This document shows positions 1 through 64,000 of a DNA stretch of 64,000 nt, piece after piece. Numbering within the stretch: position 1 is the stretch's first letter; the number at the start of each line of letters is the position of its first letter. The translations under genes were made by a program, and so were the position numbers. Below the pieces are notes generated by a model, which ran no database searches, was not told the DNA's origin, and saw nothing but the letters and a program-made list of their open reading frames with translations. Source of the stretch: an uncultured Planctomycetia bacterium (lineage in GTDB: Bacteria > Planctomycetota > MHYJ01 > CAYXQY01); contig CAZOLI010000009.1 in the NCBI GenBank assembly GCA_964580675.1, positions 7,008 through 71,007 on the forward strand, in the 5' to 3' direction.

Positions 1-1841
1 TCTTTATTCAGAATGTCCTGGTATTCCTCCTGGGTGGGTTGCGTGTTCACCTGTTTTTTCAGGAAGGTCGCCACGCCGTTCCCGTTCTGTAGATCCAGCC
101 GTTTATGAAGTCTCGGGCCGCGAAGATCCATGTCCACGATGGCCGTTCGCAGACCCTTCCGGGCAAAAGCGGTGCCGAAGTTAATGGTCATCGTGGTCTT
201 CCCTTCCTTCGACACCGAGGATGTGAACGAGATGGTCTCAAACCCACCCTCTTTCATCGTTGAGTGAAGGAGTGTAGCACCGGTATTAAAGATTTCCGAC
301 ACCGGTGCCTTGACCGGGTGATCCTTGATGAGAACCATGTCCTTGTCTTCTTCCTCACGGACAAGTGCAAAAATGGGAAGGTTCAGATAACGGCGGATGT
401 CGTAGTCGTTCCGAATTGTGGCGTCGAAATAGTCGCGGAGGTATGCAAGGACAACGCCCGCAAGCAACCCGAGGGCAATGGCGGCCCAGATTGATATCGC
501 AGCCTGTTCCGTTATGGCGGACGTCGAGGTGGCCCAGTTATTCGTCGCCACGAGACGCTGAGCTGTTTCAACTTTTTTCAACTTTTGCAGATCTTGATTA
601 ATAACCGAAATTTGCTTTTCGGCTTCCTCGACCTGTTTCCGAATGTTTTCCAGCTTTGCAATTGGCTGGGAGAGGGAATTAATTTTGTCCACCAGCTCCT
701 GTTCACGCTCGTTGAACCCTTCTTTTTTCACCTGCAGTTCACGCTGTTTGGCCCGAAACCGTGACAGGGCTTTCCGTAAGTCCTGTCCTTCAAGAGCGGG
801 TAACTGTTCCTGTAGGAAATTAAGTCGTGCCTGTTTTTCCCGAACTTTCGGGTGGTTTTCGGTTCTGCTCTGCCTGTCCTCCGCGAGATCCATCTTCAAC
901 TCCTGGATCTCGTTTTTCACACGGTCTGTAATTTCGCTTGTCTTTACGGATTGGGGAACCGGCACGTCTCCAATGACCCGTTTCTCGGAGATTGCGGTCA
1001 TCACCATGTTTTGAAGCTGTTTGTTCTGCTCCCAGGTGACGTTGATTTCCGTGAGGCGGGAACGAATGTCGTTAAGTTCGTTCCGGTAACCGGTCATCCG
1101 GGCCCGCAGATCTTCCAGCCGGTTCGCGGAGGAATCGGTCTCCTTAATAATACGATAATAACGCTCCATCAGGGATTCCCCACCGTCTTCCGAATCGGAA
1201 CGGTCATAATTGGCCGCGCTTCGATCCCCGATTCGTTCCTTCAATTCGCCACGGTCCTGCTTCAGCAATTTACGAATCCGGCGGAAACTTTGCTGCGCCA
1301 CCTCATCTCCTTTTATGACCGCAGCCGCCAGGTACGCGTTTACATTTAATTTTGCTTCCTCCCGTGAGGATCCTCGACCCTTCACCCGGTAAAGCTGAGA
1401 CATCTTGCTGGATTGCGCTCCCTGAATCACGGATCGCAGGCTGCCGGCTCGGGACTGAAGTTCATCCGGGTTCCGGTGAAGGGGTTTTCCCTGCTCCTCG
1501 AGAACCGTTTTGATCTGTTTTATGCTATAATTCTCATCGACAAACTTCCGGGGGGACACATTCGTAAGAACAGCCGCCTGTTTTACCATGGCGGCGGCCT
1601 GCCACCATTCATCCTCGTCGAGGTAGTCATAGACGGTTTTCTCGGTCAGTCGAACCGGCTTTATTTCCAGTATCTCATACCGGAAGTTGGGAACCGCCTG
1701 TATAAGGAGGGTTGCATCGGACTTATACTCCACCCCACGGGTCTGGAGAACGCCGAAATAGGCGGTCATCACCAGGAGGAACCCGGTGACCGCCCAGAGC
1801 CACCGTTGTTTCAAAATTGCGATGTATCCTTTGAATTCCAT
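1..1841 (-). CDS. Wzc/GumC-family polysaccharide chain-length determinant with tyrosine-kinase domain (3' end runs off the window)
   Basis: Not in the ORF track; translated by hand from ATG at 1841 (MEFKGYIAILKQRWLWAVTGFLLV...). It has an N-terminal TM, coiled coil, second TM, then ISFTSSVSKEGKTT (Walker A) and AIVDMDLRGPRL. The frame agrees at both ends; the interior was not checked codon by codon. Confidence 0.85.
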   Translation of the reverse strand, partial: MEFKGYIAILKQRWLWAVTGFLLVMTAYFGVLQTRGVEYKSDATLLIQAVPNFRYEILEIKPVRLTEKTVYDYLDEDEWWQAAAMVKQAAVLTNVSPRKFVDENYSIKQIKTVLEEQGKPLHRNPDELQSRAGSLRSVIQGAQSSKMSQLYRVKGRGSSREEAKLNVNAYLAAAVIKGDEVAQQSFRRIRKLLKQDRGELKERIGDRSAANYDRSDSEDGGESLMERYYRIIKETDSSANRLEDLRARMTGYRNELNDIRSRLTEINVTWEQNKQLQNMVMTAISEKRVIGDVPVPQSVKTSEITDRVKNEIQELKMDLAEDRQSRTENHPKVREKQARLNFLQEQLPALEGQDLRKALSRFRAKQRELQVKKEGFNEREQELVDKINSLSQPIAKLENIRKQVEEAEKQISVINQDLQKLKKVETAQRLVATNNWATSTSAITEQAAISIWAAIALGLLAGVVLAYLRDYFDATIRNDYDIRRYLNLPIFALVREEEDKDMVLIKDHPVKAPVSEIFNTGATLLHSTMKEGGFETISFTSSVSKEGKTTMTINFGTAFARKGLRTAIVDMDLRGPRLHKRLDLQNGNGVATFLKKQVNTQPTQEEYQDILNK

Positions 1842-2124
1842 GGGTATGTAAATAATCGAAGGTTTCCTATGCCACCTTTAACATCCGTGGGATGCCAGCA
1901 GGGAAGAGGACCTTTACATGCCGCCGCGGTTTCCGAATGTTCGGCAAGGACGAATCATAGGGAAGGAGCAATGAACCCGCCAGCTGTAGAGGGTCCACCA
2001 CAGGACTTCGAAGAGAAAAACCACGCTTACCGTTCTTCGCCTTCCACCGGGAATGGAGACCGGATCATGACACAGGATCAGAACGTCCCCGCCTTCGGAA
2101 GGGAGGCCCGGGCCGGTTTGGGGG

Positions 2125-3333
2125 TTAGCCGAGAATGGACTCTTCTTCGCCCAGGTCGATGCCCTGCATATTCATTTTTAACTGTTCCGGATTCGGCGAA
2201 AACTCGAGGGCCGTTTTCTTGTTGATCAACTCGCGATCGAGAAGATCCATAAGGGATTGGTTGAAGTCCTGCATGTCCTCAAACTTTCCGCCCTTCATAA
2301 CGGAATGGATCTTTTTGTGTTCTTCGTTCTTGATCAACTTCTGAACCATGGGATTGACGTACATGATTTCCACCGCCGGAACGAGGTCGACCCCATCCGC
2401 GCAGGAGGGCATCAGTTTCTGGCTAACAACAGCTTTCAGGTTAAACCGGAGGAGCTGTCGTATCTGGCTTTCCCGCTCGGGGGGAAACAGATCCAGAATT
2501 CGCCCGAGCGTACCGGGTGCACTCGACGCATGAACGGTCCCGAAAACCAGGTGTCCCGTTTCGGCCGCCATCAAACCGGCGTCGAAAGATTCCTCATCCC
2601 GGAGTTCTCCAAGAAGGATGATATCGGGATCCTGACGAACCACGTATTTCAGGGCGGTTTCGAAATCCTTTACGTCAATCCCGATCTCCCGCTGATTAAT
2701 CACACTCTTTTTGTCTTCCAGGAGATACTCAATTGGATCCTCAATGGTTATGATGTGTTCGCGACGGGTTTCGTTGATCCGCTGGAGTATGGAAGCGATG
2801 CTGGTGGATTTTCCCTGCCCGGTTGGTCCGGCAAATATAACCAGTCCCTGTTTCATCCGGGCGATCTTCTCCATTGTCTTTGGCAGGTGAAGTTCCTCGA
2901 AATCAGGGATGTAATCGTCCACACGACGCACGGCCGTGGCCACCGCACCCCGATCCCGAAACACGTTTATTCGAAACCGGCCTATTCCTTCGAGCCCGTA
3001 CGAAAAATCCAGGTCGCCCTCCTGGAGAAACACTTCCTTCTGTGATTCATTCATAATTTCGAAAACGAGTTTTTTGCACTGGGACGGGTTTAATTCGTTT
3101 TCGTTCACCTCCCGGAGTTTGGTGGAGATCCGAAACAGCGGGGGCTGTCCGGGTTTAAGGTGAAGGTCCGAGGCCTCATTGTCCTTCATGGCGGAAAAAA
3201 GCTTTTCGATCTGCGTGTAATCCTCGGGGTCCTTGTCCTTTTTGATGCTCCGTGACTGGGTCTGGAACTCCTCGGTATCCTGAGCGCTCCCCTGGTCAAA
3301 CGATGTGGATTCGGCCGTTTGCTGATCGTTCAT
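2125..3333 (-). CDS. PilT/PilU-family type IV pilus retraction-type ATPase
   Basis: GPTGQGKST Walker A, ITIEDPIEY Asp box, RQDPDIILLGELRD Walker B, ETGHLVFGTVH His box. It lacks the PilT AIRNLIRE motif (MVQKLIKN), so it is PilU-like or divergent. Confidence 0.9.
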   Translation of the reverse strand: MNDQQTAESTSFDQGSAQDTEEFQTQSRSIKKDKDPEDYTQIEKLFSAMKDNEASDLHLKPGQPPLFRISTKLREVNENELNPSQCKKLVFEIMNESQKEVFLQEGDLDFSYGLEGIGRFRINVFRDRGAVATAVRRVDDYIPDFEELHLPKTMEKIARMKQGLVIFAGPTGQGKSTSIASILQRINETRREHIITIEDPIEYLLEDKKSVINQREIGIDVKDFETALKYVVRQDPDIILLGELRDEESFDAGLMAAETGHLVFGTVHASSAPGTLGRILDLFPPERESQIRQLLRFNLKAVVSQKLMPSCADGVDLVPAVEIMYVNPMVQKLIKNEEHKKIHSVMKGGKFEDMQDFNQSLMDLLDRELINKKTALEFSPNPEQLKMNMQGIDLGEEESILG

Positions 3334-3350
3334 GGGTAATCTCCCTGTTG

Positions 3351-4370
3351 TTATTGCGGGTCCTGGAGGTCGTATTGCTGCTGGTAATAATCTTCAAACT
3401 CCCCCTGTTTTAAGGGTTTCCACCACTCCTCCCTCTCCTTATACCATTTTACGGTACGTTCAAGACCCGAGTCAAAGGAAACGTCGGGGGACCAGCCGAT
3501 TTCCTCCCGCAACTTTGTGCAATCAAGCGAATAACGGGCATCGTGACCGGGACGGTCCTCGACGAATTCAATCAGTGATTGTGGCTTCTCAAGGACATCC
3601 AGTATGCCTCGAGCAACCTCGATGTTCTTCTTTTCACAATCGGCCCCGATGTTATAAACGGATCCGGGGCTTCCGTTCTCGATAATTTGTCGGAGCGCCC
3701 TGCAATGATCACGGACGAAGAGCCAGTCCCGTACGTTCGAACCGTCTCCGTACAGGGGAAGAGATTCGTCGTTCAGCGCTCCGGTTATAAAAAGGGGAAT
3801 GAATTTTTCCGGGTACTGGTAGGGTCCGTAATTATTTGTGCTCCGGGTGGTGATTACCGGAAAATCGTAGGTCTCCTGATAGGCATTTACGAGCATATCC
3901 GCCCCGGCCTTGGACGCTGCATAGGGGTTGGAGGGATTTAACCGATCCTCCTCCGAGAAGGAAACCCCCTCCGGCGCACTGCCATATACCTCGTCGGTGG
4001 AGACGTGAACAAACAGGGACACCTCATATTCACGGGCCTTCTGAAGCAGGAGCTGCGTCCCGTATACATTTGTTACGACAAACGGACGTTCATCGTTCAA
4101 ACTCCGATCCACGTGGGACTCGGCGGCGAAGTGAACAACCACGTCCGGATTCGCTGTCAGCGCCGAGGACACAGCTTCCTCGTCGGTGATGGAGCCGTGT
4201 ATAAACTCGTACCGCCCGTGGTCCTCCAGGTCCGATAAATTTTCCCGGTTGCCTGCGTAGGTGAGGGCATCCAGATTTGTGACCCGGGCATCCTGATCTT
4301 CCTCAATCAGGTGGCGGATAAAATTCGTGCCGATAAATCCACAGCCACCTGTAACGAGGTAACGTGTCAT
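3351..4370 (-). CDS. rfbB: dTDP-glucose 4,6-dehydratase
   Basis: TGGCGFIG, DALTYAGN, HFAAESHVDRS, STDEVYG, YAASK, NNYGPYQYPEKFIP, RPGHDARY. Confidence 0.95.
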   Translation of the reverse strand: MTRYLVTGGCGFIGTNFIRHLIEEDQDARVTNLDALTYAGNRENLSDLEDHGRYEFIHGSITDEEAVSSALTANPDVVVHFAAESHVDRSLNDERPFVVTNVYGTQLLLQKAREYEVSLFVHVSTDEVYGSAPEGVSFSEEDRLNPSNPYAASKAGADMLVNAYQETYDFPVITTRSTNNYGPYQYPEKFIPLFITGALNDESLPLYGDGSNVRDWLFVRDHCRALRQIIENGSPGSVYNIGADCEKKNIEVARGILDVLEKPQSLIEFVEDRPGHDARYSLDCTKLREEIGWSPDVSFDSGLERTVKWYKEREEWWKPLKQGEFEDYYQQQYDLQDPQ

Positions 4371-5743
4371 CAGGATTCACTATCCCCGGAATCGGCGAGT
4401 GACAGGCCGAGTTCGGAGAGGGTGTCCTTCACCTCCTGGAGTGAGGTCTCGCCGAAGTTCTGACATTCGAGCAATTCCTCCTCCGTTTTTTCAACGAGGT
4501 CTTTGACCGTGTAGATCGAAAGCCGCTTCATCGCCCGCTTGCTGCGCGCTGACCAGTCAAAGTCCTCGATTTTCTTCCGGAGAATGTCGTCGACTTCGTC
4601 CGGTGGCGGACCCGGTTTGAGGGTCACCTTGTTTCGTCCGGCCTTTGACAGTGAGAGATCGCGCTCATCGAGGAACTTCTTCACCCGTTCGAGGGAATAC
4701 TGGCCGAAGTTGTCACAATTCAGAAGTTCCTCCTCCGTGCACTGAATTAAATCACCGATGGTTTCTACGTTCAGCTGGTCGAACGCATCAAGAATTCGCT
4801 GGGGGAACTCAAATTCCTCAACGGATTTGTTGAGGAGTTTTCCGGTTTCAACGCGTTTCCGCATGCGTTCCTCCCGGAAGCTAAGATTCATGGATGCATC
4901 CGCATCACCCAGGTACAGTTCGGCGATTTCGTGATCCGGTCTCTCCTCCAGAATCATCCGGTAACAATCCTTCGCGCGTTCAAACTCCCCCTGATCTTCG
5001 TACAGGAGCCCGAGGTTCATAATCGGACCTTCGTGGGCGGGGGAGATGTTCATGATCTTTTCGTACAGTTCCCGGCTGTAATCCTCCGGCTCACGATCCG
5101 GGTCATCCGTCTCAACGGCCTGCCGGTTCAGAAGATTGGCCTTCCGGAAAAGACTGTGAAGATGTTCCGGGTCTTCTTCCAGCGCCTGGTCGTAGCACTC
5201 GAGAGCGTCTTCCCGGAATCCTTCCATTTCGTTTACGAATCCGTCGAGGTACAGGTAATTCGGTGAGCCATCGTACTGATCCTCTTCGTCATCCACCCAG
5301 TCCCGGGCTTCTTCAATTTCATTCAGATTCAGGTAGGACTCGACCAGATTGACAAATATGCGTTCATAGTATTCATCCTGGTCGGCGTACTCCTCGTAGA
5401 GGTCTTCCAGAACCTCGGCGGAGAGGTGAAATTCCCCCATTTCCTTATACGAGAGTCCTTCTACCAGACGGGACTCCCGGCTGGGTTGCGTACCGTCCAG
5501 CAACTCCGCGGCGTCCTCCGGGCTACCAAGTATCCAGGCCATTGTCGCTTCCCGCACAATGGCCCTGTTGTCGCTGGAAAAATCCTCGTAATGGTCGTCG
5601 AAATTCTCCTGAAGTTCCTGAAGTTCTTCGGCGAGTTCCTCGTCTTCACGTACGGCGTCACTTAACTCAAAAATCTGTTCGGGAGAGATGTTGTCGTCCA
5701 GAAACGTCTCCGTTATTGATTCTTCGGCGGTTTTTACAGTCAT
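4370..5743 (-). CDS. TPR protein with two C-terminal RNA polymerase alpha-CTD-like domains
   Basis: TPR-like helical repeats, then two alpha-CTD-like units (TIGDLIQCTEEELLNCDNFGQYSL and TVKDLVEKTEEELLECQNFGETSL). Start placed at ATG 5743 (MTVKT). Confidence 0.8.
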   Translation of the reverse strand: MTVKTAEESITETFLDDNISPEQIFELSDAVREDEELAEELQELQENFDDHYEDFSSDNRAIVREATMAWILGSPEDAAELLDGTQPSRESRLVEGLSYKEMGEFHLSAEVLEDLYEEYADQDEYYERIFVNLVESYLNLNEIEEARDWVDDEEDQYDGSPNYLYLDGFVNEMEGFREDALECYDQALEEDPEHLHSLFRKANLLNRQAVETDDPDREPEDYSRELYEKIMNISPAHEGPIMNLGLLYEDQGEFERAKDCYRMILEERPDHEIAELYLGDADASMNLSFREERMRKRVETGKLLNKSVEEFEFPQRILDAFDQLNVETIGDLIQCTEEELLNCDNFGQYSLERVKKFLDERDLSLSKAGRNKVTLKPGPPPDEVDDILRKKIEDFDWSARSKRAMKRLSIYTVKDLVEKTEEELLECQNFGETSLQEVKDTLSELGLSLADSGDSES

Positions 5744-5989
5744 GCTCTTCGTTTTTCTAACGAAAAAACAAAAATTTTCCGATGCAGACAAACCCCGGCA
5801 TCCCGCGAATTACACGGCATTTACTGGTTGAATAACGTCCGGGTATGATATACAGCAACCAATTTTAACAGTAAGGCCGGTATGGTTCAATGCAAATCCG
5901 GATCCGCCGGTTCACGTGGTGAACCGACCCCAGCGCTGTGTGAGAGGAATCCCCCGCTCCTTGCCCGTCTCACGTTCTTTCCGGTCATT

Positions 5990-7150
5990 TTTATTGGAGC
6001 GGTGTGAAGAATCATCTTTGCCCTCGTGATCCGTTCCGACCTTTTTTGCAAAGGCAGATGTTTTCGTTCCAGTTGGAACGGTTTTCCCTACACACTGGGG
6101 GCGGAAGCATCCATGCTTTCGCATGTTTTATTTTTCAGGAATCACGGCCTCCCTTCCACAGGCAATCTCAACCGGGCCTTCATGCATTCTCTTTATCTTT
6201 ATCCTTATCCTTATCTTTATCTTAAAAACGCCCCCTCCGTCACCGTCGGGGCTCCGGCTTTGGTGAAAAAGTCTGCTATCAAAATCTCTTTCGTTCCCTA
6301 TCACCCGGACTCCGCTCCCCTGCTCAACCCCTTACTCCTGACTCCTTACTCGTAACGTATGCTCGCCTCTTTATCTTTTTCCTTATCTTAATATTTTAGA
6401 AATACCCCTCGTGACTTATTTTTCCTTCCCCCCGGCTGAACGGTTCTACATTTGATCCCTTACTCCTGATTCCTTACTCGTAACGTATGCTCGCCTCTTT
6501 ATCTTTATCTTTATCCTTATCTTTATCTACGGTCCTGCGGACCGTCCCATTCCCCTCCCTGATAAAAGATGGCGTGCCGTTTAGGCACTCCCTGCTTCCA
6601 TCGGATTCCGTCCGGTTGGTGCTCCTGCTTTGGTGATAAATGGCCCGCTCCGTGACCGTCGGTGCTCTGGCTTTGGTGATAAATGGTCCGTTCCGTGACC
6701 GTCAGTGCTCCTGCTTTGGTGAAATGGTTTTTCTTCAATCGCCTATCGCCCGCCGTTTTCACGCCCAACGCACCACGCATCACGCATAACGCTACTAACG
6801 CCAATAACGCAACTAACGCCACAAACGCCACGAACGCAATAATCCTTATCTTTATCAACGGACCTGCGGACCGTCCCACTGGGGGCGGAAGGGTCCTCGC
6901 TTTCGCATTTATTTGATAAATCATCCACCCTGGCTGGACATCCCTCGATCGCCAAACCGGGTCTGTCTATGTTCTCTTGATCTTGATCTTTATCTTGATC
7001 TTAATCTACGGTTCGAAGAACCGTCCCACGGTCGGGGCTCCGGCTCTGTTGAAATGGTTTTCCTTCAATCGGCTATCGCCCGCTGTTTTCACTCATCAAC
7101 CCATCAACGCAACACGCATCAACCCATCACCCCATACTCAACTCATCATC
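5990..7150. repeat. Composite non-coding repeat mosaic, locus 1
   Basis: YTTATC runs at 6192, 6370, 6498, 6844 and ~6976. A 50-bp direct repeat at 6329-6378/6457-6506. The GTCGGKGCTCYGGCTTTGGTGA-like module at 6241, 6617, 6656, 6697 and 7028. AACGCNNNN x6 at 6788-6841 and CATCAACC-like 8-mers at 7094-7150. Confidence 0.9.
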
Positions 7151-7171
7151 CTGATCATGTTCTTCAAAAGC

Positions 7172-7579
7172 CTACGTGGTGGACCCGACGGGTTCCTCTC
7201 CCACGTTTTCCCGGATAAACTCGATGATGTCGTCCAGGGGTGAACCGGGGCGAAACACTTCTGCCACCCCCATTTCCTTCAATTCTTCGGCGTCGTCCCG
7301 GGGAATAATCCCCCCCACGACAAGAAGGGTGTCCGTTAACCCGGCCTCCTCCATTTCGTCCAGCAATTTTGGAATAAGCGTCATGTGAGCACCGGAGAGA
7401 ATGCTGATGCCAATGACGTCCACGTCCTCCTGCAACGCCGCCTCCGCAATTTGATCCGCCGTCTTGTGCAGGCCGCTGTAGACCACCTCCATCCCCGCAT
7501 CACGGAGGGCATTCGCAATGACCTTCGCCCCCCGGTCATGACCATCCAGACCAATTTTTCCAACCATTACACGAATCAC
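7172..7579 (-). CDS. Cobalamin-binding small subunit of acyl-CoA mutase (IcmB/MutB-like)
   Basis: [10 protein letters not shown] (DxHxxG), [18 protein letters not shown]. Confidence 0.95.
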
Positions 7580-7616
7580 CTTCGTCCTCCACGGTAATAA
7601 CCAATTCGCTACAGTT

Positions 7617-9326
7617 TTACAGTGCCGTTACTTCCGACCAGGTGCCGTACACATCCCGGAGCACATCAACGGTTTCACCAAGCGTGGCCTTCGCCCGGGC
7701 GGCTTCTATTATCGGATACATCAGGTTCTCGTCTTCACGTGCCGCTTTCTCAAGGTCGTCCAGCGCATCGCGGTATTTCCGTTCCGACCGGTTTTCCTTG
7801 AACTGACGGACAGCGGCCCGCTGTTTTCCTTCGAGTTCCTCCGGAATTTTCAGTATCTCCACGGGCTCTTCCTCTTCCTCCTCCACGTATTTGTTGACGC
7901 CCACGATCACTTCCTCCCCCTCTTCCACTTTCTGCTGATACTCGTAGGAGGCCTTGGAAATTTCCTTCTGGAAATAACCCTCGCGAATACATTCTATGAC
8001 ACCTCCCTTCCGGTCAATCTCCTCAAAGTACGATTCGGCCTCTTCCTCCATCCGTTCCGTAAGGGACTCCACGAAGTACGAGCCCGCCAGCGGATCAACC
8101 GTATCCGCCACATTGATTTCATGGGCGATAATTTGCTGGGTGCGAAGGGCAATTTTCACCGCCTCCTCCGTGGGAAGGGCAAGGGCTTCGTCGTACGAAT
8201 TCGTGTGAAGACTCTGGGTTCCGCCGAGCACGGCCGCAAGCGCCTCGTAGGCGGTGCGCACAATGTTATTCATCGGTTGCTGTTCGGTCAGGGAGACCCC
8301 GGCCGTCTGGGTATGGAACCGCAATTTCATGGATTTCGGGTTTTCGGCCCCGTACTCCTCCTTCATGTGACGCGCCCAGATCCGGCGGGCGGCGCGATAT
8401 TTTGCGATTTCCTCGAAGAAATCAAGATGGGAGTTAAAGAAGAAACTCAATCGCGGGGCAAATTCATCCACGTCCAACCCCCGTTCCTTTGCCCATTCGA
8501 CGTATTCAAACCCATTGGCCAGCGTAAAGGCCAGTTCCTGGACAGCGGTGGATCCGGCCTCGCGAATGTGGTAACCGCTGATGGAGATGGGGTGCCACTT
8601 CGGCATTTCACGGGCACAGAATTCCACGGTGTCCGTAACCAGTTTCATGGACGGATCGGGCGGAAAAATAAACTCCTTCTGTGCCTGATATTCCTTCAGT
8701 ATGTCGTTCTGCGTGGTTCCCCGGAGATGATCCCCCGGCACGTCCTGGTCACGACCAATAATGTAATAATACGCCAGCAGGATCGCGGCGGGGCCGTTGA
8801 TGGTCATGGACGTACTGATTTTGCCGAGGTCAATGCCTTTGAACAGCGTCTTCATGTCTTCCAGGTGGCTAATAGCGACGCCTTCCCGTCCCACTTCTCC
8901 CTCGGACATGTCATCGTCACTGTCCAGCCCCATGAGCGTTGGCATGTCAAATGCCACGGACAATCCGGTTTGTCCCTTATCCAGCAAATACTTGTATCTC
9001 TGATTTGTGTCCTCGGCCGTTCCAAACCCGGCAAACTGCCTCATGGTCCAGAGGCGCCCCCGATACATCGAACGATACGGACCCCGGGTAAACGGGAATT
9101 CCCCCGGCATCCCCAGATCCTCCTCGTAATCAAGGTCCGAAACGTCCTCCGGGGTATACAGCGGCTTTACCGATATACCGGACATCGTTTCGTACCGTTC
9201 TTTCCGTTGAGGAGCTTCCTCAAGGTGTTCTTTCCAGTTGTCGTAGGCTTCGGATAGTTCGGTTTGATCCGAATTATCCCTCGACTCCTCCGGTTTTTCG
9301 CCGTTGTTCTTTTCTTGTTCACTCAT
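7617..9326 (-). CDS. B12-dependent acyl-CoA mutase large subunit, isobutyryl-CoA mutase-like (IcmA-like)
   Basis: PFTRGPY...[48 protein letters not shown]. There is no fused B12 domain. Confidence 0.9.
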
Positions 9327-10401
9327 GGGAAGACAGGTTTACCTCCTGAGAGGTGGACAAATTCAGTGACTCCATCAATTTTCTCGATGCGGTGTACGGA
9401 GAAACATCCCGTTCCTGAATTTTTTGAATCAGATCATCCCGCCTTGCATTAAAGGTGGAACTGTTCTCCAGAACCTGCTCGAATTCGGTTTTAAACACGA
9501 TCTGAAGCTGATTTCTCGCGTGGGTTTTCCGCCGTGCCTCCTCCGCCGGACTGCCGCTGTACGCCTCGCGCCGGTCAAGGAGAGCGGCAAGCAGTTCGTC
9601 AACGCCTTCTCCGGAACTTGCACTTGTCTGAAACATTTTCACATCAACCGGTGCCCCGTCGTTGTCCTCCTCCCGTCCATCGGACGGGGTGTTTCCTTCC
9701 GCGTCCGGAAGGAGGTCGGAGGTTTCGTCCGACGAATCCGTACGAGAAGCCTTCATGCGGAGAATACTCCGAATTTCGTGTTCCACCCGATCGGCTCCCT
9801 CCCGATCGGACTTGTTCACCACAATAAAATCCCCGATTTCCATCAGGCCGGCCTTCATGGCCTGAATGGAATCACCCGATTCCGGTGTTAGTACCAGCAT
9901 TGTGGTGTCCACAAGACCGCTCACCTCGACATCGGCCTGTCCGACACCCACCGTCTCGACCAGAAGAATATCTTTGCCCGCCGCGTCGAGAAGGTCACAA
10001 ACCTGCAGCGTGGTGGGGGCCAATCCTCCCTGACGCCCACGGCTGGCCATGCTTCGAATGAACACGAGCGGATCGCGGGCGGAGGACATCCGAACACGGT
10101 CGCCCAGCAGAGCTCCGCCCGTAAATGGACTGCTGGGATCCACGGCCACTACACCGACCGAAATATCACGATCGGCAAAATCGCCGGCAAGACTCTTGAT
10201 CAACGTGCTTTTGCCGCTTCCCGGTGGACCCGTTACACCAATTCGATGGGCTCCACCCACACGGTTATACACCGATTCCAGCAGCTCCCGGCTTCCTTCG
10301 TTCTTGTTTTCAACTGCGGTTATTCCCCGGGCGAGGCTGCGCTTGTCCCCTGATAGAATACCATCCGCGAGTTCCGGTACGTTGAGTTTATTCATGACCA
10401 A
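9319..10401 (-). CDS. meaB: MeaB G-protein chaperone of B12 mutase
   Basis: TGPPGSGKST, AVDPSSPFTGGALLGDRVRM, VETVGVGQ, GDSIQAMKAGLME, NKSD. It overlaps the mutase start. Confidence 0.93.
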   Translation of the reverse strand: MVMNKLNVPELADGILSGDKRSLARGITAVENKNEGSRELLESVYNRVGGAHRIGVTGPPGSGKSTLIKSLAGDFADRDISVGVVAVDPSSPFTGGALLGDRVRMSSARDPLVFIRSMASRGRQGGLAPTTLQVCDLLDAAGKDILLVETVGVGQADVEVSGLVDTTMLVLTPESGDSIQAMKAGLMEIGDFIVVNKSDREGADRVEHEIRSILRMKASRTDSSDETSDLLPDAEGNTPSDGREEDNDGAPVDVKMFQTSASSGEGVDELLAALLDRREAYSGSPAEEARRKTHARNQLQIVFKTEFEQVLENSSTFNARRDDLIQKIQERDVSPYTASRKLMESLNLSTSQEVNLSSHE

Positions 10402-10574
10402 TCATTATATCCCAGGCTCAAAATAGGGTCAAATATATCGGGACCGGGCCAGTTGCCCCGGCTCTTCCATTATTCACCGGCTAAATTCGATTTAATCCAA
10501 TCCATCTGTTACCGTCCGAATATTCCTGCATTTCCTTGTATTAACGCAATTGTTCTGTTACAGTTTCAACTGAA

Positions 10575-11570
10575 ATGGATTACTTCGAATTCAAAAACAA
10601 CATTCCGGCACCGGACGAACTCTCCGCTCTCCTGATTACCGGGGAAGACTCGTACCTCCGGAAGGATGCTATTCAGCGAATGCAGGAGGAGGGGAACTTT
10701 CAGAAACAGACGGTGCGCGGGGAAAAGGTGGATCCGGCCGACCTGGAGGAGCGACTGCGGTCGCGAACCATGTTCGATCAGTCCCGGCTCGTCGTGGTTT
10801 CAGATCCCGACGGCCGCTTCCTGAAAGATCGGAAGGAGTGGATCCAGAATTACCTTGAACATCCCTCAACGGAACATCTCCTCCTGATCGAATGTCCATC
10901 CCCCCACGGAAACCTGAAAAGTGTGCGTTTGCTGAAGGAATCCGGACAACACGTGTCATGTGGCACACCGGACAAACAACGGCTCCAGAACTGGGTTCGA
11001 CGGTACTTCCAGCGATCGGGTCTTCAAATAGGATCCGACGCAACCGATGAACTATTATCAAGAACCGGGGAAGAACTTCAGGTGCTACAGACGGAGATGG
11101 AAAAACTTGAACTTTACTGCCGGGGAAAGGACGTTGTTTCGGCCTCGGACGTAAAGAATTGCGTCACCCAACCTGAGAAACTGGGGTTTTTTGACTTTAC
11201 CGACGGTTGGCTCGAAGGAAATTACGAAGAGGTTATATCGGATTTGCGCCGGCAGATACGGGAGGGATCACACGAGACCAAAATAAGTGGTGGTTTGTTA
11301 TGGGCCCTCAGACGCTTGAGATTGATGGTTGATTTGTACAAAATAGGCTTCTCTACTACCGATATATCCTCGTATCTGGAAATTCGTGAGTGGGTGGTAA
11401 AAAAGCACCTGCAAAAATGGGGAGAGGTGGATTCCGACCGGTTGAAGGAAGCGTCGGAAGGATTTCTGAAAAAAGACCTTCTTGTCCGAAGCGGAACACT
11501 CCCCCCGGACCTCAGTCTCGAACTGCTGGTCCTCGACGGTTTTCGGGAATGCGATATCGAGTTTCGCTGA
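10575..11570 (+). CDS. holA: DNA polymerase III delta subunit
   Basis: LLITGEDSYL, RTMFDQSRLVVV, LQTEMEKLELY, FFDFTD, DLSLELLV; 331 aa, typical HolA layout. Confidence 0.85.
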   Translation: MDYFEFKNNIPAPDELSALLITGEDSYLRKDAIQRMQEEGNFQKQTVRGEKVDPADLEERLRSRTMFDQSRLVVVSDPDGRFLKDRKEWIQNYLEHPSTEHLLLIECPSPHGNLKSVRLLKESGQHVSCGTPDKQRLQNWVRRYFQRSGLQIGSDATDELLSRTGEELQVLQTEMEKLELYCRGKDVVSASDVKNCVTQPEKLGFFDFTDGWLEGNYEEVISDLRRQIREGSHETKISGGLLWALRRLRLMVDLYKIGFSTTDISSYLEIREWVVKKHLQKWGEVDSDRLKEASEGFLKKDLLVRSGTLPPDLSLELLVLDGFRECDIEFR

Positions 11571-11634
11571 ACCCATGGACGGGCTCAGTAACGGTCATAC
11601 ATGATGTTTACATTTTCTCTGCCAGGGGACAACG

Positions 11635-11853
11635 ATGGTAGCATTCTGCCATAGCTGCAAACACAGTCTTCCTTATGCCGATGTGATCATCAGAAATGGA
11701 CAGGAGGAACCCACACCCGGGTACGTCTGTCCACTCTGCGGTGAGCTCGCAAACGAAGAAGAGGATGCGGACGATTCGCAAAACGACAACACACCGGAAC
11801 TGGACGACGATGAATTCGTCATCCGCGACGGTCAAGTCGAGACCACGCAATAA
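11635..11853 (+). CDS. Small CxxC-CxxC zinc-finger protein with acidic tail
   Basis: FCHSC...VCPLC followed by a D/E-rich tail. It is in the same frame as the next gene. Confidence 0.6.
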   Translation: MVAFCHSCKHSLPYADVIIRNGQEEPTPGYVCPLCGELANEEEDADDSQNDNTPELDDDEFVIRDGQVETTQ

Positions 11854-11871
11854 AAATTCGGAAAAGAGACG

Positions 11872-12795
11872 ATGGAACAGAGCGATCAAAAGAAACAGAA
11901 CCCGAACAGGAAAGATTCCGACCAACAGGACGACCGTGAGTTCAGATCCAGGGATCGACGGAACGATGGACACGCCGGCATCATCAAATTCTTCCTGATC
12001 GGAAGTGGGGTACTTGTGGTACTTATAGCCGCCGTCATTGCATACAAGTTTATTATCCCCGAACTAATGGACGGTGGGTCGGCAAACGGGCCGGCCAAAA
12101 AGATCTCCTGGAAAGAATACCGGTCCCGGGCCATGTCCCTGAAAAAACAGGGACACGACAAATTGATGAAGGGAGAAAACGAAAAAAGTCCCAAAATGCT
12201 CCGGGCGGCTCTGAGCAAGTACAGAAAAGCCCAGGACGAACTGCTTGAATATCAGAAAAAGGCAGAGAAAGAGGATGATTCATTTGACTTTAACGTAAAG
12301 AAAACGGAAGAGTGGGAAAACCTGGAAGCAATGGTCCAGAGAACCCGGGAAAAAATTAATAAATTTGGCGGAGAGGTATCCGGTGACACCAATTCCAAGG
12401 ATCATTCAAACAACAATGAGGGAGACGGAGGTTCCCGAAAGGAAAACACGGAGCTTTCCTTCAACATTTCGATGCCGAACGAAGAAGACCAGAAAAAACT
12501 TGATCAGGTTCAATCCTTCGTGAAGCAAACGGATCACCTCCTGACCAAAATTCAGGAGGACCTTTCCCCGGGGTCGGAGGAATTCAACCAAACGCTGGAG
12601 AAAGCGGAATCAAACTACGACTCGGCGGTCGAAATCGTCAATAATTTGATGGATAAATACAAGGAGAAAAACACGGACATCGAGACCCAGCTCCGGATGA
12701 ACGTGAAATTTGAATACCTTAAGGACTTCAACACACAAATTCGGAAACTAAAAAAGGATTCGGAGCCCACCAGCATGGAGGAGGAAACAGGGTAA
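11872..12795 (+). CDS. Single-TM hypothetical protein with helical extracytoplasmic domain
   Basis: Charged N-terminus, TM IIKFFLIGSGVLVVLIAAVIAY, coiled-coil-like remainder. Confidence 0.7.
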   Translation: MEQSDQKKQNPNRKDSDQQDDREFRSRDRRNDGHAGIIKFFLIGSGVLVVLIAAVIAYKFIIPELMDGGSANGPAKKISWKEYRSRAMSLKKQGHDKLMKGENEKSPKMLRAALSKYRKAQDELLEYQKKAEKEDDSFDFNVKKTEEWENLEAMVQRTREKINKFGGEVSGDTNSKDHSNNNEGDGGSRKENTELSFNISMPNEEDQKKLDQVQSFVKQTDHLLTKIQEDLSPGSEEFNQTLEKAESNYDSAVEIVNNLMDKYKEKNTDIETQLRMNVKFEYLKDFNTQIRKLKKDSEPTSMEEETG

Positions 12796-12964
12796 GCCGG
12801 GGGCACGTCCGAGAACCGACCTCTGCGTCGTACCGGGGCCTGCAGGAGGGTATGAATTACGGAGTCCAAACCTCTCATGATGAATCCCGACGACCGATTC
12901 GAAAACGGTAATCAGCCGGAACATTGGATGCATGAAATTTTCCCAGAGGAGGGGGATGCCGACC

Positions 12965-14050
12965 ATGAATCCGAATAAAACCCGAACCGGTCTTACAATT
13001 TCGGCCGGACTGATGTTGATTTTTTTCGTTTGCGGATGCGGTTCAACGAATTCTTCCGCGCTTGATCGTCCTGAACAGCTCGGACGTGTTGGAATTATGA
13101 ACGAATCGGTTCAGGACAAAGATCGTTCGAACAAATCGCGGAACCCGGAGGATCGGAACAACAATTCTTCCTCCTCCCGTCCCCCCCGCAAGTGGGGCCG
13201 ATCATCGTTGGAAACGGACGACCGGCCCTCCGGGGAAAACGACGGTGGTGAACAACGGGAGTCGCCCCCCGAAAACGTGAAGAACGATGACGGGGACACT
13301 CGGACCAACACAGATCAAACGGGAAATGCCTCCGGAAATGTGCTGGATAACGTGGCTTCGTTTCCCGAACTCCTGAACAGCGTCGAGCGGGAGTTGCAAA
13401 AGATGCCCGGTCGGAACAAAGCTATTCTGATGCGTGCTGCTATTCACCATATACGGGATGACGGCCCCGGAAATCTGAGTATACTGAAGAAACTAAAAAA
13501 CCAGAAAGGAGACATGGCCGAATTTTTTGAGGCGCTGACGTACTACGACATCGGGGAAAACAGGCGAGCCCTGAAAAAACTCGAGACCATCAGGAACCGC
13601 TGGCGACGTTCGAATCCAATTCAGATTGACAAAGCGGTCTTCGTCAGTCACATAAAAGGATTCGAACAGTACGAGCGGACGCCGCGTGTGTTTTCCCCCG
13701 GAGACTTCGTGAAGCTTTATGTGCGCGTGTCCAACTTCGGCACCGAAAAAACAGCGGAGGGAACACACCGGGCGTCGTTTCAGGTAACGTTCCAGCTTTA
13801 CAAACGTTCCTGGGATCCGGTGGAATCGAAGGAAACCGAGAAAAAAATAAAGCTACCCTCCTCCACGAAAAAAGCCAGATCAACGCTGTCAAGAACGTAC
13901 GACTTTCCCATTGAACGGAAGCATCTTGCAATCGGAATTCCTCTCCCGGAAGATATTCCGCAGGGTGATAATTACGTCATCCGTCTGAAGGTAACGGATC
14001 AAATCTGGAACACGACAAACAAAACGGACGTTCGTTTTCGAATTCAATAA
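12965..14050 (+). CDS. Hypothetical lipoprotein (disordered linker, TPR-like region, beta-sandwich-like C-terminus)
   Basis: Lipobox FVCGC, low-complexity linker, FSPGDFVKLYVRVSNF...YVIRLKVTD. Start placed at ATG 12965. Confidence 0.7.
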   Translation: MNPNKTRTGLTISAGLMLIFFVCGCGSTNSSALDRPEQLGRVGIMNESVQDKDRSNKSRNPEDRNNNSSSSRPPRKWGRSSLETDDRPSGENDGGEQRESPPENVKNDDGDTRTNTDQTGNASGNVLDNVASFPELLNSVERELQKMPGRNKAILMRAAIHHIRDDGPGNLSILKKLKNQKGDMAEFFEALTYYDIGENRRALKKLETIRNRWRRSNPIQIDKAVFVSHIKGFEQYERTPRVFSPGDFVKLYVRVSNFGTEKTAEGTHRASFQVTFQLYKRSWDPVESKETEKKIKLPSSTKKARSTLSRTYDFPIERKHLAIGIPLPEDIPQGDNYVIRLKVTDQIWNTTNKTDVRFRIQ

Positions 14051-14062
14051 CATGAGGTCATT

Positions 14063-14752
14063 ATGAAATTTTTCCTGGATACGGCAAACCTGGACGAAAT
14101 CCGAGAAACTGCGGACCTGGGCATTCTCGATGGTGTGACAACAAATCCGTCCCTCATCTCCGAGGAGGACATTGAATTTGAGGAGGCCATTGAAGAGATA
14201 TCCGAAATTCTTCCGGACGGTGTTGTTAACGCCGAAGTGGTTAGCACCAACACGGAGGGAATGCTTGAAGAGGCGCGTCAGCTTTCGTCAATAGCGGAGA
14301 ACGTCATCGTGAAAATTCCGCTAATTCCCGACGGCATCCGTGCCGTTTCGCGCCTGTCAGACGAAGGAATCCGGACGAACGTCACACTCTGCTTCAGTGC
14401 GAACCAGGCCATTTTTGCCGCCAAAGCCGGTGCCACATTTATCAGTCCCTTCGTCGGACGAATCGACGACCGTGGTCACCAGGGGATGGAAGTGGTAAAG
14501 GACATCCGGACCATATACGACAACTACAAATTCGACACGGAGATACTCACGGCCAGCGTTCGTCATCCGGATCACGTACTTCAGGCCGCGCGTGTCGGCT
14601 CGGACATCGTGACCATGCCCTACGAGGTATTTCACAAGTTGCTACAGCACCCCCTGACGGATCAGGGCCTGGAACGGTTTCTTTCGGACTGGAATGCCGC
14701 ACAGGAAGAGGAGGATCAGGAAGAACCGGTTGAATCCGTTACGAAGAAATAA
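14063..14752 (+). CDS. tal: Transaldolase (TalC/FSA family, transaldolase-type residues)
   Basis: FLDTAN, GVTTNPSL, IVKIP. AEVVS (Glu) and SPFVGR (Phe) match transaldolase rather than FSA (Gln/Tyr). Confidence 0.92.
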   Translation: MKFFLDTANLDEIRETADLGILDGVTTNPSLISEEDIEFEEAIEEISEILPDGVVNAEVVSTNTEGMLEEARQLSSIAENVIVKIPLIPDGIRAVSRLSDEGIRTNVTLCFSANQAIFAAKAGATFISPFVGRIDDRGHQGMEVVKDIRTIYDNYKFDTEILTASVRHPDHVLQAARVGSDIVTMPYEVFHKLLQHPLTDQGLERFLSDWNAAQEEEDQEEPVESVTKK

Positions 14753-15574
14753 ATGACCGGTTCGACCTGTTCCTGGATTCACGGCATCGGTTCTGTCTTT
14801 GTTCTGGTATTTCTGATTTCCTGTGCGGGGAGTCCGGAACCGGATCAGAAGGAGGAACAGCTGATCCAGCAGATTGAGAAAAGCTGGACAAAAGCCGATA
14901 ACGAACGTGTCTTCAACCTCGCTCAGAAATACCTGAAGCGTTACCCAAACGGTCGCTTCGCGTCCAAAGCCTGGTTGCGCGTCGGCCAGATCCAGTTCTT
15001 GTTTCAGAATTACGACCGTGCACTAAACGCCGTCCAGAAGGGTCTCGCCGGGTCTCCGGATCCCGAAATTAAAGCTCCTCTGTACCAGCTCAGAGGGAAA
15101 ATCTACTCCCGGAAGCACAATTACGAGGAAGCCCGGAAAGCGTTTCGACAAACCGGCAGATACCTCCGGGATTATCCGGAAGGGGAAAAATCTATTTCGG
15201 TGGCTTACCTCCTGTATCGAATTGGCTACGCGTGGATACGAACCGGGCATTTCTCAAAAGGAAAGGAAATCTGGGAGCAGGTTGTTGAGCGGTACCCCGA
15301 CACGGAAATCGCCCGGCGTCTGCGGAACAAGAAACTTCCCTTTTTTCAGCGATACTTCGCCATTCAAATGGGTGCGTTCCTCAAACGGGAAAACGCGGAA
15401 GAGCTTAAGTCCGACCTGGAAGAGAAAGGATTTAACCCGTATATCGAACGGGTCCGAGCAAACGGACAGATGTATTACTGCGTTCGGGAGGGGCGTTTCA
15501 AACAATATCGGAACGCCCGGAAGAAAGCCCAAAAACTGAAACACGACGGCAAAAGTGTATTCATCATTCCATAA
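14753..15574 (+). CDS. TPR + SPOR domain lipoprotein
   Basis: Lipobox LISC, TPR repeats (YLKRYPNGRFASKAWL, VVERYPDT), C-terminal SPOR (AIQMGAFLKRENAEEL...YCVREGRF). Confidence 0.85.
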   Translation: MTGSTCSWIHGIGSVFVLVFLISCAGSPEPDQKEEQLIQQIEKSWTKADNERVFNLAQKYLKRYPNGRFASKAWLRVGQIQFLFQNYDRALNAVQKGLAGSPDPEIKAPLYQLRGKIYSRKHNYEEARKAFRQTGRYLRDYPEGEKSISVAYLLYRIGYAWIRTGHFSKGKEIWEQVVERYPDTEIARRLRNKKLPFFQRYFAIQMGAFLKRENAEELKSDLEEKGFNPYIERVRANGQMYYCVREGRFKQYRNARKKAQKLKHDGKSVFIIP

Positions 15575-15583
15575 GAACTCGCC

Positions 15584-18196
15584 ATGTCCACGCCATTAAT
15601 GAAACAGTATTACCGGATCAAGGAACAGCATCCGGATGACATTGTGTTTTTTCACCTGGGAGATTTTTACGAAGTATTCGACGAGGACGCCGAACTTGTC
15701 TCCCGGGAACTGGACATCACGTTAACAAGTCGGTTTCAGGGAGAGGACGAAGTGCCGATGGCGGGGGTCCCGGTGCAGAAATCAGAAAGTTACATTAAGA
15801 GACTCCTCCAGAACGGACACCGGGTGGCCATTTGTGATCAGGTAGAAGACGCGGACGAGGCCAGCGGTCTCGTTGAACGTGACGTCGTCCGTGTGATTAC
15901 CCCGGGAACAATTACGGAGGAGGAATACCTTTCCGAGAAAAAGAATAATTTTCTTGCCAGTATTTACCTGGATGAGGACGAGGGTGGACTCGCATGGGCG
16001 GATCTATCCACGGGAACATTCAAATTAGAAAAAATTCCGGCGGATGCACTGCTCGACGAAATTTCCCGGATCGGACCTGCCGAATGTATTTCCTCCGAAT
16101 CTCTTCGTCACCGTTCGGACGACTTCTTCCAGGCTGTGGAGGACGCCGCCGGTTGCATGATGACCACTGTCCCCGAGTGGACCTTCGAACTCGAGACGGC
16201 CATTGATGTGCTTACGGACCATTTTGAAACCACGTTGCTGGACGGGTTCGGCATTAACGAACCCGGGGAGGGGGTCCGTGCCGCCGGTGCACTTATCGAA
16301 TACTTAAAGGAAACACAGAAGGGAAAACTGGACCACATCAAACGGCTAACCCCACACGACCGGTCCGGAACGATGGTCCTCGACAAAATATCCCAGCGAT
16401 CCCTGGAATTAACGGAAACCATCCGAACCGGGGAAGAGAAAGGATCCCTTATTCACATTCTGGATCGAACGGACACGGCAATGGGGGGACGGTTGATCCG
16501 GAGATGGCTCCTGGCCCCTCTGACCAACCCGGAGGAAATAAAACAGAGACAGGGAGCTGTGGAAAGCCTCAAGAACAATTATCAAATGAGGAATGAAATC
16601 AGGGAACAACTCAAGGAAGTATACGATATTGAACGAATCACGTCGAAACTGGGCAGTGGCCGGGCCACGCCCCGGGATCTTGTTTCGCTCCGAACTTCTC
16701 TTGCAAACCTGCCTCCTCTCCTGGAAACACTCGAACCCGGAACCGACCTCCTGGATAAGGTGCAGAACCGGGTTCATCCCCTGACGGATCTTCGGGAGGA
16801 GCTCGAAGAGGCGATTCAGGATAACCCGCCGAGTGTGCTTTCCGACGGCGGGATATTTCGGGACGGCTACAACGAAGAACTGGACGAACTCCGCGACCTC
16901 CAGGAAAGCGGGAAAGAATGGATGGCGGAGTTTGAACAGCAGGAAAAGGAAAAAACGGGCATCGACAACCTGAAAGTCGGGTTTAACAAAGTACATGGTT
17001 ATTACATCGAAGTAACAAAAGCGAAGACGGACCGGGTCCCGGAGGAATACGATCGGAAACAAACACTGAAAAACGCCGAGAGATATATCACACCGGAACT
17101 CAAAGAGAAGGAGAGTCAGCTGCTAAACGCCGAGGAACAGGCCAAGGACCTCGAATACAACCTGTTCCTCGAACTTCGAACAGAAACGGCCAAACAGATC
17201 GATGAACTTCAGAAGACGGCTCGAGCCCTTGCCGAACTGGACACCCTCGTTTCCCTTGCGACGGTTGCAGAGGAGAAGGACTGGCGAAAGCCGGAAATCG
17301 TCGAGGAACCCCTCATCAACGTGAAGGAAGGAAGACATCCGGTTGTTGAGGAAATTCAGGATGAACGATTCGTCCCGAACCACACGGAGATGAGTGTCTC
17401 GGACAACCGTCTCCTCATCATTACCGGGCCGAACATGGCCGGGAAATCAACGTATATTCGACAGGTGGGACTCCTCTGTATACTGGCCCAGATGGGAAGC
17501 TTTATTCCCGCGAGAAAAGGCACGATAGGCATTGTGGATCAAATATTTACAAGAGTCGGTGCGTCCGATGAACTAAGTCGCGGTGCCAGCACATTTATGG
17601 TGGAAATGACCGAAACAGCAAACATCCTGAACAATGCCACGAGAAGAAGTCTCGTCATCCTGGATGAGGTCGGCCGGGGAACCAGCACCACGGACGGTGT
17701 CAGCATTGCGCGCGCCGTCTGTGAGCATATTCATGATCGGCTTGGATCGCGAACTCTCTTTGCCACACACTATCAGGAATTGTCCGTGCTGGAAGAGGAA
17801 CTGCCCGGCGTGAAGAATTATCACTTCGGGGCAAGCGATCGGGAAGGGGACATCGTGTTTCAGCGAAAATTAAAACCGGGGGCCAGCGATCGTTCCTACG
17901 GCATCCACGTCGCGAATCTGGCGGGCATTCCGGAGGAGGTTGTTCGACGTGCGGAAATGATTTTGAAGAACCTGGAGGATGATCGACGGAACGTTGATCA
18001 ACGCCGATCAGAATTAAGCAGGGCCGCTGACCGAACACAAAAGAACATGTTCGTCTCGCCCGAAGCGGAGGAAAAAGCGGAACAGTTATCCGAAATTGAA
18101 GAAGTGCTGTCCGACGTCGACATAAACGAAACACCTCCCATCAGGGCCCTGGAAATTTTGAAAGAAATAAAACATCAATTGGGCGATGGAAGTTGA
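15584..18196 (+). CDS. mutS: DNA mismatch repair protein MutS
   Basis: TPLMKQY, FFHLGDFYEVF, TGPNMAGKSTYIRQ, STFMVEM, ILDEVGRGTST, FATHY, SYGIHVA. Confidence 0.98.
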   Translation: MSTPLMKQYYRIKEQHPDDIVFFHLGDFYEVFDEDAELVSRELDITLTSRFQGEDEVPMAGVPVQKSESYIKRLLQNGHRVAICDQVEDADEASGLVERDVVRVITPGTITEEEYLSEKKNNFLASIYLDEDEGGLAWADLSTGTFKLEKIPADALLDEISRIGPAECISSESLRHRSDDFFQAVEDAAGCMMTTVPEWTFELETAIDVLTDHFETTLLDGFGINEPGEGVRAAGALIEYLKETQKGKLDHIKRLTPHDRSGTMVLDKISQRSLELTETIRTGEEKGSLIHILDRTDTAMGGRLIRRWLLAPLTNPEEIKQRQGAVESLKNNYQMRNEIREQLKEVYDIERITSKLGSGRATPRDLVSLRTSLANLPPLLETLEPGTDLLDKVQNRVHPLTDLREELEEAIQDNPPSVLSDGGIFRDGYNEELDELRDLQESGKEWMAEFEQQEKEKTGIDNLKVGFNKVHGYYIEVTKAKTDRVPEEYDRKQTLKNAERYITPELKEKESQLLNAEEQAKDLEYNLFLELRTETAKQIDELQKTARALAELDTLVSLATVAEEKDWRKPEIVEEPLINVKEGRHPVVEEIQDERFVPNHTEMSVSDNRLLIITGPNMAGKSTYIRQVGLLCILAQMGSFIPARKGTIGIVDQIFTRVGASDELSRGASTFMVEMTETANILNNATRRSLVILDEVGRGTSTTDGVSIARAVCEHIHDRLGSRTLFATHYQELSVLEEELPGVKNYHFGASDREGDIVFQRKLKPGASDRSYGIHVANLAGIPEEVVRRAEMILKNLEDDRRNVDQRRSELSRAADRTQKNMFVSPEAEEKAEQLSEIEEVLSDVDINETPPIRALEILKEIKHQLGDGS

Positions 18197-18242
18197 TCGG
18201 GCTTGAATTACTCAATCAAATGTTTTAACCCATTTAATCCCG

Positions 18243-18587
18243 CAACACAAAAAATGCGCGATCCCGGATCGGTTGCCGGTCGGGAATTCGGCACGCCCGA
18301 CCGAACGGATACGGAGGAGGAAATTATCCTGATAGGTGGTACGGGGGATATTCCGAACCGGGTTCTTTCGAGGATTCCCGGGCCATTGCGCGGGAACAAA
18401 CAAATCGGCGTTCAGAATCTTCCTTCAATGACATGAAGAACCAAACTTGAAGGGGGAACACACGGAACAACAGACCGGGCAAGAACATTAGTAGTAATTT
18501 CTCTGCCCTTACAGCCGAAACGAACGATGCCGGCGGCCGGTATCGGCTGTGAGGAAACGTGACCGGGATCACGAATTTTTTGTGTTG
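18243..18587. other. 345-nt structured element bounded by 25-bp imperfect inverted repeats (candidate ncRNA or MITE)
   Basis: CAACACAAAAAATGCGCGATCCCGG (18243-18267) matches the reverse complement of 18563-18587 at 23/25 positions. Five internal hairpins. Confidence 0.55.
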
Positions 18588-18628
18588 TACAAACAATCCG
18601 AAGAACCATTTTGATTGCGGTCCGTGTT

Positions 18629-18711
18629 CGGATGCCTCAAACCCCGTAAGGGGACGATATCCTGACGACACAAAATGAACCGGACGGGAAAACGCGTCGC
18701 CAGGAGATCCG
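18629..18711 (+). promoter_or_regulatory. Candidate cis-regulatory RNA, c-di-GMP-I (GEMM)-like three-way junction
   Basis: P1 CGGAT/ATCCG; P2 TC-AAA-CCCC-GTAA-GGGG-AC-GA; P3 TCCTGACGAC/GTCGCCAGGA. About 110 nt upstream of the VOC gene. Confidence 0.3.
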
Positions 18712-18819
18712 CAGGCTCCGGCAGCGGGCTCGCTCAGAATCTTCGGCCATCGGGCAACACATTTTCCGGACAATCTTTCACGTGGATATGGTACTCTTGA
18801 AGCAGGAGGTAGGAAACAA

Positions 18820-19182
18820 ATGATTACGGACATCAACACGGTGTTGCTGCACGTTCAGGACCTTCGTCAGATGAGACGGTTTTATCGAGATGTGCTTGGA
18901 TTAAACATCGTGGATGACGGAAGCGAACTCGTGAACCTGAAATGTGGGGATGTCTTAATCGCTCTGGAAAAGGTCGAAGAAGAAATTCCCGAATCTCCCA
19001 TGGGGAAACAGACGTCTCTCATTCTGAACGTTACAAAATTTGACCGCCTCGTTCGAGTCCTTCGGGAAGCCGAAATTCCCATACGACGGGGACCGGTGTT
19101 AAACCGGGAGGCCGGAGTTCAGTGGTTAACCATTGAGGATCCGGAAGGACATGAACTCATACTGCAGGAACACATGAGTTAA
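18820..19182 (+). CDS. VOC/glyoxalase-superfamily protein
   Basis: VLLHVQDLRQMRRFYRDVLGL...IEDPEGHELILQE; strong AGGAGG SD. Confidence 0.88.
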   Translation: MITDINTVLLHVQDLRQMRRFYRDVLGLNIVDDGSELVNLKCGDVLIALEKVEEEIPESPMGKQTSLILNVTKFDRLVRVLREAEIPIRRGPVLNREAGVQWLTIEDPEGHELILQEHMS

Positions 19183-19191
19183 ATCGCACCT

Positions 19192-19212
19192 AAAAGGGGG
19201 GGGTCCTTTTTT
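19192..19212 (+). terminator. Possible bidirectional intrinsic terminator
   Basis: AAAAGG-GGGGGGT-CCTTTTTT just after the VOC stop; weak stem. Confidence 0.3.
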
Positions 19213-19289
19213 CTATGAAGAGACGCGAACGTGGTTCCCCTTCCCCTTGCTACCACTCTCACCTTTGCCCAGAAGAAGCTATTTTGGCG

Positions 19290-19635
19290 GGGTGTAAATC
19301 ATCATCTTTGCCGTCGGGGTCCGTCCCCGACCATATTTGGCAGGGATGCCTTCACCCCAATTCCGTATTGTTCCCTTGTTTCGGAAGAATCCGGGACCCC
19401 GAACATTTCCACCGCGGGTGGACGTATTCTCGCCTCTTTATCTTTATCCTTATCTTTATCTTAATCCACGGTCCTCCGGACCGTCCCGTCCCCCTCCCTC
19501 ACGGTCGGGGCTCTGGCTTTGGGGAAACAACCGTCTATAACAATCTCTTTTGCTCCACAGCACACCAGCCCCCGTGCTCCTCCGCTCCCCTGCTCAACTC
19601 CTCACTCCTTACTCCCCCCTCCTTACTGACCCACT
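19290..19635. repeat. Composite non-coding repeat, locus 2 (homologous to locus 1)
   Basis: 19422-19499 is nearly identical to 6483-6560, 19500-19630 aligns with 6241-6350, and 19291-19350 aligns with 6001-6060. Confidence 0.9.
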
Positions 19636-19644
19636 GTTGAGTCC

Positions 19645-21132
19645 TTACAGACCGCTACGAACAAAATTTAGGGTGTTTTCCTCGTCATCCCGAACGACCC
19701 GGACCGGCCCTTTTCGTTCTTTGTCCACGTTCAAACTCACGTCCCCGATGGTCAGGACGGAGTCCGGAAATACTTTTTTTCGGATAATGATCTCGGGGAC
19801 TTCCTGACTCTCCGTCCGGCTTTTCAATTTTTTCACTCTTCGGCCGAGGCGTTTCGACTTCGATTTCAGCTTCTTCATGTTCCGAACCATATCGAGTATT
19901 TTTTCCACCTTCTCCTCCGGCAGTTCCTTCAGCCGTTCCCGCGTAATTTCCCGCTGACCAATCCTTGTTTCCAAATATTCAATCTTCTCCTGTACTTCCT
20001 CCTGCTCATTCTGAAGATCCTTAATTTCCCTGTAAGCATGCGTGGACACCCCGGTAATTACGATTGTCTCCTTCCCCATTTTCGATCCGATCACACCAAC
20101 CTCCACCGTGTTCAGGGCCACCACTTCGCCGCCCATTAATCGACCGCCGGGGGCCCTCAGGGCATCCATGGTGTTTATTTCGCTATCAATGATCTCCCCA
20201 TTCACCTCCACCTTCCCCGTGGCCGTTACATCACTCTCGTTTATGTACCGTGCGACGACGTTCCCCCCCGCTTCCAGTCTGGCCTTTTTCCTCCCCTTCA
20301 CGCCCCCTTTTGCACGGATGTCTCCCCCTGCCTCGACCTGAGCAGCCTGTACGGTTCCCTCCACCACAACATCTTTCCCGGCTTTCACCTTAAAATTATC
20401 TCCAATTTGACCCTCTACAAACACGGTACCCGAAAAATCCACGTTTCCCACGTCATAATCAATATCCCCCTCCACGCGATAAACGTCCGAAACCTCCAGT
20501 ATACCGTCCTTTTTCTGAACAAGCCCACTCTCCGTCGCTGCATAAGTCCGTGTTTCCTCGTTGTATTCTACGTTTTCCCCCGGCTCAAATGGAAGATCCT
20601 CGTCCCCGAATAATTCTATTTTGTTACCGAATACGTCCACACCCGATTCTCCTTCAGCGTCCGATTTCAATGTTCCGATGGGGTCTCCCCTGGACACGGA
20701 CTGAACGTTCTTTCCGGCCTCCTCACGAAAATCAACCTGATCATTCTCATCCGTCTCGTCCTCATCAGAATTTGAACGAAGATCTTCCGACCACTCCACG
20801 GCTTTTTCCCGTTTCTGCTCCAGTTCCGGCTTCTTTCCTTCCGCTACCTGTATCGGTTTCAGTTCCTCCTGTTCAGAAATCGCCTCCTTGATCTCTTCCT
20901 TTGCGTTATCCCATTGTTCAGGATCCACGTTGACGCCCAATTCCTCCAGAAATCGGTGGACGTCCGTTGTGTCATGGATCAATGTTGAATCACCCGTATT
21001 CTCCTCATCCTCACCCAAACGTTCCGAACCAATCCGGGAAATTTTGACGTATCCCTTTACGGGAGGATCCGACACGAGAAACGAGCATTTAAATGCCCGG
21101 TTTACGAGTTTTCGAGATGCCAATTCTTTCAT
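19645..21132 (-). CDS. FapA (DUF342) family protein
   Basis: VEGDIDYDVGNVDFSGTVFVEGQIGDNFKVKAGKDV beta-helix, C-terminal coiled coil and IIIRKKVFP. Confidence 0.85.
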   Translation of the reverse strand: MKELASRKLVNRAFKCSFLVSDPPVKGYVKISRIGSERLGEDEENTGDSTLIHDTTDVHRFLEELGVNVDPEQWDNAKEEIKEAISEQEELKPIQVAEGKKPELEQKREKAVEWSEDLRSNSDEDETDENDQVDFREEAGKNVQSVSRGDPIGTLKSDAEGESGVDVFGNKIELFGDEDLPFEPGENVEYNEETRTYAATESGLVQKKDGILEVSDVYRVEGDIDYDVGNVDFSGTVFVEGQIGDNFKVKAGKDVVVEGTVQAAQVEAGGDIRAKGGVKGRKKARLEAGGNVVARYINESDVTATGKVEVNGEIIDSEINTMDALRAPGGRLMGGEVVALNTVEVGVIGSKMGKETIVITGVSTHAYREIKDLQNEQEEVQEKIEYLETRIGQREITRERLKELPEEKVEKILDMVRNMKKLKSKSKRLGRRVKKLKSRTESQEVPEIIIRKKVFPDSVLTIGDVSLNVDKERKGPVRVVRDDEENTLNFVRSGL

Positions 21133-21171
21133 GCGAAATAGACTCGTTACCGTTTAGTCCCGTGAATACAA

Positions 21172-21834
21172 CTACGTTCCCGAAATTCTTGACCCCTCCG
21201 GGTATTCACCGTGGGCAAGAGCACCCGCTTCAAGAAACGATCCATCCCCAATACGCGTTCCGGGGGCCACGGTGGCTCCCGCACCGATCATCACTTCATC
21301 ACCGAGTTTTACGTCTCCGGTAAGCGTTGCACCGGGAGCGATATGACAGTAATCTCCGATTTCGCAACCGTGATCAACGGAGGCATTGGTGTTCACGATG
21401 ACCCCTTTGCCAAGAGATGCACTCACCCCGACCACACCGCCCGCATGTATACAGCAACCCCTTTCCACCTCTGCCTCCGAACTTATAACGGCGGACGGAT
21501 GAGGTGTGGTAACGGCCCGGCCAATTTCCTCCGTGAACGTTTCCTGGAGTTCTCTCCGATGCGAATTATCCCCAATAGCCGGAACACAGGAAACCGGGTT
21601 CTCGTCAAATCCCAGGTCCTCCTTCCACCTGTTCCGATCCACCCAGGTACCGAGTACCGGTTTTCCCCTGACAGGACCCTCCAGGTATGGTTCCTCGTCC
21701 ACCACATCCACAAGACCCGCAACGTCGTCAAGCCGGTCTGCTTCATCCAGCATGTCAAGAAGAACCCGGGCCTGGGAACCGGCCCCGAGAAGAACGAGCG
21801 AGTTCCGGGACGAACGAACGTCACCCCTAATCAT
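21172..21834 (-). CDS. NeuD/PglD-family sugar acyltransferase
   Basis: LLGAGSQARV, AIGDNSHR, HPSAVIS, IVNTNASVDHGC hexapeptide repeats. Confidence 0.88.
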   Translation of the reverse strand: MIRGDVRSSRNSLVLLGAGSQARVLLDMLDEADRLDDVAGLVDVVDEEPYLEGPVRGKPVLGTWVDRNRWKEDLGFDENPVSCVPAIGDNSHRRELQETFTEEIGRAVTTPHPSAVISSEAEVERGCCIHAGGVVGVSASLGKGVIVNTNASVDHGCEIGDYCHIAPGATLTGDVKLGDEVMIGAGATVAPGTRIGDGSFLEAGALAHGEYPEGSRISGT

Positions 21835-22840
21835 TTCTGGTCTTTAATAATTCAATGACCCGTTCCATGTCCTCCGGAAGAGGGGCTTCAACCGTAAGCC
21901 GCTCCTCACTTTCGGGATGATCAAAGGATATCGTTCGTGCGTGAAGTGCCTGTCTGTGAATAACAGCTTCCGGATCCTCAACGTCATCCGGCCGTTCGTT
22001 CCCGGTTATGTTCCAGGGAAACAGCACATCCTGATCCCCGTATTCGGTATCCGCGATCACCGGATGTCCGATGTGAGAAAGGTGAACGCGAATTTGATGG
22101 GTTCGACCCGTTTCGATCTTCACGTCCAGAAGACTGAATTTGCCAAACCGCTCTCGCACCCGGTAAATTGTAACGGCACGTTTTCCGTCTTCCCTCACCT
22201 TCTGAAACATCCTGTTGTTTGGATCCGACCCGATCGGAAGATCTATGCGATCCTCATCAAACCGAGGTTCCCCTTTGACGATCGTTGTATACTGTTTGTC
22301 AACGTTCCGGTTCTCAAATTGTTTTCCCAGGCCCGTGCGCGCTCCTTGTGTCTTTGCGACCAGAATGACGCCGCTGGTCTCTTTGTCAAGACGGTGCACA
22401 ATGCCGGGTCGATACACCTCATCGCCGTTCCGGGAGGGCAGCGAATCCTCACAGTAGCCAAGCACGGCATTTACCAGCGTCCCGGACCAGTGTCCCCCCC
22501 CGGGATGGGTCACCATCATGGCCGGTTTGTTTACGGCCATCATCCGGTCGTCCTCGTAGAGGACGTCAATGGGAATGTCCTCCGGTTCCGGTTTGGGTTT
22601 CACAATTCGAGGCACTTCCGCCTCGATGAAATCTCCCACACTTAACCGGTAGGCTTTCTTCGTTTCAACTTCTCCATTTACTTTCACCAGGCCTCTCTTT
22701 ATCACTTTTTGCAGCAAACTCCGGGAATACTGCTGCAGGCGATTTGCCAGGTACTTGTCAAGACGGTACCCCTTCCGAACTTTTTTGTTTATTTCGTATT
22801 CCTTTTTTTCCAGGTCATCAAAATCCAGCTGTTCTTTCAT
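21827..22840 (-). CDS. rluD: RluA/RluD-family 23S rRNA pseudouridine synthase
   Basis: S4 domain (RLDKYLA), PGIVHRLDKETSG, TGRTHQIRVH, RQALHA. ATG 22840 chosen over upstream TTG 22858. Confidence 0.9.
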   Translation of the reverse strand: MKEQLDFDDLEKKEYEINKKVRKGYRLDKYLANRLQQYSRSLLQKVIKRGLVKVNGEVETKKAYRLSVGDFIEAEVPRIVKPKPEPEDIPIDVLYEDDRMMAVNKPAMMVTHPGGGHWSGTLVNAVLGYCEDSLPSRNGDEVYRPGIVHRLDKETSGVILVAKTQGARTGLGKQFENRNVDKQYTTIVKGEPRFDEDRIDLPIGSDPNNRMFQKVREDGKRAVTIYRVRERFGKFSLLDVKIETGRTHQIRVHLSHIGHPVIADTEYGDQDVLFPWNITGNERPDDVEDPEAVIHRQALHARTISFDHPESEERLTVEAPLPEDMERVIELLKTRND

Positions 22841-22896
22841 ACCCAGTTTTGAAAACAACCTGCTGTTGGATGGAACCGTTATGATTGGAAAACCGA

Positions 22897-23862
22897 TTAA
22901 AGATGCTCTTCAAACCATTCCCAGGTTTGTAACAACCCCTCCTTCAACTCCATTACCGGTTCATAATCAAGCTCTTCTCGCGCCCGGGATATATCGGCGT
23001 ACGAGTGCCGGATGTCCCCCGGTCGCGGATCCTCGTAAACGGGATCCACGTCAAGCCCACTGATGTCGCGCAGGACTTCAAACAGTTCGTTTATGGACGT
23101 GGAGCGAAAGCCACTGATGTTGTAAACCTCCCCGGCGTTTTCGGGCCTCTGTGCGGCCGAAAGAAACGCATCCACCACGTTGGAGACGTAGGTAAAATCC
23201 CGGGTCTGTTTTCCGTCTCCGTAGATGACCGGGCGTTCACGCCGAAGAAGAGAACTGATGAACGACGGCACGACAGCGGCGTATTCACTATCGGGATCCT
23301 GGTAAGGACCAAAGACATTAAAAAGACGAAGAGTAATTACCGGAAGTTCAAAGGTCTCATGATATGCTTCAGCATATAATTCCATGGCCGCCTTCGAAGC
23401 AGCATACGGTGAAACCGGGTTCCAGCCCGCGTCCTCGGTCATCGGAAGCTCATCGGTTTCCCCGTAAACGGCCGAACTACCTGCGTTCACAATGACCTCC
23501 GGCTCAATTTCACGGGCCATTTCCAGCAATCGCAATGAACCGGTCACGTTGGCCCTGTTGGTCGTCGTCGGATCCCGCACCGAACGAGGAACGGAGGGGA
23601 TGGCGGCCAGGTGGAAAATATACGACGCGTCCTCAAAACCCGGAAGTGGACTGCTGATCAGTGACACATCACTCTGGATCAGCCGGACGTCGTCCTCAAC
23701 ATCCTCTATATTTGACCGGTTTCCCGTTGCGAAATCCTCAATAATGGAAACGTTCGCACCGTACTCCAGCAGTCTTCGTACCAGGTTGGAGCCGATGAAT
23801 CCGGCTCCACCTGTAACCAGAACGTCGGTATTTTGAAAAATCTCCTTGTTTATCTCCGTCAT
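22897..23862 (-). CDS. NAD-dependent nucleotide-sugar 4-epimerase (WbpP/GalE-like)
   Basis: TGGAGFIGS, HLAAIPSVPRS, SPYAASK, FNVFGPYQDP, RDFTYV, RPGDIRHS. Confidence 0.92.
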   Translation of the reverse strand: MTEINKEIFQNTDVLVTGGAGFIGSNLVRRLLEYGANVSIIEDFATGNRSNIEDVEDDVRLIQSDVSLISSPLPGFEDASYIFHLAAIPSVPRSVRDPTTTNRANVTGSLRLLEMAREIEPEVIVNAGSSAVYGETDELPMTEDAGWNPVSPYAASKAAMELYAEAYHETFELPVITLRLFNVFGPYQDPDSEYAAVVPSFISSLLRRERPVIYGDGKQTRDFTYVSNVVDAFLSAAQRPENAGEVYNISGFRSTSINELFEVLRDISGLDVDPVYEDPRPGDIRHSYADISRAREELDYEPVMELKEGLLQTWEWFEEHL

Positions 23863-23919
23863 ATTACATTCTTAAAAATCAAGATAACTGCAGCAGAGAG
23901 TCCCCATTCCCCCCAAAAT

Positions 23920-25326
23920 TCACTTGCTCTCAAGTACTTTTTCCCACTCCGATATCCAGTTTTTCTTGAATTCACCGGGGGAAGCATACGTCCCGATGTT
24001 CTCCCCTGTAAGCATCCGGAGCTGATGATGGAGGTAGGCATAATGGGTCTGGCGATCGGGAGGATTTCCTCCGCCATCCTCGCCCGATTCCGGCACCCGG
24101 TTAAACGCCGTTACCAGCCACCTTGTTCTTGAGTTATTGCTGTTTTTCTGGTACCAACTTCGAATTTCACGGCCACTGGAAAACCAGCGTCCGGTAATGC
24201 GATACCAGAACCGCCGGTAATACGAAAGATGCTCCTCACTGTTCGGGGTGTGAAAATCATAAAATTCAACTTTTTTCTGAACGTCGGAGGTGTTTCCGAA
24301 CATCTGATACAGTGCCACGAGTCCGGCCAACCGCAGGTGCTCCCGGCGTCCCGAGTCCTCAACAAGTTCCGAGATGACCTGCTTTACCTTTGATGACGGA
24401 GAAGGTGTGTCAGCAGGGGCCGGTTGTTCCAGGTCTATTTCGCGAATGGTCTTCTGCATATGAAGTGGAAACACACGAATCCCCAAGACCACATGCAATG
24501 AACTGAGGGCATCCAGAACGGCAAAATGATCAACCCGGTTTAAACGGGCATGCAACTCCCGGAGGTTGTTCGCCGTCACATGACCCCGATGGCCGGCGAT
24601 CATCAATCCTTCCATGGCCCTCTTCATCCGTTCCGGAGACGTATCTTCCTTCATAATCACGTCTTTCAGGGGTTTTACCGCTGATTTTTCTGCGGTTCTG
24701 ACGTAACCTCCTATATCTTTCATGGAGGGAGTACCGGATCCGGCAAACGCCTTCGTGAGTTTTTCCTTCGCCGCCTCGCCCGGAGCCTTCTGATTCATCC
24801 AGCTCTGCAGTTGCAGGTATCCCCAGATCCCCACGGCCAGCACGACGACCGCAACAACGCTTCTTTTCGTCCATTTCTTTCGAAGGTAGTCCGCATCAGC
24901 ATCATCATCCGCAACTTTCTCCCCCGTCCTGACATCCGTTCCGCACTCAAGACAGTAGATGTCCCCCTTCAGAAGCTCCGTTCCGCAATTTGGACAGGTT
25001 TGGTCCGTCTGTTGCTGATCCGCTGATTCCGGTTCCTCCGTCTCCTGACGCGGGGGCGGTTGTGTCGATGAAGCCGAACCGGATTCGTCATCCTTCCCCG
25101 GTTCGAGATCGGCCTGAGAAGGACCTTCGGTCACTTCACCAAGCTCCAGACCGGTCCCTTCCGAGGTGGATTCCTCTTCGTTCCCCGTATCCATCCCGGC
25201 ATCACCCGGTGTCTCGTCCGGAACTTTCATCACACTTTCACACGATGGACATCGTATTTTCTTCCCCCGGAGGGAATCCTTCACCTCAAGTGTTTTTCCG
25301 CAACCGCACGTCATCTGAAATCCCAT
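23920..25326 (-). CDS. Double zinc-ribbon, single-TM protein with helical extracytoplasmic domain
   Basis: TCGCG...RCPSC, acidic linker, TCPNC...YCLEC, TM VVAVVVVLAVGIWGYL. Confidence 0.75.
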   Translation of the reverse strand: MGFQMTCGCGKTLEVKDSLRGKKIRCPSCESVMKVPDETPGDAGMDTGNEEESTSEGTGLELGEVTEGPSQADLEPGKDDESGSASSTQPPPRQETEEPESADQQQTDQTCPNCGTELLKGDIYCLECGTDVRTGEKVADDDADADYLRKKWTKRSVVAVVVLAVGIWGYLQLQSWMNQKAPGEAAKEKLTKAFAGSGTPSMKDIGGYVRTAEKSAVKPLKDVIMKEDTSPERMKRAMEGLMIAGHRGHVTANNLRELHARLNRVDHFAVLDALSSLHVVLGIRVFPLHMQKTIREIDLEQPAPADTPSPSSKVKQVISELVEDSGRREHLRLAGLVALYQMFGNTSDVQKKVEFYDFHTPNSEEHLSYYRRFWYRITGRWFSSGREIRSWYQKNSNNSRTRWLVTAFNRVPESGEDGGGNPPDRQTHYAYLHHQLRMLTGENIGTYASPGEFKKNWISEWEKVLESK

Positions 25327-25727
25327 TTTTCTTGTGCCCGGCGTGATTTAAATAATCAGATTTCCGTACCAGATTCGACAGGAAGAAAGGCCGTCCATAC
25401 AACTCCCCATCCTCGAACGCGACATGTATTGAATCGAATGAACTGATGGAATTCAAGGTTTCCCGAACGGTTTGTTTTTCTCTATCCAGCTGTATATACT
25501 TTTAATGAATACGGTTGAATCGAATCGACTCAGCAGCTGTTCATGCGTTCCGGTTCAATCGGTTTTTGTTTCTCGTCATCAACAGCGAAGTTCAGTAAGG
25601 AAACAAAATCCCGATCACCGATTAGCCGGCTGGCTCTGGCAGATCCTTCCGAAACGCAAAATACCCTGCCACTCTTCCGGACAACAGAAGACGGTTTGAA
25701 TTCATAAGATAACCAGGAGCAAACATA

Positions 25728-26231
25728 ATGATCAGCGTGAATCGACACCACCTGTCTTCACTCGTTGGGATTTTTCTGGTTTTCCTGTTTGTGATCTCGT
25801 GTTCGTCGTCCACACACAAATGGCTCGAACACCGTCAGTTAAAAGCTGAACACGTCAGTGCCCTGAACCTCGGCTCGACGCACAACATGATCATCGCCGG
25901 GGAACGCTCAAACCTGAGAGTAAATGGCATGGTGGGCAATCACACGCGAGAACTAACGGATTACGTCACGTTTCATGTTCAGGGACCCGGCTCGATCGAC
26001 CGTGAAAACGGCCGTGTCTATTTTGAGGGTTCTTCACCGAACGGAAAGGATGGCACGCAGGTCTGGGTCACGTATGATCACAGTCAGTTTAACACAAAAA
26101 CCCCTCCTTCCGTGCCCCGGGTGGTGAAAAGCAATCGGGTAACCATCTACGTTCGACCCCGATCGGAGAAAATCGAGATGCCTGAAGTCCGGAAGTACGA
26201 GCCAAGGCGTCTGCAGAAGCCGGTTCGATAG
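25728..26231 (+). CDS. Hypothetical lipoprotein, possible Ig-like domain
   Basis: Lipobox VISC, beta-rich sequence, AGGAG SD. Confidence 0.65.
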   Translation: MISVNRHHLSSLVGIFLVFLFVISCSSSTHKWLEHRQLKAEHVSALNLGSTHNMIIAGERSNLRVNGMVGNHTRELTDYVTFHVQGPGSIDRENGRVYFEGSSPNGKDGTQVWVTYDHSQFNTKTPPSVPRVVKSNRVTIYVRPRSEKIEMPEVRKYEPRRLQKPVR

Positions 26232-26284
26232 CCTTCCCATCCATTCCCGGATTCCCGGGAGACAAAAAGAAACAGGCACTGGCA

Positions 26285-27076
26285 TTAGAGGAGTGATTGC
26301 ACCTGGCCCCCATCCACCTGGATGGTTGTCCCGGTAATAAAGGAGGCCTGTTCGGAACAGAGAAACGCCACAAGACTTCCCACCTCCGCAGGTTCCCCCA
26401 CACGACCCACGGGTATTTCCGATCCCATTTCCCGAATAAATGCTTCCGGTGATTGTTCCGTTCCCCGGGTTTCCTCACGGGCAAGCTCCTCCAGACGACT
26501 CGTGTGTACATAACCCGGGCAGACGTTGTTTACCAGAACCCCTTCCTCCCCCACCTCCCGGGACAGCGTTTTGGCCCAGCCGACCACCGCCGAACGAATG
26601 CTATTGCTCAGCATGAGATTGTCGATGGGTTGTTTTACCGAGATGGACGTCAGGTTTACAATCCGCCCCCATTCCCGATCCTTCATCCCCGGAAGAAATC
26701 CTCGAACAAGCCGCAAACTGCTCATCAGTGTTCGCTCCACCGCATCCTGCCAGTCCTCCTCGTCAAGGGAGTCGAACGTTCCGGGAGGAGGGCCGCCATT
26801 GTTGGTAACCACAATATCTATTTTTCCTGATTCCTCAAGTACCTGCTCAGTGAACGCATCAATTTGTTCCCTTTCATCCAGATCAACGATGTACCAGTCC
26901 ACCGTTGCACCTGTATTTTGCTCGATCTCCGACGCCGTCTCACGAAGTTGTTCTTTTCCCCTCGCACAGATCACGAGATCACAGCCATTCCGTCCCAGTT
27001 CCATGGCAACTCCCCTGCCTATGCCTCTGCTGGAAGCCGCCACCAGTGCCCGTCGATCGTCCAATCCCAGATCCAT
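26285..27076 (-). CDS. SDR-family oxidoreductase (3-oxoacyl-ACP reductase-like)
   Basis: [40 protein letters not shown]. Confidence 0.92.
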
Positions 27077-27086
27077 ATCTACCTCA

Positions 27087-28331
27087 TCAATAATATATTT
27101 CGGTCTCTTCGACTTCCTTCAGCTTCTCAAATTCCTCAATGTATTTTTTCTGAAGAAGCTTCCACTTTATCCCGACGGAATATTCGTCCCTCTCCACGTC
27201 TTCATCTCCGCTCGGACGACACCACCGAACCTCCCCTCGAGTTTTAAAGGAACTGTTAATGGCCGGGATCACGATCAAACAGTCGACAACCTCCCCTTCC
27301 TGAAATTCATCGCCGGAAGAAAACCCGAGGCCCCCACGACTGAAATTCATGATACTGTACCGGGAACCACCGGGTTTCTCGTATTCCGAATCTTCCTGAC
27401 GGGTTTCACAATACAGGTAACTGCCCGGCGAAATCAGGCGGGTATCCCGGTTTTCAATGTCCATGCTGGACCGTTCCTCGAGCCGTTTACCCGAATCTTC
27501 GGCCTCTTCTTCTTTTGGTGGTTCCCAGTGTTTCTTCAGTTCCCACAGCACCATGTTCATGTCCGAAAACCGGTCATCCGGATCCTTCTCAATCATCTTC
27601 ATCACGGTATCCGAGAGGGACAGAGAGATGTCCTCCCGTTTTTCGATGAGGGGTTCGGCTGATTCTTTCCGGTGTTTGTCCAGGAGTTCCTGTTTTGTAC
27701 GGGCGACAAACGGCGGTTCACCGGACGCCATCTCATACAGCGTTATACCCAGGGAATACATGTCCGTTCGGTAATCGAGAGAATCCCCCTCAATCTGTTC
27801 GGGAGCCATGTAGGTAGGGGTTCCCGAAACACCGGAGGAACCGAAAAAATCAAACGAGAAAAATCCGATTTCCTCCGCTATGGAAAAATCTATCACCCGA
27901 ACGTCCAGTGTTTCGTTAACAAGGATGTTTTCCGGTTTTATGTCCTTGTGTATGATGTTCTCCAGATGGAGCGCGGAAAGGGCCTGAGCGGTTTTGATGC
28001 CGACAGTAAGCCAGTGCCTCCGAATGAGATCAGATTCCTGCAGAAGCAGGTTTTTCACGTTTCTGCCGTCAAAGTATTCCAGAATCATGTAAGGACGGCC
28101 GTCCACTTCCCCGGTATCATAAATATCGAGGAACAGGTTTTCCTTCAGGGTATCCAGAAGCTCCGCCTCAAACTCAAACATCTTCCGTTCTTCGCTATCC
28201 GAGGCAGCTTCCTCGGTTAAGATCTTAATGGCCACGGTGTCCCCACTGCTCTTATCCGCCGCCTGGTATATGACGGAACTCCCTCCACGATTGACCTCTT
28301 TTATCGTGTTGTAGCCGTTTATTCGTACCAT
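27087..28331 (-). CDS. Hanks-type Ser/Thr kinase with C-terminal PilZ-like domain
   Basis: [38 protein letters not shown]-terminal [10 protein letters not shown]...GEVRWC...VGIKW. True start is ATG 28331; the upstream ORF extension is the tRNA. Confidence 0.88.
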
Positions 28332-28344
28332 GATGAGAGAAAGA

Positions 28345-28417
28345 TGGAGACGACCGGGCTCGAACCGGTAACCTCCGCCTTGCAAGGGCGGTGCTCTCCC
28401 AGTTGAGCTACGTCCCC
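28345..28417 (-). tRNA. tRNA-Ala (UGC), CCA not encoded
   Basis: GGGGACGTAGCTCAACTGGGAGAGCACCGCCCTTGCAAGGCGGAGGTTACCGGTTCGAGCCCGGTCGTCTCCA forms a cloverleaf with anticodon TGC and the G3:U70 Ala identity pair. Confidence 0.97.
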
Positions 28418-28544
28418 ATTCATATACAAATAGATAATATTGATAATTCCATGCGGCCACCCCCTCCGAAATATTTCACTCCACCATTACTGAACGGCTA
28501 TTTTAGAAAATCGCCGTGTCAATTTGTATTGAACGGACTGAGAA

Positions 28545-30101
28545 TCAGGACAGGAAACTCTTTGCCGCATCCCGGGCAAGTTTTTGAACGGGCTCCGGAA
28601 ACATGAAAAACCCGACAACCGCCGCAACAAGTACATAGGAAACCAGACGGTACGTGGGCAGGATTTTGGACGCATCCACATCAATCGTTTCCCCGTCCTC
28701 CGGCTGTTCAATATAAAGTGTTTTAAGGATTTTTACGTAATAGTAAAGAGAGACCACCGTGTTCAGCAGAGCGATGATCACAAGCCAGCGTAGGCCGGCC
28801 TGCTCCGCGCTAAGAAACAGGAGAAATTTCGCCATAAATCCTGCCGTTGGCGGCAGGCCGGTCAGAGAAAACAGAAAGACGGCCATCGGAATCGCCACGG
28901 CGTGAAGTTTCCAGCCCAATCCACTGTATTTTGATATGTCCTCCTCCCCGGTGGCGTCAATGAGACTAATGACACTGACGAAAATTCCGAGGTTCATGAT
29001 CATGTAGATAAATATATAAAACAGCATGCTTTCCAGTCCGCTCTGGGTAAGGGCCACGACCCCCATCAGGATATATCCGGCATGGGCGATACTGGAGTAC
29101 GCAAGGAGCCGTTTAATGTTGTCCTGCCAGAGGGCCGCAAGGTTGCCGATCGTCATGCTCAATACGGATACAGCCCCCAGCATTACGGACCAGTCCAGGC
29201 CCGTAATGTGCGTTACACTGGAAGGACCAACCTCGGCAAACCCGGTCCAGAACAAACGAACAAAGAAGGCAAGGCCGGCTGCTTTTGGCACGATGGAAAA
29301 AAGAGCAACGGCCGGTGTGGGAGCTCCCTGGTACACATCGGGCGTCCACATATGAAACGGAACAGCCGATATTTTAAAGCCGATACCGGCCAGGATAAGA
29401 AGCAGAATAACGGTCAGAGCCGCAAGTTCCATCGGGACCAGCTGAGCACCGTTCTGGAGGAAATATTGCTGAATCGCCGGGATATCCAGCTGTCCTCCCG
29501 TAAACCCGTACAGAAGAGAAAACCCAAAAAGCATGGCACCGGAGGCCACACTACCGTAAATGACGTACTTCAGGGATCCTTCCACCGAATCCCGCTCGGA
29601 TTTCATCGTTCCGGTGAGTACGTACTGAGGGATGCTCAGAAATTCAAAACTGAGCAGAATGACAATCAGGTTCTGGGAAGAACAGAGCAAACAGGCCGCC
29701 AGTGTAATGGACAGAATAAGTGAATAATATTCACCCTGACCCAGAAACGGGACTTCACTCTGACGCATCGAAAAAAGGGTGACGATAAACGCGCCCACGA
29801 AGAACACCGTTTTCATGTACAGCGTAAACTGATCCACCACAACCGTTCCCCCGAAGATCAATTCCCGATCTCCCACTCCGATTGTGCTGAAATCAACCAC
29901 AACCATCAAAAAACCGATTGTCAGGGTGAAGACCGTCAAATACGCACATTCCTGTTTGTTTCGAAGGTCCGACACCAGATCCCAGAATATCACCGCGAGC
30001 AGTCCGGCGAGGAGTACCAGTTCGGGATATATCAATTTCAGGGACTGGAAAATCTCGGTGATTGTAATCCCTTCGGGTTGTGGCACGATCAGATCTTCCA
30101 T
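28545..30101 (-). CDS. nuoN: NADH-quinone oxidoreductase subunit N
   Basis: GFKISAVPFHMWTPDVYQGAPTP, IKRLLAYSSIAHAGY; multi-TM. Confidence 0.95.
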   Translation of the reverse strand: MEDLIVPQPEGITITEIFQSLKLIYPELVLLAGLLAVIFWDLVSDLRNKQECAYLTVFTLTIGFLMVVVDFSTIGVGDRELIFGGTVVVDQFTLYMKTVFFVGAFIVTLFSMRQSEVPFLGQGEYYSLILSITLAACLLCSSQNLIVILLSFEFLSIPQYVLTGTMKSERDSVEGSLKYVIYGSVASGAMLFGFSLLYGFTGGQLDIPAIQQYFLQNGAQLVPMELAALTVILLLILAGIGFKISAVPFHMWTPDVYQGAPTPAVALFSIVPKAAGLAFFVRLFWTGFAEVGPSSVTHITGLDWSVMLGAVSVLSMTIGNLAALWQDNIKRLLAYSSIAHAGYILMGVVALTQSGLESMLFYIFIYMIMNLGIFVSVISLIDATGEEDISKYSGLGWKLHAVAIPMAVFLFSLTGLPPTAGFMAKFLLFLSAEQAGLRWLVIIALLNTVVSLYYYVKILKTLYIEQPEDGETIDVDASKILPTYRLVSYVLVAAVVGFFMFPEPVQKLARDAAKSFLS

Positions 30102-30137
30102 CTCTTTGTTACCTTCCGTAGGCAATAAAAGCGTTCA

Positions 30138-31670
30138 TTACTGAATAACGCCCTGAAGATGAATAATGGCCTCGTTCATCAGGTTGATGATCGGCATTGG
30201 ATACACCCCGAAAAAGATTGTTATGGCAAGAAGCGGGGTCAGCGCAAACAGTTCACGAAGGTTCATCGGTTCAATTCCTTCGTACTTGGGGTTAAGGGGA
30301 CCGAGAAACACCCGCTGAATGGTCCAGAGGCAGTATCCGGCACTAATGAGGATTCCGGCGAGGGAAAGTATCGTTATCAGGGGGAATTTCTGATAAGCCC
30401 CGATGAAACACAGCACTTCACCAACGAAGCTGATCAACCCGGGCAGTCCCAGGGCAGCGAAGAACGTAACGCTGGAATAGCCAAAATACAACGGCATCTC
30501 CGAGCCGAGTCCACCGTATCCCTCAATTTCGCGGTGATGCGTCCGGTCGTATACGATACCAACACAGAGAAACATAAGGGGACTCACAATGCCGTGGGCA
30601 ACCATGACGAACATCGCCCCAACCAGACCGGCTTCCACACCCGACGCGATGCCCAGAAGGGCAATTCCCATGTGACTGATGCTTGAATACGCCACAAGTT
30701 TTTTGAAATCAGCCTGGGCCAGTGCACATAACCCCCCATAAATGATGTTCACCATGCCAAGCAGGGCAATGGGAGCCATGTATTGGCCGAACACTTCCGG
30801 AAAGAAACCGAGGTTCATCCGAAACATGCCGTACAGGCCCATCTTCAGCAGTATACCGGCCAGAATAACGCTGATGGGGGTCGGGGCTTCCACGTGTGCG
30901 TCCGGAAGCCATGTATGAAACGGGAAGACCGGAACTTTTATCGCAAAAGCAACGAACAACCCAAGAAACAGGAGACTTTTAACGGCCCCGGACATACCGG
31001 CGAATATGCCGGTGGTCACTTCCGCGTACGCCAGCAGATGTCGGATGTTGAATGGATTCAGCTCCGTTCCGGCCCCGAACGAAGCCCCGGCCGGAAACGT
31101 AACGCCGTCCAGACGAAAGTATACCACCAGGACAAAAAGAAGCAGAAAAATGCTGCCAAACAACGTGTAAAGAAAGAATTTGATGGCTGCGTATTCCCGG
31201 CGTTCCCCGCCCCAGATACCAATGAGGAAATACATCGGCAACAGCATCACTTCCCAGAACACGTAAAACAGGAAGAGGTCAAGGGCAACGAAAACGCCCA
31301 TCATGCCCACGTGAAGAAGGAGGAACAGACTGAAATACCCTTTCACGGACTTCTCAATTTTGAGCGAGGCGATAACGGCCACAAAGGATATCAGGGCCGT
31401 AAGGATCGCCAGTGGTGCACTGATGCCGTCTACCCCCACGTGATACTGGATGCCAAACGTGCCAATCCAGTCCACCTGCTGAATAAACTGAAAGCCATTT
31501 GCGGCCGTATTAAAATTCATCCATAGGTAGATGCCCGCAAGCAGTGGAACGGCCGTTGAGACAAGCGCCATTCCTTTCACGACCTGATCCCGTCCACGGG
31601 GGGTCAGCAAAATACCGATCATCCCGAGCACGGGAAAAAACACCATGATTGTCAGTATCCAGGTATCCAT
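30138..31670 (-). CDS. nuoM: NADH-quinone oxidoreductase subunit M
   Basis: GVDGIS, FYVFWEVML, IKVPVFPFHTWLPDAHVEAPT, LLKMG. Confidence 0.96.
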   Translation of the reverse strand: MDTWILTIMVFFPVLGMIGILLTPRGRDQVVKGMALVSTAVPLLAGIYLWMNFNTAANGFQFIQQVDWIGTFGIQYHVGVDGISAPLAILTALISFVAVIASLKIEKSVKGYFSLFLLLHVGMMGVFVALDLFLFYVFWEVMLLPMYFLIGIWGGERREYAAIKFFLYTLFGSIFLLLFVLVVYFRLDGVTFPAGASFGAGTELNPFNIRHLLAYAEVTTGIFAGMSGAVKSLLFLGLFVAFAIKVPVFPFHTWLPDAHVEAPTPISVILAGILLKMGLYGMFRMNLGFFPEVFGQYMAPIALLGMVNIIYGGLCALAQADFKKLVAYSSISHMGIALLGIASGVEAGLVGAMFVMVAHGIVSPLMFLCVGIVYDRTHHREIEGYGGLGSEMPLYFGYSSVTFFAALGLPGLISFVGEVLCFIGAYQKFPLITILSLAGILISAGYCLWTIQRVFLGPLNPKYEGIEPMNLRELFALTPLLAITIFFGVYPMPIINLMNEAIIHLQGVIQ

Positions 31671-34225
31671 TATTCTCCCATTAAACCGAATTTAACCCAT
31701 TGAGCTAATTTTTTTCCGAACAGAGCGCACAGGGCGAGAAATCCACCGACGGCAAGCACAACGGTTAACATGCCCTGCGGCTCAACAACAGATTCTCGAA
31801 TAAACCGCCAGAGGTAATCCCAGCCCGTCCCCCCGGTCCCCCAGTCAAGGAACAGGAACGTGAAGACCACAAGCACAAGAACACCGGTCGCAATCATGCC
31901 CAGGTACGCTCGAATTCGTCCGGTCTGGGGACTTCTTGCCACGTTTCCGGCTTCGCTTACCCCGTCGGCCGTGTAATTCACCACCCCGTCCACAATATTG
32001 TCGTCCGTCCAGCGGGAGTAGGTCGAGGAACTAAGAACAAATCGTGCGGCACCATCCACAATTGAATCAATGATCCGAAGATCCACCGCATCCGCGAGGA
32101 ATCGAGAAAAGGAAAGGGCGGGAAGTACCAGCCCCCCGTACACCAGTTCGTTTATGTAATACTTCCGTTCCAGAAGGTGATACAGAGGAGCGAAGGTGTT
32201 CGATATGGTTTTCGGTTCCACCAATTTCATCGGTTCCCAGTACAGCAAGCCGGCGCCGCCGATGCCAATGATGACCACAAACAGGGAAAGCCCCAGCGTA
32301 TAATTATGAGCTTCTTTTTCCAGTTCACCGTGACCTCCGTGGCCCTTTCCGTGCCCTTTCTTTTTTGCTCCCGACGTATCGTGTTTCTCCTTCTGATCGT
32401 GATGGTCCGTTCCTCCGGAATTTTGATTGTTCTTCGCGGACTCGTGACCGGACGACTCACCCTGGTTTTCGGCCGTTTGATGGTCTTTTCCGTGGGATAT
32501 GCCCGCATCAGCACCCATCATTGCGGCAACCGAACCACCGTGTGCGCGAATTTTCTCCCGAGTGGGTTTCTCAAGACCCACATTGCTCTTCTCAAACCAC
32601 GTGGAGGATCCTATCGGATTTGGCCCGATAACGAAGAAGAACGAGAGGGCGGCAAGAACCGTAAGTGGAACGACCATGTTGTTCGGTGATTCATGGGCGT
32701 GCTCATAGGCTTCCTCGTCCCGCGGTTCACCGAAGAACGTGAGGAACATCAGACGGAACATGTAAAATGCCGTGAGGACCGCGGCACCAAACCCAAACAC
32801 AGGCAGCAACCAGTCAATAATCCCCCCCGCCGGCACCAGACCGGCCGCGTTTCCCTCCATGGCCGACAACAGGGTTTCAAAAAGAATCTTGTCTTTTGTA
32901 ATAAATCCGCTAAAGAGGGGTACACCCGAAATGGAAAGGGTGGCAATCATCATCGTGGCAAACGTCCACGGCATCGCTTTCCGCAATCCCCCCATTTCCC
33001 ACATATCATTCGTGTGGACCGCGTGAATCACACTTCCCGAACAGAGGAAGAGAAGGGCCTTGAAATACGCATGGGTATACAGGTGTGAAAAACCCGCCAG
33101 CCAGCCGCCGACCCCCAGGGCCAGTATCATATACCCAAGCTGACTGATTGTGGAGTACGCGAGAACACGCTTGATCCCGTCCGCCACCAGAGCCATTGTT
33201 GCGGCGAAAAAGGCGGTAAACCCACCAACCAGCGCTATGAACACCAGGGCTTCTTTCGTGAAGAAGGGAAACAACCGGGCGACCAGATACACACCGGCGG
33301 CGACCATCGTTGCCGCGTGAATAAGCGCGGAGACCGGCGTGGGACCTTCCATGGCGTCCGGCAACCAGATATGAAGAGGAAACTGGGCCGATTTCCCGAC
33401 GGCTCCCATAAATAGACCGATACCGGCAATGGTCCAGACCTGATGACCACTCAGGGAAAAGAGCGTGTAATCCGTCATTCCGGCACCCAGTTTTGAGAAT
33501 TCAAAGGTGAAATCCAGTGACGAAAATCCACCGGTTGGTTCGGCCGCCGCCACTGCCTGAAACAATTCGTGATAATTCATCACACCAAGGTGCATAACAA
33601 CAAGAAGTATGCCTATGAACATGCCAATATCCCCCACTCTTGTCGTGAGGAACGCCTTGATGCTCGCCTTGGCCGGACCGAGGTCCCTGCTTTCGAACCA
33701 GAAACCGATCAGCAGATATGAACAGAGCCCCACAAGTTCCCAGAATATGTAGAGCCCAAAAATGTTGTCCACGAGGATCAACCCCAGCATGGAGAACGTA
33801 AACAGGTTCAGAAAAGCAAAGAACCGGGGATACTTATCATCACCCTCCATGTAGCCCACCGAGTACAGGTGAACGAGAAACGAAACAAGCGTAACCACAA
33901 ACAGCATAATGATGGTTACGTGGTCCACGAGGAATCCCAGGTCCAGGGATCCCAGAAACACATTACCGTCATCCGCCGAAACAATCCCCGCGGGCACCCA
34001 CGTAAAGGACGCCGTTTTCATGATGGTTCCGTCACCGGTAACCATCTGGGTGAAAAACAGCATGCTCAACAGGAAGGAAATGCCGACCGCCCCAATGGAA
34101 ACCCAATCTCCCTCTCGGGGAAGGTATCGACCGATAAATATCTGGACGGTAAACCCCGCGAGGGGAGCGAGCCAGAGCAGAAGCACAAACCAAACCCAGT
34201 TCGTTGAAGACAGTATCTCGGTCAT
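31670..34225 (-). CDS. nuoL: NADH-quinone oxidoreductase subunit L (with His/Gly-rich insertion)
   Basis: FWELVGLCSYLLIGFW, GKSAQFPLHIWLPDAMEGPTPVSALIHAATMV, SPQTGRIRAY. Confidence 0.96.
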   Translation of the reverse strand: MTEILSSTNWVWFVLLLWLAPLAGFTVQIFIGRYLPREGDWVSIGAVGISFLLSMLFFTQMVTGDGTIMKTASFTWVPAGIVSADDGNVFLGSLDLGFLVDHVTIIMLFVVTLVSFLVHLYSVGYMEGDDKYPRFFAFLNLFTFSMLGLILVDNIFGLYIFWELVGLCSYLLIGFWFESRDLGPAKASIKAFLTTRVGDIGMFIGILLVVMHLGVMNYHELFQAVAAAEPTGGFSSLDFTFEFSKLGAGMTDYTLFSLSGHQVWTIAGIGLFMGAVGKSAQFPLHIWLPDAMEGPTPVSALIHAATMVAAGVYLVARLFPFFTKEALVFIALVGGFTAFFAATMALVADGIKRVLAYSTISQLGYMILALGVGGWLAGFSHLYTHAYFKALLFLCSGSVIHAVHTNDMWEMGGLRKAMPWTFATMMIATLSISGVPLFSGFITKDKILFETLLSAMEGNAAGLVPAGGIIDWLLPVFGFGAAVLTAFYMFRLMFLTFFGEPRDEEAYEHAHESPNNMVVPLTVLAALSFFFVIGPNPIGSSTWFEKSNVGLEKPTREKIRAHGGSVAAMMGADAGISHGKDHQTAENQGESSGHESAKNNQNSGGTDHHDQKEKHDTSGAKKKGHGKGHGGHGELEKEAHNYTLGLSLFVVIIGIGGAGLLYWEPMKLVEPKTISNTFAPLYHLLERKYYINELVYGGLVLPALSFSRFLADAVDLRIIDSIVDGAARFVLSSSTYSRWTDDNIVDGVVNYTADGVSEAGNVARSPQTGRIRAYLGMIATGVLVLVVFTFLFLDWGTGGTGWDYLWRFIRESVVEPQGMLTVVLAVGGFLALCALFGKKLAQWVKFGLMGE

Positions 34226-34542
34226 CCTTTTAGCTCGTCCGTTTCATCCACGTCGATGACTTCGAATCGCCTGTATATCTGAAGAACGATCGCCAGAGCG
34301 ACCGCTGCTTCGGCGGCGGCAAGAACAATAATAAACACCGCAAACACATGTCCTTCCCACCAGTTCGGACTGTACCGGGCAAACGCAATAAGATTGACGT
34401 TGGCAGAATTCAGCACCAGTTCCACCCCCATAAGAACGGCTATGGCGTTCTTCCGGGTGACCAGGTTAAACAGACCAAGACCAAAAAGAAGCACCCCGAT
34501 AACGAGGAAATGCTTCAGGGTTATGTCAAACACACCACTCAT
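34222..34542 (-). CDS. nuoK: NADH-quinone oxidoreductase subunit K
   Basis: LMGVELVLNSANVN, AAAEAAVALAI. Confidence 0.96.
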   Translation of the reverse strand: MSGVFDITLKHFLVIGVLLFGLGLFNLVTRKNAIAVLMGVELVLNSANVNLIAFARYSPNWWEGHVFAVFIIVLAAAEAAVALAIVLQIYRRFEVIDVDETDELKG

Positions 34543-35252
34543 GATTTTTCCTCCAGTTCTTTCGCCGCTTCCCGAGCCTCCTCAAGTTCTTTCGGTTTGC
34601 GCCGTCTCGCCAGATACGCCGCACCGAGCAGTGCCACGAGAAGCAACATGGAAATTTCCTCGAATGCCAGCAAATACTTCCCCATCATGGAACGACCGAT
34701 ATAGTCAACGGTTCCAAAAGAATCTCCCCCCTCCTCACCATTTGATTTCTCCTGGTCCGACGCCTGGCCGGTCTCCGATCCATCCTTCGTTTCAGCTTGC
34801 TTTTCCCGGTATTTCTCCGCCGTTTTCTCCGGGTATCCCGACTCGTGTTCGGCAAACAGATTTGGGTTCCGTCCCTGTTTCGAAAACCGGCTTTGCCAAT
34901 CCACGCCCAGGACAACCACAAGTAGTAACCCGGTAAGAACCACGGGAATGGTTTTGGCAAAGAGGGACCCGGTAACTTCATTTGGCACCTTCACCTCCCC
35001 GATCCGTCTGGTAAGCATGATGCCGAACAGAATAAGGACGAGAATACCCCCAACGTATACAACAATCTGTATACCGGCAACAAAGTCCGCATGAGCATAC
35101 ACGAAAAGCCCGGCCACCCCTAACAGAGAGAACAGTAGTCCCATGGCCGAATACACCAGGTTCCGTGCGCGCGCCACCACCAGTCCCGATCCGAGCGCAA
35201 TGGCGGCCAGCACGTAAAAAATCAGGCCATGAAGTATCTTTGCTGCGTCCAT
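34539..35252 (-). CDS. nuoJ: NADH-quinone oxidoreductase subunit J
   Basis: FVAGIQIVVYVGGILVLILF, LLAFEEISMLLLVALLGA. Confidence 0.93.
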   Translation of the reverse strand: MDAAKILHGLIFYVLAAIALGSGLVVARARNLVYSAMGLLFSLLGVAGLFVYAHADFVAGIQIVVYVGGILVLILFGIMLTRRIGEVKVPNEVTGSLFAKTIPVVLTGLLLVVVLGVDWQSRFSKQGRNPNLFAEHESGYPEKTAEKYREKQAETKDGSETGQASDQEKSNGEEGGDSFGTVDYIGRSMMGKYLLAFEEISMLLLVALLGAAYLARRRKPKELEEAREAAKELEEKS

Positions 35253-35282
35253 CAATTCCTCCGGTGATCCAATTCAGCGCGA

Positions 35283-36413
35283 TTAAAAGAGTCCAGCATC
35301 AAAATACACCTCAAGTATGCCCACAAAGGCAAGGTTCACGAACGAAATCGGGATAAGTACTTTCCAGCAGAGACTCATCAATTGATCCACCCTGTACCTT
35401 GGAAGCGTCCACCGCATGAACATCATGACCAGCACAAAGAAGTATCCTTTTACCAGAAACCAGACAAGCCCTTCAAGGATGGGCAAATACGTACCGGAAA
35501 GGATGGTTCCGGGATACGGCGGTTGCCAGCCACCGAGAAAGAGAATGCTCGTCATCACGCCCACCAGAAACATGTTTGCGTATTCCGCCATGAAAAAGAA
35601 CCCGAACCGCATTCCCGTGTATTCCGTGTGGAAACCACCGACGAGTTCCGATTCGGATTCCGGAAGGTCAAAGGGAGCACGATTCACTTCGGCCACGCCC
35701 GCAATGAAGAAAATAAGAAACATGACCGGCGTAAAGGGGATGTACCAGAAGAGAAACCAGTTGTAAAACCAACCCTGCTGCCGGGCAATGATTTCGTTCA
35801 GGTTCAGACTTCCCATAACCATCACCACGGCGAGAAACGTGATACCGGCCGGAAGTTCATAGGAAACAATCTGGGCAGCTGACCGCATGGCCCCGTAGAG
35901 AGACCATTTGTTCCCGGACGACCAACCGGCCAGCAAAATGCCGATCACACCCACGCTCAGCACCCCGAGCACATAAAGTGCTCCGATGTTCATGTCGGCC
36001 CCGTACACGCCATCGGAAATCGGAATCACGGCAAAGACGGGAAACGATCCGGCAAACACAATATAGGGAGACAGTTTGAACAGAGGCTTATCGGCCGCCT
36101 CCGGTATAATGTCCTCCTTCAGAATCAACTTTATCCCGTCGGCCATAAACTGGAATAAACCGAAGGCCCAGATTTTAATATTGGTGAAGGGGATCCGAAT
36201 ATGGATCTCACTCGGCCCGATTCGCTGTTGTATATCGGCGGCAACTTTTCGTTCCAGATACGTTGATATACCGGCCAGGTTCGCAACAATTCCCAGCACG
36301 AGCAAACAGTACCAGAGCATCAGGGGGATGTAAAGAAGAGCCGGATCCATCCCCTGAAACAGCTCAAATGATTCGGTGAGGACGTTTATGATTTGATCGT
36401 AGTAACCGGTCAT
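35283..36413 (-). CDS. nuoH: NADH-quinone oxidoreductase subunit H
   Basis: YLERKVAADIQQRIGP, ADGIKLILKE, AQIVSYE, NRAPFDLPESESELVGGFHTEY. Confidence 0.96.
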   Translation of the reverse strand: MTGYYDQIINVLTESFELFQGMDPALLYIPLMLWYCLLVLGIVANLAGISTYLERKVAADIQQRIGPSEIHIRIPFTNIKIWAFGLFQFMADGIKLILKEDIIPEAADKPLFKLSPYIVFAGSFPVFAVIPISDGVYGADMNIGALYVLGVLSVGVIGILLAGWSSGNKWSLYGAMRSAAQIVSYELPAGITFLAVVMVMGSLNLNEIIARQQGWFYNWFLFWYIPFTPVMFLIFFIAGVAEVNRAPFDLPESESELVGGFHTEYTGMRFGFFFMAEYANMFLVGVMTSILFLGGWQPPYPGTILSGTYLPILEGLVWFLVKGYFFVLVMMFMRWTLPRYRVDQLMSLCWKVLIPISFVNLAFVGILEVYFDAGLF

Positions 36414-36416
36414 GGC

Positions 36417-36929
36417 TTATTCCACAGGATCCTGCTCTTCAGCTGAATCTATTCGCACCCCGGCCGTCTCCTTGAGTTGCCCTTTCTCCTCTTTGAGAAT
36501 ACCTTCTTCCATTTTGATCTCTTTTGCCAGCACACCCTTCTGCTCCCGTTCCTCAACAGGTTTCTCGGGCAAACCAACCCATTCCAGGTCCCCTTTCGCC
36601 CAGGAATAAACCAGGCCAAACAGGAGAATGCCCACGAAAATAAACATCTTGACAAGGCCCACCATCCCCGTATCCGAAAACGTAACCGCCCAGGGAAACA
36701 GCATCGCAATTTCAACTTCAAATATAAGGAAAATCAGTGCGATTACGTAAAATCGGATATTAAAATGAACGTAGGACGTTCCGATCGGGTCCTCCCCGCA
36801 TTCATATGAAATGGTCTTTTCGGGTGTCGGATTGTCCGGACGCAGGATGCTCCCCACCGTGATAATCGCGAGGAGAAAGAGCATTCCCACGATTAAGAAA
36901 AGCAGCGCGTTTGAAAAGTGATAAAGCAT
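36417..36929 (-). CDS. nuoA: NADH-quinone oxidoreductase subunit A
   Basis: KTISYECG, NIRFYVIALIFLIFEVE, WAKGDLEW; charged C-terminal extension. Confidence 0.94.
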   Translation of the reverse strand: MLYHFSNALLFLIVGMLFLLAIITVGSILRPDNPTPEKTISYECGEDPIGTSYVHFNIRFYVIALIFLIFEVEIAMLFPWAVTFSDTGMVGLVKMFIFVGILLFGLVYSWAKGDLEWVGLPEKPVEEREQKGVLAKEIKMEEGILKEEKGQLKETAGVRIDSAEEQDPVE

Positions 36930-37145
36930 CGTTGACGACCGGCACCCGGCGACGATCAAGTTATCTGAATACCGGGCCGTTCGTGGTGAAATGGAGAAAC
37001 CTTCTCAATAAATTTTTGGTTCATTATAATGAGGAGAAATACAATAGTCAAGGACGGAACGGACGGGGGAATCCAATTCTGAATTCGCCGGACATTCTGT
37101 CCAACCTCCACAATCAACCTCAAGGTGTTCCCGTTGGAAATAACC

Positions 37146-37877
37146 CTATCGTTTGGCCTTCAGATACCGTCGAAGTTTCTCCCGGATCTCCTTCGTCGGA
37201 AAATGCCTTCCCGGGGAATCCGTGTAACCGGGGCGCCACTCATTCGCCCCCTTCACCTTTTCGGAGGGAATGCCAAAATGATGACAGAGCCTTCGAAGGA
37301 GCTGGACCAGGGAAACCAGCTGGGATCTATTCGGTCGGTTTTTGTTAAAATTCCCCACCAGGCAGATGCCGATCGCCCGCCGGTCAATGTTCTTTTTTCC
37401 TGTTTGTGGACCCGGCTTCCTTCGCTTCCATCGGATGGTCTCCCGTACCCGACCATTGGTCATGCCGTTTCCATTGCCGATCACAAAATGATATTTGACG
37501 CCGCCGGGAATCTCCAGTTCCTCCCGGTGATATCGATCAAAACCCTCCACGGATCCTCCGTCCGTCCCGCTGTGGTGGATCACAATTCGTCTCCACCTGT
37601 TCCGTCCGGAGGATGCCGGATCCGCACCGTCCGCCTTCTCCTGGTTCGGATCCGAATTCTTGGATGTTCCGGCTTCCGAATTTGTTCCGCTGTCCTTCGC
37701 CGACTCCTGACCTGAACCGGATCGCTCCCTGAGGTTATTAGCAACCCGGGAAACGACCTCTCGCACATTCTCCATCGTGCCGGTATACGGGTCCTCACCC
37801 GTCAGGAACAGGTGTCCGGCAAGATACACGGCCGCAACAGTTGCCACACAGAGAAGCAAATCCAGTACGCGAAGCAT
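37146..37877 (-). CDS. Membrane-anchored Amidase_2/PGRP-fold protein, possibly non-catalytic
   Basis: N-terminal TM, WRRIVIHHSG, YHFVIGNG, IGICLVGNF. The distal Zn-ligand region is degenerate (GANE...TDSPG). Confidence 0.8.
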   Translation of the reverse strand: MLRVLDLLLCVATVAAVYLAGHLFLTGEDPYTGTMENVREVVSRVANNLRERSGSGQESAKDSGTNSEAGTSKNSDPNQEKADGADPASSGRNRWRRIVIHHSGTDGGSVEGFDRYHREELEIPGGVKYHFVIGNGNGMTNGRVRETIRWKRRKPGPQTGKKNIDRRAIGICLVGNFNKNRPNRSQLVSLVQLLRRLCHHFGIPSEKVKGANEWRPGYTDSPGRHFPTKEIREKLRRYLKAKR

Positions 37878-38007
37878 AACATCCTGCGTAAATCCAAGAC
37901 ATCAACATGCTAAAAAGCCTCACCTCACCTGCACTATATACCATCGACGCACGAACGGAAAAAAATTCACGAAACGGACGGACGCCTTTCCCGTTAGAAG
38001 GCCCACG

Positions 38008-39162
38008 TCAATGCAACCCGGTTTCGTTCGAGAACAAACGAATTACGTTTTGAACGGTTCCCCGCAGCAACTCATCCGCGTTTTCCCTGCACTCGTCAAG
38101 GGTGGAGGGCCCATGGGCGACGGAAAACAGGGCGGTTACTCCTTCCTGGTAAAAAGAGGAATATTCCGGGGACGACGAAACAGGAATTCGGCCACTGAAT
38201 AGAAGACACGGCGTTCCGTGTTTTTTCGCCAGGCGGGCAACGGATACGGCGGCCTTTCCCTCCAGACTCGACGCGTCAAGAGCTCCTTCTCCCGTAAGAA
38301 CCAGGTCCGCCCTGTTCACGGATGATTCCAGGTTCAATTTGTCAAATACGATCTCGACACCCGGCCTGAGTTCCGCGTCGAGAAAGGCAAACAACCCCGC
38401 TCCCAAACCACCCGCTGCCCCCGCTCCTTCAAGATCCGAGACATCCCTGTCCAGCTCTTCCCGCAGGAGGTTCTGAAACGAAGCAAGGTTCTCCTCCAGT
38501 ACCTCCACGTCCTCCGGAGAAGCTCCTTTCTGCGGACCGTACACCCTCGCCGCTCCATTTTCTCCGATCAGAGGATTCCGAACATCACAGGCGCAGGTAA
38601 TGGTTGTCTCCCGCAACGCCGGCATGACCTCATCCGTTTCAATCCGGTGAATCCGATGAAGGGCCCCTCCGCCTCCCGTAACTTCGTCCCCGTTCTCGTC
38701 CAGAAACCGGTAGCCGAGTTTCCTCGCCATACCGGTCCCGCCATCGACGGTCGCGCTTCCCCCGATTCCCACGATCACGTGGTCACAACCTTCCTCAATG
38801 GCAGCCCGAATAAGCTCTCCGGTGCCCGCCGTTGTGGTATGAAGCGGATCATACTCGTCCCGGGACAGTAGCGTAAGACCCGATGCCCTGGCCATTTCCA
38901 CAATAGCCGTTCGCGAGTCACCGAGGATACCAAATTCCGCATGCACATCGCGACCGAGTGGCCCTTCCACCTTTTTCTCCACCGTTCGACCGCCAGTCGC
39001 ATGTACCAGGGCATTGAGCGTACCATCTCCACCGTCCGCCACCGGTTTCTCAATTAGCTCATGGCCGTTACTTATTTCCTGAATGGCCTCCACCATAACG
39101 GAGGCGGCCCGGCCAGCCGTCAGCGATCCTTTAAAGGCAGTTGGGGAAATTAATATTTCCAT
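38008..39162 (-). CDS. glxK: Glycerate kinase (GlxK/GarK family)
   Basis: PTAFKGSL, VADGGDGT, GIGGSATVDGG, GAAGGLG, TGEGALD. Confidence 0.93.
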   Translation of the reverse strand: MEILISPTAFKGSLTAGRAASVMVEAIQEISNGHELIEKPVADGGDGTLNALVHATGGRTVEKKVEGPLGRDVHAEFGILGDSRTAIVEMARASGLTLLSRDEYDPLHTTTAGTGELIRAAIEEGCDHVIVGIGGSATVDGGTGMARKLGYRFLDENGDEVTGGGGALHRIHRIETDEVMPALRETTITCACDVRNPLIGENGAARVYGPQKGASPEDVEVLEENLASFQNLLREELDRDVSDLEGAGAAGGLGAGLFAFLDAELRPGVEIVFDKLNLESSVNRADLVLTGEGALDASSLEGKAAVSVARLAKKHGTPCLLFSGRIPVSSSPEYSSFYQEGVTALFSVAHGPSTLDECRENADELLRGTVQNVIRLFSNETGLH

Positions 39163-39350
39163 AACAGAAGTTCACGGAATTGATTCAATCCGAAGGTAAC
39201 AGAAAAGATTTGTAACCTGTATACTCCGTCAAACTATTGTTTCTTCGACGACAGTTCAATATAATGAAGAATTATCGACTTCTTCTGTCGTTGTTTTGTA
39301 ACACCGTTCTGTCATGCGGTGTTCGTTGGTTCACATTCAGGGAAAGACCA

Positions 39351-39788
39351 ATGCCACTTCAAAACCACCTGGAACTCCTCGAGGAAAACGTCCGTGACTA
39401 CAATGGACGGAATGCCGAACTGATTGGATTTTTGCCCGACCTCTCTCAATTGATGATAAACGTGCTTCAGCATGAGGATACCGGGTACGAATACCGTGAG
39501 TGGATCCTCAAAGTGCAGGGTTATCAAACCATTTCCGAAGACGTCATTCCGGAGGAGGTACACGGCGTCCCCGGTTACATTGACGACCTCTGGTTGTGTG
39601 CTTACGTCATCAACATGATGATCGACCAGGAGGAAAACTTACGACCACTCGAGGACAACTGGACGAAGGATATCCCTCTTATGGAAGTTTTGAACGAAAT
39701 TATTCAAACCGGTGATGAAGTACTGGGAGACCGTGCGGAAAAAATCCTCGATTTCGTAAACATCCCCCGGAATTCGAAGGTTTCGTAA
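39351..39788 (+). CDS. YkvA/DUF1232-like protein
   Basis: DVIPEEVHGVPGYIDDLWL motif; ATG 39351 with GGAAAG SD. Confidence 0.7.
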   Translation: MPLQNHLELLEENVRDYNGRNAELIGFLPDLSQLMINVLQHEDTGYEYREWILKVQGYQTISEDVIPEEVHGVPGYIDDLWLCAYVINMMIDQEENLRPLEDNWTKDIPLMEVLNEIIQTGDEVLGDRAEKILDFVNIPRNSKVS

Positions 39789-39824
39789 AGCGTATGGCCG
39801 GGATCGGGCAACCATCCGGGTTCC

Positions 39825-41072
39825 TTAACGAAGGTCATCAAGGCGGTTGTGAACGATTCGCCGGGCCGCGGTTAACGGTCCGACATCCGACGCCCTGGCT
39901 TTCTCGTATACGCTCCGCAAATTCTCCGGGATAACCCGGAGGTGCTCACGAACATCCCCCATAACCTCCGAAACCTCCCGGTTTGCATTTTCCGGCTTCA
40001 TTTCGTGAATGCCCTGGATCACGCCGCCGGCGTTGGCGATGGATTCCGGCTGGTAGAACACCCCGTTTCCGAGAAGCCGCTTTTCGTCCTCTTCTTCATC
40101 CTCGAGTACACAGTTTGCGACCGGCGCCACCACGGTTGCATTCAGTTCGGGAATGGTGGTTTCATTCAGCACGTTTGCCGGACCCGCCGGAACCAGAACA
40201 TCACAATCCTGACGATAAATGTCCTCCGGGGCCACGGTCGTCACTTCGTAATTCTCCTCAACGGAGGAAAGCCGTTCCGAATCCACGTCCGTAACGGTCA
40301 CCGTCGCTCCTCTGTCCACCAGAAGTTCGATCACTTCAATCCCGGTTCGGCCGACGCCCTGAACGGCAAAGGAACGGTCGGAAAGATCAGCGTCGTTCCA
40401 GCGACTCCGTTCCGCCAGCCAGGAGGCCGTTTCCTCGAGGGCCAGCATCCAACCTTCCGCCGTTACCCGGCCCGTGTGGGGGAATACCGGACGGTCACCT
40501 GCCCCCGCGCAGGCAATGTACGCCGTTTCCTCCGCGATCACGGAGAACTCCGAAGGGGAAAAACCCATGTCCGGACCGGCGACAAAACCCCCAAACTGCT
40601 CCAGAATTCGGCCAATACCTCGAAGATATTCGTCCGTTTTCTCCGGTCCGGTACCGGTAACCACGATTTTCCCCCCGCCAATCTCCAGTTGATGGATCCG
40701 AGCTTTTCGGGTCATTACCTTTGAAAGCGCCAGTGCTTCCCGCCAGGTTTCGTCACCACTCTCTCCCGAACGGAACCGGATGCCGCCGAACGGCAGACCG
40801 GGGGTTCGGCTGTGAATCGACATCACCATTTTCAGGTTCGACGGAGGATGGCGGTAAATCCATGTGCCCGCGTGTTTCCCTTCGGACATTTCCCGAACAA
40901 TACTCGCGGTCTCGGACCAGTCCACCGGATCACCATCCGCCAGCGTTACAAATTCACCGGTATCAAACCGTTGCTGAACAACGATTTCTCCGGTTTTTTC
41001 CCGATCCATTCGTTCAAAGATGCTCATGACGACCGTACGGAAAATCGAAGGATCAACATCATTCTTCAACAT
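39825..41072 (-). CDS. Glu/Leu/Phe/Val dehydrogenase family protein
   Basis: FGGIRF, IGGGK, AGPDMG, VQGVGRTG, ANAGG. Confidence 0.88.
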   Translation of the reverse strand: MLKNDVDPSIFRTVVMSIFERMDREKTGEIVVQQRFDTGEFVTLADGDPVDWSETASIVREMSEGKHAGTWIYRHPPSNLKMVMSIHSRTPGLPFGGIRFRSGESGDETWREALALSKVMTRKARIHQLEIGGGKIVVTGTGPEKTDEYLRGIGRILEQFGGFVAGPDMGFSPSEFSVIAEETAYIACAGAGDRPVFPHTGRVTAEGWMLALEETASWLAERSRWNDADLSDRSFAVQGVGRTGIEVIELLVDRGATVTVTDVDSERLSSVEENYEVTTVAPEDIYRQDCDVLVPAGPANVLNETTIPELNATVVAPVANCVLEDEEEDEKRLLGNGVFYQPESIANAGGVIQGIHEMKPENANREVSEVMGDVREHLRVIPENLRSVYEKARASDVGPLTAARRIVHNRLDDLR

Positions 41073-41183
41073 ACGGTATGGATTACGAATCTGGCAGGGA
41101 AGGAAAACTCCTGTCTCTGTCCTCGGGACGGGTGAGCCCCGCACCGAAATTGCCATCCCGTTCCGCCGATCCGGAACAGGACG

Positions 41184-43712
41184 TTATATGAGTTGCGTCC
41201 GTTTCCTCAGGAACCACTCGATGCCCAGAATCGTAACGAACAGAAACAGAAACAGTGGGGCGTTCCAGAGCTGCTCGCGATCCGACCGGAGAGACACCTT
41301 TTCCGGTTTCCGGTAAAGAAGGTCATACAGCGGTTTGGGTTCGGATTCGCCGGACGGGGGAACAATGTTGTGGAGAAACCGAAATTCACCGTTGGTTTCC
41401 CGGGAAATTTTATTCAGGAGATCGGGATTCACTTCGGGATTTTTTCCTTCGACATCCAGCGGAACCACCTTGAACGACGTTTCGTCGTAATCATCCACAT
41501 CGTCATCTGAACTTTGCCGGGTCGAGTACGTACCGATCCACGCCCTGTAGTCCCCGAGATCCCGGGGGCGGAAGGTGCCTTTGTAGTTTCCGGGTTCATC
41601 CTGTTTATGCAGAGTGACCGTCTCTTCGCGATTCAGGTCCTTCTGTTCGATGTGAACGGTGACTTCATCACGGTCGGCCGGTTTGTAGTCACGATTGAGC
41701 ACCTGCGCATATACCTGTACCTTTTCCCCGGGATTGTATTCATCTTTTTCCACCCGAATCCGGTACCGTTTTGTGCCCATGAGCCGTCCCCCTCGAAGCC
41801 ACCGAACGGACTCACTCCAGAAGGAGTAATAATATCGATCACCAATAATTTTTCGCATGGAATACCAGATGTCGTCCGATCCGACGAACATGGTTCGGCC
41901 CCGTCCGTACCGCTGGACCGTAACGATCGGGACCGGATCCCCATTTCGTGTCGCCTTTGGATGAACGGCAAGGGTATGGGCACCAAGTTTTGCCTTTTCA
42001 ACGGGCTGATACCAGCGAAGGGGTTGAGGAAGACTTTCCTTGTTCTTGCGGTTGTCCTCCCAGAGTTCGACGTTTTTTTCCGGATCGGAGACAAGGCGCA
42101 TTACGGGATGATCCCTTCCCTGCGGCGTCAATTTTGGACGGAAGGGTTGTGGGTTCTTGCGGTTGGCGGATCTTGCCGTATCGCCGACGACGACCGGAAG
42201 AAGGTCTTCAAGGGGCGTATCGATAAAGCTTTCCGGATTATGATTTGGACCGGTTAAGAAAAGCACACCCCCCCCCAGTTCGTCGACGAAGGCCTTGATC
42301 CGCTCCATAATCTCCTCCTCCGATGTGGCCCCGACGGACTTGAGCTGTGAGGGGGTTATATCCCCAAGAATAATGACGTCGTAATTGGCCAGTTCCTTCC
42401 GGGTCTGCGGAAATTTGCTTGCCGGCTCCACTCCCGGACTGGAGGGCTGGGGATACGTGGGATCCGCACTCTGCAGAAGAACCTGGACCTTCAGGGTCTT
42501 GTCCCGGATCATCGCATTTTTCAGGAACCGGTATTCGTACCGGGGAAGCCCTTCGATGTAAAACACCCGTATTTCTCGATCAACCACCCGGAGGTTATGT
42601 GAGATTTTGTTGTTTTTGGTCTGAATCTCTTCCGGCTTCGGTTCAACACCGACTTCGACCTGATAATTTCCCGTCTCTTTTGGGGTCCATTTTAATATTT
42701 CCTCCTGTTTTTCCCCGTTCCCTTTCAGGGTAATGTCCTTCGTTTTGAGCGTTTCGCCGGAGGAGGTTCGGAGGTATGCCGTTGCGGATTTTGAATCCTC
42801 CTTCCGCAGTCCCTGGCTTTTTATCGTTGCCTTGAACACCACCGGATCGGGGGCATCCGCCTGCGCAGCGTCCGGTGCTTCCAGGTCCGTCATCACAATG
42901 TCTTTTGGTTTGTACGGATTACCAACCGCAACGGTATAGATGGGGATGTCATCTCCCCTTTGACTGATCTTGCGGGCCGCCTGCCGGGGATCGGCACCGA
43001 TATTGGACTGTCCGTCGGTAAAGATGACAATCGCCGACGTCTGGTGCCCCTGCTGTTTTTTCAGCGTCTGATTTATGGCGTCTCCCAGTGCCGTACCTCC
43101 GGATTCTTCGGCCTCCGTAAAATCTCCTTCGGACGGTGCATTTTGCAGGGAGGTGGCAAACTGATACTCCTTCAGTACCTGATCCTTCGACATTTTTTCA
43201 AGGAGTTTGAGTTCCTCGTTGTTCAGCGTCCGGTTCAGTATATTCAGCCGGCTCATGTTGGATAGGCGGCTTCTCAAATTCCCCGGGTTTTCCTCCCCGT
43301 CGTCCTGAAGCCCCGTAACCCGGCCCAGTTTGTTAATGATGTTGTCATCCCGGTACCGATCCTGGAACGTCATACTCTTGGAAGTATCCACCACCACCGC
43401 CACCTGGCTCTCCTGCTTCAGCGTGATCTGACGGTACAGGTACGGCTGGAATATCATAACAAGAATAAGCAGAACCGCCAGAACACGCAGTCCCCCCAGA
43501 AGTATTCGATAGGGGTTCGGGAGGTTTGGCTCAAAACGATATACCAGAAACGCAAATCCCAGAACAGCGGGAATAATAATCAACACGATGATCCACGTTT
43601 CCGGCATGTTGGCCCAGCCGAGTTTCCACTCTTCACCGGACCCGAACACATTTTCATCGAGGTTTAACAGCCACTTCAATATAGTGGTAAAAAAGCCATT
43701 TCCCAGTAACAT
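41184..43712 (-). CDS. VWA + class I glutamine-amidotransferase-like membrane protein
   Basis: VVVDTSKSM MIDAS, FTDGQSN, YIEGLPRYEYRFL, YGRGRTMFVGSD; terminal TMs. Confidence 0.82.
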   Translation of the reverse strand: MLLGNGFFTTILKWLLNLDENVFGSGEEWKLGWANMPETWIIVLIIIPAVLGFAFLVYRFEPNLPNPYRILLGGLRVLAVLLILVMIFQPYLYRQITLKQESQVAVVVDTSKSMTFQDRYRDDNIINKLGRVTGLQDDGEENPGNLRSRLSNMSRLNILNRTLNNEELKLLEKMSKDQVLKEYQFATSLQNAPSEGDFTEAEESGGTALGDAINQTLKKQQGHQTSAIVIFTDGQSNIGADPRQAARKISQRGDDIPIYTVAVGNPYKPKDIVMTDLEAPDAAQADAPDPVVFKATIKSQGLRKEDSKSATAYLRTSSGETLKTKDITLKGNGEKQEEILKWTPKETGNYQVEVGVEPKPEEIQTKNNKISHNLRVVDREIRVFYIEGLPRYEYRFLKNAMIRDKTLKVQVLLQSADPTYPQPSSPGVEPASKFPQTRKELANYDVIILGDITPSQLKSVGATSEEEIMERIKAFVDELGGGVLFLTGPNHNPESFIDTPLEDLLPVVVGDTARSANRKNPQPFRPKLTPQGRDHPVMRLVSDPEKNVELWEDNRKNKESLPQPLRWYQPVEKAKLGAHTLAVHPKATRNGDPVPIVTVQRYGRGRTMFVGSDDIWYSMRKIIGDRYYYSFWSESVRWLRGGRLMGTKRYRIRVEKDEYNPGEKVQVYAQVLNRDYKPADRDEVTVHIEQKDLNREETVTLHKQDEPGNYKGTFRPRDLGDYRAWIGTYSTRQSSDDDVDDYDETSFKVVPLDVEGKNPEVNPDLLNKISRETNGEFRFLHNIVPPSGESEPKPLYDLLYRKPEKVSLRSDREQLWNAPLFLFLFVTILGIEWFLRKRTQLI

Positions 43713-45943
43713 TAACCCACCTCTCGTCTCCTATCGATGCGAAGTGCAAGCAAACTCTCCAGGGCGAGAAACCCGATAAGCAGAAACGCGAGGACTTTCC
43801 AGATATTACTCTTTTTTTCCTTCATTTCCGTCTGACCCTGTTCCTGCGTTCCACCACCGACGAACTGAAAATCAAATTTTGGGTAAGCGTTCTCCAGTTC
43901 CTTTTTGCTTGTTCTCGTGAGATCACCCTCCGATGGTTCAAGATTGACGGCAATCACGTCTTCGTCCACCCATTTTTTGTTGGCTTCCTCGGATTCTTTC
44001 CGGAGACTGTAAATGCCCATTTCATCCAGATCCCGGAGGTTCAGCACGTATCCTCCGTCCCGTAGCGAGCGGGGATTCAACGTCGTCTGCCGGTCCTCGG
44101 GATCCGTCAGTCGAAATTTCTTGTTGTAATCAAATTCCGTTACGGGCAGATCCACCACATCCCCCACCTTTATGTTCCTCACGCCCATTCGCTGACCGAG
44201 GAGGTACTGCGCCATCTCGTTGACCAGAATGGGAAACCCCTGGAAGTTGGACCAGAGATTCCATTCCTGATCAGCTGACGTGGTCACTGTCAGAAGTTTT
44301 CCCTGACCGATCAGCCGCTCCAGAATGGCCGGACTATTTGCGGCGTCGTCAAAATTGGCGAGAGTCCACGTGTTCGGGTCTTCCGGATCCACCGTCACAC
44401 GAATCCACTTCTGTGTGATCAGGGCTGAAAGATGCTGTGGATAATCCTCAAAAATCTGAAAAATGGGATGGGAAAATTCCACATCCGTGAGTCGAGCCAG
44501 GTTCCCTTCCTGGTACGATCGTTCCACGAGCTCCTCAAGTTTCCCGGGGAGAAACGGTTCTTTTGCGTCAAGCAGTACCTCGTTGTACTGTTCTATGGTC
44601 ACCTCGTCACCAAGAAACATCAGTACCCCTCCTCCACGCTTGACAAATCGAGTCAGGTCCTGTTTTCGGGCCTCCCGAACGGTGGAGAGATTGGCCAGAA
44701 TGACGAGGTCGAAATTTAGCAGTGATTGGTCACGGAACATGAAGTCGGAAACGACTTTGGTACTGAACGGACTTGATCCCTCCGAAGGATTCAGTGCCGT
44801 TTCCACAAAAAAGGACTCGTTTTCCGTTTTTGAGGCTTCCCCCATGTCCCCGTCCACAATCAGAACATCAATTTTTTTCTTTACGTTAAGCGCGCGATAT
44901 CGCCTGTTGTCCGGCTCCAGTTTGTCCGTTTCGAGTTCCACGTGCAGATTATGGGGTCCCGTATCCGAAAATCGCACATCCCGGAACTCCTTCGGCACGG
45001 TTGAATTCGGTTTTATGTTCAGATCAAGGGATTCCACCTTTTGATTATCCCGGTACAGGGTGATGGTGCCGGTTTTGTTGTTTCCGGAGAAATTCCGCAC
45101 CTGTGCCGTCACGGACACTCCCTGATCGGTAACCACAAATTCCCGATCCATACTCAGATCCACAATTCCAAGGTTATCCGTCCGTTTGGTTCCCACATCC
45201 ACCAGCGCGACGGAGTCCACGGAATCGGTCATGGCATTCAGTTTCTCCTTGATTTCCTGACCGGTTTTCTGTTCTTCCGGGAACCACGAATTCTGCTGCA
45301 TATCCGTGAACCAGAACACTTTCTTCTCCATGTTCTCGTCCTCGATCTTGTCCACGTTCTGTTTCAGCAGATCAATGGTTGATTTCAGGTCCGCGCCGTA
45401 ATTCGACGGTTCAAGTTCCTCAATAAGGTCTATGGCCCGGCTCCGATCCTGACTCGGGTCCCCGACGATTTCCCGGGGGTTGGCCGATGCGGTCAGAATG
45501 GATATCCGGTCCCCGTTTTCCGGCCGAAAATTGTTCTCCACCAGTTTTTTGGCCCGGTTTCGCGCGTCGTCAAACACCGTTTTTTTCGCGCCCCCGGCCT
45601 CCGGCTTTTTCTTGGACATGCTGTATGAATCATCCACCACAACGATCATGTGTTTTTTCGTCTCCGCCCCGAACACATCAACCGGCGTATTGAAAAACGG
45701 CTGAGCCAGGGCGAAACCGAGCAGCGCAAGCAGGAGGAAACGCAGCAGAAGGAGCAGCAGGTTTTCCAGCTGAACCCGCCGCCGCGTCTTTTCCTCGGCG
45801 CGGAGCAGAAACTCCATGGCCGCCCAGTCCATTTTCTGGTAAAAAGTCCGGTTCAGGATATGGATGATGATGGGCACGGACCCCAGAAGTAACCCGAGAC
45901 CGGCCATCAGCGGACTTGTCAGAAAACTCGTCAGGAAGTTCAT
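43712..45943 (-). CDS. BatA-domain VWA protein
   Basis: PIIIHILNR...WAAMEFL...LLLLLR...LAQP (BatA), VVVDDSYSM, FTDMQ. Confidence 0.88.
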   Translation of the reverse strand: MNFLTSFLTSPLMAGLGLLLGSVPIIIHILNRTFYQKMDWAAMEFLLRAEEKTRRRVQLENLLLLLLRFLLLALLGFALAQPFFNTPVDVFGAETKKHMIVVVDDSYSMSKKKPEAGGAKKTVFDDARNRAKKLVENNFRPENGDRISILTASANPREIVGDPSQDRSRAIDLIEELEPSNYGADLKSTIDLLKQNVDKIEDENMEKKVFWFTDMQQNSWFPEEQKTGQEIKEKLNAMTDSVDSVALVDVGTKRTDNLGIVDLSMDREFVVTDQGVSVTAQVRNFSGNNKTGTITLYRDNQKVESLDLNIKPNSTVPKEFRDVRFSDTGPHNLHVELETDKLEPDNRRYRALNVKKKIDVLIVDGDMGEASKTENESFFVETALNPSEGSSPFSTKVVSDFMFRDQSLLNFDLVILANLSTVREARKQDLTRFVKRGGGVLMFLGDEVTIEQYNEVLLDAKEPFLPGKLEELVERSYQEGNLARLTDVEFSHPIFQIFEDYPQHLSALITQKWIRVTVDPEDPNTWTLANFDDAANSPAILERLIGQGKLLTVTTSADQEWNLWSNFQGFPILVNEMAQYLLGQRMGVRNIKVGDVVDLPVTEFDYNKKFRLTDPEDRQTTLNPRSLRDGGYVLNLRDLDEMGIYSLRKESEEANKKWVDEDVIAVNLEPSEGDLTRTSKKELENAYPKFDFQFVGGGTQEQGQTEMKEKKSNIWKVLAFLLIGFLALESLLALRIDRRREVG

Positions 45944-46848
45944 CCTTTGCTCCTGAGCATTCCCATTCGCTTCGCGAGATACGTACTAAGAGCGACGTCC
46001 AGTTTTTCGTCGGTCCGGATCATCTTGTAATCCATCGAATTGGCCAGGCAGGCACTTTCAATCTGGGTGTTGTGTTCCTCAATTTCTTCGAGATACGCCT
46101 CCCGCAGGGCCTTCGGATCCGCGAGAAGTTCATCCGGCAATTCCATCCCCTTAAACCGGGTCATCTCCTTCATCGGAAACTCCACCTCGTACGGATCCAG
46201 AATCTGCATCACAATGACGTCGTGTTCCCGGTGACGGAAATGAGACAGCCCCCCTTCTATGGCGTCCGTGTCGTCAAAGAGGTCACTGATAATAATCACA
46301 AGCCCACGGTGAGAAATTCGCTGTGCCGCCTCATTCAAAATCTGGTCCATGTCCGTCTTTTCGGAGGGGCTCAGATCCGAGAGCATTTTGACAATTGTCT
46401 GAAAATGAGCGGAACTGTTCGATGGTGATATGAAATCCTGAATCCCTTCGTCAAACGTGATCAGACCCACACCATCCTGCTGCTGGATAACCAGGTACGC
46501 AAGAGACGCGGCAACGTATCGGGTGTATTCCAGTTTGCTTACCCGGTCCTCGGACGCGTAATCCATCGATTTGCTCAGATCAACGATGAGGTTTACCCGG
46601 AGGTTCGTTTCCTGCTCGTACTCCTTAATATATAGGCGATCCGTCCGGGCAAATACCTTCCAGTCCAGGTGGCGCAGATCATCGCCCGGAACGTACTCAC
46701 GATGCTGAGCAAATTCAACACTGACTCCCTTATACGGACTCTCATGCATTCCCGAGATAAATCCTTCGACAATGCGCCGGGCTTTCAGCTCCAGTCCTCC
46801 AACCTGATTTAAAACCTTTGGGTCCAGGTATTTTTGTGGATCACTCAT
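45940..46848 (-). CDS. DUF58 family protein
   Basis: EFAQHREYVPGDDLRHLDWK, IKEYEQETN, VDLSKSM, IISDL. Confidence 0.93.
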   Translation of the reverse strand: MSDPQKYLDPKVLNQVGGLELKARRIVEGFISGMHESPYKGVSVEFAQHREYVPGDDLRHLDWKVFARTDRLYIKEYEQETNLRVNLIVDLSKSMDYASEDRVSKLEYTRYVAASLAYLVIQQQDGVGLITFDEGIQDFISPSNSSAHFQTIVKMLSDLSPSEKTDMDQILNEAAQRISHRGLVIIISDLFDDTDAIEGGLSHFRHREHDVIVMQILDPYEVEFPMKEMTRFKGMELPDELLADPKALREAYLEEIEEHNTQIESACLANSMDYKMIRTDEKLDVALSTYLAKRMGMLRSKG

Positions 46849-46938
46849 GAGGCACTCCTACAAGGGAGACAACTTATTCACCGAACATCCCGAACCTGCT
46901 GAAGGACCGGTTTAACGGACACAAAACGCAAAAATCGT

Positions 46939-48042
46939 TTATCCTTCCGATGATCCCAGTACCTCGGGAAGCTCCTCGTCTTCCAGTTTCTCACTGGAGA
47001 CAGGGGGTACTTCATCCAGAAGCATATCCGTTATGTCATCCGTGTCGATGCCTTCCGCTTCGGCACTGAAGTTCGTAATCATCCGATGTCGGAGAACCGG
47101 ATGGGCCACGGCCTGGATGTCTTCCGAGGAAACGTAGGGGCGCCCGTGCAGAACAGCGCGGGCTTTTCCGCCAATAATCAGGTACTGCGTCGCTCTCGGA
47201 CCGGCTCCCCACGAAAGCCATTCCTTGACGAAGTCCGGGGCTTCTTCCTTGTCCACTCTTGTTTTTCGAACAATTTCCATTGCGTACTCGATGACCTGCT
47301 CGGCAATGGGAACCCGTCGAATAATGTCCTGGAGTTCAAGTATTCGTTCCTGTGAGAGAACCTCGTCCACTTCCTCATCAAAGGTGGACGTGGTTAACTC
47401 CATAATTTCCTTCTCCTCTTCCGCCGTCGGATAATCCACGTTAATCATGAACATAAACCGGTCCAGCTGAGCTTCCGGAAGCGGATACGTTCCTTCCTGT
47501 TCGATCGGGTTCTGAGTGGCCAGCACAAAGAACGGCTCATCAAGCGAATACTTGCTTCCACCGGCCGTTACCTGTTTCTCCTGCATTGCCTCAAGAAGTG
47601 CTGCCTGGGTTTTCGGTGGGGTTCGGTTGATTTCGTCCGCGAGAATGATGTTCGCAAACAGAGGTCCCTGCCGAAATTCAAGGTTCCGTTCGCCCGTTGA
47701 CTGATTCGTCTGAATAATCTCCGTACCGGTGATGTCCGAAGGCATCAGGTCCGGCGTAAACTGAATCCGACTGAATTCAAGCCCGAGGCACTGGGCGAGG
47801 GTTCGGACCATTAATGTTTTTGCAAGACCGGGAACCCCGACCAGAAGGGAATGACCGTCACTGAAAATGGAGATCAGAATCTGTTCGAGTACTTTTTTCT
47901 GACCGACGATGTTGCGTTCCAGCTCACTTTCAAGTGTTTCCCGAGCTTCACTTAATTGCTTGACCGCCTCAACATCACTTTCCTCAAATTCATCGGACGA
48001 TCCTCTCTTCACCTGTTCTTCGCTTTTCTCCTCGTCAGCCAT
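46939..48042 (-). CDS. moxR: MoxR-family AAA+ ATPase
   Basis: [67 protein letters not shown]. Confidence 0.95.
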
Positions 48043-48567
48043 TGTGTTTACTCCAGAATTATATCCGTTTCTTTGGCGAATAAATGACGTCCCCGACGGG
48101 TCCTTCTCCGGGTTGTACCTCACTTCAATTTACGAGATTGTCGTCGTTGCGTTTGACGGCAACCGTTGGGGATGCGGGACGTTCATCCCGGAGGCGTCGG
48201 CAAACCTGGAAGCCCGATCCAGTGTAAGCTGTGTGCTCGGACCCGAACTGTTCCTTTGATGGATCAGAAAAATCATGCTACGCAAAGAACTTCCGTTTTT
48301 CAAGAGTTATATTGATCATCTAACAACCGATCCCGGATTACGTAAATAAGCAGACACAGTCAAGGCTTTTTTTACGCTGAACTTCGCACTTCATGAAACC
48401 CCGAAAAGGTTGCCCCTCATACCCATTGGTGGTATTATGAAATGTTGTGACGGTACGTATGAAAAGGTATGGAATTGACCGTTGATGAACCAATCGCCGG
48501 CCGGAACGCCATTACATCGGTTCCTCTCGATAGTTGCCCGGAACTTTCACCTGTATACTCCCTCATC

Positions 48568-51486
48568 ATGAAACAAAAAATGAATACGAACCAACATTCC
48601 ATCGTCCATTACGGAATTCTTCTCCTCCTGCTCCTCTGGACGTCCGTCACCGCGTTGCCGGCACTGCAGGATAAAGGAGACGGAACACGGCAGGACGAGC
48701 CCGACCTGGAGAAACTGGACCAGCTGATCACCAGCGGAAAATACGAGGAAGCACGAAAAAAACTGAACAACATACCGGAAGATGGTTCGGACCAGGCCCG
48801 GAAACAGTTCCGGCTTCTCATGAGGATCCTTCGACAGACCGGTTCGTATTCCAGGGGCATCAAAAAATGCAAATCATTTCTGGAGTCCGTAGATGATCCC
48901 GGTGTTCGCCTCGCCCTGGCCCGGTTCGAAAAACGAAAAGGACTGTACGAAAAAGCCCTGAAACGGGTAAACACCGTGATTGAAAACCACGAATCCCACC
49001 TCGCCGCCCGTGCGCTCCGGGTCGAGCTTTACCGAACCACCGGCAAGTACGAGAAAATAAAAAGTGAATTTCAATTCTTCAAAAACTACGCAGAAAACAA
49101 CGAAGAAGAACTCGATGACGTGAGCGGGCTGTATCACCTCTCCAGGGGACTATGGCTCTACGCAAACTGGAAGGGGAACACGGACCTCGTGAAGAAAATT
49201 GTCGGGGAATACCTGTTCCGCGCAAACAAGAAAAACAGCAAACACCTCCCGATGAAAACATTCTGGGGAAGTTGCTACCGTGACAAAGGAGCAATACCGG
49301 ACGCCATTCAAACCTACAAAGAAGTATTAAAAATTAACGAGAATTACGCCGCGGCACTTGTGAGCCTGGCCAGGATCGGGTCCGAAAACAAACGCCGAAG
49401 AAAAAAAACAGGATCCCCGAAAAAACTGGCAAAAAAAGCGCTGGAAACCAATCCAAATTACCTGCCGGCACGACTTGTACTGGCCAAGAGACACCTGATC
49501 AAAAAGAAGTTCAAGAAATTTCGGAAACAGCTCGAACGGGCTCTGGAAATTAATGAGAACTCCCCCGGCGCCCACGGGCTCAACGCTGCCTATCACCTCC
49601 TGCAGAACAACAGGGAAAAGTATAAAACCGCTCGGAAGAAAGCGCTCTCCGTCAACCCGAAATACGGGCGTATGGACGCCACCATTGCCGGTATACTCGA
49701 GGAAGAAATGGAATTTCAGCGGGCTCAGAAGTACTACAACCAGGCCACCGAGCTTAATCCGAACCTCTGGGGAGTTCAGGAATCCAAAGGCATCAACCTC
49801 CTTCGCCTCGGTCAGGAACGAAAGGGCAAAAAAATCCTGGAAAAAGCCTACAAAAACAACCCCTTTAACGTAAAAGTTGTCAATACCCTCGAACTCCTCG
49901 ACCTATTCGAGGAGGAGTTCGAAACATACCGCGACGACGGATATCTTCTCCGTGTTCATGAAAGTGAAGCCGAATACGCGAGATACTGGATACAGAAACT
50001 CCTGAAAAAATCCATTGAAGAAATGTCGGAACGGTACCAGTTTGAACTGGATGACCCCGTGGTGGTCGAAATCTTCCACCACAAAGGAGATTTTTCCGTA
50101 CGAACCGTGGGCATTGAAGGAATCGGGGCAAAAGGTGCCTGTTTCGGCAAAGTAACCATGGCCCTTTCGCCCCTTGCCAAAGACGCAATTGGTCCGTACA
50201 ACTGGGGATCCACACTATGGCACGAAATGGGTCACGCGTACGCACTCCAGCTCTCCGAGTGGCGCGTGCCCCGGTGGTTCACGGAAGCACTGTCCGTGTA
50301 CGAGGAAACCCTCGGTCCCCGGGGATGGGAACGTGAAATTGCGTTGAAAGTCAACAAAGCCATGGAAGCCGGTAAACTCCCCACGTTAATGGAAATTGAC
50401 AGTGGTGAAAAACGGTCGAACTTCGCGATGTACCAGTACGGGCGCAAAATAATTGAATTTATTGTGAATGAGTACGGGTTTGAAGGCATCGTAAAAATTC
50501 TTAAGGCCTATCGGGACGGCAAAGAAACAAACGAAGCGTTCGCCTCGGCCCTTGGAGACGACCTCGAAACGGTGGAGGGCAAACTCCGTAAATGGATCCG
50601 GAACTGGATTCAGGGATTTAAACTACGCAACCGGATATCAAAAGAGGAGCGAAAATCATTTCAGGAGCAGGTCGAGAACGGAGAAGAGAAAGGAAAAGCC
50701 CTGGCCATGCTTGCCCTCTACCATTTCCAGCAGAAAAACACGAAAAAAGCACGTCAGAAAGCGAAGGAAGCAATCGAGGAAAATGGCGACCTGGGCATGC
50801 CATACGTCGTCCTCGCCGGCCTCGAACGACGGGACAAAGTGTGGAACGAAGCCAGGAAATTCTATCAGAAAGCCCTCGACAACGGAGCGGATGACTTTCG
50901 AACACTTATGCGGTTCGGAGCGACGCTGGAAAAAACCGGTGACACAAACAGGGCCATAACCATGTACGAAAAAGCAAGAAAGACGTTTCCCCGATACGTT
51001 GGAGACGGCAATCCGTACCTGAAACTTTTTGACCTGTACAAAAACACGAACCAGGGGAGAAAAGCACTCGAATCCCTCAAAGGATATTGCCAGCGGGCTC
51101 ACAAGGACTTCCACAAAAACCGTGAACTGGCGGAGTACCTGGTGAAACTGGAACGTTGGGAGGAGGCCAGAAACGTTCTGGAACGGCTTATCTGGATTAA
51201 TTACAAGGATTTAAAGGTGCAGACGTGGCTTGCGGATTCGTACTGGCACCTCTCGGAGTGGCACCATGCTCATGCGGCTTATCTGAGCACCGTGGGATTA
51301 CTGAAAACCGTTCATGAAGAAAAGGGAGGAGCAAATCGCCTCCTCGGGAAATATCTGCTGAAAGCGGCGAAAGCCAGTGAAAAATTGAACAAAACAGAAC
51401 GGGCACTCCGTGAAGCCAAGAGAGCACAGAACTATGACCGGTCAAACAAAAATATCAAAAAATTTATCAATCGAATCTCTTCCTGA
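48568..51486 (+). CDS. Exported TPR protein with gluzincin (peptidase MA-like) domain
   Basis: Signal peptide, many TPRs, LWHEMGH (HExxH) + WFTEALS third ligand. Confidence 0.85.
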   Translation: MKQKMNTNQHSIVHYGILLLLLLWTSVTALPALQDKGDGTRQDEPDLEKLDQLITSGKYEEARKKLNNIPEDGSDQARKQFRLLMRILRQTGSYSRGIKKCKSFLESVDDPGVRLALARFEKRKGLYEKALKRVNTVIENHESHLAARALRVELYRTTGKYEKIKSEFQFFKNYAENNEEELDDVSGLYHLSRGLWLYANWKGNTDLVKKIVGEYLFRANKKNSKHLPMKTFWGSCYRDKGAIPDAIQTYKEVLKINENYAAALVSLARIGSENKRRRKKTGSPKKLAKKALETNPNYLPARLVLAKRHLIKKKFKKFRKQLERALEINENSPGAHGLNAAYHLLQNNREKYKTARKKALSVNPKYGRMDATIAGILEEEMEFQRAQKYYNQATELNPNLWGVQESKGINLLRLGQERKGKKILEKAYKNNPFNVKVVNTLELLDLFEEEFETYRDDGYLLRVHESEAEYARYWIQKLLKKSIEEMSERYQFELDDPVVVEIFHHKGDFSVRTVGIEGIGAKGACFGKVTMALSPLAKDAIGPYNWGSTLWHEMGHAYALQLSEWRVPRWFTEALSVYEETLGPRGWEREIALKVNKAMEAGKLPTLMEIDSGEKRSNFAMYQYGRKIIEFIVNEYGFEGIVKILKAYRDGKETNEAFASALGDDLETVEGKLRKWIRNWIQGFKLRNRISKEERKSFQEQVENGEEKGKALAMLALYHFQQKNTKKARQKAKEAIEENGDLGMPYVVLAGLERRDKVWNEARKFYQKALDNGADDFRTLMRFGATLEKTGDTNRAITMYEKARKTFPRYVGDGNPYLKLFDLYKNTNQGRKALESLKGYCQRAHKDFHKNRELAEYLVKLERWEEARNVLERLIWINYKDLKVQTWLADSYWHLSEWHHAHAAYLSTVGLLKTVHEEKGGANRLLGKYLLKAAKASEKLNKTERALREAKRAQNYDRSNKNIKKFINRISS

Positions 51487-51788
51487 ACCCATCCGTTTCC
51501 CTGATTCGGGAGAAGAGGCCGGGAAACGTCCCAGCCCCCCGTCCACCCGCGGCCGTCGGCTCCTCCTCCATTCTGGAGGTAGGGGAACAGAAGAAACCTG
51601 AATCCGGTTTCCCGTCACATACGGAAAAGCGAACGGGACCGTCCTTCAGGAAAGGAATCACTCCCATCTTCTTCCCGACGTTCAGAATATTGGAAACGTT
51701 GGGGGTTTCTGCTAACATAAACCACTGTTCCGGCGGGTGTCTGAGGTTCTGGAATACTTCTCTTATCTAGAGTTACAGCTGAAGACCA

Positions 51789-53768
51789 TTGGGAAAAGCA
51801 ACTGTTTACTGTGAAGGATGCGGCATCCGAATAACCGAAAAGGAATTCAAGGAAGGAAACGCACTTACGTACAAAAACATGTCCTTCTGTGAAGGGTGTG
51901 GATCGGACCTGAAGAAGGAATTAAAAAAAGAGGGAAAAAAACTTCAGGAAATGACGGAGTCAAGTGTATTAAGAGCACTCGATATTGAAGCCGATGAAGA
52001 TTCCGATCCGGACCCCTCTCCCGACAAACCTCCCTCCGCATCCACCGAACCCGTCTCGGACGCCTCTCCCTCCGGTCAGAAAACACACGGAAATAATCGG
52101 CGAAAGAAGAAAAAGAAAAGCCGTAAACGCCCCGAAAGGGGAAGACGGGAACGCGGCACATCCACATCCGACGATGACCATGATCGTCTCGAGAAGTTTC
52201 GCGAGGGACGGGAGGACGATTCTTTCCTGTCAACCGGGGTGCTTGTCGGAGGTGGTGCGATCCTTGTTTTGGGCCTTATCGCCGGCATGTTTTATTTCCT
52301 GTCCGGGTCCGAGGGGAATCCCGCCCTTGTGGATGCGCGCATCAAAAAGGTAAGAAACGAAATGAGTGCCCTGAAGGATTCCTACAGCCAAACAGACGTG
52401 AAACGTATGTCGGAATGGATGTCGGAAGCTCGTGAAGCGGCGCCGGAAGGATACAGAACAGGAGACCTTGCCGAACTCAACGATCGCCTGGAGGAAATGC
52501 AACAGAACCTGTCGAAGCGGGAGGAACTCCGGAACAGGGTCTCCTCCCTGAAGGAATCCATCCCGGAACAATCCCCCGGCAAACTCAAGGAAACCATGAA
52601 AACACTTTTTGAAATACAGAAAAAGGGACAAAGAAACGAAATGGGGGAGGAATTTCAGTATACAATCGGCGAAGCAATCAAAGACGCCGCCGGTCGGTGG
52701 CGTGATCAGAAAATGGACGAACTTCCCGAACTCGACACATCCAGTATCGACGCCTTCGTTAAATCATACAGGGAACACACGGAACAACTCGATCGGATTA
52801 TACGCAAATTGAAGGCCGGTCTGAACCTGCCACCGGACAAGGTGAACGAAGTGGACGCCTCTTTCTGGCGAAAGGACCTGGCCAGGAAGGCGGAACAGGA
52901 AAAGTGGAAATTCGAAAACAAATCGGACGACTTTATCCACGGAAAATTTGAAGAAATCAGCAAGCGGCTCGATAATTACCTCAGCAACGTTCGAGAAAAG
53001 AAAACGAGCGGGAACCTTAAGGAGGCGCTCCGGATGCTCGAAAACCCGCCCCGGGAAATGAAACGGACCCTGAAACAGTTCACACGTCGTCTGAGTTCCG
53101 GGGACTCCCCGTACGACAAAGCCATGGATAAAATGGACGAAATAGACAAAAAAATTGAAATGCGGAAAAAGGAAATAAAACGGCTGATCCGGGCGGAGGA
53201 AACCGGGGGTCAGGACACCGCCGAATCCGGGGACGAGGGACAGCAACCGGCACCGGACCAGAACGGCGATCAACCGGATGAGAACGAAAACGTCTTCACT
53301 CTGTTTAAAGACGGAAAGGGAACGGACGACATGGTCTGGCGGAAACCTAAATCGGGAAAAATGGAAGTAAAAAACGGGAATCTCGTCCTGAGTGATTCAA
53401 AGAATCGGGAAATGAGTGAGGACCCGTACCATTACCTGTTCATGGGCAAAGACGGTTGGAAGAATTACATCATCACACTCTCCTTTGCAAAAATTGAAGC
53501 AAAAGGAGCCACCTTCTACTTCCGGTCCGACCACTCCGGAAACGGGGCTTTTTACCACGCGAACCTCCCCGAAAAAGCCGGAACGATCGTTCTGAAAACG
53601 GAAGATGGCAAAATTTTCTGGAAAAAAGGCCCAGACAACTGGGTGAACATATCCGAGAAACTGGGTGAGAACGCCCGAACGGATCGTGATAGCGGCAAGT
53701 TCGGCATGAGTCTCATCGGCAGCGGCAAGATCGTATTGAAGGAAATCAAGGCGAAACTCCTCAAATAA
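51789..53768 (+). CDS. Zn-finger, single-TM protein with coiled coil and C-terminal beta domain
   Basis: YCEGC...FCEGC, acidic then basic linker, TM VLVGGGAILVLGLIAGMFYFL; C-terminal lectin/DUF1080-like strands; TTG start. Confidence 0.72.
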   Translation: MGKATVYCEGCGIRITEKEFKEGNALTYKNMSFCEGCGSDLKKELKKEGKKLQEMTESSVLRALDIEADEDSDPDPSPDKPPSASTEPVSDASPSGQKTHGNNRRKKKKKSRKRPERGRRERGTSTSDDDHDRLEKFREGREDDSFLSTGVLVGGGAILVLGLIAGMFYFLSGSEGNPALVDARIKKVRNEMSALKDSYSQTDVKRMSEWMSEAREAAPEGYRTGDLAELNDRLEEMQQNLSKREELRNRVSSLKESIPEQSPGKLKETMKTLFEIQKKGQRNEMGEEFQYTIGEAIKDAAGRWRDQKMDELPELDTSSIDAFVKSYREHTEQLDRIIRKLKAGLNLPPDKVNEVDASFWRKDLARKAEQEKWKFENKSDDFIHGKFEEISKRLDNYLSNVREKKTSGNLKEALRMLENPPREMKRTLKQFTRRLSSGDSPYDKAMDKMDEIDKKIEMRKKEIKRLIRAEETGGQDTAESGDEGQQPAPDQNGDQPDENENVFTLFKDGKGTDDMVWRKPKSGKMEVKNGNLVLSDSKNREMSEDPYHYLFMGKDGWKNYIITLSFAKIEAKGATFYFRSDHSGNGAFYHANLPEKAGTIVLKTEDGKIFWKKGPDNWVNISEKLGENARTDRDSGKFGMSLIGSGKIVLKEIKAKLLK

Positions 53769-53782
53769 CACAACCCCTTCCC

Positions 53783-55057
53783 ATGTCCAATCCCTCGTAC
53801 CAGAAACCCCGTGGTTTTGAGGATATTCTGCCGGATGACGTTGGTGTGTGGCAGGAAATAGAAAGCACGGTTCACGATCTCTATCCGAAATTCGGCTACC
53901 GGGAAATCCGCGTGCCTCACATTGAACACACCGAACTCTTCGTGCGGTCCATCGGGGAGGCAACCGACATCGTCGAAAAGGAAATGTTCACGTTTAAGAA
54001 AGGGGATGAACAATCCCTGTCCCTCCGTCCGGAAATCACCGCCTCCCTCTGTCGATCGGTCATCGAAAATCACCTTCGGAAACAGGAACCGTTCCAGAAA
54101 TTGTATTACGTCGGTCCCTGTTTTCGGTACGAAAAACCGCAGAAAGGTCGACTCCGACAGTTCCACCAGATTGGTGTGGAGGCCATCGGGGCCGACGACC
54201 CCCTTCTGGACCTGGAAACCATCGATTTGTTTGTCAGAACTCTGCACCGAACGGGTGTTTCCAACTTCACCGTTCACCTGAACACCATGGGCTGCCAGGA
54301 TTGTCGGCCGGTATATCGGGATCACCTGAAGGATCATATCGAACCACGACTGGACGGCCTCTGCGAAAACTGCCAGGATCGCTTTCACAGAAACCTGTTC
54401 CGGGTGCTGGACTGCAAGCGGGAATCGTGTCAATCAACCCTGGGAGACGTTCCCCCGATTTACGAAGACCTTTGTGCGCCCTGCTCGGACCACTGGTCGG
54501 CCGTTCGGAACCGGGCAAAAGACCTCCGTGTGGACGTCAAGGAAGATCCCCGGCTCGTTAGAGGTCTCGATTATTACACCAGAACCGTTTACGAAATGCG
54601 AAGCGGAGATCTCGGGGCCCAGAACGCCCTTGGTGGCGGGGGACGATACAATGGGTTAATGGAAGAACTCGGGGGCGAGCCGGCCGGCGGGATCGGCTTC
54701 GGCATTGGCGTGGAACGCTTGATTCTCGCCAGAAACGAACAGGAGGACGCCGACCCGGAAACGGATAACCCCCTTCTCTACCTGGTAAGCGTCGATGAAG
54801 AATGTCACGAAGAAGCTTATTCCCTCGCCTCACACCTGCGACGGAAGGATTTTGCCGTGGACCTGAATTACGAAGACCGAAGTCTAAAATCACAGATGCG
54901 GGTGGCGAATCGCTCCGGGGCCCCGCTCGTCGGTATTCTGGGTCCCGATGAAATCGAACAGGATGAAATTACCATTAAAACAATGTCCTCCGGGGAGGAA
55001 AAACGGGTCAGACGAGACAACCTGGAGGATCACCTTTCGTCCGTCGCGAGGTCATAA
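53783..55057 (+). CDS. hisS: Histidyl-tRNA synthetase
   Basis: KPRGFEDILP, LRPEITAS, FRYEKPQKGRLRQFHQ, LVRGLDYY, GGGGRYNGL, GFGIGVER. Confidence 0.97.
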   Translation: MSNPSYQKPRGFEDILPDDVGVWQEIESTVHDLYPKFGYREIRVPHIEHTELFVRSIGEATDIVEKEMFTFKKGDEQSLSLRPEITASLCRSVIENHLRKQEPFQKLYYVGPCFRYEKPQKGRLRQFHQIGVEAIGADDPLLDLETIDLFVRTLHRTGVSNFTVHLNTMGCQDCRPVYRDHLKDHIEPRLDGLCENCQDRFHRNLFRVLDCKRESCQSTLGDVPPIYEDLCAPCSDHWSAVRNRAKDLRVDVKEDPRLVRGLDYYTRTVYEMRSGDLGAQNALGGGGRYNGLMEELGGEPAGGIGFGIGVERLILARNEQEDADPETDNPLLYLVSVDEECHEEAYSLASHLRRKDFAVDLNYEDRSLKSQMRVANRSGAPLVGILGPDEIEQDEITIKTMSSGEEKRVRRDNLEDHLSSVARS

Positions 55058-55434
55058 CCGGAAACGCTTGAAGGCGAATCAACCGGAGCTACGTCGAATT
55101 ACCAAACCCGCCAGGCAACGGACAAATGATCATACGTCAGTGAGGGAACCCTGTTCCTGCTCACTGCAACCACCGGGCCGGTCCTGACCGTTTCCGCTAC
55201 TGGAACACCATTGTCCCCGCCTGGCACAGGTCATGTGCGGCTCTGCCTCCACAATTCCTCGGGGCAGGACCCAATAACGGAAATCGGAGACACATTCCTT
55301 TCGTAATGAGACGTGTCCGGCCCCCAGAGGTGTATTGTTCAATGGATTTGATACCAAGCATTTTTTTTATTATATTTGTAAATTCCATATCAGAGGGTTT
55401 GATTAATCAATCCCGTTGATTCGCTCGTTTGCTT

Positions 55435-55470
55435 CCTCTTCTGCTTCTGGATGCACAGAGGGGGGTTTTT
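55435..55470 (+). promoter_or_regulatory. Hairpin + U-tract in rpsF leader (terminator or r-protein leader)
   Basis: CCTCTTCTGC...GCACAGAGGGGG followed by TTTTTT, 33 nt upstream of the rpsF ATG. Confidence 0.35.
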
Positions 55471-55503
55471 TATGCGGTCAAAATTCTCAAGATTACCTGA
55501 GAC

Positions 55504-56256
55504 ATGACAGAACGGAACGAAAAATACTACGAAGGGATGTTTATCACCGCTCCGGGTGGTGGAGAAGAAGCCTGGGAAGAATCCGAGGATGCCGTTCGTT
55601 CCGTCCTCGAGGACAACGAAGCGGAAATCGACTACATGGAAAACTGGGCCGACCAGGAATTTGAATTCGAAATTGAAAAGGAACGAAGGGGAAAATACCT
55701 CCTGACCCATTTCCGTGTCAGTCCATCCTCAATTGAGGAAATCCGCCATGACGCCGGGCTGAACGAGCAGATCCTTCGACTCCTGATCCTGGACCGCGGA
55801 CGGGAAGAAATTTACGAAGAGATGATCGAGGAACGAAAAGAAGCGGTACGAAAACGGGAAGAAGAAGAAGCAGAGGAGGAAGAAGAATCAGAAGAAGCAG
55901 AGGAGGAAGAGGAAACTGAATTAGAGGAAGAGGAACAAACACCGTCTTCCGAAGAGGGAGAAACGTCCGAACCGGAAGAAATGGAGCACGAGTCCGAATC
56001 CCCGGAAACAACGGAGGAAGAATCCGAATCCCCCGAGGAACCGGAAAAAGAGACGGAGGAGGAATCGGGGAAACCGGAAACCACCGAAGCGGCTGCCGGG
56101 GAGGAAACGGAGGAATCAATCGAGGAAGACACCGAGAACGAGACACCTGATTCCCCCGAAGAAAACGGCAGTACCTCCAGTGATGTGGACGTAGAGGAAA
56201 ACGAACAACCGGACGAATCCCCGGAAGAAGAAAAGATTGAAGAGAAACCTGAATAA
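55504..56256 (+). CDS. rpsF: 30S ribosomal protein S6 with ~150-aa acidic tail
   Basis: KYYEGMFI...MENWADQEFEFEIEKERRGKYLLTHF...NEQILRLLI S6 fold; position before rpsR-rplI. Confidence 0.9.
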   Translation: MTERNEKYYEGMFITAPGGGEEAWEESEDAVRSVLEDNEAEIDYMENWADQEFEFEIEKERRGKYLLTHFRVSPSSIEEIRHDAGLNEQILRLLILDRGREEIYEEMIEERKEAVRKREEEEAEEEEESEEAEEEEETELEEEEQTPSSEEGETSEPEEMEHESESPETTEEESESPEEPEKETEEESGKPETTEAAAGEETEESIEEDTENETPDSPEENGSTSSDVDVEENEQPDESPEEEKIEEKPE

Positions 56257-56276
56257 AGTAAAGAAAGGAGAACGAT

Positions 56277-56504
56277 ATGGCACAGAAGCGATACACAAAA
56301 TTTCAACGAAGAACCCGGTGCCGCTGGTGCCGGGATGGTGTGGAACACATCGATTACAAGGATGTCGGCGAACTCAGAAAAATGATAGATATGCAGGGAA
56401 AAATACTTCCCAAACGGCGGTCCGGCAACTGTACAGCTCACCAGAGAAAGGTAAAACGTGCGGTAAAACGAGCAAGGTTCCTGGCCCTTTTGCCACAGGG
56501 ATAA
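56277..56504 (+). CDS. rpsR: 30S ribosomal protein S18 (Zn-binding C+ type)
   Basis: CRWC, IDYKDV, GKILPKRRSGNCTAHQR, AVKRARFLALLP. Confidence 0.96.
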   Translation: MAQKRYTKFQRRTRCRWCRDGVEHIDYKDVGELRKMIDMQGKILPKRRSGNCTAHQRKVKRAVKRARFLALLPQG

Positions 56505-56509
56505 CAACC

Positions 56510-56983
56510 ATGGAAATTCTTCTCTGGAAAACCATCGACAAACTTGGCGAACAGGGAGAAGTCGTTGATGTGGCCCCCGGCTATGCCCGTAATTACCTGT
56601 TTCGAAAAGGATGGGCAACCCCGAACACGGCGGAACACCGAAAAAAAATGGAGCAGCAGAAAGAACGGCTGAAACGGGAAGAACAGAAACGAATTGAGGA
56701 AAGCGAACGAAAAGCCGAAGCTCTACAGGACATCTTCTGTGTCCTGGAGGTCGAAACAAACGAAGAAGGAGTGCTCTTTGGATCCGTCACACCAAAAATG
56801 ATTGCGGATCGCCTGACCGACGAACACGGACTCGATGTTTCGGCCAAACATGTGACCCTGAAAAAACCCATCAAACACGTGGGAACGTACAAGGTTCCGA
56901 TCAACTTTCATACAGAAGTGCAGGGAACCCTTCACACCTGGGTCGTTTCTTCCGGTCAGGGCCACTCCGGCCCCTCTGAATAA
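56510..56983 (+). CDS. rplI: 50S ribosomal protein L9
   Basis: MEILL...LGEQGEVVDVAPGYARNYL, GVLFGSVT, PIKHVGTY. Confidence 0.96.
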   Translation: MEILLWKTIDKLGEQGEVVDVAPGYARNYLFRKGWATPNTAEHRKKMEQQKERLKREEQKRIEESERKAEALQDIFCVLEVETNEEGVLFGSVTPKMIADRLTDEHGLDVSAKHVTLKKPIKHVGTYKVPINFHTEVQGTLHTWVVSSGQGHSGPSE

Positions 56984-57095
56984 CGGGCCCGGATACAACA
57001 CCCCAAACAAAACAGTCCCACTCACCTTCACAATGAGGGAAAGATGAATGCTCCGTCCGGGGATACTTCCTTAATTGGGGGGTAATGATGCCGTC

Positions 57096-57308
57096 CTACT
57101 CTCCGTCGGTGTCCTGAATGAACCACCCGGACGTAAATATTCCAATTGCCAACAGGAGGATGATCACCTCCTGCCTCATGGATCCTTCCAGACCCGTGAC
57201 CAGTGCCAGACCGGCCAGAGTGATCCCCCCGAGCTGCAAACTTTTCGCCAGCAGGAATCGAATCAAGGTGCTGTCCAAATGAAAATGAAGAATCCCGATC
57301 CAGGTCAA
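57096..57308 (-). CDS. Small two-TM hypothetical protein
   Basis: Two hydrophobic segments (LGGITLAGLALVTGL; VIILLLAIGIFTSGWFI); same strand as the upstream gene. Confidence 0.5.
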   Translation of the reverse strand: MTWIGILHFHLDSTLIRFLLAKSLQLGGITLAGLALVTGLEGSMRQEVIILLLAIGIFTSGWFIQDTDGE

Positions 57309-57375
57309 CCGCCCCGATCAAAAGAATGACCGCGGGTCCGGAGAGAAGTGGGATAAACACACGGGAATGAACGTC

Positions 57376-57738
57376 CTAATCTGCGTCAGAAGATTCCTCT
57401 TCCTCCACCTCTGAACCGCCAAATTCATCCGTAAACGCCCTTCTGGTCACCCGGTCAACCATCTCCACCGATTTTTCCAGATACCCCAGGATGTCCTCCC
57501 TTGTCCAATCGGGATGTTCCTCAATTTCCCCCATCAGATCATCGATGACCTCCTTCCGAAGCCGAATCCGCTTTCCGATCTTCAACTTCGAAAGGTCGTA
57601 ACCCAGTTCCCGGGCCGTCTCGAACACCTGATCCTTGACCTCCTCCGACACGACGAACTCCGGATCTTCGGTTAAAATGCGGCGGACTTCCTCAAGTTCC
57701 ATGTCCAGCTCGTCCGCGATGTCCTGAAATGTTACCAT
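57376..57738 (-). CDS. Stand-alone LacI-type HTH protein without ligand-binding domain
   Basis: VTFQDIADEL...VSEEVKDQVFETARELGY matches the LacI HTH/hinge pattern; only 120 aa. Confidence 0.7.
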   Translation of the reverse strand: MVTFQDIADELDMELEEVRRILTEDPEFVVSEEVKDQVFETARELGYDLSKLKIGKRIRLRKEVIDDLMGEIEEHPDWTREDILGYLEKSVEMVDRVTRRAFTDEFGGSEVEEEESSDAD

Positions 57739-58013
57739 GTCAGAGAATCCAAAATATCTGAAGTAAGTCGGTTTATGAAACCATCAGAAATCAACCAAAC
57801 CTATCTCATAAATCATATCGCCGGATATTTTGAAATTCAACTATACCGGAGTACGATTATCAACTCCGCCGGTTCCGTTCTCCCTCTGTCACCGGTGATT
57901 ACGACCGCAGGGGGGATATAATTTCGTCTCCGTTACTGGATCAAAAACCGTTCTTTTGTTAACGTACTAGCCGGAATATCGATTCTTCGAAGGGCCTTTC
58001 TCACAACCGGAAC

Positions 58014-59267
58014 GTGACTGATAAGGATTATCCCGAAACCCCGGAATTGCGTGCCGTCGAAATTTTCCCCCAGAAGATCGAGGGACAACCTTCGCTCTGT
58101 TTAAAGGATCCTCTGGGATTCTCGCCCGGTGTTATGGTTGTCTCTCGGCAGGCGGGAATTTTGCTTTCGCGGTTCAACGGGCGGAATTCCCTGGACGAAA
58201 TTATACGAGAACTCAAACAAACCCCTCTGGAAATCTCACGCGAAGAACTAACGGCATTTGTTCGACAGTTAAACGAACACCTGTTCCTGAACTCCCGTCG
58301 TTTCCAGGAAGAACGAAAGAACATCATAAACGAATACCTGAATTCCGATGTTCGGGAACCTTCCAACGCCGGGGAAGCTTACCCGGAAGATCCCGATAAA
58401 TGTCGGGCGTATCTCTCGGACCTCCTCAATGACGAGGAAGAAAGGGAACAACCGGAGATGGAGCATATCACCAGTTTTATCGCCCCACACATCGACCTCG
58501 AACGGGGCTACCGGACGTATTCGAAAACGTACGCCCCCCTCGAACAGCAGTTCGAAGACGAATTGTTCGTTGTTCTGGGAACAAGCCACGCCCCCATGGA
58601 ACACCTGGTGTGCCCCTCGAAGAAAGATTACGTAACACCGGTTGGGACCATTCCAACGGATCGGGAGCTGGCCCGAACCCTCCTGGACGAGCTTCCCGGA
58701 AACCGCCGCCGGGATCGATTTCGTCACAAAAACGAACATTCCATCGAATTTCAGGCTCTGTTTCTTTCGCACCTGTCCGGAACGGATCCCGACAGAGCTT
58801 CCCTTCTTCCCGTGCTCTGTGCGCCATTTTCGGACCCGGAAACCGGCCGAATCCGGTCACCGGAACAACTCGAGAAACAACAACGGGAGATAGAAGTGCT
58901 TGATCGGATATTATCCCGGGTGGATCGGGACATCATATACGTCTGCGGTGCGGATCTCGCCCATGTGGGTCAGCGATTTGGGGATCAGAAACCACTGAAC
59001 GACAGCCATCTGGAATGGGTGGAACGGGAGGATCGAACCTCCCTTACACACTGTGAATCGCTTGACCCGGATAAGTTCCTGAAACACGTGAGGAAGAACA
59101 ACGATAGACGGCGGATTTGCGGGCTGCCCCCCATTTATCTCATGCTTCAGCTGATGGACGCCGATCGGGGAGAGCTGGTGGAATACCGGCAGGCAGTAAA
59201 CAAAAAGCAGGAAACGGCCGTCTCCTTCGCGGGCATGTACTTTTTCGGGGCGGAAGGACGGAAGTAA
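58014..59267 (+). CDS. MEMO1/AmmeMemoRadiSam protein B with N-terminal PqqD-like domain
   Basis: IAPHID, LGTSH, EHSIEFQ, GADLAHVG, ICG; N-terminal RFNGRNSLDEI...FVRQLNEHLFL; GTG start. Confidence 0.85.
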   Translation: MTDKDYPETPELRAVEIFPQKIEGQPSLCLKDPLGFSPGVMVVSRQAGILLSRFNGRNSLDEIIRELKQTPLEISREELTAFVRQLNEHLFLNSRRFQEERKNIINEYLNSDVREPSNAGEAYPEDPDKCRAYLSDLLNDEEEREQPEMEHITSFIAPHIDLERGYRTYSKTYAPLEQQFEDELFVVLGTSHAPMEHLVCPSKKDYVTPVGTIPTDRELARTLLDELPGNRRRDRFRHKNEHSIEFQALFLSHLSGTDPDRASLLPVLCAPFSDPETGRIRSPEQLEKQQREIEVLDRILSRVDRDIIYVCGADLAHVGQRFGDQKPLNDSHLEWVEREDRTSLTHCESLDPDKFLKHVRKNNDRRRICGLPPIYLMLQLMDADRGELVEYRQAVNKKQETAVSFAGMYFFGAEGRK

Positions 59268-59297
59268 AATGCGGTTGCCGGCAGGATCGTCCGTTCT

Positions 59298-59789
59298 TCA
59301 GACGCCGTTAACCTGGACAACCACTTCCCGATCCCGTGGACGATCCAACTCGAGGAGGAAAATTTCCTGCCATTCCCCGGTAACGACTTCTCCTTCCGAG
59401 ACCGGAAGGTGTTCGGACGGACCGATCGTCAGATGCCGGCAGTGTGAATGACCGTTTTCACACTCATCCGGATTCATGTTCACCGTTCGGATTTCGAAAT
59501 TATTGTGCCGGTAGGTCGCGTCCTCCGGGGCAATCTCCTCGAGAAAGGATTCAAAATCTTCCAGAAGAAGCGGTTCATTCTCCTGTATCACGATACCTGC
59601 CGTCGTGTGCTTGGAGAAGACAAATACTTTTCCTTCCTGAACATCCGCGTTATCCACCACTTCCTGAACCAGATCCGTAATTTCGATAAATTCAGGACCC
59701 TCATTGGTTTGAAAGGAAAGGGTCTCGGTATGGTATTGAACGGCTTTCCCGGTTGTTTCCGGCTGTGTCTGGCTTCTAATTTTATTCAT
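59298..59789 (-). CDS. yjbQ: YjbQ/UPF0047 family protein
   Basis: VFSKHTTAGIVIQENEP, YRHN, NGHSH, GEWQEIFLLELDRPRDR. Confidence 0.92.
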   Translation of the reverse strand: MNKIRSQTQPETTGKAVQYHTETLSFQTNEGPEFIEITDLVQEVVDNADVQEGKVFVFSKHTTAGIVIQENEPLLLEDFESFLEEIAPEDATYRHNNFEIRTVNMNPDECENGHSHCRHLTIGPSEHLPVSEGEVVTGEWQEIFLLELDRPRDREVVVQVNGV

Positions 59790-60031
59790 CTTCGTTCCGT
59801 GACAATGAAAAATCACAAAATTTGCCCACCCGTGCAGAACGAGTCACAGCATGCGGGTATCACCAATTTGATCCGCATTTTAGCAGAACCGGCAGGTCGT
59901 TACAAGTTCATATAACGGTGCGTGATTCGACAGCAGCCCCGTACTTATGATCTGTTCTATTTTTTGTACAATAATGGATCGCACGGGAAATGACGGACTG
60001 TTGAACGCCACAGAAAACCGGTCGAGGCAAA

Positions 60032-61111
60032 ATGAAGAAATCCGATCTACAGAACTTACTCCATTGGTTTCGGAAAAATGCAAGGGACCTTCCCTGGCGA
60101 AAGGAAAGCCGTTCACCGTATCTTGTCTGGGTGTCCGAAATCATGCTCCAGCAAACACGCGTTGACACGGTTGTACCGTATTTTCGGGAATTTATATCCC
60201 GGTTTCCCGACGTGGACGCCCTCGCCGAAGCGGACGAGGAGGAGGTACTGCAGGTCTGGGAAGGGCTCGGCTTTTACGCACGTGCCCGAAATCTTCACGA
60301 GGCCGCTGTCCTTGTACAGAATGAATATGGGGGATCCCTCCCCGCCGATTTTGACGAACTCCAGAACCTGCCCGGCATTGGACCCGCCACGGCGGCCGCC
60401 ATTATGTGTTTCGCTTTTCAGGGTTCGGTGCCCTACCTGGACGGCAATGTGTTTCGGGTCATCAGTCGCTATCACGGTTACACGGAAAACACGGAATCAT
60501 CGACCGGAAAAGAGTTTGTTCGAAATGCGGTCCGACAATGTTTCCATGATGAAGACGCCGGCAGGGTGAACGAAGCCCTCATAGAACTCGGAGCCCTTAT
60601 CTGCACCCCCACGTCACCGGCCTGCGACCGTTGTCCCATATCGGACAGCTGTACGGCTCTTATGAAAAACATACAGGAACAGCTGCCCTACCGCGGCGAA
60701 ACTCGTAATCGTCCGACTCGTACCCGCACTGCCGTGGCCGTTTACCGTGATAATGAACTCCTTCTTGTCCGGCGACCCTCGGAAGGCCTCCTTGGTGGTA
60801 TGTGGGAACTTCCCGCGCTCTGGGTAAAGGAAGAGGAGGAGCACGAAGAAACAGCCCGCCGAACCCTGCAATGGGCCCTGATAAACGGAGGAGAAATAAA
60901 AAAACAATTGGGGATGGTGCACCACGGATACAGCCACTTCAAACTCCGTATGCCGGTCTACCTCGCAGAAACCAGTGACGTTGAAACCACACACGATCTC
61001 TGGAATCACCGATGGTTAACGGCGTCCCGACACGAGAGTGTTCCCATCCATAACGCCGCCCGGAAGGGGCTCGAGCTCCTTTATGGCGAGGCCGAAAACG
61101 AATCGTCCTAA
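60032..61111 (+). CDS. mutY: A/G-specific adenine glycosylase
   Basis: RDLPWR, VSEIMLQQT, GLGFYARARNLH, LPGIG, DGNVFRV, C-x6-C-x2-C-x5-C Fe-S motif, NUDIX-like C-terminus. Confidence 0.97.
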   Translation: MKKSDLQNLLHWFRKNARDLPWRKESRSPYLVWVSEIMLQQTRVDTVVPYFREFISRFPDVDALAEADEEEVLQVWEGLGFYARARNLHEAAVLVQNEYGGSLPADFDELQNLPGIGPATAAAIMCFAFQGSVPYLDGNVFRVISRYHGYTENTESSTGKEFVRNAVRQCFHDEDAGRVNEALIELGALICTPTSPACDRCPISDSCTALMKNIQEQLPYRGETRNRPTRTRTAVAVYRDNELLLVRRPSEGLLGGMWELPALWVKEEEEHEETARRTLQWALINGGEIKKQLGMVHHGYSHFKLRMPVYLAETSDVETTHDLWNHRWLTASRHESVPIHNAARKGLELLYGEAENESS

Positions 61112-61246
61112 CGGATATCCGAACGGAACAGTCCTTCCGATGGGTGACGTTTTCCATACGAAAACCAATTGTGTACAATGTTTCCTGGTGTTTGAACCAC
61201 AAACCGTTCCGCGATTTTACCGCCAGTTTCTCAATTTGTTTCTCGA

Positions 61247-62218
61247 ATGAAGCGGCTTGCTGTCCTGACAAGCGGAGGAGACGCGCCCGGTATGAATGCG
61301 GCGGTACGTGCGACCGTTCGTTACGGAATCCATGAAGACCTGGAAATGTTTGCCGTACGACAGGGGTTCTCCGGCCTTCTGGGTGGACGAATCGATCCAA
61401 TCAGTGCCCGGGACGTCGGCAACATAATAGAACGAGCGGGCTCCGTCATTGGCTGTTCACGCGATGAGGAATTTAACAGTGAGGATGGAGTGAACAAAGC
61501 GGTTCGTGAATTGGAAGAGCAAAACATTCACGGACTGGTTGTCATCGGCGGTGACGGATCGATGAACGGCGCATATGAACTTGCGGAAAAAGGAATCAAG
61601 ATGGCGGGCGTCCCCGCAACAATCGATAACGATGTGCCGGAATCCGAAATGGCCATTGGCGTGGATACAGCCCTGAACGTTGCACTTAACGCCATTGATC
61701 AGCTCCGTGTTACGGCCTCCGCACTTCACCGGGGTAGCATTGTTGAAGTCATGGGTCGGAACCATGGATACATCGCGCTCCGCACAGGGCTGGCGGGTGG
61801 AGCGGAAGCCATCGTTATACCTGAGCTGGAAACGGATCCGGATCATCTGGCGGACACCATCCGTGACGCCAGTAATCGGGGGAAAACCCACGCACTCATC
61901 GTGGTTTCGGAGGGTGCACAGTACGATGCCAATGAACTCGTTGAATATTTTCAAAATCTGGATCAGGACATCGGGTTTCAACTGCGAAAAACGATTCTCG
62001 GTCATGTACAGAGAGGAGGAGATCCAACCGCCTTCGACCGGAACCTCGGGAGCCGACTCGGCGGGGAAGCGGTTCGCGCTCTGTGTTCGGGGGAGGCCTC
62101 ATGCATGATCGGCTGGAATCGTGGAAAACCGGAACGAATACCACTCAAGGGGATTGCCTTTCAGGACAAGGAACTTGACACCGAATTGATGGAACTTGCC
62201 CGCGTGCTCGCCCGTTAA
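61247..62218 (+). CDS. pfkA: ATP-dependent 6-phosphofructokinase
   Basis: TSGGDAPGMN, GGDGS, PATIDND, EVMGR, LGHVQRGG. Confidence 0.96.
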   Translation: MKRLAVLTSGGDAPGMNAAVRATVRYGIHEDLEMFAVRQGFSGLLGGRIDPISARDVGNIIERAGSVIGCSRDEEFNSEDGVNKAVRELEEQNIHGLVVIGGDGSMNGAYELAEKGIKMAGVPATIDNDVPESEMAIGVDTALNVALNAIDQLRVTASALHRGSIVEVMGRNHGYIALRTGLAGGAEAIVIPELETDPDHLADTIRDASNRGKTHALIVVSEGAQYDANELVEYFQNLDQDIGFQLRKTILGHVQRGGDPTAFDRNLGSRLGGEAVRALCSGEASCMIGWNRGKPERIPLKGIAFQDKELDTELMELARVLAR

Positions 62219-62230
62219 AAACAGAACACA

Positions 62231-63235
62231 ATGAAAGAAACACAGAATCGAGAGGAGCTGGAGCAAATTGCGAACCGGCTTGTCGCACCGGAGAAAGGCA
62301 TTCTTGCGGCGGATGAAAGTCGCAGCACGGCCGGGAAGCGACTGGCCCGGATCAACCTGGACAACAACCGGGAAAACCGGCGGCGGTATCGACAGTTATT
62401 CCTCACGTCGAACGGCTACGGGAAAGGGATCAGCGGTGTCATCCTGTTTCGGGAAACGCTCACCCAGACGGATGACGACGGAAAACCGTTTCTTGATTAC
62501 CTTCACGAGGAGGACGTTCTTCCGGGAGTAAAAGTGGACCGGGGACGTTCCGAGCTTCCCGGTTTCCCGGGCGAGGCGTTTACCGAGGGACTTGACGGCA
62601 TGCGGGAGCGCCTGAAAAAGTTCCGGGATCAGGGTGCGAAATTCACGAAATTTCGCTCGGTCATCAATATTGATGATCAGAAACCGTCCGAGCAGGCAGT
62701 TGAAGCGAATGCGCGTATACAGGCCCTGTATGCGGGCATCAGTCAGGAACTGAACCTGGTGCCGGTTGTGGAACCGGAGGTGCTTCTGCAGGGAGACCAC
62801 AGCATCCAAACCGCCGAATCCGTCACCTCCAGAACTCTTGAAAAGGTGTTCGACGAACTGAACAAATACCGGGTATTCCTGTCCGGTATGCTCCTGAAAT
62901 CAAGCATGGTGTTGCCCGGACCCGATCATCCTGAACAGACCGGCCCGGAGGAGGTGGCAAAGGCCACCCTGCGATGTCTCCACCGGTCGGTCCCGGATGA
63001 AGTACCGGGCGTGGTGTTCCTCTCCGGCGGTCAATCCCCGGAGGAAGCCACGAAAAATTTGGGTGCCATAAACCGGCTCGCGAATTCGGCGCCCTGGGAA
63101 CTGAGTTTTTCGTTCGGCCGTGCTCTGCAGGGGCCTTCCCTGGAGGCCTGGAACGGCGAACCGGACAACAGACATCGAGCACAGGAATTATTTCTGGAAC
63201 GTGTTCGGGAAACAAAAAAGGGCCGAACCGGTTAA
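62231..63235 (+). CDS. Class I fructose-bisphosphate aldolase (eukaryote-type)
   Basis: KGILAADES, GVKVDRG, FTKFRSVI, VPVVEPEV, LLKSSMV (Schiff-base Lys), FLSGGQS, SFSFGRALQ. Confidence 0.95.
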   Translation: MKETQNREELEQIANRLVAPEKGILAADESRSTAGKRLARINLDNNRENRRRYRQLFLTSNGYGKGISGVILFRETLTQTDDDGKPFLDYLHEEDVLPGVKVDRGRSELPGFPGEAFTEGLDGMRERLKKFRDQGAKFTKFRSVINIDDQKPSEQAVEANARIQALYAGISQELNLVPVVEPEVLLQGDHSIQTAESVTSRTLEKVFDELNKYRVFLSGMLLKSSMVLPGPDHPEQTGPEEVAKATLRCLHRSVPDEVPGVVFLSGGQSPEEATKNLGAINRLANSAPWELSFSFGRALQGPSLEAWNGEPDNRHRAQELFLERVRETKKGRTG

Positions 63236-63260
63236 TTGACCCGTTAAACAGAACACTCAC

Positions 63261-63947
63261 ATGAAATACCTTGCTGTATCGCCACATCCGGACGACGTCG
63301 ATTTTGGTTGTGCGGGGACGATGGCCAAACTGTGTGCGGAGGGGCATCACGTTGAAGAACTCATACTGACGGACGGTTCAAAAGGCAACAAACCCGGTAT
63401 AAACGACACGGACGAATTGGTTCAGATTCGGGAGGAGGAACAAAAACAGGCCGCGGAAGAACTCGGCCTGGCGGATGTAACGTTCCTGCGGATGGAGGAT
63501 GGAAACCTGACCAATACGGAGGATCTTCGACGCCATCTGGTGGCCGAAATTCGAGATAAACAGCCCGATGTCGTGTTCAGTTTTGATCCGGCCAACCGCA
63601 GTTTTCAGAACCGGTATCGAGCCCACCGGGATCACCGGCAGGGGGCACTTGCTGTTTTCGACGCCGTGTCCCCGGCGGCAAAAAATGCCGAGTATTTTCC
63701 GGAATTACTGGAAAGGGACCTGAAACCACACGCCGTCAAGGAATTCTGGTTCTTCGCCACAAATAACCCGAATCGGATCGTTAATATTTCGGAGGTTATG
63801 GAGATGAAGATCGACGCCCTTGGCTGTCACCGGACTCAGGTCCCGGACCGAGAATGGGTACAGGACCGCCTCTTCGACTATGGTCGGGGGGCGGCAAGTA
63901 ACAAATCGTTCGAATTTGGCGAGGCGTTCCGTATTCTGGAACTGTAA
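63261..63947 (+). CDS. PIG-L/LmbE-family N-acetyl deacetylase
   Basis: SPHPDD, LTDGSKG, REEEQ, HRDH, HRTQ, EAF. Confidence 0.9.
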   Translation: MKYLAVSPHPDDVDFGCAGTMAKLCAEGHHVEELILTDGSKGNKPGINDTDELVQIREEEQKQAAEELGLADVTFLRMEDGNLTNTEDLRRHLVAEIRDKQPDVVFSFDPANRSFQNRYRAHRDHRQGALAVFDAVSPAAKNAEYFPELLERDLKPHAVKEFWFFATNNPNRIVNISEVMEMKIDALGCHRTQVPDREWVQDRLFDYGRGAASNKSFEFGEAFRILEL

Positions 63948-64000
63948 GTATCCCCGGGGATTCCCGGAACCAGCATGACGATCTTTTCAAGAAGATGAGA

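Follow-up and report, generated by a model that had tools for sequence, protein, structure and literature searches.

The intergenic region described here lies in a window of 64,000 nucleotides, the whole stretch of DNA that was analysed, and holds one member of a genome-wide family of polar, non-coding repeat islands. That this dispersed family is real we state with high confidence. In our best reading it is an interspersed family of the REP/BIME and STRR kind, one that moves as single-stranded DNA and is remodelled by slippage and recombination. The repeats were probably spread by relatives of single-strand DNA (Y1/HUH) transposases, a link to enzymes that we infer. Taken as a whole, the statement that joins a polar non-coding family to Y1 single-strand mobilisation at replication forks has, in our judgement, even chances of being correct. 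Repeats interspersed between genes influence how genomes are structured and expressed, and they disrupt metagenome assembly; to our knowledge, their origin outside Proteobacteria is mostly unknown.

The intergenic gap, from stop codon to start codon, spans 5744-7171 and separates two genes on the - strand, one coding for a protein with a B12-binding domain (icmB-like, PF02310) and the other for a TPR protein with two RNA-polymerase alpha-CTD domains (PF03118). For icmA, the best matches were in Gaiellaceae (65-69% identity), which we ascribe to a patchy inheritance of this gene. The initial annotation had described a 1.4-kb gap filled by repeats. The gap is real, but the repeats are confined to 5981-7140 (~1.2 kb), and 5744-5980 is unique sequence. 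The island is non-coding and is indeed a mosaic of reused modules, and the blocks first named were all recovered at or near the places proposed for them: a CCCTTACTCCTGAYTCC...GCTCGCCTC block occurs at 6329 and 6457, a GTCGGKGCTC...TTTGGTGA block at 6245, 6615, 6658, 6701 and 7031, three of these copies forming a 43-nt tandem array, and TTCAATCGSCTATCGCCCGCYGTTTTCAC at 6734 and 7064. The + strand of the region is G-poor, as had been noted (G 19%, C 31%). Exact words of at least 16 nt that recur elsewhere in the genome cover 73% of 5990-7150, and BLAST of the region against the genome gave E-values down to 1e-68; the repetition is far above chance level. No inverted repeats of 14 nt or more were found in the island. 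A CRISPR array, already discounted in the initial annotation, was rejected since there is no fixed repeat-spacer period and the would-be spacers are themselves repeated modules.

The island consists of a head (U-A-A2) followed by five units, each beginning with a hexamer run and each lacking different parts; jointly with the one on C50, it is the largest assembled in the family. Module copies across the genome were collected by a blastn-short search with short seeds. The features in the window are the following:

5981-6092, + strand: U, an alternative island head and decayed copy of a hairpin block (BLAST to 8 genome copies), with a small hairpin and T-run at 6064-6081 in a scan for terminator-like sites
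6093-6124, + strand: module A, copy 1 (CACTGGGGGCGGAAG...CTTTCGCAT), a 9-10-bp hairpin (6101-6122) and then a T-run
6126-6189, + strand: A2, linker from A into the hexamer run; 3 genome copies, each followed by H
6190-6224, + strand: H1, (YTTATC)n hexamer run, start of unit 1 (TRF period 6, 5.7 copies)
6225-6270, + strand: B1, a single 43-nt unit with core GGGGCTCCGGCTTTGGTGA (repeat comparison)
6328-6369, + strand: 7-mer run (CTCCTKA) and module C (CTCGTAACGTATGCTCGCC), end of unit 1 (repeat comparison, TRF)
6368-6391, + strand: H2, degenerate hexamer run, start of unit 2
6416-6449, + strand: module D (TTATTTTTCCTTCCCCCCGGCTGAACGG); 9 copies on 9 contigs
6457-6497, + strand: second 7-mer run and module C, end of unit 2; 91% identical to the copy at 6329
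6496-6528, + strand: H3, hexamer run, start of unit 3 (TRF score 59)
6529-6545, unstranded: S1, hairpin ACGGTCC-TGC-GGACCGT
6552-6616, + strand: module E, two hairpins; 22 genome copies
6615-6726, + strand: B2-B4, 43-nt tandem array (TRF period 43, 2.4 copies, 88% matches, score 175)
6734-6762, + strand: module F (TTCAATCGCCTATCGCCCGCCGTTTTCAC); 13 genome copies
6760-6842, + strand: 7-mer and 9-mer runs (CACGCAY; TAACGCCAC)n (TRF)
6842-6874, + strand: H4 (hexamer run itself 6842-6856) and S2 (ACGGACC-TGC-GGACCGT, one mismatch), start of unit 4
6877-6908, + strand: module A, copy 2 (CACTGGGGGCGGAAG...CTTTCGCAT), hairpin (6885-6906) and T-run; 84% identical to the copy at 6093
6974-7024, + strand: H5 (YTTGATC-type hexamers; run itself 6974-7007) and S3 (ACGGTTC-GAA-GAACCGT, compensated stem), start of unit 5
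7028-7092, + strand: B5 and then the second copy of F; 86% identical to 6698-6762
7093-7140, + strand: 8-mer run (CATCAACS)n (TRF period 8; repeats proper 7094-7135), ending ~30 nt from the stop codon of the icmB-like gene
19344-19522 (C9:26351-26529), + strand: second window island, modules U, C, H, S and B, smaller and of the same family and polarity (module map)

Several modules are conserved as hairpins. S, E and A are present in 11-37 genome copies with compensatory stem changes. Pairing is preserved in all three S stem variants (TCC/GGA, TTC/GAA and CC/GG), whereas the loops differ. Module E, with the hairpins GTGCC-GTTTA-GGCAC (6574-6588) and CGGA-TTC-CGTCCG, gave RNAalifold energies of -21 and -23, and the first stem alternates between GTGCC/GGCAC and GTACC/GGTAC, with at least 4 copies of each. 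Better copies of U elsewhere fold as GAAGGCA-NNN-TGCCTTC, and the compensatory variant CGAAAGCA/TGCTTTCG is found in other copies. We found no convincing hairpin in modules B, C, D, F and T; for B a conserved hairpin was rejected, its RNAalifold energy being near zero.

About 133 module islands are scattered over many contigs of the 3.57-Mb draft genome. BLAST with the window island gave 436 matches in 71 loci, so the modules are not restricted to the two loci of the window, and 198 repeat islands were counted, summing to 59.9 kb. The family comprises some 16 module types: three to five hairpins, runs of 6-, 7-, 8- and 9-nt units, and unstructured blocks. Module B alone has 62 copies on 31 contigs. 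Simple-repeat runs are also numerous (64 of H, 52 of 7-mers, 22 of 8-mers and 30 of 9-mers), these intergenic tandem runs of 6-9-nt units making up only part of each island. The modules had been thought to be reused in shuffled order, which proved wrong. A bigram table revealed a directional grammar, H-(S)-(E)-B(n)-(D or F)-(8/9-mers)-(7-mers-C) and back to H: H follows C in 22 of 24 cases genome-wide, and a hexamer run lies immediately 5' of the S hairpin in all 37 genome copies. Polarity is single-stranded in 128 of the 133 islands. Copies at other loci are collinear variants: whole modules have been cleanly lost or gained between internal repeats, for example in a B...B deletion, and the simple-repeat runs differ in copy number. 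In at least six islands the terminus coincides exactly with the foot of an S hairpin. The islands show ends like those of insertions as well as internal deletions or duplications.

Island polarity is independent of the neighbouring genes and follows local GC skew, and hence replication. Where a gene is present on both sides, the islands lie between 19 convergent, 13 divergent and 34 tandem gene pairs; these contexts are near random, and a coupling of islands to gene orientation was rejected. The contigs display replichore-scale skew, and the G-poor strand of the island is that of its flank in 42 of 48 islands, and in 24 of 28 contigs (p = 1e-7). Another skew test gave 32 of 41 islands concordant, and 29 of 33 where |skew| > 0.02 (p = 1e-5); concordance after correction for gene orientation was only 15 of 21 (p = 0.08). 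The 9-mer blocks that could be scored, 19 across the genome, are without exception on their contig's G-poor strand. Orientation tied to replication is the signature expected of single-strand (HUH/Y1) mobilisation, and Y1 transposases work on the lagging-strand template (PMC6006769).

The genome has genes for such enzymes. A genome-wide search, which the initial annotation had called for, returned seven PF01797 matches, including five divergent TnpA(Y1) proteins (IS200-like) and one canonical RAYT. Identity among the five Y1 paralogues is 33-45%. They score 61-84 bits with the NCBIfam IS200 model (cut-off 55) and carry the motifs DH[IV]H, WQ and YIxNQxxHH; by alignment and motifs they fit subclass 1.2 (Table 1 of PMC6006769), for which the same signature, a length of ~150 aa, few copies per genome and ~36% identity between copies have been described (PMC6006769). 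No match to TnpB (PF07282) was found in the genome. All four scorable Y1 genes adjoin repeat islands, against a background of 8.9%, which makes them the paralogue family most enriched beside islands, an adjacency partly confounded in that four of the five Y1 genes are on short contigs, themselves short because they are bounded by repeats. By the criteria of Bertels for the abundance of flanking 16-mers, three of the five rank in the top 5-7% of 2,378 genes, and no abundant words flank the genes on C3 and C160. Directly beside the Y1 genes on C90, C100 and C150 are other, low-copy GTAG-CCCGGGG hairpins. Only ~8 such hairpins exist in the genome, beside Y1 genes, and a GTAG-tagged REP was rejected as the core of the family for that reason. 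The sole class-2 RAYT (C135, NF047646, 99.7 bits) is flanked by the REP GGGAGCGCCGGTGCCCTCACCGGCG, which is missing from the window island. Among the Y1 genes there is no clean REPtron, that is, a gene flanked by the window's own modules. The presence of modules genome-wide together with Y1 genes and a RAYT supports the BIME/STRR-like dispersed element family first suggested.

We propose that Y1 HUH enzymes act at replication forks, where they move or copy the elements in single-stranded form; the G-rich strand (the - strand of the window) would be on the lagging-strand template. The likeliest enzymes would be the five divergent, solo TnpA(Y1) paralogues of subclass 1.2 that sit in repeat-dense DNA. 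Slippage within the simple-repeat runs, together with unequal recombination between recurring B and H modules, would then remodel the islands, and any cellular role, such as that suggested by the terminator look of module A on the G-poor strand, would be secondary.

It is possible, if unlikely, that the repeats spread with no dedicated transposase, through slippage, template switching and gene conversion or unequal recombination, the Y1 genes being bystanders in permissive repeat-rich DNA and replication polarity arising from strand-asymmetric slippage or from selection. The module-level insertions and deletions do sit between internal direct repeats, the simple-repeat runs do vary in copy number, and both the lack of a clean REPtron joining Y1 genes to modules and the report of subclass 1.2 without REP association (Quentin et al., PMC6006769) fit such a course. 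However, more than 100 unrelated intergenic sites have been colonised, and slippage cannot supply the transfer step that this needs; the coincidence of island termini with the foot of a hairpin and the enrichment of Y1 genes beside islands also argue against it.

A more doubtful view, drawn from sequence features, is that the islands may be selected as cis-acting or RNA elements, their spread being secondary. On the G-poor strand, module A is terminator-like because its hairpin is followed by a T-run, and the CU-rich runs resemble the anti-Shine-Dalgarno sequence; on the G-rich strand, (TAAGGAG)n arrays look like Shine-Dalgarno sites, and CsrA or ribosomal protein S1 could bind to them. The region has six terminator-like sites against 2.3 +/- 1.5 in shuffles. 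An invariant G.T wobble strengthens the A hairpin on one strand (RNAalifold energy -14.4 on the + strand and -9.0 on the - strand), the 3' end of the genome's own 16S rRNA reads ...CACCTCCTTT, to be compared with the 7-mer, CTCCTTA, and a similar role has been proposed for TAACTGA heptamer arrays (PMC4679880). Against this view, island orientation shows no preference relative to neighbouring genes, and a known structured RNA was rejected, as both strands of 5600-7300 gave no match in Rfam 15 at E <= 1. That no conserved regulatory role is visible follows from the absence of the family in relatives. BLAST with a 287-nt query did not find it in 40 relatives, where weak matches were to the hexamer run only, and a search of 185,579 species genomes and of JGI metagenomes found no exact match to the pattern of the B core. 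As judged by these searches, the repeat family is private to this bacterium's lineage. No pair of filled and empty sites was found among the TPR-alphaCTD orthologues of three family relatives, because the upstream gene in these is a different one and the locus is not syntenic.

It is improbable that the internal arrangement of the island is in part an assembly artefact, caused by a misassembled path through the repeats of a metagenome bin built from short reads. Of the bin's 179 contigs, many break in these repeats, and a Logan contig stops at the first hexamer run; about a quarter of contig ends (84 of 358) lie within 150 nt of an island, and the repeats account for much of the bin's fragmentation. 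Yet the longest exact match is 49 nt to the rest of the assembly and 36 nt inside the region, so that ordinary k-mers and read pairs can resolve the path. Moreover, the Logan contig, an independent assembly, is identical over 172 nt, down to 7000 (part of H5/S3, B5-F and the 8-mer run), and the module order obeys a grammar common to more than 100 other islands. Decayed coding sequence or small genes are hardly credible: the region does hold ORFs of 100-133 aa, such as one of 133 aa with a hydrophobic stretch (6523-6924, - strand), and translation of the 9-mer run gives a hydrophobic segment, but these ORFs result from a composition poor in G and in stop codons, nothing came of six-frame translation and Pfam searches, indels between copies are not multiples of three, and the 43-nt tandem unit, indivisible by 3, places the repeat in all three frames.

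Modular intergenic repeats are known elsewhere. Pneumococcal BOX elements (boxA-(boxB)n-boxC) have variable internal modules, neisserial NIMEs are RS/dRS3 mosaics, and STRR heptamers are intergenic tandem repeats of Cyanobacteria. BOX and NIMEs resemble the islands in their modular intergenic make-up, but their sequences and hosts are unrelated and they have far fewer module types; we know of no replication polarity or Y1 association for them.

The REP/BIME/REPIN systems with their RAYTs (PMC6006769, PMC3116915, PMC5581495) are likewise high-copy, intergenic, non-coding and lineage-private. Their mosaics join hairpin modules to other short motifs, as the islands do, and the divergent Y1 HUH genes of this genome resemble theirs in being present once each and in lying amid dense repeats; for three of the five the flanking 16-mers are abundant as well. 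The basic unit of BIMEs and REPINs is a pair of inverted REPs. The islands, in contrast, have one polarity, with no inverted repeats found in that of the window, and it is this single polarity, with the strict module grammar, that sets them apart. In addition, more than half of each island consists of 6-9-nt tandem runs and unstructured blocks, and the S, E and A hairpins carry no 5' GTAG or CGTC tag, S reading ATCT-ACGGTCC...GGACCGT-CCCA and lacking a 5' GTAG on both strands. The associated Y1 genes belong to subclass 1.2 (Y...Q..HH), in contrast to the class 2 (Y...NP) of REP systems. The IS200/IS605 elements and their gene-less derivatives (PATEs) are strand-specific, with ends set by sub-terminal hairpins, in which they resemble the islands; their single-strand mobility ties insertion orientation to replication, and the islands are likewise skew-concordant. 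Unlike those elements, the Y1 copies here are not near-identical and multi-copy, TnpB was not found, and the islands, instead of being LE-RE shells, are long concatenations of variable make-up, with no target tetranucleotide identified.

The STRR heptamers of Cyanobacteria and the TAACTGA arrays (PMC4679880) are, like the runs described here, intergenic, strand-asymmetric and made of 6-9-nt units at many loci. The islands differ from them in having four unit families welded to hairpin and block modules in fixed order, and in showing no preference for sites just upstream of start codons. The TAACTGA arrays occur in Beggiatoaceae, Cyanobacteria and Bacteroidetes, and their origin is unexplained (PMC4679880). 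Subclass 1.2, so far an orphan group reported without REPs and as neither IS-like nor RAYT-like, is found mainly in Cyanobacteria and Bacteroidetes (PMC6006769), so the two ranges overlap in these phyla. We therefore raise, as a speculation we think rather unlikely, that subclass-1.2 TnpA(Y1) proteins could drive a distinct class of one-directional, replication-oriented composite repeats and could also be the source of heptamer arrays of the STRR/TAACTGA type. If so, its five paralogues and ~130 islands would make this genome an extreme case. Should the enzyme link hold, a function could be assigned to subclass 1.2, and a candidate mechanism to the heptamer arrays of other phyla.

The intergenic gap runs from the stop codon of the icmB-like gene to the start codon of the TPR protein gene (5744-7171) and is flanked by:

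7172-7579, - strand, B12-binding-domain gene, icmB-like
4370-5743, - strand, TPR protein with two RNA-polymerase alpha-CTD domains

The initial annotation described a repeat mosaic filling this 1.4-kb gap. All the blocks it listed were found, and 5981-7140 (the window island, an island being a run of repeat modules) consists of repeats throughout; positions 5744-5980, however, are unique sequence. The + strand is G-poor, as had been noted (19% G, 31% C). The island comprises a U-A-A2 head followed by five units, each headed by a hexamer run, (YTTATC)n, and each lacking different parts. Besides the five hexamer runs (module H), it holds two copies of the CCCTTACTCC...GCTCGCCTC block, five of a 43-nt unit (module B), three of them in tandem, two each of the F and A blocks, and runs of 7-, 8- and 9-nt units. 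No inverted repeats of at least 14 nt were found in it. The 7-mer runs at 6328-6369 and 6457-6497 (- strand) read (TAAGGAG)n on the G-rich strand and are Shine-Dalgarno-like; many copies have an ATG 6-8 nt beyond (TAAGGAG)n, and the copy in the window reads ...GGAGTAAGGGATCAAATGTAG, a start codon with a stop directly after it. The host 16S rRNA has the 3' end ...GGATCACCTCCTTT.

Far from being confined to two loci, the modules recur throughout the host bin (3.57 Mb in 179 contigs, 84% complete): BLAST of the gap against its own genome gave 436 matches at 71 loci, and 133 islands were mapped with 16 hand-defined modules. An unbiased genome self-comparison found 198 repeat islands, 59.9 kb in total, and exact words of at least 16 nt that recur elsewhere cover 73% of 5990-7150. 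The window island is thus one member of a genome-wide repeat family. Repeat islands lie within 150 nt of 84 of the 358 contig ends, and large contigs such as C1, C11 and C9, the contig carrying the window, terminate in family repeats, which indicates that repeats and long contigs come from the same organism. The modules were absent from 40 relatives, three of the same family, in which BLAST hit only the hexamer run, four times and weakly; the B-core pattern, with 21 specified bases, was searched through 185,579 species (one genome per species) and the JGI metagenome collection and returned no exact match. Judged by these collections, the family is private to the host lineage. The TPR-alphaCTD orthologues of the three family relatives have another gene upstream, so these genomes supply no filled/empty pair of sites. 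In the species collection, the icmA-like mutase (7617-9326) is closest to proteins from Gaiellaceae and other Actinomycetota, at 65-69% identity, rather than to those of the genome's own class, suggesting that the mutase operon was horizontally inherited.

The modules had been described as shuffled, but they obey a directional grammar. All modules lie on one strand in 128 of the 133 islands, and the neighbour table is sparsely filled and directional: C leads into H in 22/24 cases, H into S or B in 31 and the 7-mers into C in 19, and T leads to F, F to the 9-mers and the linker A2 to H. Together these steps make up the cycle H-(S)-(E)-B(n)-(D or F)-(8/9-mers)-(7-mers-C), returning to H, with U, K or a long palindromic block, P (50-95 copies), as alternative island heads. 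Eight P-headed islands from different contigs aligned collinearly at roughly 85-95% identity, differing by clean gain or loss of whole modules, for example by a B-to-B deletion. What looked like shuffling is therefore in large part deletion, duplication and slippage inside a longer composite.

Several modules are hairpins under constraint. The stem of S occurs as TCC/GGA, TTC/GAA and CC/GG, with perfect pairing in all three, around variable loops (TCC, GAA, TGC, ACC or GGT). A hexamer run directly precedes S in 37/37 copies, and at least six islands stop exactly at the foot of S and give way to unique DNA. Module E shows a compensatory double change (GTGCC/GGCAC versus GTACC/GGTAC) and folds well on both strands. 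Module A forms a 9-10-bp hairpin with a T-run after it on the G-poor strand, which an invariant G.T wobble makes the better folder. No convincing structure was found in modules B, C, D, F and T.

Island orientation showed no preference relative to neighbouring genes. Contig GC skew is uniform and of replichore scale (5-10%), and the G-poor strand of the islands was compared with that of their flanks.

Concordance of island and flank G-poor strands, all repeat islands masked
Islands, 10-kb flanks: 32/41, p = 4e-4
Islands with |skew| > 0.02: 29/33, p = 1e-5
Islands, whole-contig skew: 42/48, p = 1e-7
Contigs, whole-contig skew: 24/28, p = 2e-4
Skew corrected for gene strand: 15/21, p = 0.08

The palindromic P block, which serves as an internal control, was unbiased (16/39). 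Island polarity tracks replication, not transcription. Since the leading strand is generally G-rich, the G-rich strand of the islands (the - strand of the window) would be leading-strand sequence, that is, the lagging-strand template. The G-rich strand carries 53.5% of coding bases, a weak gene-strand bias compatible with this placement. Outside the window, GC skew switches from about -10% to +5% near 40 kb of contig C4, a candidate replication origin or terminus.

A genome-wide search for a linked Y1 gene (encoding an HUH-type TnpA transposase), as suggested in the initial annotation, returned five genes of subclass 1.2 and one canonical RAYT, a REP-associated Y1 relative. PF01797 (Y1 transposase) has seven matches in the genome; TnpB is absent. 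Five of the seven are proteins of roughly 150 aa, one truncated by a contig end, that pass the NCBIfam IS200 model, share 33-45% identity and carry DH[IV]H, WQ and YIxNQxxHH, the signature of TnpA(Y1) subclass 1.2 (Quentin et al., 2018; PMC6006769). Members of this subclass are described as low-copy, not IS-like and without REPs, mainly from Cyanobacteria and Bacteroidetes (PMC6006769); this genome has five such genes, versus 0-2 in the family relatives. Among all paralogue families of the genome, Y1 is the most enriched beside repeat islands (4/4 versus a background of 8.9%), an adjacency weakened by the location of four of the five genes on short contigs, repeat-bounded by construction. By flanking 16-mer abundance, the RAYT criterion of Bertels et al. 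(PMC5581495), three of the five rank in the top 5-7% of 2,378 genes; the other two have no abundant flanking words. On contigs C90 and C150, the Y1 start codon is preceded, at a distance of 330-500 nt, by an island's P head directed away from it. The immediate flanks of the three Y1 genes with abundant flanking words (C90, C100 and C150) are different, low-copy GTAG-CCCGGGG hairpins. At C104:5538-5622, outside the window, an H-S unit adjoins half of one such hairpin, whose intact form lies immediately 3' of the Y1 gene on C100 (5090-5135); this border may be an insertion junction, its other side having fallen beyond the end of the contig.

The C3-type gene has an orthologue in relative G001 that lies between inverted double-hairpin repeats, an arrangement resembling a REPtron (a RAYT gene with its cognate REPs). 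Another family relative (G002:C9:3500-13000) has its orthologue of the window TPR-alphaCTD gene some 3 kb away from a subclass-1.2 Y1 gene. The canonical RAYT (C135:203-1036, outside the window; NF047646, 99.7 bits) is flanked in both orientations by its own REP, GGGAGCGCCGGTGCCCTCACCGGCG, which is absent from the window island; about 240 nt downstream lies the start of an ORF that opens with MKKPYYFFSSGRLKRK, Cas1-like by appearance. A 909-aa TPR protein (C110:2419-5145, outside the window) gives a weak Y1-like match at its N-terminus (PF01797, 34.9 bits); it also contains a 54-nt repeat, in frame and encoding GPLPxGRGSGSGSTEAEE, with DNA that matches the core of module B by BLAST. Of a cluster of 108 TPR-protein paralogues, 23 have a repeat island no more than 400 nt away (background 8.9%, p = 1e-4), and a TPR gene (4370-5743) adjoins the window island as well.

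The dispersed BIME/STRR-like family proposed initially is borne out by the 133 islands and the adjacent Y1 genes. We are highly confident that the family is real, with its grammar, constrained hairpins, ends at hairpin feet and replication polarity, and that Y1 genes are present and lie next to islands. We further infer that the Y1 enzymes act on these repeats: the family would be REP/BIME-like and STRR-like interspersed repeats, copied or moved by Y1 HUH enzymes as single-stranded DNA at replication forks, with islands afterwards remodelled by slippage and unequal recombination. This account as a whole we regard as evenly poised between right and wrong.

Spread without a dedicated enzyme is the strongest alternative, though an unlikely one; the two Y1 genes lacking abundant flanking words speak for it, the Y1 enrichment beside islands against it. 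Rather less probable is that the islands are selected RNA or regulatory elements, for example terminators or Shine-Dalgarno/anti-Shine-Dalgarno mimics. A role of the latter type has been proposed for TAACTGA arrays (PMC4679880); no Rfam family matched the island on either strand at E <= 1. It is improbable that the internal order of the window island is an assembly artefact following a partly wrong path: the region's longest exact match is 49 nt elsewhere in the assembly and 36 nt within itself, an independent Logan contig (SRR14300226) agrees base for base from icmB to 172 nt into the island, where it stops at a hexamer run, and the internal order conforms to the genome-wide grammar. Decayed coding sequence can be practically dismissed: the repeat stretch is non-coding, since the 43-nt tandem unit occurs in all three frames, Pfam matched none of the three longest ORFs, and the indels that separate island copies at other loci do not come in multiples of three.

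The family would work like REP/BIME-RAYT and IS200/IS605 systems, but tests of membership placed it in neither. It differs from REP/BIME in having no inverted REP pairs and no GTAG tag, from REP/BIME-RAYT in that no class-2 RAYT with cognate REPs is present here, and from IS200/IS605 in that there is neither a multi-copy IS nor TnpB. With STRR and TAACTGA arrays it has in common intergenic tandem runs of 6-9-nt units; unlike them, it joins four types of unit to hairpin and block modules, and the order is fixed.

Follow-up and report, generated by a model that had tools for sequence, protein, structure and literature searches.

Palindromes gathered into extragenic mosaics, and short tandem arrays, have long been known, and the REP elements and BIMEs, the BOX elements and the STRR sequences of cyanobacteria are the best-known examples. 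REP/REPIN elements and BIMEs of Proteobacteria are short GC-rich extragenic palindromes, present in tens of copies with a species-specific sequence and grouped with further short motifs in gene-trailing mosaics, in genomes whose Y1 genes (RAYT or IS200-like) are embedded in those mosaics. The STRR sequences of heterocystous cyanobacteria comprise several families of 6–8-nt units in short intergenic tandem arrays, and the boxA-B-C elements of Streptococcus pneumoniae are modular intergenic repeats that fold as RNA and can alter the expression of neighbouring genes. A hairpin followed by tandem hexamers in fixed phase is found at the origins of circoviruses and other Rep replicons, as in porcine circovirus, where hexamer iterons adjoin the stem-loop. 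The NTS/SRM repeats of Neisseria, which belong with the Ssn nuclease, are oriented hairpin repeats in hundreds of copies that form gene-side mosaics and are read as single-stranded DNA (Chenal et al. 2025, PMC11893778).

The repeats described here were found in an uncultured Planctomycetia bacterium, in a stretch of 64,000 nucleotides (the window, contig C9:7008-71007) of a 3.57-Mb draft genome (179 contigs, 84% complete) with a G+C content of 53% and a very acidic encoded proteome. An earlier note on this stretch had reported a hairpin in four copies, each right after a YTTATC run; all four are present and the hairpin is real, but it belongs to a module within a larger mosaic that was missed at that time. 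The hairpin caps, at the 5′ end, a composite module that consists of a 7-bp/3-nt hairpin, one linker base and about five GATNAN hexamers, and this module is one block of a lineage-specific, non-coding repeat kit behind genes, not a dedicated switch. What is new is the repeat family and the phase-locked composite of a hairpin and five hexamers with a defined active strand, namely the purine-rich strand that reads hairpin and then GATNAN; we call it the R strand, and in the window it is the minus strand.

The module shares with REP elements and BIMEs the general properties listed above, and a block to exonucleases at the 3′ end of the mRNA is plausibly another. Unlike in the REP/REPIN-RAYT systems, no Y1 gene is flanked by the hairpin (hairpin H), and unlike REPINs and BIMEs the copies are single and in direct orientation, with no inverted doublets or alternating Y/Z units. 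The 5′ GTAG of REPs is also absent; GTAG stands instead at the 3′ foot of the stem in 30 of the 40 copies in the genome (GTGG in nine), and the 5′ flank is GGG in 20. Moreover, the hairpin has a 3-nt loop on a perfect stem of 7 bp, and it is phase-locked to a hexamer array, which REPs do not have. As with the STRR sequences, there are several families of 6–8-nt units in short intergenic arrays, and five occur here: GATAAR (run R), TRAGGAG heptamers (module S), GGCGATW heptamers (included in module T), ATTTCGN heptamers (unlabelled) and GTTKATNN octamers (module W). However, the phylum and the units are different, the arrays have about five units and are joined with fixed linkers and hairpins, and one array type always has the option of a capping hairpin. 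The modular organization resembles that of BOX elements, to which there is no sequence relation, but the module logic is different and BOX elements lack tandem hexamer arrays. The oriented hairpins clustered in mosaics around genes recall the Neisseria repeats, but no small GIY-YIG (Ssn-type) gene is present in the genome (the only two PF01541 matches are in frames of 443 and 570 aa that are not near arrays), and the hairpin bears no resemblance to the NTS consensus CGTCATTCCCGCGMAVGCGGGAATCYRG. Finally, the order of hairpin and hexamers in fixed phase is that of circovirus origins, in contrast to which the loop is 3 nt, there is no nonanucleotide nick site, and there are 40 chromosomal copies.

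Table 1. Hairpins, runs and other repeat modules in the window, with positions counted from its first base; hairpin sequences in the fourth column are read on the plus strand.
Feature	Position	Strand	Sequence	Remarks
Hairpin H, copy 1	6529..6545	minus	ACGGTCC-TGC-GGACCGT	minus strand ACGGTCC-GCA-GGACCGT; perfect 7-bp stem
Run R of copy 1	6498..6527	minus	(GATAAR)5	linker is the single base 6528
Hairpin H, copy 2	6858..6874	minus	ACGGACC-TGC-GGACCGT	one mismatch, A.A (T.T on the minus strand)
Short run R of copy 2	6839..6856	minus	GATAAAGATAAGGATTAT	three units; linker is base 6857
Hairpin H, copy 3	7008..7024	minus	ACGGTTC-GAA-GAACCGT	minus strand ACGGTTC-TTC-GAACCGT; compensated TTC/GAA subfamily
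Run R of copy 3	6977..7006	minus	GATTAAGATCAAGATAAAGATCAAGATCAA	linker is base 7007
Hairpin H, copy 4	19468..19484	minus	ACGGTCC-TCC-GGACCGT	minus strand ACGGTCC-GGA-GGACCGT
Run R of copy 4	19437..19466	minus		linker is base 19467
Run R without hairpin	6192..6221	minus		module B and T-rich linker cgtttttaa 5′ of the run
Short run R between A modules	6370..6387	minus		
Module A	6477..6497	minus	GAGGCGAGCATACGTTACGAG	second copy 6349-6369
Module B	19490..19512	minus	AGCCCCGACCGTGAGGGAGGGGG	further copies 6231-6253 and 6644-6666
Whole mosaic array, including copies 1–3	6040..7130	minus		1.1 kb

The locations of the modules are given in Table 1. The pattern ACGGNNC-N3-GNNCCGT matches the window four times, against 0.13 in shuffled sequences, none of which reached four. 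The genome-wide scan that had been proposed for the hairpin, performed with a covariance model and regular expressions, reveals 40 copies in the 3.57-Mb draft, a lower bound as the assembly breaks exactly at these repeats. Several features stand out. First, all 40 copies adjoin a (GATNAN)n run, and the earlier claim that the hairpin always sits right after a YTTATC run thus holds throughout the genome; the hairpin is 5′ of the run, the linker between them is exactly one base in every case (A in 30, G in nine, T in one), and there is no palindromic copy of the hairpin away from a run in this genome. Second, the runs are mostly GATAAR, and 26 of the 40 hairpin-linked runs have five units; within the hexamer G1, A2, T3 and A5 are kept and positions 4 and 6 are variable, both here and in a sister genus. 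Third, about one-third of the 62 strict GATAAR runs are without a hairpin and have a T-rich linker of 8–9 nt in its place. Fourth, the loop does not vary freely as had been thought: 33 of the 40 loops are GNA on either strand, compared with about one-eighth of random triplets, a count that is raised by the common descent of the copies (loops on the GATNAN strand are TTC 17, GGA 10, GCA 4, GGT 3, TGC 2, TTT 2, ACC 1 and AGA 1). Likewise, the CCC reported to follow the hairpin is present at all four copies in the window but at only 20 of the 40 in the genome.

Copies 1–3 lie between two minus-strand genes, one for a B12-binding mutase subunit and the other for a TPR/alpha-CTD protein, and copy 4 is behind a 495-aa gene (19645-21132, minus strand) and faces a convergent gene. 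Read on the minus strand, the order of modules in the mosaic array is T,H,R,D,H,R,T,B,F,E,H,R,A,(short R),A,B,R,D, and pieces of it are found up to about 79 times in the genome. Genome-wide annotation of the modules gives an R-strand grammar of [H]-R-A-S-B in tandem repetition, with D-H-R, F-E-H-R and P-H-R as alternatives and with tails of R-W-T and longer. Module A (about 22 copies genome-wide) is the most frequent sequence immediately 3′ of the run, and module B, which reads AGCCCCGACCGTGAGGGAGCGGG in this annotation, is the one met most often 5′ of the hairpin. B is joined to R by a hairpin in about 17 cases and by a T-rich linker in 13, and the hairpin is therefore an alternative connector and not a simple insertion. 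In IS200/IS605-derived miniature elements (PATEs) one strand has subterminal hairpins of similar form at each end, and insertion is 3′ of a set tetranucleotide; the arrays here often begin with a hairpin, and their far ends vary. Altogether, short repeats with at least five copies occupy about 1.4% of the assembly in 293 regions, which is an underestimate because contigs end at repeats. A comparison with the covariance models of Rfam 15 gave no match, either at the gathering score or at E-values up to 1. In units with divergent runs no covariation is apparent (by eye) between the runs at the variable positions 4 and 6, and the GAT.A. pattern is thus not maintained by pairing of one run with another. 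One reading frame of the run gives (DK)n, and in that frame the changes TCC-to-TTC and GGA-to-GAA are synonymous.

All 40 copies are located outside long ORFs. Counted by cluster, the gene 5′ of the hairpin is co-directional with it in 16 instances, opposed in six, and absent at a contig end in eight; the difference between 16 and six (two-sided binomial p of about 0.05) is a bias and not a rule. Both flanking genes were called for 13 clusters, of which nine are tandem, three convergent and one divergent, against a genome-wide background of 66%, 17% and 18%, respectively, with 13 clusters being too few for significance and the gene calls being crude (long ORFs only, no gene finder). In several arrays the hairpin starts 14–26 nt past the stop codon of the upstream gene. 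Runs are also located 11–12 nt upstream of three tRNA genes and one four-helix-bundle gene, on the sense strand, and half of the runs point at the 3′ end of a gene that converges on them. The run is not a sigma-70 promoter, since there is no match to a −35 element, half of the runs are at such convergent ends, and a promoter scan flagged nothing in the array; the tRNA genes of this genome mostly have ordinary TTGACA/TATAAT-like promoters. A coding function can also be set aside, as GATTAA units provide stop codons, the 17-nt and 15-nt forms of the hairpin shift the frame, and there is no conserved ORF.

The module is restricted to one bacterial family. The strict pattern of hairpin plus run was found in none of 40 relatives, in none of about 185,000 species (one genome each), and not in metagenome contigs; the relaxed pattern, applied to 56 genomes of the class, gave matches only in the bacterium's own family, and the only relatives that have the module are three genomes of a sister genus of that family. 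A covariance model searched against 150 other genomes of the phylum returned one weak match only (E 0.004), compared with 40 at home. A 21-mer of the run alone had 33 unrelated single matches in the scan of the collection, and with the relaxed pattern in metagenomes one conserved coding sequence dominates among the matches listed. The proteins that were compared between the two genera are mostly 33–50% identical, and the runs of the sister genus are of the GATTAC/GATCAA/GATGAA type, with the exact 1-nt spacing and four to six hexamers kept. The sister-genus sites adjoin genes whose homologues here are without the module, the single exception being an array on the other side of its gene, and the copy number differs about 10-fold between the genera. 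The presence of the module in two such diverged genera implies that the family is old, but its sites turn over; the hairpin module presumably spreads in the manner of a selfish repeat. In a comparison for presence or absence of the repeat, the two flanking proteins were each found on only one other assembly, from the same sample, and the contigs concerned break inside the repeat.

The compensated change of a C-G pair to T-A that had been noticed in copy 3 is real, and it marks a seven-copy subfamily. The stem ACGGTCC/GGACCGT is present in 22 copies in this genome and ACGGTTC/GAACCGT in seven; a 15-nt form with one base fewer per arm, ACGGCC/GGCCGT (ACGGCC-TTC-GGCCGT), accounts for another seven, one copy of the 15-nt form has a G.U first pair, and three are imperfect 17-nt copies. 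Hairpins of the sister genus include ACGGCCC-TGC-GGGCCGT, GCGGCCC-TTC-GGGCCGT, ACGGTCC-ACA-GGATCGT, ATGGTTC-CGC-GGACCGT and ACGGTCG-TTC-GGGCCGT, among which there is a CCC/GGG version of the stem with pairing kept. In an alignment of 22 distinct sequences 96.8% of the cells are paired; sliding the 3′ partners lowers this to 20–45%. In two pairs both bases are altered (U-A to C-G, C-G to U-A), few independent events for covariation and with counts inflated by related copies, and the six one-sided changes all give G.U when read on the R strand. When the sequence 5′ of every run is examined without bias, seven or eight G.U pairs and no A.C are found (two-sided sign test, about 0.01–0.02). The two-sided changes, the symmetric deletion of one pair, the restriction of one-sided changes to G.U, and the 96.8% pairing together support selection on a folded stem. 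The suggestion that selection acts on structure or palindrome is thus supported for the structure but not for the double-stranded palindrome.

When folded as RNA, copy 1 has an energy of −11 kcal/mol (z −3.4). Four wobble-bearing copies of the sister genus all keep the hairpin as R-strand RNA (−7.3, −8.3, −9.2 and −12.8 kcal/mol), and three of the four lose it as RNA of the opposite strand; in the fourth the wobble is at the terminal pair and a 6-bp stem stays (−11.4 kcal/mol). As R-strand DNA one of these hairpins is lost (−1.2) and two are weak (−3.7 and −3.9). The wobbles, the folding, the orientation bias and the sense-strand runs all indicate that it is the R strand that matters, and RNA fits somewhat better than DNA as the active form. 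Strand-biased C-to-T and A-to-G mutation could be partly responsible for the excess of G.U, and single-stranded DNA would favour such an excess too, though less strongly.

We therefore tentatively propose, with a probability of roughly 0.42, that the module is a repeat of the REP/BOX type with a hairpin that functions in the transcript, where it would block exonucleases beside an AU-rich cleavage tract. The working form of the hairpin would be the GATNAN strand, single and folded, and this strand is most likely RNA: transcription that continues past the upstream gene would give ...ACGGUCC-NNN-GGACCGU-N-(GAUNAN)5..., in which the stable hairpin would stop 3′-to-5′ exonucleases and the AU-rich, unstructured hexamer tract may be an entry site for an endonuclease (RNase E-type) or a platform for protein binding. 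A protected stem would thus form the end of the upstream message, as has reportedly been shown for the REP elements in the malE-malF spacer of E. coli. We infer both that the R strand is transcribed and that the two parts have exonuclease-block and cleavage roles. The transcript reading is favoured by the spacing of the copies, the changes in the stem, the folding of wobble-bearing copies, the position and orientation of the arrays, and the architecture kept between genera; the RNA-stability hairpin, which was one of the possibilities in the earlier note, is the putative role that best matches the strand asymmetry, folding and orientation bias. Against it, six of 22 clusters are antisense to their neighbours, and selected RNA hairpins usually have tetraloops, whereas both the GNA triloop with a C-G closing pair and the GCGAAAGC motif of module D are well-known stable mini-hairpins of DNA. 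The 10-fold difference in copy number and the non-conserved sites also fit a selfish repeat better than an RNA signal selected by the host.

Two explanations do not involve a transcript. The module could be a single-stranded-DNA element whose hairpin, with or without the run, is recognised by an enzyme of the HUH/Y1 class (a RAYT or an IS200-like TnpA) responsible for copying or moving the module, with only the GATNAN strand active as in IS608 or REP-RAYT systems. The genome encodes four IS200-like proteins (NF033573, above cut-off) and one RAYT (NF047646, 99.7 bits), and three of the IS200-like genes are inside mosaics, 0.5–1.3 kb from hairpins, with the arrays pointing toward the gene; at one site (contig C104) just 5 nt separate the hairpin from the 'GTAGCCCGGGGCAAGG' hairpin that flanks the IS200-like gene of contig C100. 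The strand-specific G.T pairs, the C-G-closed GNA triloop, the high and variable copy number, and the non-orthologous sites are all consistent with such an element, and the bias in gene orientation is also expected from lagging-strand targeting, which has this effect in IS608 and ISDra2. We nonetheless consider it unlikely, and the REP- or IS200-like nuclease end proposed in the earlier note failed its defining test: in this 84% complete genome hairpin H is absent from the flanks of all five Y1 genes, each of which is directly flanked by an inverted repeat of another kind (GCGCCGGAGGCGC.., GTAGCCCGGGG.., TGGATCGTTTGGAACG.. [a family of about 16 copies], AGCTCCGGAGGAGCGG.., and GCCGGTGAGGGCACCGGC). 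The direct orientation of the copies and the overlap of GTAG with the 3′ foot of the stem, rather than a position 5′ of it, also count against a Y1 substrate, as does the loss of folding as DNA in one wobble-bearing copy. In the sister genomes the Y1 genes are on contigs other than that of the module, and one of these genomes (G003, only 76% complete) has the module and no Y1 match. Alternatively, the repeat may be functionless, a selfish element or by-product spread and reshuffled by recombination and slippage between short arrays, with its palindrome kept by template switching from arm to arm, a process that can preserve perfect palindromes without selection. The highly variable order of modules, the tandem duplications inside arrays, the extent of short repeats in the assembly and the different sites in the two genera are as expected for this, and symmetric changes, including the one-pair deletion, are what arm-to-arm correction would yield; the few independent events behind the covariation weigh in the same direction. 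This explanation is doubtful because the 1-nt spacing and the four to six hexamers are kept across genera in spite of their protein divergence, the G.U of imperfect copies is confined to one strand, a pattern not predicted by arm-to-arm correction, the length of the run is tight around five units, unlike a freely slipping microsatellite, and the hairpin never survives apart from the run.

It is rather improbable that the module is a composite protein-binding site, in which one oligomeric protein reads both the hairpin and the phased GAT triplets on single-stranded RNA or DNA, although TRAP on GAG/UAG repeats and the Rep protein on the hexamer iterons beside the circovirus origin hairpin are precedents. 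The fixed phase of hairpin and run, the four positions kept in each hexamer, and the peak at five units are all in agreement with a site of this type. Moreover, PF05635 four-helix-bundle genes are bracketed by inverted arrays from the same repeat kit (with arms of GATAAR on contig C66, CGAAATY on contig C63, and GCCGATA in sister genome G003), and PDB 2gsc, the one solved relative found, has five chains in the entry; bAvd, another relative of this four-helix-bundle protein, forms pentamers. A more specific and quite speculative version is that the hairpin-capped arrays of about five GATNAN units and the arrays of 7–8-nt units are single-stranded RNA or DNA sites for a ring oligomer of the Avd/23S-rRNA-intervening-sequence family (PF05635), with one unit per subunit, and that the mosaics are footprints of a protein-guided cassette system and not of a transposase. 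However, the hairpin itself is linked to no candidate protein, the four-helix-bundle cassettes have runs without hairpins, and there are only two or three such genes in the genome. A double-stranded operator for a dimeric transcription factor, which the earlier note had also considered, has in its favour the perfect 17-bp inverted repeat with a variable centre, but it is highly implausible: the 15-nt variant shortens the spacing of the half-sites by 2 bp, both half-sites change together, one-sided changes are strand-asymmetric, and only one of 13 clusters is divergent. An intrinsic terminator is just as hard to sustain, as AGATAAAG comes after the stem on one strand and CCC on the other, with no U-run on either, and a terminator scan did not flag the hairpin.

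If the hairpin does act in the transcript as we propose, an uncultured and, to judge by its very acidic proteins, probably salt-adapted lineage would set the 3′ ends and the relative stability of its messages by a compact two-part signal, an exonuclease-stopping hairpin with an AU-rich cleavage tract, that would be transferable to reporters. The genome combines hairpins and arrays of 6–8-nt units in the manner of a construction kit, and the phase-locked hairpin and array, with its clear active strand, offers a handle for finding the protein that reads the array.

The mosaic repeat kit that contains hairpin H (7-bp stem, 3-nt loop) and the adjoining run of GATNAN hexamers includes two further modules (see table). 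Module D is terminator-like on the plus strand, the strand opposite the hairpin's active strand, where a T-rich tail follows a 9-bp stem that includes one G.U pair. Its minus strand holds a mini-hairpin, GC-GAAA-GC, whose flanking bases covary between copies (CATGC/GCATG vs TTGC/GCAA). Module S presents repeated, perfect Shine-Dalgarno-like motifs on the strand that reads hairpin then GATNAN, and repeated anti-Shine-Dalgarno-like CTCCTTA motifs on the other.

GATNAN runs are also located 10–12 nt upstream of the 5′ ends of three tRNA genes (Met-CAT, Lys-CTT and Arg-TCT), and each run is followed, farther from the gene, by a conserved core some 50 nt long (GCCGTTT...ACGYTCGATGA), past which comes a second, inverted run. 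The remaining tRNA genes in most cases have ordinary sigma-70-type promoters. Elsewhere, inverted tandem arrays from the same kit bracket genes for four-helix-bundle proteins of PF05635, the 23S-rRNA-intervening-sequence/Avd family, and the cassette on C63 has an efflux-pump gene on either side.

Locations of the repeat features (G000, own draft genome; G003, genome of a sister genus in the same family; C-numbers, contigs)
Feature	Location	Strand	Remarks
Module D	window 6101-6135, 6880-6915	+	terminator-like
Module S	window 6320-6350, 6455-6480, 19590-19640	minus	tandem TRAGGAG heptamers; many other arrays
tRNA-upstream GATNAN runs	G000:C66:5994-6194; G000:C62:11710-11877; G000:C3:106666-106870		three loci
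Four-helix-bundle cassette	G000:C66:6077-6800		arms GATAAR hexamers
Four-helix-bundle cassette	G000:C63:3500-4010		arms CGAAATY heptamers
Four-helix-bundle cassette, sister genus	locus L118 (G003:C168), ~1300-1900	reverse	arms GCCGATA heptamers
RAYT gene and surrounding REP-like hairpins	G000:C135:140-260, 950-1010, 1150-1180, 2380-2420, 2850-2940
Repeats flanking IS200-like gene	G000:C150:940-1000, 1640-1680		inverted copies
Foldback repeat, ~145 nt	G000:C90:4070-4220		~40-59 further places

Other repeats accompany the Y1 genes, the candidate partners of the hairpin. The IS200-like gene on C150 has inverted copies of GGAATGGATCGTTTGGAACGCCCCATA, a repeat with about 16 occurrences in the genome, on both flanks; the layout is REPIN-like and separate from that of hairpin H. 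On C135 a bona fide RAYT gene (NF047646, 99.7 bits) lies amid REP-like hairpins of GCCGGTGAGGGCACCGGC type, and an ORF close to it is, from its appearance, a putative cas2 gene. A separate family of foldback repeats has inverted ends of 21 nt (AAAAAAATAACGYGYACTCCG) and an inner hairpin, GGACGGC-GTT-GCCGTCC, with a 7-bp stem and 3-nt loop as in hairpin H. Finally, the hairpin arm GTAGCCCGGGGCAAGGAGGC that flanks the IS200-like gene on C100 recurs on C104 joined to a hairpin-and-run module, with 5 nt between the two (G000:C104:5520-5600 vs G000:C100:5090-5160), and this junction may represent a recombination or insertion breakpoint within the loop of the GTAGCCCGGGGCAAGGAGGC hairpin.

Follow-up and report, generated by a model that had tools for sequence, protein, structure and literature searches.

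A 345-bp element between inverted repeats behind mutS in a planctomycete genome, tentatively read as a relic of mobile DNA

In the genome of an uncultured Planctomycetia bacterium, the gap between mutS and the next gene downstream measures 623 nt and contains a 345-bp segment (18243-18587) bounded by two long inverted repeats. What is this element, and how did it come to lie there? The window analyzed here, a stretch of 64,000 nt, carries mutS on the plus strand at 15584-18196 (870 aa, MutS domains I-V by domain match), ending 46 nt before the element. A VOC/glyoxalase-family gene follows on the same strand at 18820-19182 (120 aa; PF00903, E 1.1e-10), and the 232 nt between the element and this gene (18588-18819) gave no Rfam match. 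An initial annotation of the locus had offered two explanations for the element, a large structured RNA or a MITE. We weigh these here together with three further readings: a neutral duplication, an invertible segment, and a pair of terminators.

The boundaries of the element are set by its two arms. Local alignment places the left arm, CAACACAAAAAATGCGCGATCCCGG, at 18243-18267 and the right arm, CCGGGATCACGAATTTTTTGTGTTG, at 18563-18587; the two pair at 23 of their 25 positions, and between them lies a non-coding interior of 295 nt (18268-18562), in which the sequence and its minimum-free-energy (MFE) fold show five short hairpins. This agrees with the initial annotation, which had described a 345-nt element after mutS with 25-nt ends matching at 23 positions. 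When the left region is aligned with the reverse-complemented right region, the repeat proves to be exactly 25 nt long and extends neither inward nor outward. By our own arithmetic, a genome of 3.57 Mb should contain about 0.02 inverted matches of 23/25 whose halves lie no more than 2 kb apart. When the whole genome was scanned for inverted repeats of 20 nt or longer with this maximum spacing, 44 pairs were found, which come down to a handful of loci, most of them repeat families. Therefore, the terminal repeat is not a product of chance.

No target-site duplication had been noticed before, and we found none of 2-10 nt at the ends of the element, even with offsets of 0-3 nt allowed. Joining the two flanks in silico to mimic an empty site likewise gave no target-site duplication, and the joined sequence had no notable structure (z = -1.1).

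The same element was recovered in independent assemblies. Two Logan contigs carry the locus: L015 (SRR14300226), identical to the window over 2284 nt, and L022 (SRR14300219), which differs from it at three positions, none of them within the element. In both, the element itself is 100% identical to that of the window, and these independent assemblies rule against an assembly artefact. All three assemblies show the same orientation, and both Logan contigs run unbroken through both arms; a minority of molecules in a flipped state is still compatible with this result. Farther out, a weak inverted match with one indel, CAATCAAATG/CATTTTGATTG, flanks the 25-nt arms at distances of 20 and 18 nt (18213-18222 and 18606-18616). 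Contig L022 differs at two positions within this outer match, which is probably due to chance.

Several open reading frames cross the element, namely 77/60 aa on the plus strand and 171, 65 and 63 aa on the minus strand. None of them matches Pfam, and no homologues were found among 1.84 billion representative proteins or, apart from the reading frame itself, among 5.8 billion clustered proteins. The codon scores of the gap reading frames lie between -0.19 and +0.04, compared with 0.20-0.25 for real genes and an average of -0.16 for shadow reading frames. Given these scores and the lack of Pfam matches and homologues, the gap is non-coding. A tblastn search also found no remnant of a Y1 transposase inside the element, and we rejected a coding or pseudogene reading on all of these grounds. 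The next gap downstream, which follows the VOC gene (19215-19640, 460-nt) and precedes a convergent FapA gene, is also non-coding; a 141-aa reading frame within it has a codon score of -0.19.

Comparison with related genomes shows that the gap lies where gene order has changed on both sides. The three genomes of the sister genus have a mutS of 66-70% identity, still preceded by the SPOR/TPR gene, and a convergent epimerase-like gene follows within ∼20 nt of mutS, with no gap at this position. In the genome studied here, the epimerase-like gene is found on a different contig (C13). Both the sister genus and other assemblies hold orthologues of the VOC gene, 78-85% identical, which there sit between a GATase-like gene and HtrA-like genes; the DNA upstream of them cannot be aligned with the gap and contains no comparable repeat. 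Since the relatives have a different gene after mutS and keep their VOC orthologues elsewhere, the gap represents a double synteny break, and the element marks a rearrangement junction beside mutS. The mutS-rpoS region of enterobacteria is likewise variable.

We found no second copy of the element in its own metagenome-assembled genome (MAG; 179 contigs, 3.57 Mb, 84% complete). BLAST with the element returned only the element itself from this 84%-complete MAG, so that the other copies for which the initial annotation had advised a BLASTN search did not turn up and the element is single-copy there. An arm search tolerating mismatches recovered the two known arms and no solo arm elsewhere in the MAG. 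Outside the MAG, BLAST found no relatives in first 40 and later 56 genomes from the class, nor in plasmids or phages, the exact arm pattern was absent from 185,579 GTDB species genomes, and the exact end patterns were absent from viral contigs.

The few matches that did appear were all rejected as chance. Searches with exact end patterns gave three of them (L016, L017 and L023), in unrelated AT-rich or coding DNA. Two of the three come from JGI metagenomes and lie in AT-rich DNA; the third was found among the species genomes with a paired-end pattern (12-nt ends spaced 306-336 nt apart), where it spans a pair of convergent genes in a Chitinophagaceae MAG and has nothing else in common with the locus. 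The remaining one, a 23/25 match to an arm in genome G025, falls in the coding sequence of a DHH/NrnA-like gene, at its 5′ end.

The nearest mutS is only ∼70% identical, which indicates that the collections hold no genome of the same genus; the best named mutS matches are Planctomycetota MAGs at 54-57% identity, a weak hint that the host belongs to a deep branch within this phylum or close to it.

Mobile DNA is present elsewhere in the genome. We found at least six matches to IS200-like Y1 transposases, one of them partial, and two of the six or more lie inside inverted repeats of 27-30 nt. One of these two is a single-copy 740-bp unit outside the window (G000:C3:107308-108047), in which a 27-nt inverted repeat (26/27) surrounds a 153-aa IS200-like Y1 transposase (PF01797, E 1.3e-27). 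Contigs C90, C150, C160, C100 and C135 carry at least five more Y1 homologues; the partial one on C135 is also placed within 27-30-nt inverted repeats. Three matches to DDE transposases (DDE_Tnp_1) are located on short contigs, and the rve and Mutator transposase families gave no match in the MAG. Neither the three DDE contigs nor the Y1 cassettes carry the ends of the element (CAACACAAAAAA); a transposase sharing these ends, as proposed for a check with the initial annotation, was thus not found in the MAG.

Two families of small repeats also occur in this genome. The first is a palindrome of 157 bp whose arms measure 28 nt (AGACCCGGTCTGAAAAGGTGCCGTGCAC), located at G000:C137:1482-1638 and also at L020:3563-3721, with other copies on contigs C163 (94%), C131 and C34 (both about 70%). 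An arm pair resembling it lies upstream of a VOC homologue in GCA_964606115.1. This element looks like a genuine multi-copy MITE-like family, and its sequence is unrelated to that of the 345-bp element. The second is a hairpin-forming unit of 71 nt (GCTCGGGCTGGAAAGCCCGAGC...), which recurs about every 155 nt at G000:C29:19518-19898 and is present in dozens of copies with 79-93% identity, many of them on short contigs or at contig ends (C83, C126, C138, C26, C41 and others).

Based on these observations, we tentatively propose, with a probability of roughly 0.38, that a small non-autonomous transposable element has decayed here into a relic, which now lies at a rearrangement junction. It could have been a MITE, now orphaned, or an insertion sequence with an internal deletion, and the junction would stem from a lineage-specific rearrangement that brought mutS and the VOC gene together. 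This proposal is consistent with the sharp edges of a repeat beyond chance, with the small size and non-coding nature of a segment assembled identically in independent assemblies, with its position inside the synteny break, and with a genome that is otherwise active in small mobile DNA (Y1, DDE and the 157-bp palindrome). The two mismatches between the arms would be consistent with an old element whose maintenance has ceased, and there is precedent for MITE families with a single copy in a genome (PMC10969869). What argues against a relic is the lack of a target-site duplication, of a second copy or solo arm in the 84%-complete MAG, of relatives in genomes, metagenomes, viral contigs, plasmids and phages, and of a transposase with matching ends. 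The suggestion of a MITE therefore holds in part: the 25-nt terminal repeats, the length of 345 bp and the absence of coding capacity agree with it, but target-site duplication, copies and partner transposase do not. Since three of the five features that define a MITE are absent, we infer an origin by transposition from the architecture and location of the element.

Four other readings rank below the relic in the following order: neutral duplication, inverton, structured RNA and terminator pair. According to the first, fold-back or template-switch repair copied 25 nt in inverted orientation during the mutS-VOC rearrangement, and the segment was never mobile and has no function. Its site exactly at the double synteny break would be expected from such an event, as would its uniqueness in the genome and all databases searched, the absence of a target-site duplication and arms that have since drifted at 2 of 25 positions. 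However, the other long inverted repeats of this genome derive mostly from mobile or repeat families, and no source copy can be identified outside the arm pair. Template-switch events also usually span tens of bases, not 295. We consider this origin unlikely, although it is the best placed of the alternatives.

According to the second, the element is an inverton, in which a site-specific recombinase crosses over at the 25-nt repeats and flips the 295-bp interior, thereby directing transcription toward the VOC gene or, as antisense, toward mutS. The geometry is suitable: inverted repeats enclose an intergenic segment of ∼300 bp, a gene begins 232 nt downstream, and a length below 300 bases is found in more than 75% of catalogued invertons (PMC11602134). 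A single copy and the lack of a target-site duplication are both expected of an inverton, and the inner and outer edges of the repeat are sharp. Against it, the MAG contains no serine recombinase (PF00239), and its three matches to tyrosine recombinases (PF00589) all lie on other contigs, two of them XerC/XerD-like by size and motifs and the third a fragment at a contig end. We found no sigma-70-like promoter on either strand between 17900 and 19200, although the consensus used may not be that of the host lineage. Furthermore, the arms lack an internal two-fold symmetry as found in hix, lox or dif-type sites, both the scan for long inverted repeats and the arm search show that no other locus of the genome shares the repeat, and the single orientation in three assemblies with unbroken contigs does not indicate flipping. 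Taking both sides into account, we regard an inverton as somewhat less probable again than a neutral duplication. One special case, an orphan inverton at work behind mutS and flipped by a recombinase whose gene lies elsewhere or in the 16% of the genome that was not assembled, appears very far-fetched. If it were true, its orientation would determine whether the VOC gene is transcribed or the 3′ end of mutS is read in antisense, and the antisense state would be a reversible modulation of mismatch repair.

The third alternative was one of the two original suggestions, namely a structured RNA with a function of its own, multibranched and closed by a 25-bp stem, transcribed either alone or as part of a mutS 3′-UTR or a VOC leader. 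All five inner hairpins described in the initial annotation are present (18277-18303, 18375-18396, 18422-18453, 18477-18508 and 18511-18550) and all are part of the MFE fold. The whole element also folds with a strong z-score on both strands (-5.8 on the plus strand, -6.0 on the minus strand). The arms are predicted to pair at -32.9 kcal/mol on the plus and -36.4 kcal/mol on the minus strand, and the closing stem, which on the plus strand consists of 13+2+8 bp, reaches a predicted mean pair probability of ∼0.9 even within 730 nt of context.

This signal comes almost entirely from the 25-nt terminal repeat. Without the arms, the interior (18268-18562) gave z-scores of -2.1 and -1.7, or -1.7 and -1.5 by our own dinucleotide shuffles. 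As a control specific for this genome, we folded 90 intergenic-like and 60 coding windows of 295 nt with dinucleotide shuffles. Among the 90 intergenic-like windows, 14% had z ≤ -2 and 21% scored at least as low as the interior. Since the interior falls within the intergenic background of its own genome, its density of nested pairing is ordinary. The initial annotation had taken this density as a sign of a large structured RNA or a MITE, but z-scores of -1.7 to -2.1 are reached by 14-21% of comparable gaps; the folding check proposed with it is thus positive for the whole element and negative for the interior. In general, a long terminal repeat alone yields an impressive z-score for a whole element, which vanishes when the arms are removed and the intergenic DNA of the same genome serves as control.

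The strands do not help the RNA reading either. The z-scores are equal on both strands, as expected of a repeat at the DNA level. Both arm mismatches (G·A and C·A) break the pairing on the plus strand, whereas one of them turns into G·U on the minus strand; in contrast, the CCTTCAA hairpin is lengthened by G-U pairs on the plus strand in the MFE fold. These two hints at the transcribed strand are therefore in conflict. A cmscan of the whole window against Rfam 15 at the gathering score found one tRNA elsewhere and no match at the element. At E ≤ 10, the region 18100-18900 gave three meaningless matches, all outside the element, and an ARAGORN scan for tRNAs and tmRNAs gave nothing. Neither GEMM nor any riboswitch of another kind was matched in the DNA behind the element (18596-18711) at this threshold. 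In agreement with the initial annotation, which had seen no full tmRNA, RNase P, SRP or group II signature, Rfam is thus silent on the element at either threshold. Finally, an RNA of this kind has no homologue and is absent from the sister genus, where the gap itself is missing. An unremarkable folding score and a lack of homologues had been named in advance as evidence against an RNA; both are found for the interior, so for this part the RNA reading fails. With no Rfam family, an interior at background, equal strands and no homologues, we consider a structured RNA improbable.

Least convincing of the four is a terminator or insulator pair, in which each arm would act as an outward-facing intrinsic terminator (hairpin plus T6) and the two together would stop mutS transcription before the VOC gene and antisense transcription before mutS: such sites are called at 18558-18573 on the plus strand and 18271-18259 on the minus strand and are the sole terminator-like sites between the two genes, but three sites found compare with 1.9 ± 1.5 expected from shuffles, the stems measure 5 bp, the right one reaches just -4.9 kcal/mol, the left one is absent from the local MFE fold, and the 295-nt interior is left unexplained, which makes this reading very improbable.

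Returning to the relic of a transposable element, its most likely present-day effect would arise if transcription from mutS continues through the element: the arms would then pair in the message, and a 25-bp stem would close the 3′-UTR of mutS. By analogy to Correia and ERIC elements, such a stem could be a target for a double-strand-specific RNase (RNase III) or could stabilize the message; cleavage by RNase III has been described for Correia repeats (PMC10969869, PMC2649163). Any such effect would presumably be a by-product and not a selected function. As known now, the element matters little and is one more orphan spacer bounded by inverted repeats in a repeat-rich genome. It would gain in interest if sequencing reads showed flipping of the interior or if RNA data revealed a discrete processed transcript.

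Among known systems, REP/REPIN sequences with their RAYT transposases differ from the element in that its arms are not dispersed copies and show no similarity to the repeat families of the genome; in a local fold, the arms also do not form convincing REP hairpins. With invertons such as fimS or the PSA-type segments of Bacteroides, as catalogued by PhaseFinder/DeepInverton (PMC11602134), the element shares the geometry of an intergenic, repeat-flanked segment of ∼300 bp upstream of a gene, as well as its single copy and the lack of a target-site duplication. Unlike invertons, it has no recombinase nearby, no sigma-70-like promoter site and no repeat in common with other loci. The IS200-like Y1 (RAYT-type) cassettes on contigs C3 and C135, of which the genome carries several, are likewise unique segments within inverted repeats of 25-30 nt, and they too lack a target-site duplication. 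In contrast to these cassettes, the element contains neither a transposase gene nor a remnant of one, and its arms and interior show no sequence similarity to them. Unlike bacterial MITEs, for example the Correia elements of Neisseria, ERIC and MITEAba12 (PMC10969869, PMC2649163), the element is single-copy, without target-site duplication, related copies or a partner insertion sequence, and its interior is not itself palindromic. It nevertheless resembles them in being small, non-coding and intergenic, in its terminal inverted repeats of ∼25 nt, which would form a long stem if transcribed, and in its position directly behind a gene, where MITEs alter 3′-UTRs.

What the first reader, a model, noticed from the sequence alone, without database searches (positions are those of the whole stretch)
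19290..19635. Second, dispersed copy of the composite repeat with modules in a different order
13 kb away, between convergent VOC and FapA genes, the same parts recur in the same orientation. First is a two-tier hairpin (CATCTTTGCC/GGCAGGGATG enclosing GTCGGGG-tccgt-CCCCGAC, perfect here and decayed at 6012-6060). Then come ACGTAT.CTCGCCTC-(YTTATC)n-hairpin-CCCCTCCCT, the GTCGGGGCTC.GGCTTTGG block and the CTCCGCTCCCCTGCTCAAC/CTCCTTACT run. The order differs from locus 1, so this is not a simple duplication. Both loci lie just downstream of a minus-strand gene, which is compatible with transcription from the purine-rich strand.
Basis: seen in the sequence. Interest (0 to 1): 0.62.

Follow-up and report, generated by a model that had tools for sequence, protein, structure and literature searches.

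The report
Ordinary copy of genome-wide mosaic repeat
The stretch between the VOC and FapA genes is a real, non-coding copy of this uncultured bacterium's most abundant dispersed repeat, built from short modules that always follow the same order and direction. It is one of about 60 such islands and shows no sign of being a special element.

Summary
Window 19235-19644 shares the hairpin head, B, the hexamer run, the D hairpin, E, F, S, G and H with locus 1 (5990-7150). All lie in the same orientation, and each non-repetitive module beats dinucleotide shuffles.

The claim that the order differs does not hold. Locus 2 is collinear with 6177-6352. Across 59 multi-module islands the modules follow one directional cycle (B>C>D>(K)>F>(S>G)>H>B), and locus 2 obeys it at every step.

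The family supplies the genome's commonest 16-mers. Its F core has 58 hits here and chance-level counts in 300 other genomes of the phylum. A diverged version exists in the sister genus.

Islands are strand-pure and pyrimidine-rich on one strand. They sit at gene 3' ends (1 of 29 in divergent gaps). About 70-75% are oriented with replication-type GC skew.

Five divergent IS200-like Y1 genes lie near islands, which suggests but does not show single-strand DNA mobilisation. No Rfam family, coding signal, terminal inverted repeats or target duplication was found.

The scan had already described this family at locus 1 of the same window, and nowhere on other DNA.

The parts
19183..19234 (+). Unique spacer after the VOC stop codon. 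It holds a weak terminator-like AAAAGG/CCTTTT stem followed by a T run (about 19193-19214).
   Evidence: Read directly from the sequence. It was not picked up by the terminator scan. It has no match to other islands.
19235..19302 (+). Leader of the island head. It is shared with locus 1 (about 5945-6004) and with C58:11700-11765.
   Evidence: Alignment. Head segment z = 11.4 against shuffles.
19303..19348 (+). Module A, the two-tier hairpin. The outer stem is 19303-19312 with 19339-19348 and includes 2 T.G pairs. The inner perfect stem is 19313-19319 with 19325-19331, with loop TCCGT.
   Evidence: Sequence, RNA fold and alignment to the decayed copies at locus 1, C58 and C90. nhmmer finds only 2 strict copies.
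19349..19421 (+). GCCTTCACCCCAATTC followed by a decayed J-like hairpin, then a small CCACC-GCG-GGTGG hairpin (19409-19421).
   Evidence: Aligns to C58 and C90. Not significant against locus 1 (z = -0.9).
19422..19436 (+). Module B, ACGTATTCTCGCCTC.
   Evidence: 22 copies genome-wide. B is followed by C in 21 of 21 cases.
19435..19466 (+). Module C, the (YTTATC)n hexamer run of about 5 units.
   Evidence: 53 runs in the genome. These are the commonest 16-mers of the genome.
19468..19484 (+). Module D, a 7-bp perfect hairpin ACGGTCC-TCC-GGACCGT.
   Evidence: 18 copies. C is followed by D 15:1.
19485..19502 (+). Module E, the C-rich tract CCCGTCCCCCTCCCTCAC.
   Evidence: Part of the D and F profiles. 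D+E z = 11.4.
19503..19529 (+). Module F, GGTCGGGGCTCTGGCTTTGGGGAAACA. This is the family's most abundant unit.
   Evidence: 79 nhmmer copies. Core pattern gives 58 hits in this genome and 2 or fewer in 300 genomes of the phylum.
19530..19579 (+). Module S, a spacer shared with locus 1, C58 and C61. It carries an 11-nt insert that is also present in C61.
   Evidence: Alignment. 4 copies.
19580..19598 (+). Module G, CTCCGCTCCCCTGCTCAAC.
   Evidence: 3 copies by nhmmer. z = 6.2.
19599..19644 (+). Module H, the CTCCTYACT run (19599-19628), plus a short tail that abuts the FapA stop codon (19645-19647, minus strand).
   Evidence: F is followed by H 20:1 and H by B 13:0 in the family.

Best explanation
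Window 19235-19644 is a non-coding island of a lineage-specific, dispersed mosaic repeat family, the commonest repeat family I found in this genome.

**Structure.** It consists of a rare head (leader, two-tier hairpin A, decayed J) followed by one full canonical unit, B-C-D-E-F-S-G-H. The pyrimidine-rich strand is on the window's + strand.

**How it most likely got there (inferred).**
- Island segments are copied at the DNA level into gaps at gene 3' ends, where they do little harm. Here the gap lies between the convergent VOC and FapA genes.
- The most likely agent is trans-acting HUH/Y1 (IS200-like) enzymes acting on single-stranded DNA at the hairpin and motif modules.
- Recombination or gene conversion between islands then makes each copy a patchwork.
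- Slippage changes the number of hexamer, nonamer and F units.

**Why order and direction are fixed.** All islands descend from, or are copied in register with, the same ordered composite.

**Function.** The island probably has no gene-specific function at this locus. It is at most passively transcribed as a 3' untranslated region.

**Shown versus inferred.** Family membership, the module grammar, strand purity, 3'-end placement, lineage restriction and the absence of coding or Rfam signal are shown. The Y1 involvement, the single-strand mechanism and the neutrality are inferred.
For: **A genome-wide family**
- BLAST with loci 1 and 2 finds 90 places totalling 15.4 kb, and every place is strand-pure.
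- Profile census of module copies: F 79, C 53, H 49, L 39, I 28, K 23, B 22, J 20, D 18.
- The family supplies the top 16-mers of the genome.

**Grammar**
- Conditional entropy of the next module is 1.64 bits. Shuffled order gives 2.58 bits, with a minimum of 2.41 in 1000 shuffles.
- Locus 2 follows the canonical step each time and is collinear with locus 1, C58 and C61.

**Lineage restriction**
- DNA matches occur only in the same GTDB family (3 of 3 genomes), apart from one weak, likely chance, hit elsewhere in the class (G036, E 8.6e-4), among 40 relatives.
- The sister genus has a diverged C-D-E-F architecture and its own multi-copy F-like module.
- The F core is at chance level in 300 genomes of the phylum.

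**Placement**
- Of 29 islands with both neighbours called, 10 are convergent and 1 divergent. The background is 17% and 18% (p = 0.019 and 0.024).

**Orientation**
- The pyrimidine-rich strand lies on the C-rich strand of the flanks in 40 of 49 islands using raw skew.
- After removing the coding-strand effect the count is 22:9.
- Using third-codon-position GC skew it is 28:12 and 19:7 (p = 0.017 and 0.029).

**Recent copying**
- There is a 60-nt exact match at 19440-19499.
- Exact shared island segments of 85-284 nt occur between contigs.

**Link to Y1 enzymes**
- The genome has 7 Y1_Tnp hits.
- Five are IS200-like paralogues only 35-44% identical to each other, with the HUH and Tyr motifs intact. 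Each is therefore single-copy, as domesticated Y1 genes are.
- Five of the 7 lie 58-700 nt from a module. For all genes on small contigs the figure is 13-19%.

**Not coding and not a known RNA**
- The 141-aa ORF has no Pfam hit.
- Paralogous copies differ by 26-nt and 11-nt indels.
- No Rfam family matches.
Against: - No empty site or presence/absence polymorphism could be found, so mobility is not demonstrated.
- The island ends are variable. Locus 2 has no terminal inverted repeats or target duplication, so a discrete transposon is not supported.
- The one protein that passes NCBIfam's RAYT cut-off (C135) has its own, different flanking palindromes and no mosaic module on its contig.
- Y1 loci of the sister genus show no modules detectable with this genome's profiles.
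- The Y1-island proximity is confounded, because both features sit on small, repeat-broken contigs.
- The orientation bias is moderate (70-75%) and loses significance when one island per contig is used (15:8, p = 0.21).
- F copies show no dominant master sequence (73 distinct among 79), unlike an actively replicating REPIN population.
- Modest covariation in J and conservation of the architecture across two genera could reflect function rather than selfish spread.
Confidence: 0.55

Rival explanations
1. The islands are cis-acting RNA elements in 3' untranslated regions. When transcribed they might stabilise or terminate the upstream mRNA, as REP and BOX elements can. In the purine-rich sense they might present GGA-in-loop hairpins and Shine-Dalgarno-like runs that bind CsrA or ribosomes. 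In the pyrimidine-rich sense they would give C-rich, G-poor RNA that loads Rho.
For: - 28 of 29 islands have at least one gene's 3' end facing them.
- At locus 2 the island starts 52 nt after the VOC stop and ends directly at the FapA stop.
- J shows some compensatory change: 7 double-change cells, reached by 4 of 500 shuffles.
- F and J fold better on the pyrimidine-rich strand through G.U pairs, in 76 of 79 and 16 of 20 copies.
- Read on the purine strand, the J loop is GCAAGGAUGC, the D loop is GGA and the inner loop of A is ACGGA (read from the sequence).
- A csrA gene is present.
- The pyrimidine strand is 41% C and 14% G over 19422-19644.
Against: - There is no preferred sense relative to the neighbouring genes (29 against 29).
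- Whole-island folding is only weakly better than shuffles and has no consistent strand preference. The mean z is -0.9 for the pyrimidine strand and -1.5 for the purine strand.
- The F stem positions are the most variable part of F.
- The D hairpin is not kept in the sister genus.
- No T-run follows D.
- No Rfam family matches.
- GGA motifs are expected in any purine-rich strand, and the CsrA resemblance was noticed after the fact.
Confidence: 0.17
2. The islands are polar DNA sites for a chromosome-structuring or replication-linked protein, comparable to the IHF and gyrase sites in BIMEs or to polar motifs such as KOPS. The conserved F core (GTCGGGGCTC-N4-GCTTTGGTGA) and the phased hexamers would serve as the binding sites.
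For: - F is conserved as a sequence motif rather than as a stem.
- F occurs in tandem arrays with 43-54 nt periods.
- Islands are strictly one-directional and 70-75% are aligned with replication-type skew.
- The architecture is kept in the sister genus although the sequence has diverged.
Against: - No candidate binding protein was identified.
- The copy number (about 60-100) and the clustering on small contigs look like repeat spread, not even spacing.
- The orientation bias is far weaker than that of true polar motifs.
- Near-identical segments shared between islands argue for recent copying.
Confidence: 0.1
3. The locus as assembled is a chimera. The left half (VOC-A-J'-B-C) and the right half (E-F-S-G-H-FapA) would belong to two different islands that the assembler joined through the shared C-D-E repeat.
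For: - 19440-19499 is a 60-nt exact repeat of another site.
- The two independent Logan contigs from SRR14300226 end at 19458 and begin at 19493.
- No relative has VOC and FapA adjacent, so synteny gives no support for the join.
Against: - The join lies inside a 91.6-kb contig.
- The resulting module order is canonical, and copies with the same B-C-D-E-F order exist elsewhere, for example C90 and C6.
- Logan contigs use k = 31 (from my own knowledge) and break at any repeat, so their break says little.
- Each half remains a genuine island in either case.
Confidence: 0.07
4. The open frame 19215-19640 (+, 141 aa) that spans the island encodes a repetitive protein.
For: An ATG-started ORF covers the whole island. 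The hexamer and nonamer runs preserve the reading frame.
Against: - It has no Pfam hit.
- A pyrimidine-rich strand is poor in stop codons by composition alone.
- Paralogous copies differ by 26-nt and 11-nt indels, and F arrays have a 43-nt period, so no frame is conserved.
- Similar spurious ORFs over another repeat gave a false 'family'.
- Large BOX elements also create such frames (PMC3049150).
Confidence: 0.01

Closest known systems
REP / BIME clusters with Y1 TnpAREP (RAYT) of enterobacteria and pseudomonads (PMC3333891, PMC2817692, PMC3116915)
   Same: - High-copy intergenic repeats built as mosaics of short hairpin units and linker motifs.
- Variable number of units per locus.
- Preference for gene 3' ends.
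- Y1/HUH genes in the same genome lie beside repeats.
- The family is lineage-restricted and diverges together with the lineage.
   Different: - Units do not alternate in orientation. Every island is one-directional and strongly pyrimidine/purine asymmetric.
- The hairpins at locus 2 lack the 5' GTAG + 30-40-nt imperfect palindrome signature.
- Short tandem runs (6-mer, 9-mer) are integral modules.
- The nearby Y1 genes score as IS200-like, not RAYT.
- There is no dominant master sequence.
BOX elements of Streptococcus pneumoniae (boxA-(boxB)n-boxC; PMC3049150)
   Same: - Composite repeat with a fixed module order and a variable number of tandem internal modules.
- Size range from tens to several hundred nt.
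- Large copies create spurious open frames.
- No element-encoded transposase.
   Different: - BOX has defined terminal modules with terminal inverted repeats. Locus 2 has none, and island ends vary.
- There are about 12 module types in a cyclic order, not three.
- The family has a strand composition asymmetry and a replication-type orientation bias.
- It belongs to an unrelated lineage.
IS200/IS605-derived non-autonomous elements, with single-strand transposition coupled to the lagging-strand template (as summarised in PMC3333891)
   Same: - Hairpin-bearing, strand-specific elements without target duplications.
- Orientation biased with respect to replication-type skew.
- IS200-like Y1 genes are present and close to islands.
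   Different: - No conserved left and right subterminal hairpins bound a unit.
- No conserved cleavage tetranucleotide was identified.
- The bias is only 70-75%.
- The Y1 genes are divergent single copies, not multi-copy insertion sequences.

Membership tests
REP/BIME (PMC3333891) | Unit is a 30-40-nt imperfect palindrome with a conserved GTAG 5' to its foot | tested here: not met
   At locus 2, D is a 17-nt perfect palindrome. CCAC or CTAC lies 5' of it on the pyrimidine strand, the opposite polarity to REP. A is a two-tier hairpin without GTAG. F is conserved as a motif with variable stem positions. A different repeat of this genome ('U', not in the window) does show IP-CTAC...GTAG-IP.
REP/BIME (PMC3333891, PMC2817692) | Clustered units lie in alternating (inverse) orientation | tested here: not met
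   All 90 BLAST-defined places are strand-pure. Among the profile-defined islands only one small J cluster on C90 mixes strands.
REP/BIME-RAYT system | A Y1 TnpAREP/RAYT gene is flanked by the same repeats | tested here: inconclusive
   Five of 7 Y1 hits lie 58-700 nt from a module, against a 13-19% background on small contigs. These score as IS200-like (NF033573, 52-83 bits) and fall below the RAYT cut-off. The single true RAYT (C135, 99.7 bits) has other palindromes in its flanks and no mosaic module on its contig.
REPIN (PMC3116915, PMC3337134) | Two inverted REPs separated by a spacer fold into one long hairpin, and the population is dominated by a master sequence | tested here: not met
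   Locus 2 has no such doublet. Of 79 F copies, 73 are distinct and the commonest occurs 3 times.
BOX-type composite repeat (PMC3049150) | Fixed module order with a variable number of tandem internal modules | tested here: met
   The grammar is directional. FF, HH, LL, II and BB repeats occur within islands.
BOX-type composite repeat / MITE | Terminal inverted repeats and target-site duplication at defined ends | tested here: not met
   The repeat scan of 19183-19660 finds no terminal inverted pair and no flanking direct repeat that brackets the island. First and last modules vary between islands.
IS200/IS605-type single-strand elements | Orientation tied to the direction of replication (lagging-strand template) | tested here: inconclusive
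   Raw skew gives 40 of 49. After coding-strand correction it is 22:9 (p = 0.011), and with one island per contig 15:8 (p = 0.21). Third-codon-position GC skew gives 28:12 and 19:7. The genome is not closed, so replichores are unknown.
Any curated RNA family (Rfam 15) | Match at or above the gathering score | tested here: not met
   Only a tRNA is found in the window. The best hits in 19150-19700 are 17-19 bits with E 0.3-0.6.

The most novel reading that the evidence does not exclude
The islands could be ordered arrays laid down by a multi-enzyme single-strand DNA system. Several mutually divergent, single-copy IS200-like Y1 proteins (35-44% identical) would each recognise its own module (D, F, J or K). 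Each would insert that module site-specifically next to the preceding module type. This would give a fixed directional order of modules, one-strand polarity and alignment with replication. It would be a REPtron-like system that builds polar mosaics rather than alternating palindromes.
Probability: 0.12. Interest if true: 0.7.

Novelty: new variant of a known kind. Interest (0 to 1): 0.36.

Why it matters
If the description holds, this uncultured lineage carries a composite intergenic repeat that is neither BIME-like nor BOX-like. Its MutS has its best named matches, only about 50% identical, among Planctomycetota MAGs.

The repeat has about a dozen modules in one cyclic order. It always lies in one direction, is strongly strand-asymmetric, and tends to follow replication-type skew. 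Several divergent single-copy Y1 genes lie nearby.

That would give a natural test case for two questions. One is how ordered mosaics are assembled. The other is whether domesticated HUH enzymes can maintain non-palindromic repeats.

In practice these islands break the assembly. Many of them sit at contig ends. They also create long spurious ORFs, such as the 141-aa frame here and a false seven-member 'family' elsewhere. Annotators of such MAGs should mask them.

For this particular locus the result is sobering. It is an ordinary member of the family with no sign of a locus-specific role.

Tried and rejected
- FapA found no relative in genome contigs or metagenome contigs.
- It found none in the three sister-genus genomes.
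- Its best homologues among 5.8 billion proteins are only 26-32% identical.
- There is no synteny downstream of mutS in the sister genus.
- The test is therefore not possible with public data.

**Reads and RNA-seq**

**Positional conservation of sister-genus repeat loci**
- None was seen.

**Known RNA families**
- None match.

**Whole-island RNA structure**
- It is weak and shows no consistent strand preference.

**Coding**
- Rejected.

**A 'protein family' of seven island neighbours**
- These turned out to be spurious ORFs across another repeat, U.

**TIR/TSD**
- None bracket the island.
- The 12-nt direct repeat TCCTTACTGACC / TCCTTACAGACC at the FapA stop is within chance for this composition.

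**CsrA-sponge and Rho-loading ideas**
- They are noted but untested, and there is no orientation support for them.

**Covariance model**
- None was built. Iterated nhmmer profiles already gave the census, and structure conservation is too weak to add power.

- I reproduced it only as a 70-75% tendency once the coding-strand effect is removed.

Full report
**1. What is there**

The gap between the convergent VOC/glyoxalase gene (18820-19182, +) and the FapA/DUF342 gene (19645-21132, -) is 462 nt long. Exact coordinates are given under 'parts'.

The two-tier hairpin lies at 19303-19348. Its inner stem is perfect, and its outer stem needs two T.G pairs. The whole hairpin forms in the predicted fold of the + strand. 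The copies at locus 1, C58 and C90 are decayed.

Similarity to locus 1 and to C58 begins at about 19235. So the island fills the gap from just after a weak terminator-like stem behind VOC up to the FapA stop codon.

**2. Is it more than chance?**

A repeat scan of the window puts the locus-2 parts in register with locus-1 parts on the same strand. I scored each segment against the whole locus-1 gap using dinucleotide shuffles. None of 300 shuffles reached the observed score for the head, B, D+E, F or G (z from 5.3 to 11.4). The reverse complement scores at background.

**3. It is one of many copies**

BLAST of both loci against the 3.57-Mb, 179-contig assembly finds 90 places totalling 15.4 kb. 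Each place is hit on one strand only, and many sit at contig ends.

Iterated profiles and simple patterns give these copy numbers:

| Module | Copies |
|---|---|
| F | 79 |
| C | 53 |
| H | 49 |
| L | 39 |
| I | 28 |
| K | 23 |
| B | 22 |
| J | 20 |
| D | 18 |
| S | 4 |
| G | 3 |

The census gives 103 places, of which 59 hold two or more modules. An unbiased 16-mer count shows that the commonest words of the genome belong to this family or to one other repeat, U.

**4. The order is the same, not different**

Adjacent-module counts are strongly directional:

| Step | Forward : reverse |
|---|---|
| B>C | 21:0 |
| C>D | 15:1 |
| C>F | 18:0 |
| D>F | 8:1 |
| K>F | 13:7 |
| F>H | 20:1 |
| H>B | 13:0 |
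| L>I | 15:1 |
| J>C | 6:0 |

- Conditional entropy of the next module is 1.64 bits. Order shuffled within islands gives 2.58 bits.
- The modules therefore form a cycle: B-C-(D)-(K)-F(n)-(S-G)-H(n)-B.
- Locus 2 reads A-J'-B-C-D-E-F-S-G-H. Locus 1 reads A-J-C-F-S-G-H-B-B-C-D-K-F-F-F-L-I and onward.
- A single BLAST match joins 19434-19615 to 6189-6345.
- A multiple alignment with C58 and C61 shows collinearity. The differences are the extra B, a 26-nt segment holding the D hairpin, and an 11-nt indel.
- It is still true that locus 2 is not a plain duplicate. Its segments have different closest relatives, at 95-96%, 77-80% and 71-79% identity. That points to recombination between copies or to module-wise copying.

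**5. Distribution**

- With locus 2 as the query, 40 relatives were searched. All three genomes of the sister genus in the same GTDB family give weak matches. Elsewhere in the class there is only one weak, likely chance, hit.
- A sister-genus locus shows the same architecture in diverged form: a hexamer-like run, a TACGGTCC...hairpin, a C-tract, CGTCGGGGCTC, and later (CACGNNNNN)n runs.
- The sister genus also has its own multi-copy F-like module.
- The F core pattern has 58 hits in this genome. The reversed control pattern has none here. In 300 other genomes of the phylum it has 2 or fewer, at control level.
- MutS has its best named matches, at about 50% identity, among Planctomycetota MAGs. 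This is only a weak indication of the organism's identity.

**6. Context and polarity**

- I masked the islands before calling ORFs. Of the 29 islands with both neighbours called, 18 are tandem, 10 convergent and 1 divergent. The background is 65%, 17% and 18%.
- Islands therefore sit at gene 3' ends and avoid divergent promoter gaps.
- The sense is not fixed. Genes read into the pyrimidine-rich sense 29 times and into the purine-rich sense 29 times.
- The pyrimidine-rich strand lies on the C-rich strand of the flanks in 40 of 49 islands. Part of this is a coding-strand effect.
- After separating that effect the count is 22:9 (p = 0.011), or 15:8 with one island per contig.
- With third-codon-position GC skew it is 28:12 and 19:7.
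I reproduce that only as a 70-75% tendency.

**7. Structure**

- D is a perfect 7-bp palindrome.
- J and F fold better on the pyrimidine strand, through G.T/G.U pairs, in 16 of 20 and 76 of 79 copies.
- The outer stem of A at locus 2 behaves the same way.
- In F, however, the predicted stem positions are the most variable. The conserved parts are GTCGGGGCTC and GCTTTGGTGA.
- J shows modest covariation: 7 double changes, reached by 4 of 500 shuffles.
- Whole islands fold only slightly better than shuffles, with no consistent strand preference.
- At locus 2 the z-score is -2.6 for the + strand and -1.4 for the - strand.
- No Rfam family matches.
- The promoter scan found no sigma-70-type site in 18700-20000.
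- The terminator scan gave two weak hits, no more than shuffles give. One of them overlaps module B.

**8. Mechanism**

The genome has seven Y1_Tnp matches.
- Five are IS200-like proteins with intact HUH and Tyr motifs. They are only 35-44% identical to each other. They are therefore divergent single copies, not a multi-copy insertion sequence.
- One, on C135, passes the RAYT model. It has its own flanking palindromes and a cas1 neighbour.
- Five of the seven lie 58-700 nt from a mosaic module. The figure for genes on small contigs is 13-19%.

Exact shared segments of 60-284 nt between islands indicate recent copying, or else assembly redundancy.

REP/BIME systems are the closest precedent, so I took their defining features from PMC3333891 and PMC2817692.
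- Those features are a GTAG-headed 30-40-nt imperfect palindrome, alternating orientation, and a TnpAREP gene always flanked by the repeats. Single-strand transposition there is coupled to the lagging-strand template.
- The first two features fail here. The third is inconclusive.

BOX elements (PMC3049150) share the fixed order with variable tandem modules. They have terminal inverted repeats, which locus 2 lacks.

My best reading is a new variant of the small interspersed composite repeats. It would be spread at the DNA level, probably with Y1 help, and reshaped by recombination and slippage. At this locus it is passive.

**9. Caveats**

- No empty site, strain variant or RNA data could be obtained.
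- The two halves of locus 2 are each confirmed by an independent Logan contig. Those contigs end at 19458 and start at 19493.
- They flank a 60-nt exact repeat, so the join rests on the MAG assembly alone.
- The MAG is 84% complete and fragmented. Copy numbers are therefore lower bounds, and replichores are unknown.

Noticed in passing
L013 (G000:C150) 338-554; also C90:1333-1642 and 4061-4219; not on the window's contig: A second, more abundant repeat, 'U', with a consensus of about 146 nt. It has two imperfect palindromes in inverted orientation, arranged as IP-CTAC ... GTAG-IP, and the whole unit folds into one long hairpin (-64.5 kcal/mol). This makes it a REPIN-like doublet carrying the REP signature. 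It occurs at 87 places on 46 contigs. 41 of its 137 hits lie within 400 nt of a mosaic module, most often just 5' of it. It also lies near the Y1 genes on C90 and C150.
   Followed up: partly
L015 (G000:C135) 269-1036 and 1275-2333: The only protein that passes the RAYT model (NF047646, 99.7 bits) lies directly upstream of a cas1 gene (PF01867, E 6e-91). Three copies of GGGAGCGCCGGTGCCCTCACCGGCG flank it.
   Followed up: no
L010 1309-1353 (-), which is G000:C90:2980-3024; also C144:1308-1352: Rfam Acido-Lenti-1 (RF01687) matches at 39.2 bits (cut-off 37) 46 nt downstream of an IS200-like Y1 gene. Weaker matches lie near two other Y1 genes.
   Followed up: partly
window 19440-19499: This 60-nt stretch is repeated exactly elsewhere in the genome. 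Logan contigs of SRR14300226 end at 19458 and begin at 19493, so the VOC-FapA adjacency depends on the MAG assembler.
   Followed up: partly
window 19620-19653: A direct repeat, TCCTTACTGACC / TCCTTACAGACC (11 of 12 positions), straddles the island's right edge. The second copy contains the FapA stop codon. This is probably chance in such pyrimidine-rich sequence.
   Followed up: partly
window 19645-21132 (-): The FapA/DUF342 protein has no close relative among 5.8 billion proteins (best 26-32% identity) and none in the sister genus. The lineage is poorly sampled.
   Followed up: partly
G000 contigs C165/C172 704-1428; C17:62390-62925 / C25:43792-44327; C12:3704-4158 / 5926-6380: These are exact duplicates of 455-725 nt that are unrelated to the mosaic family. 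They may be redundant contigs, or other mobile or duplicated DNA in the MAG.
   Followed up: no
window 19314-19322 / 19394-19402 and 19325-19332 / 19503-19510: The arms of the inner A hairpin can pair in two other ways. One pairs with GGACCCCGA in the J-like segment (9 nt, perfect). The other pairs with the GGTCGGGG core of F (8 nt, perfect). Both follow from the recurring GTCGGGG motif.
   Followed up: no
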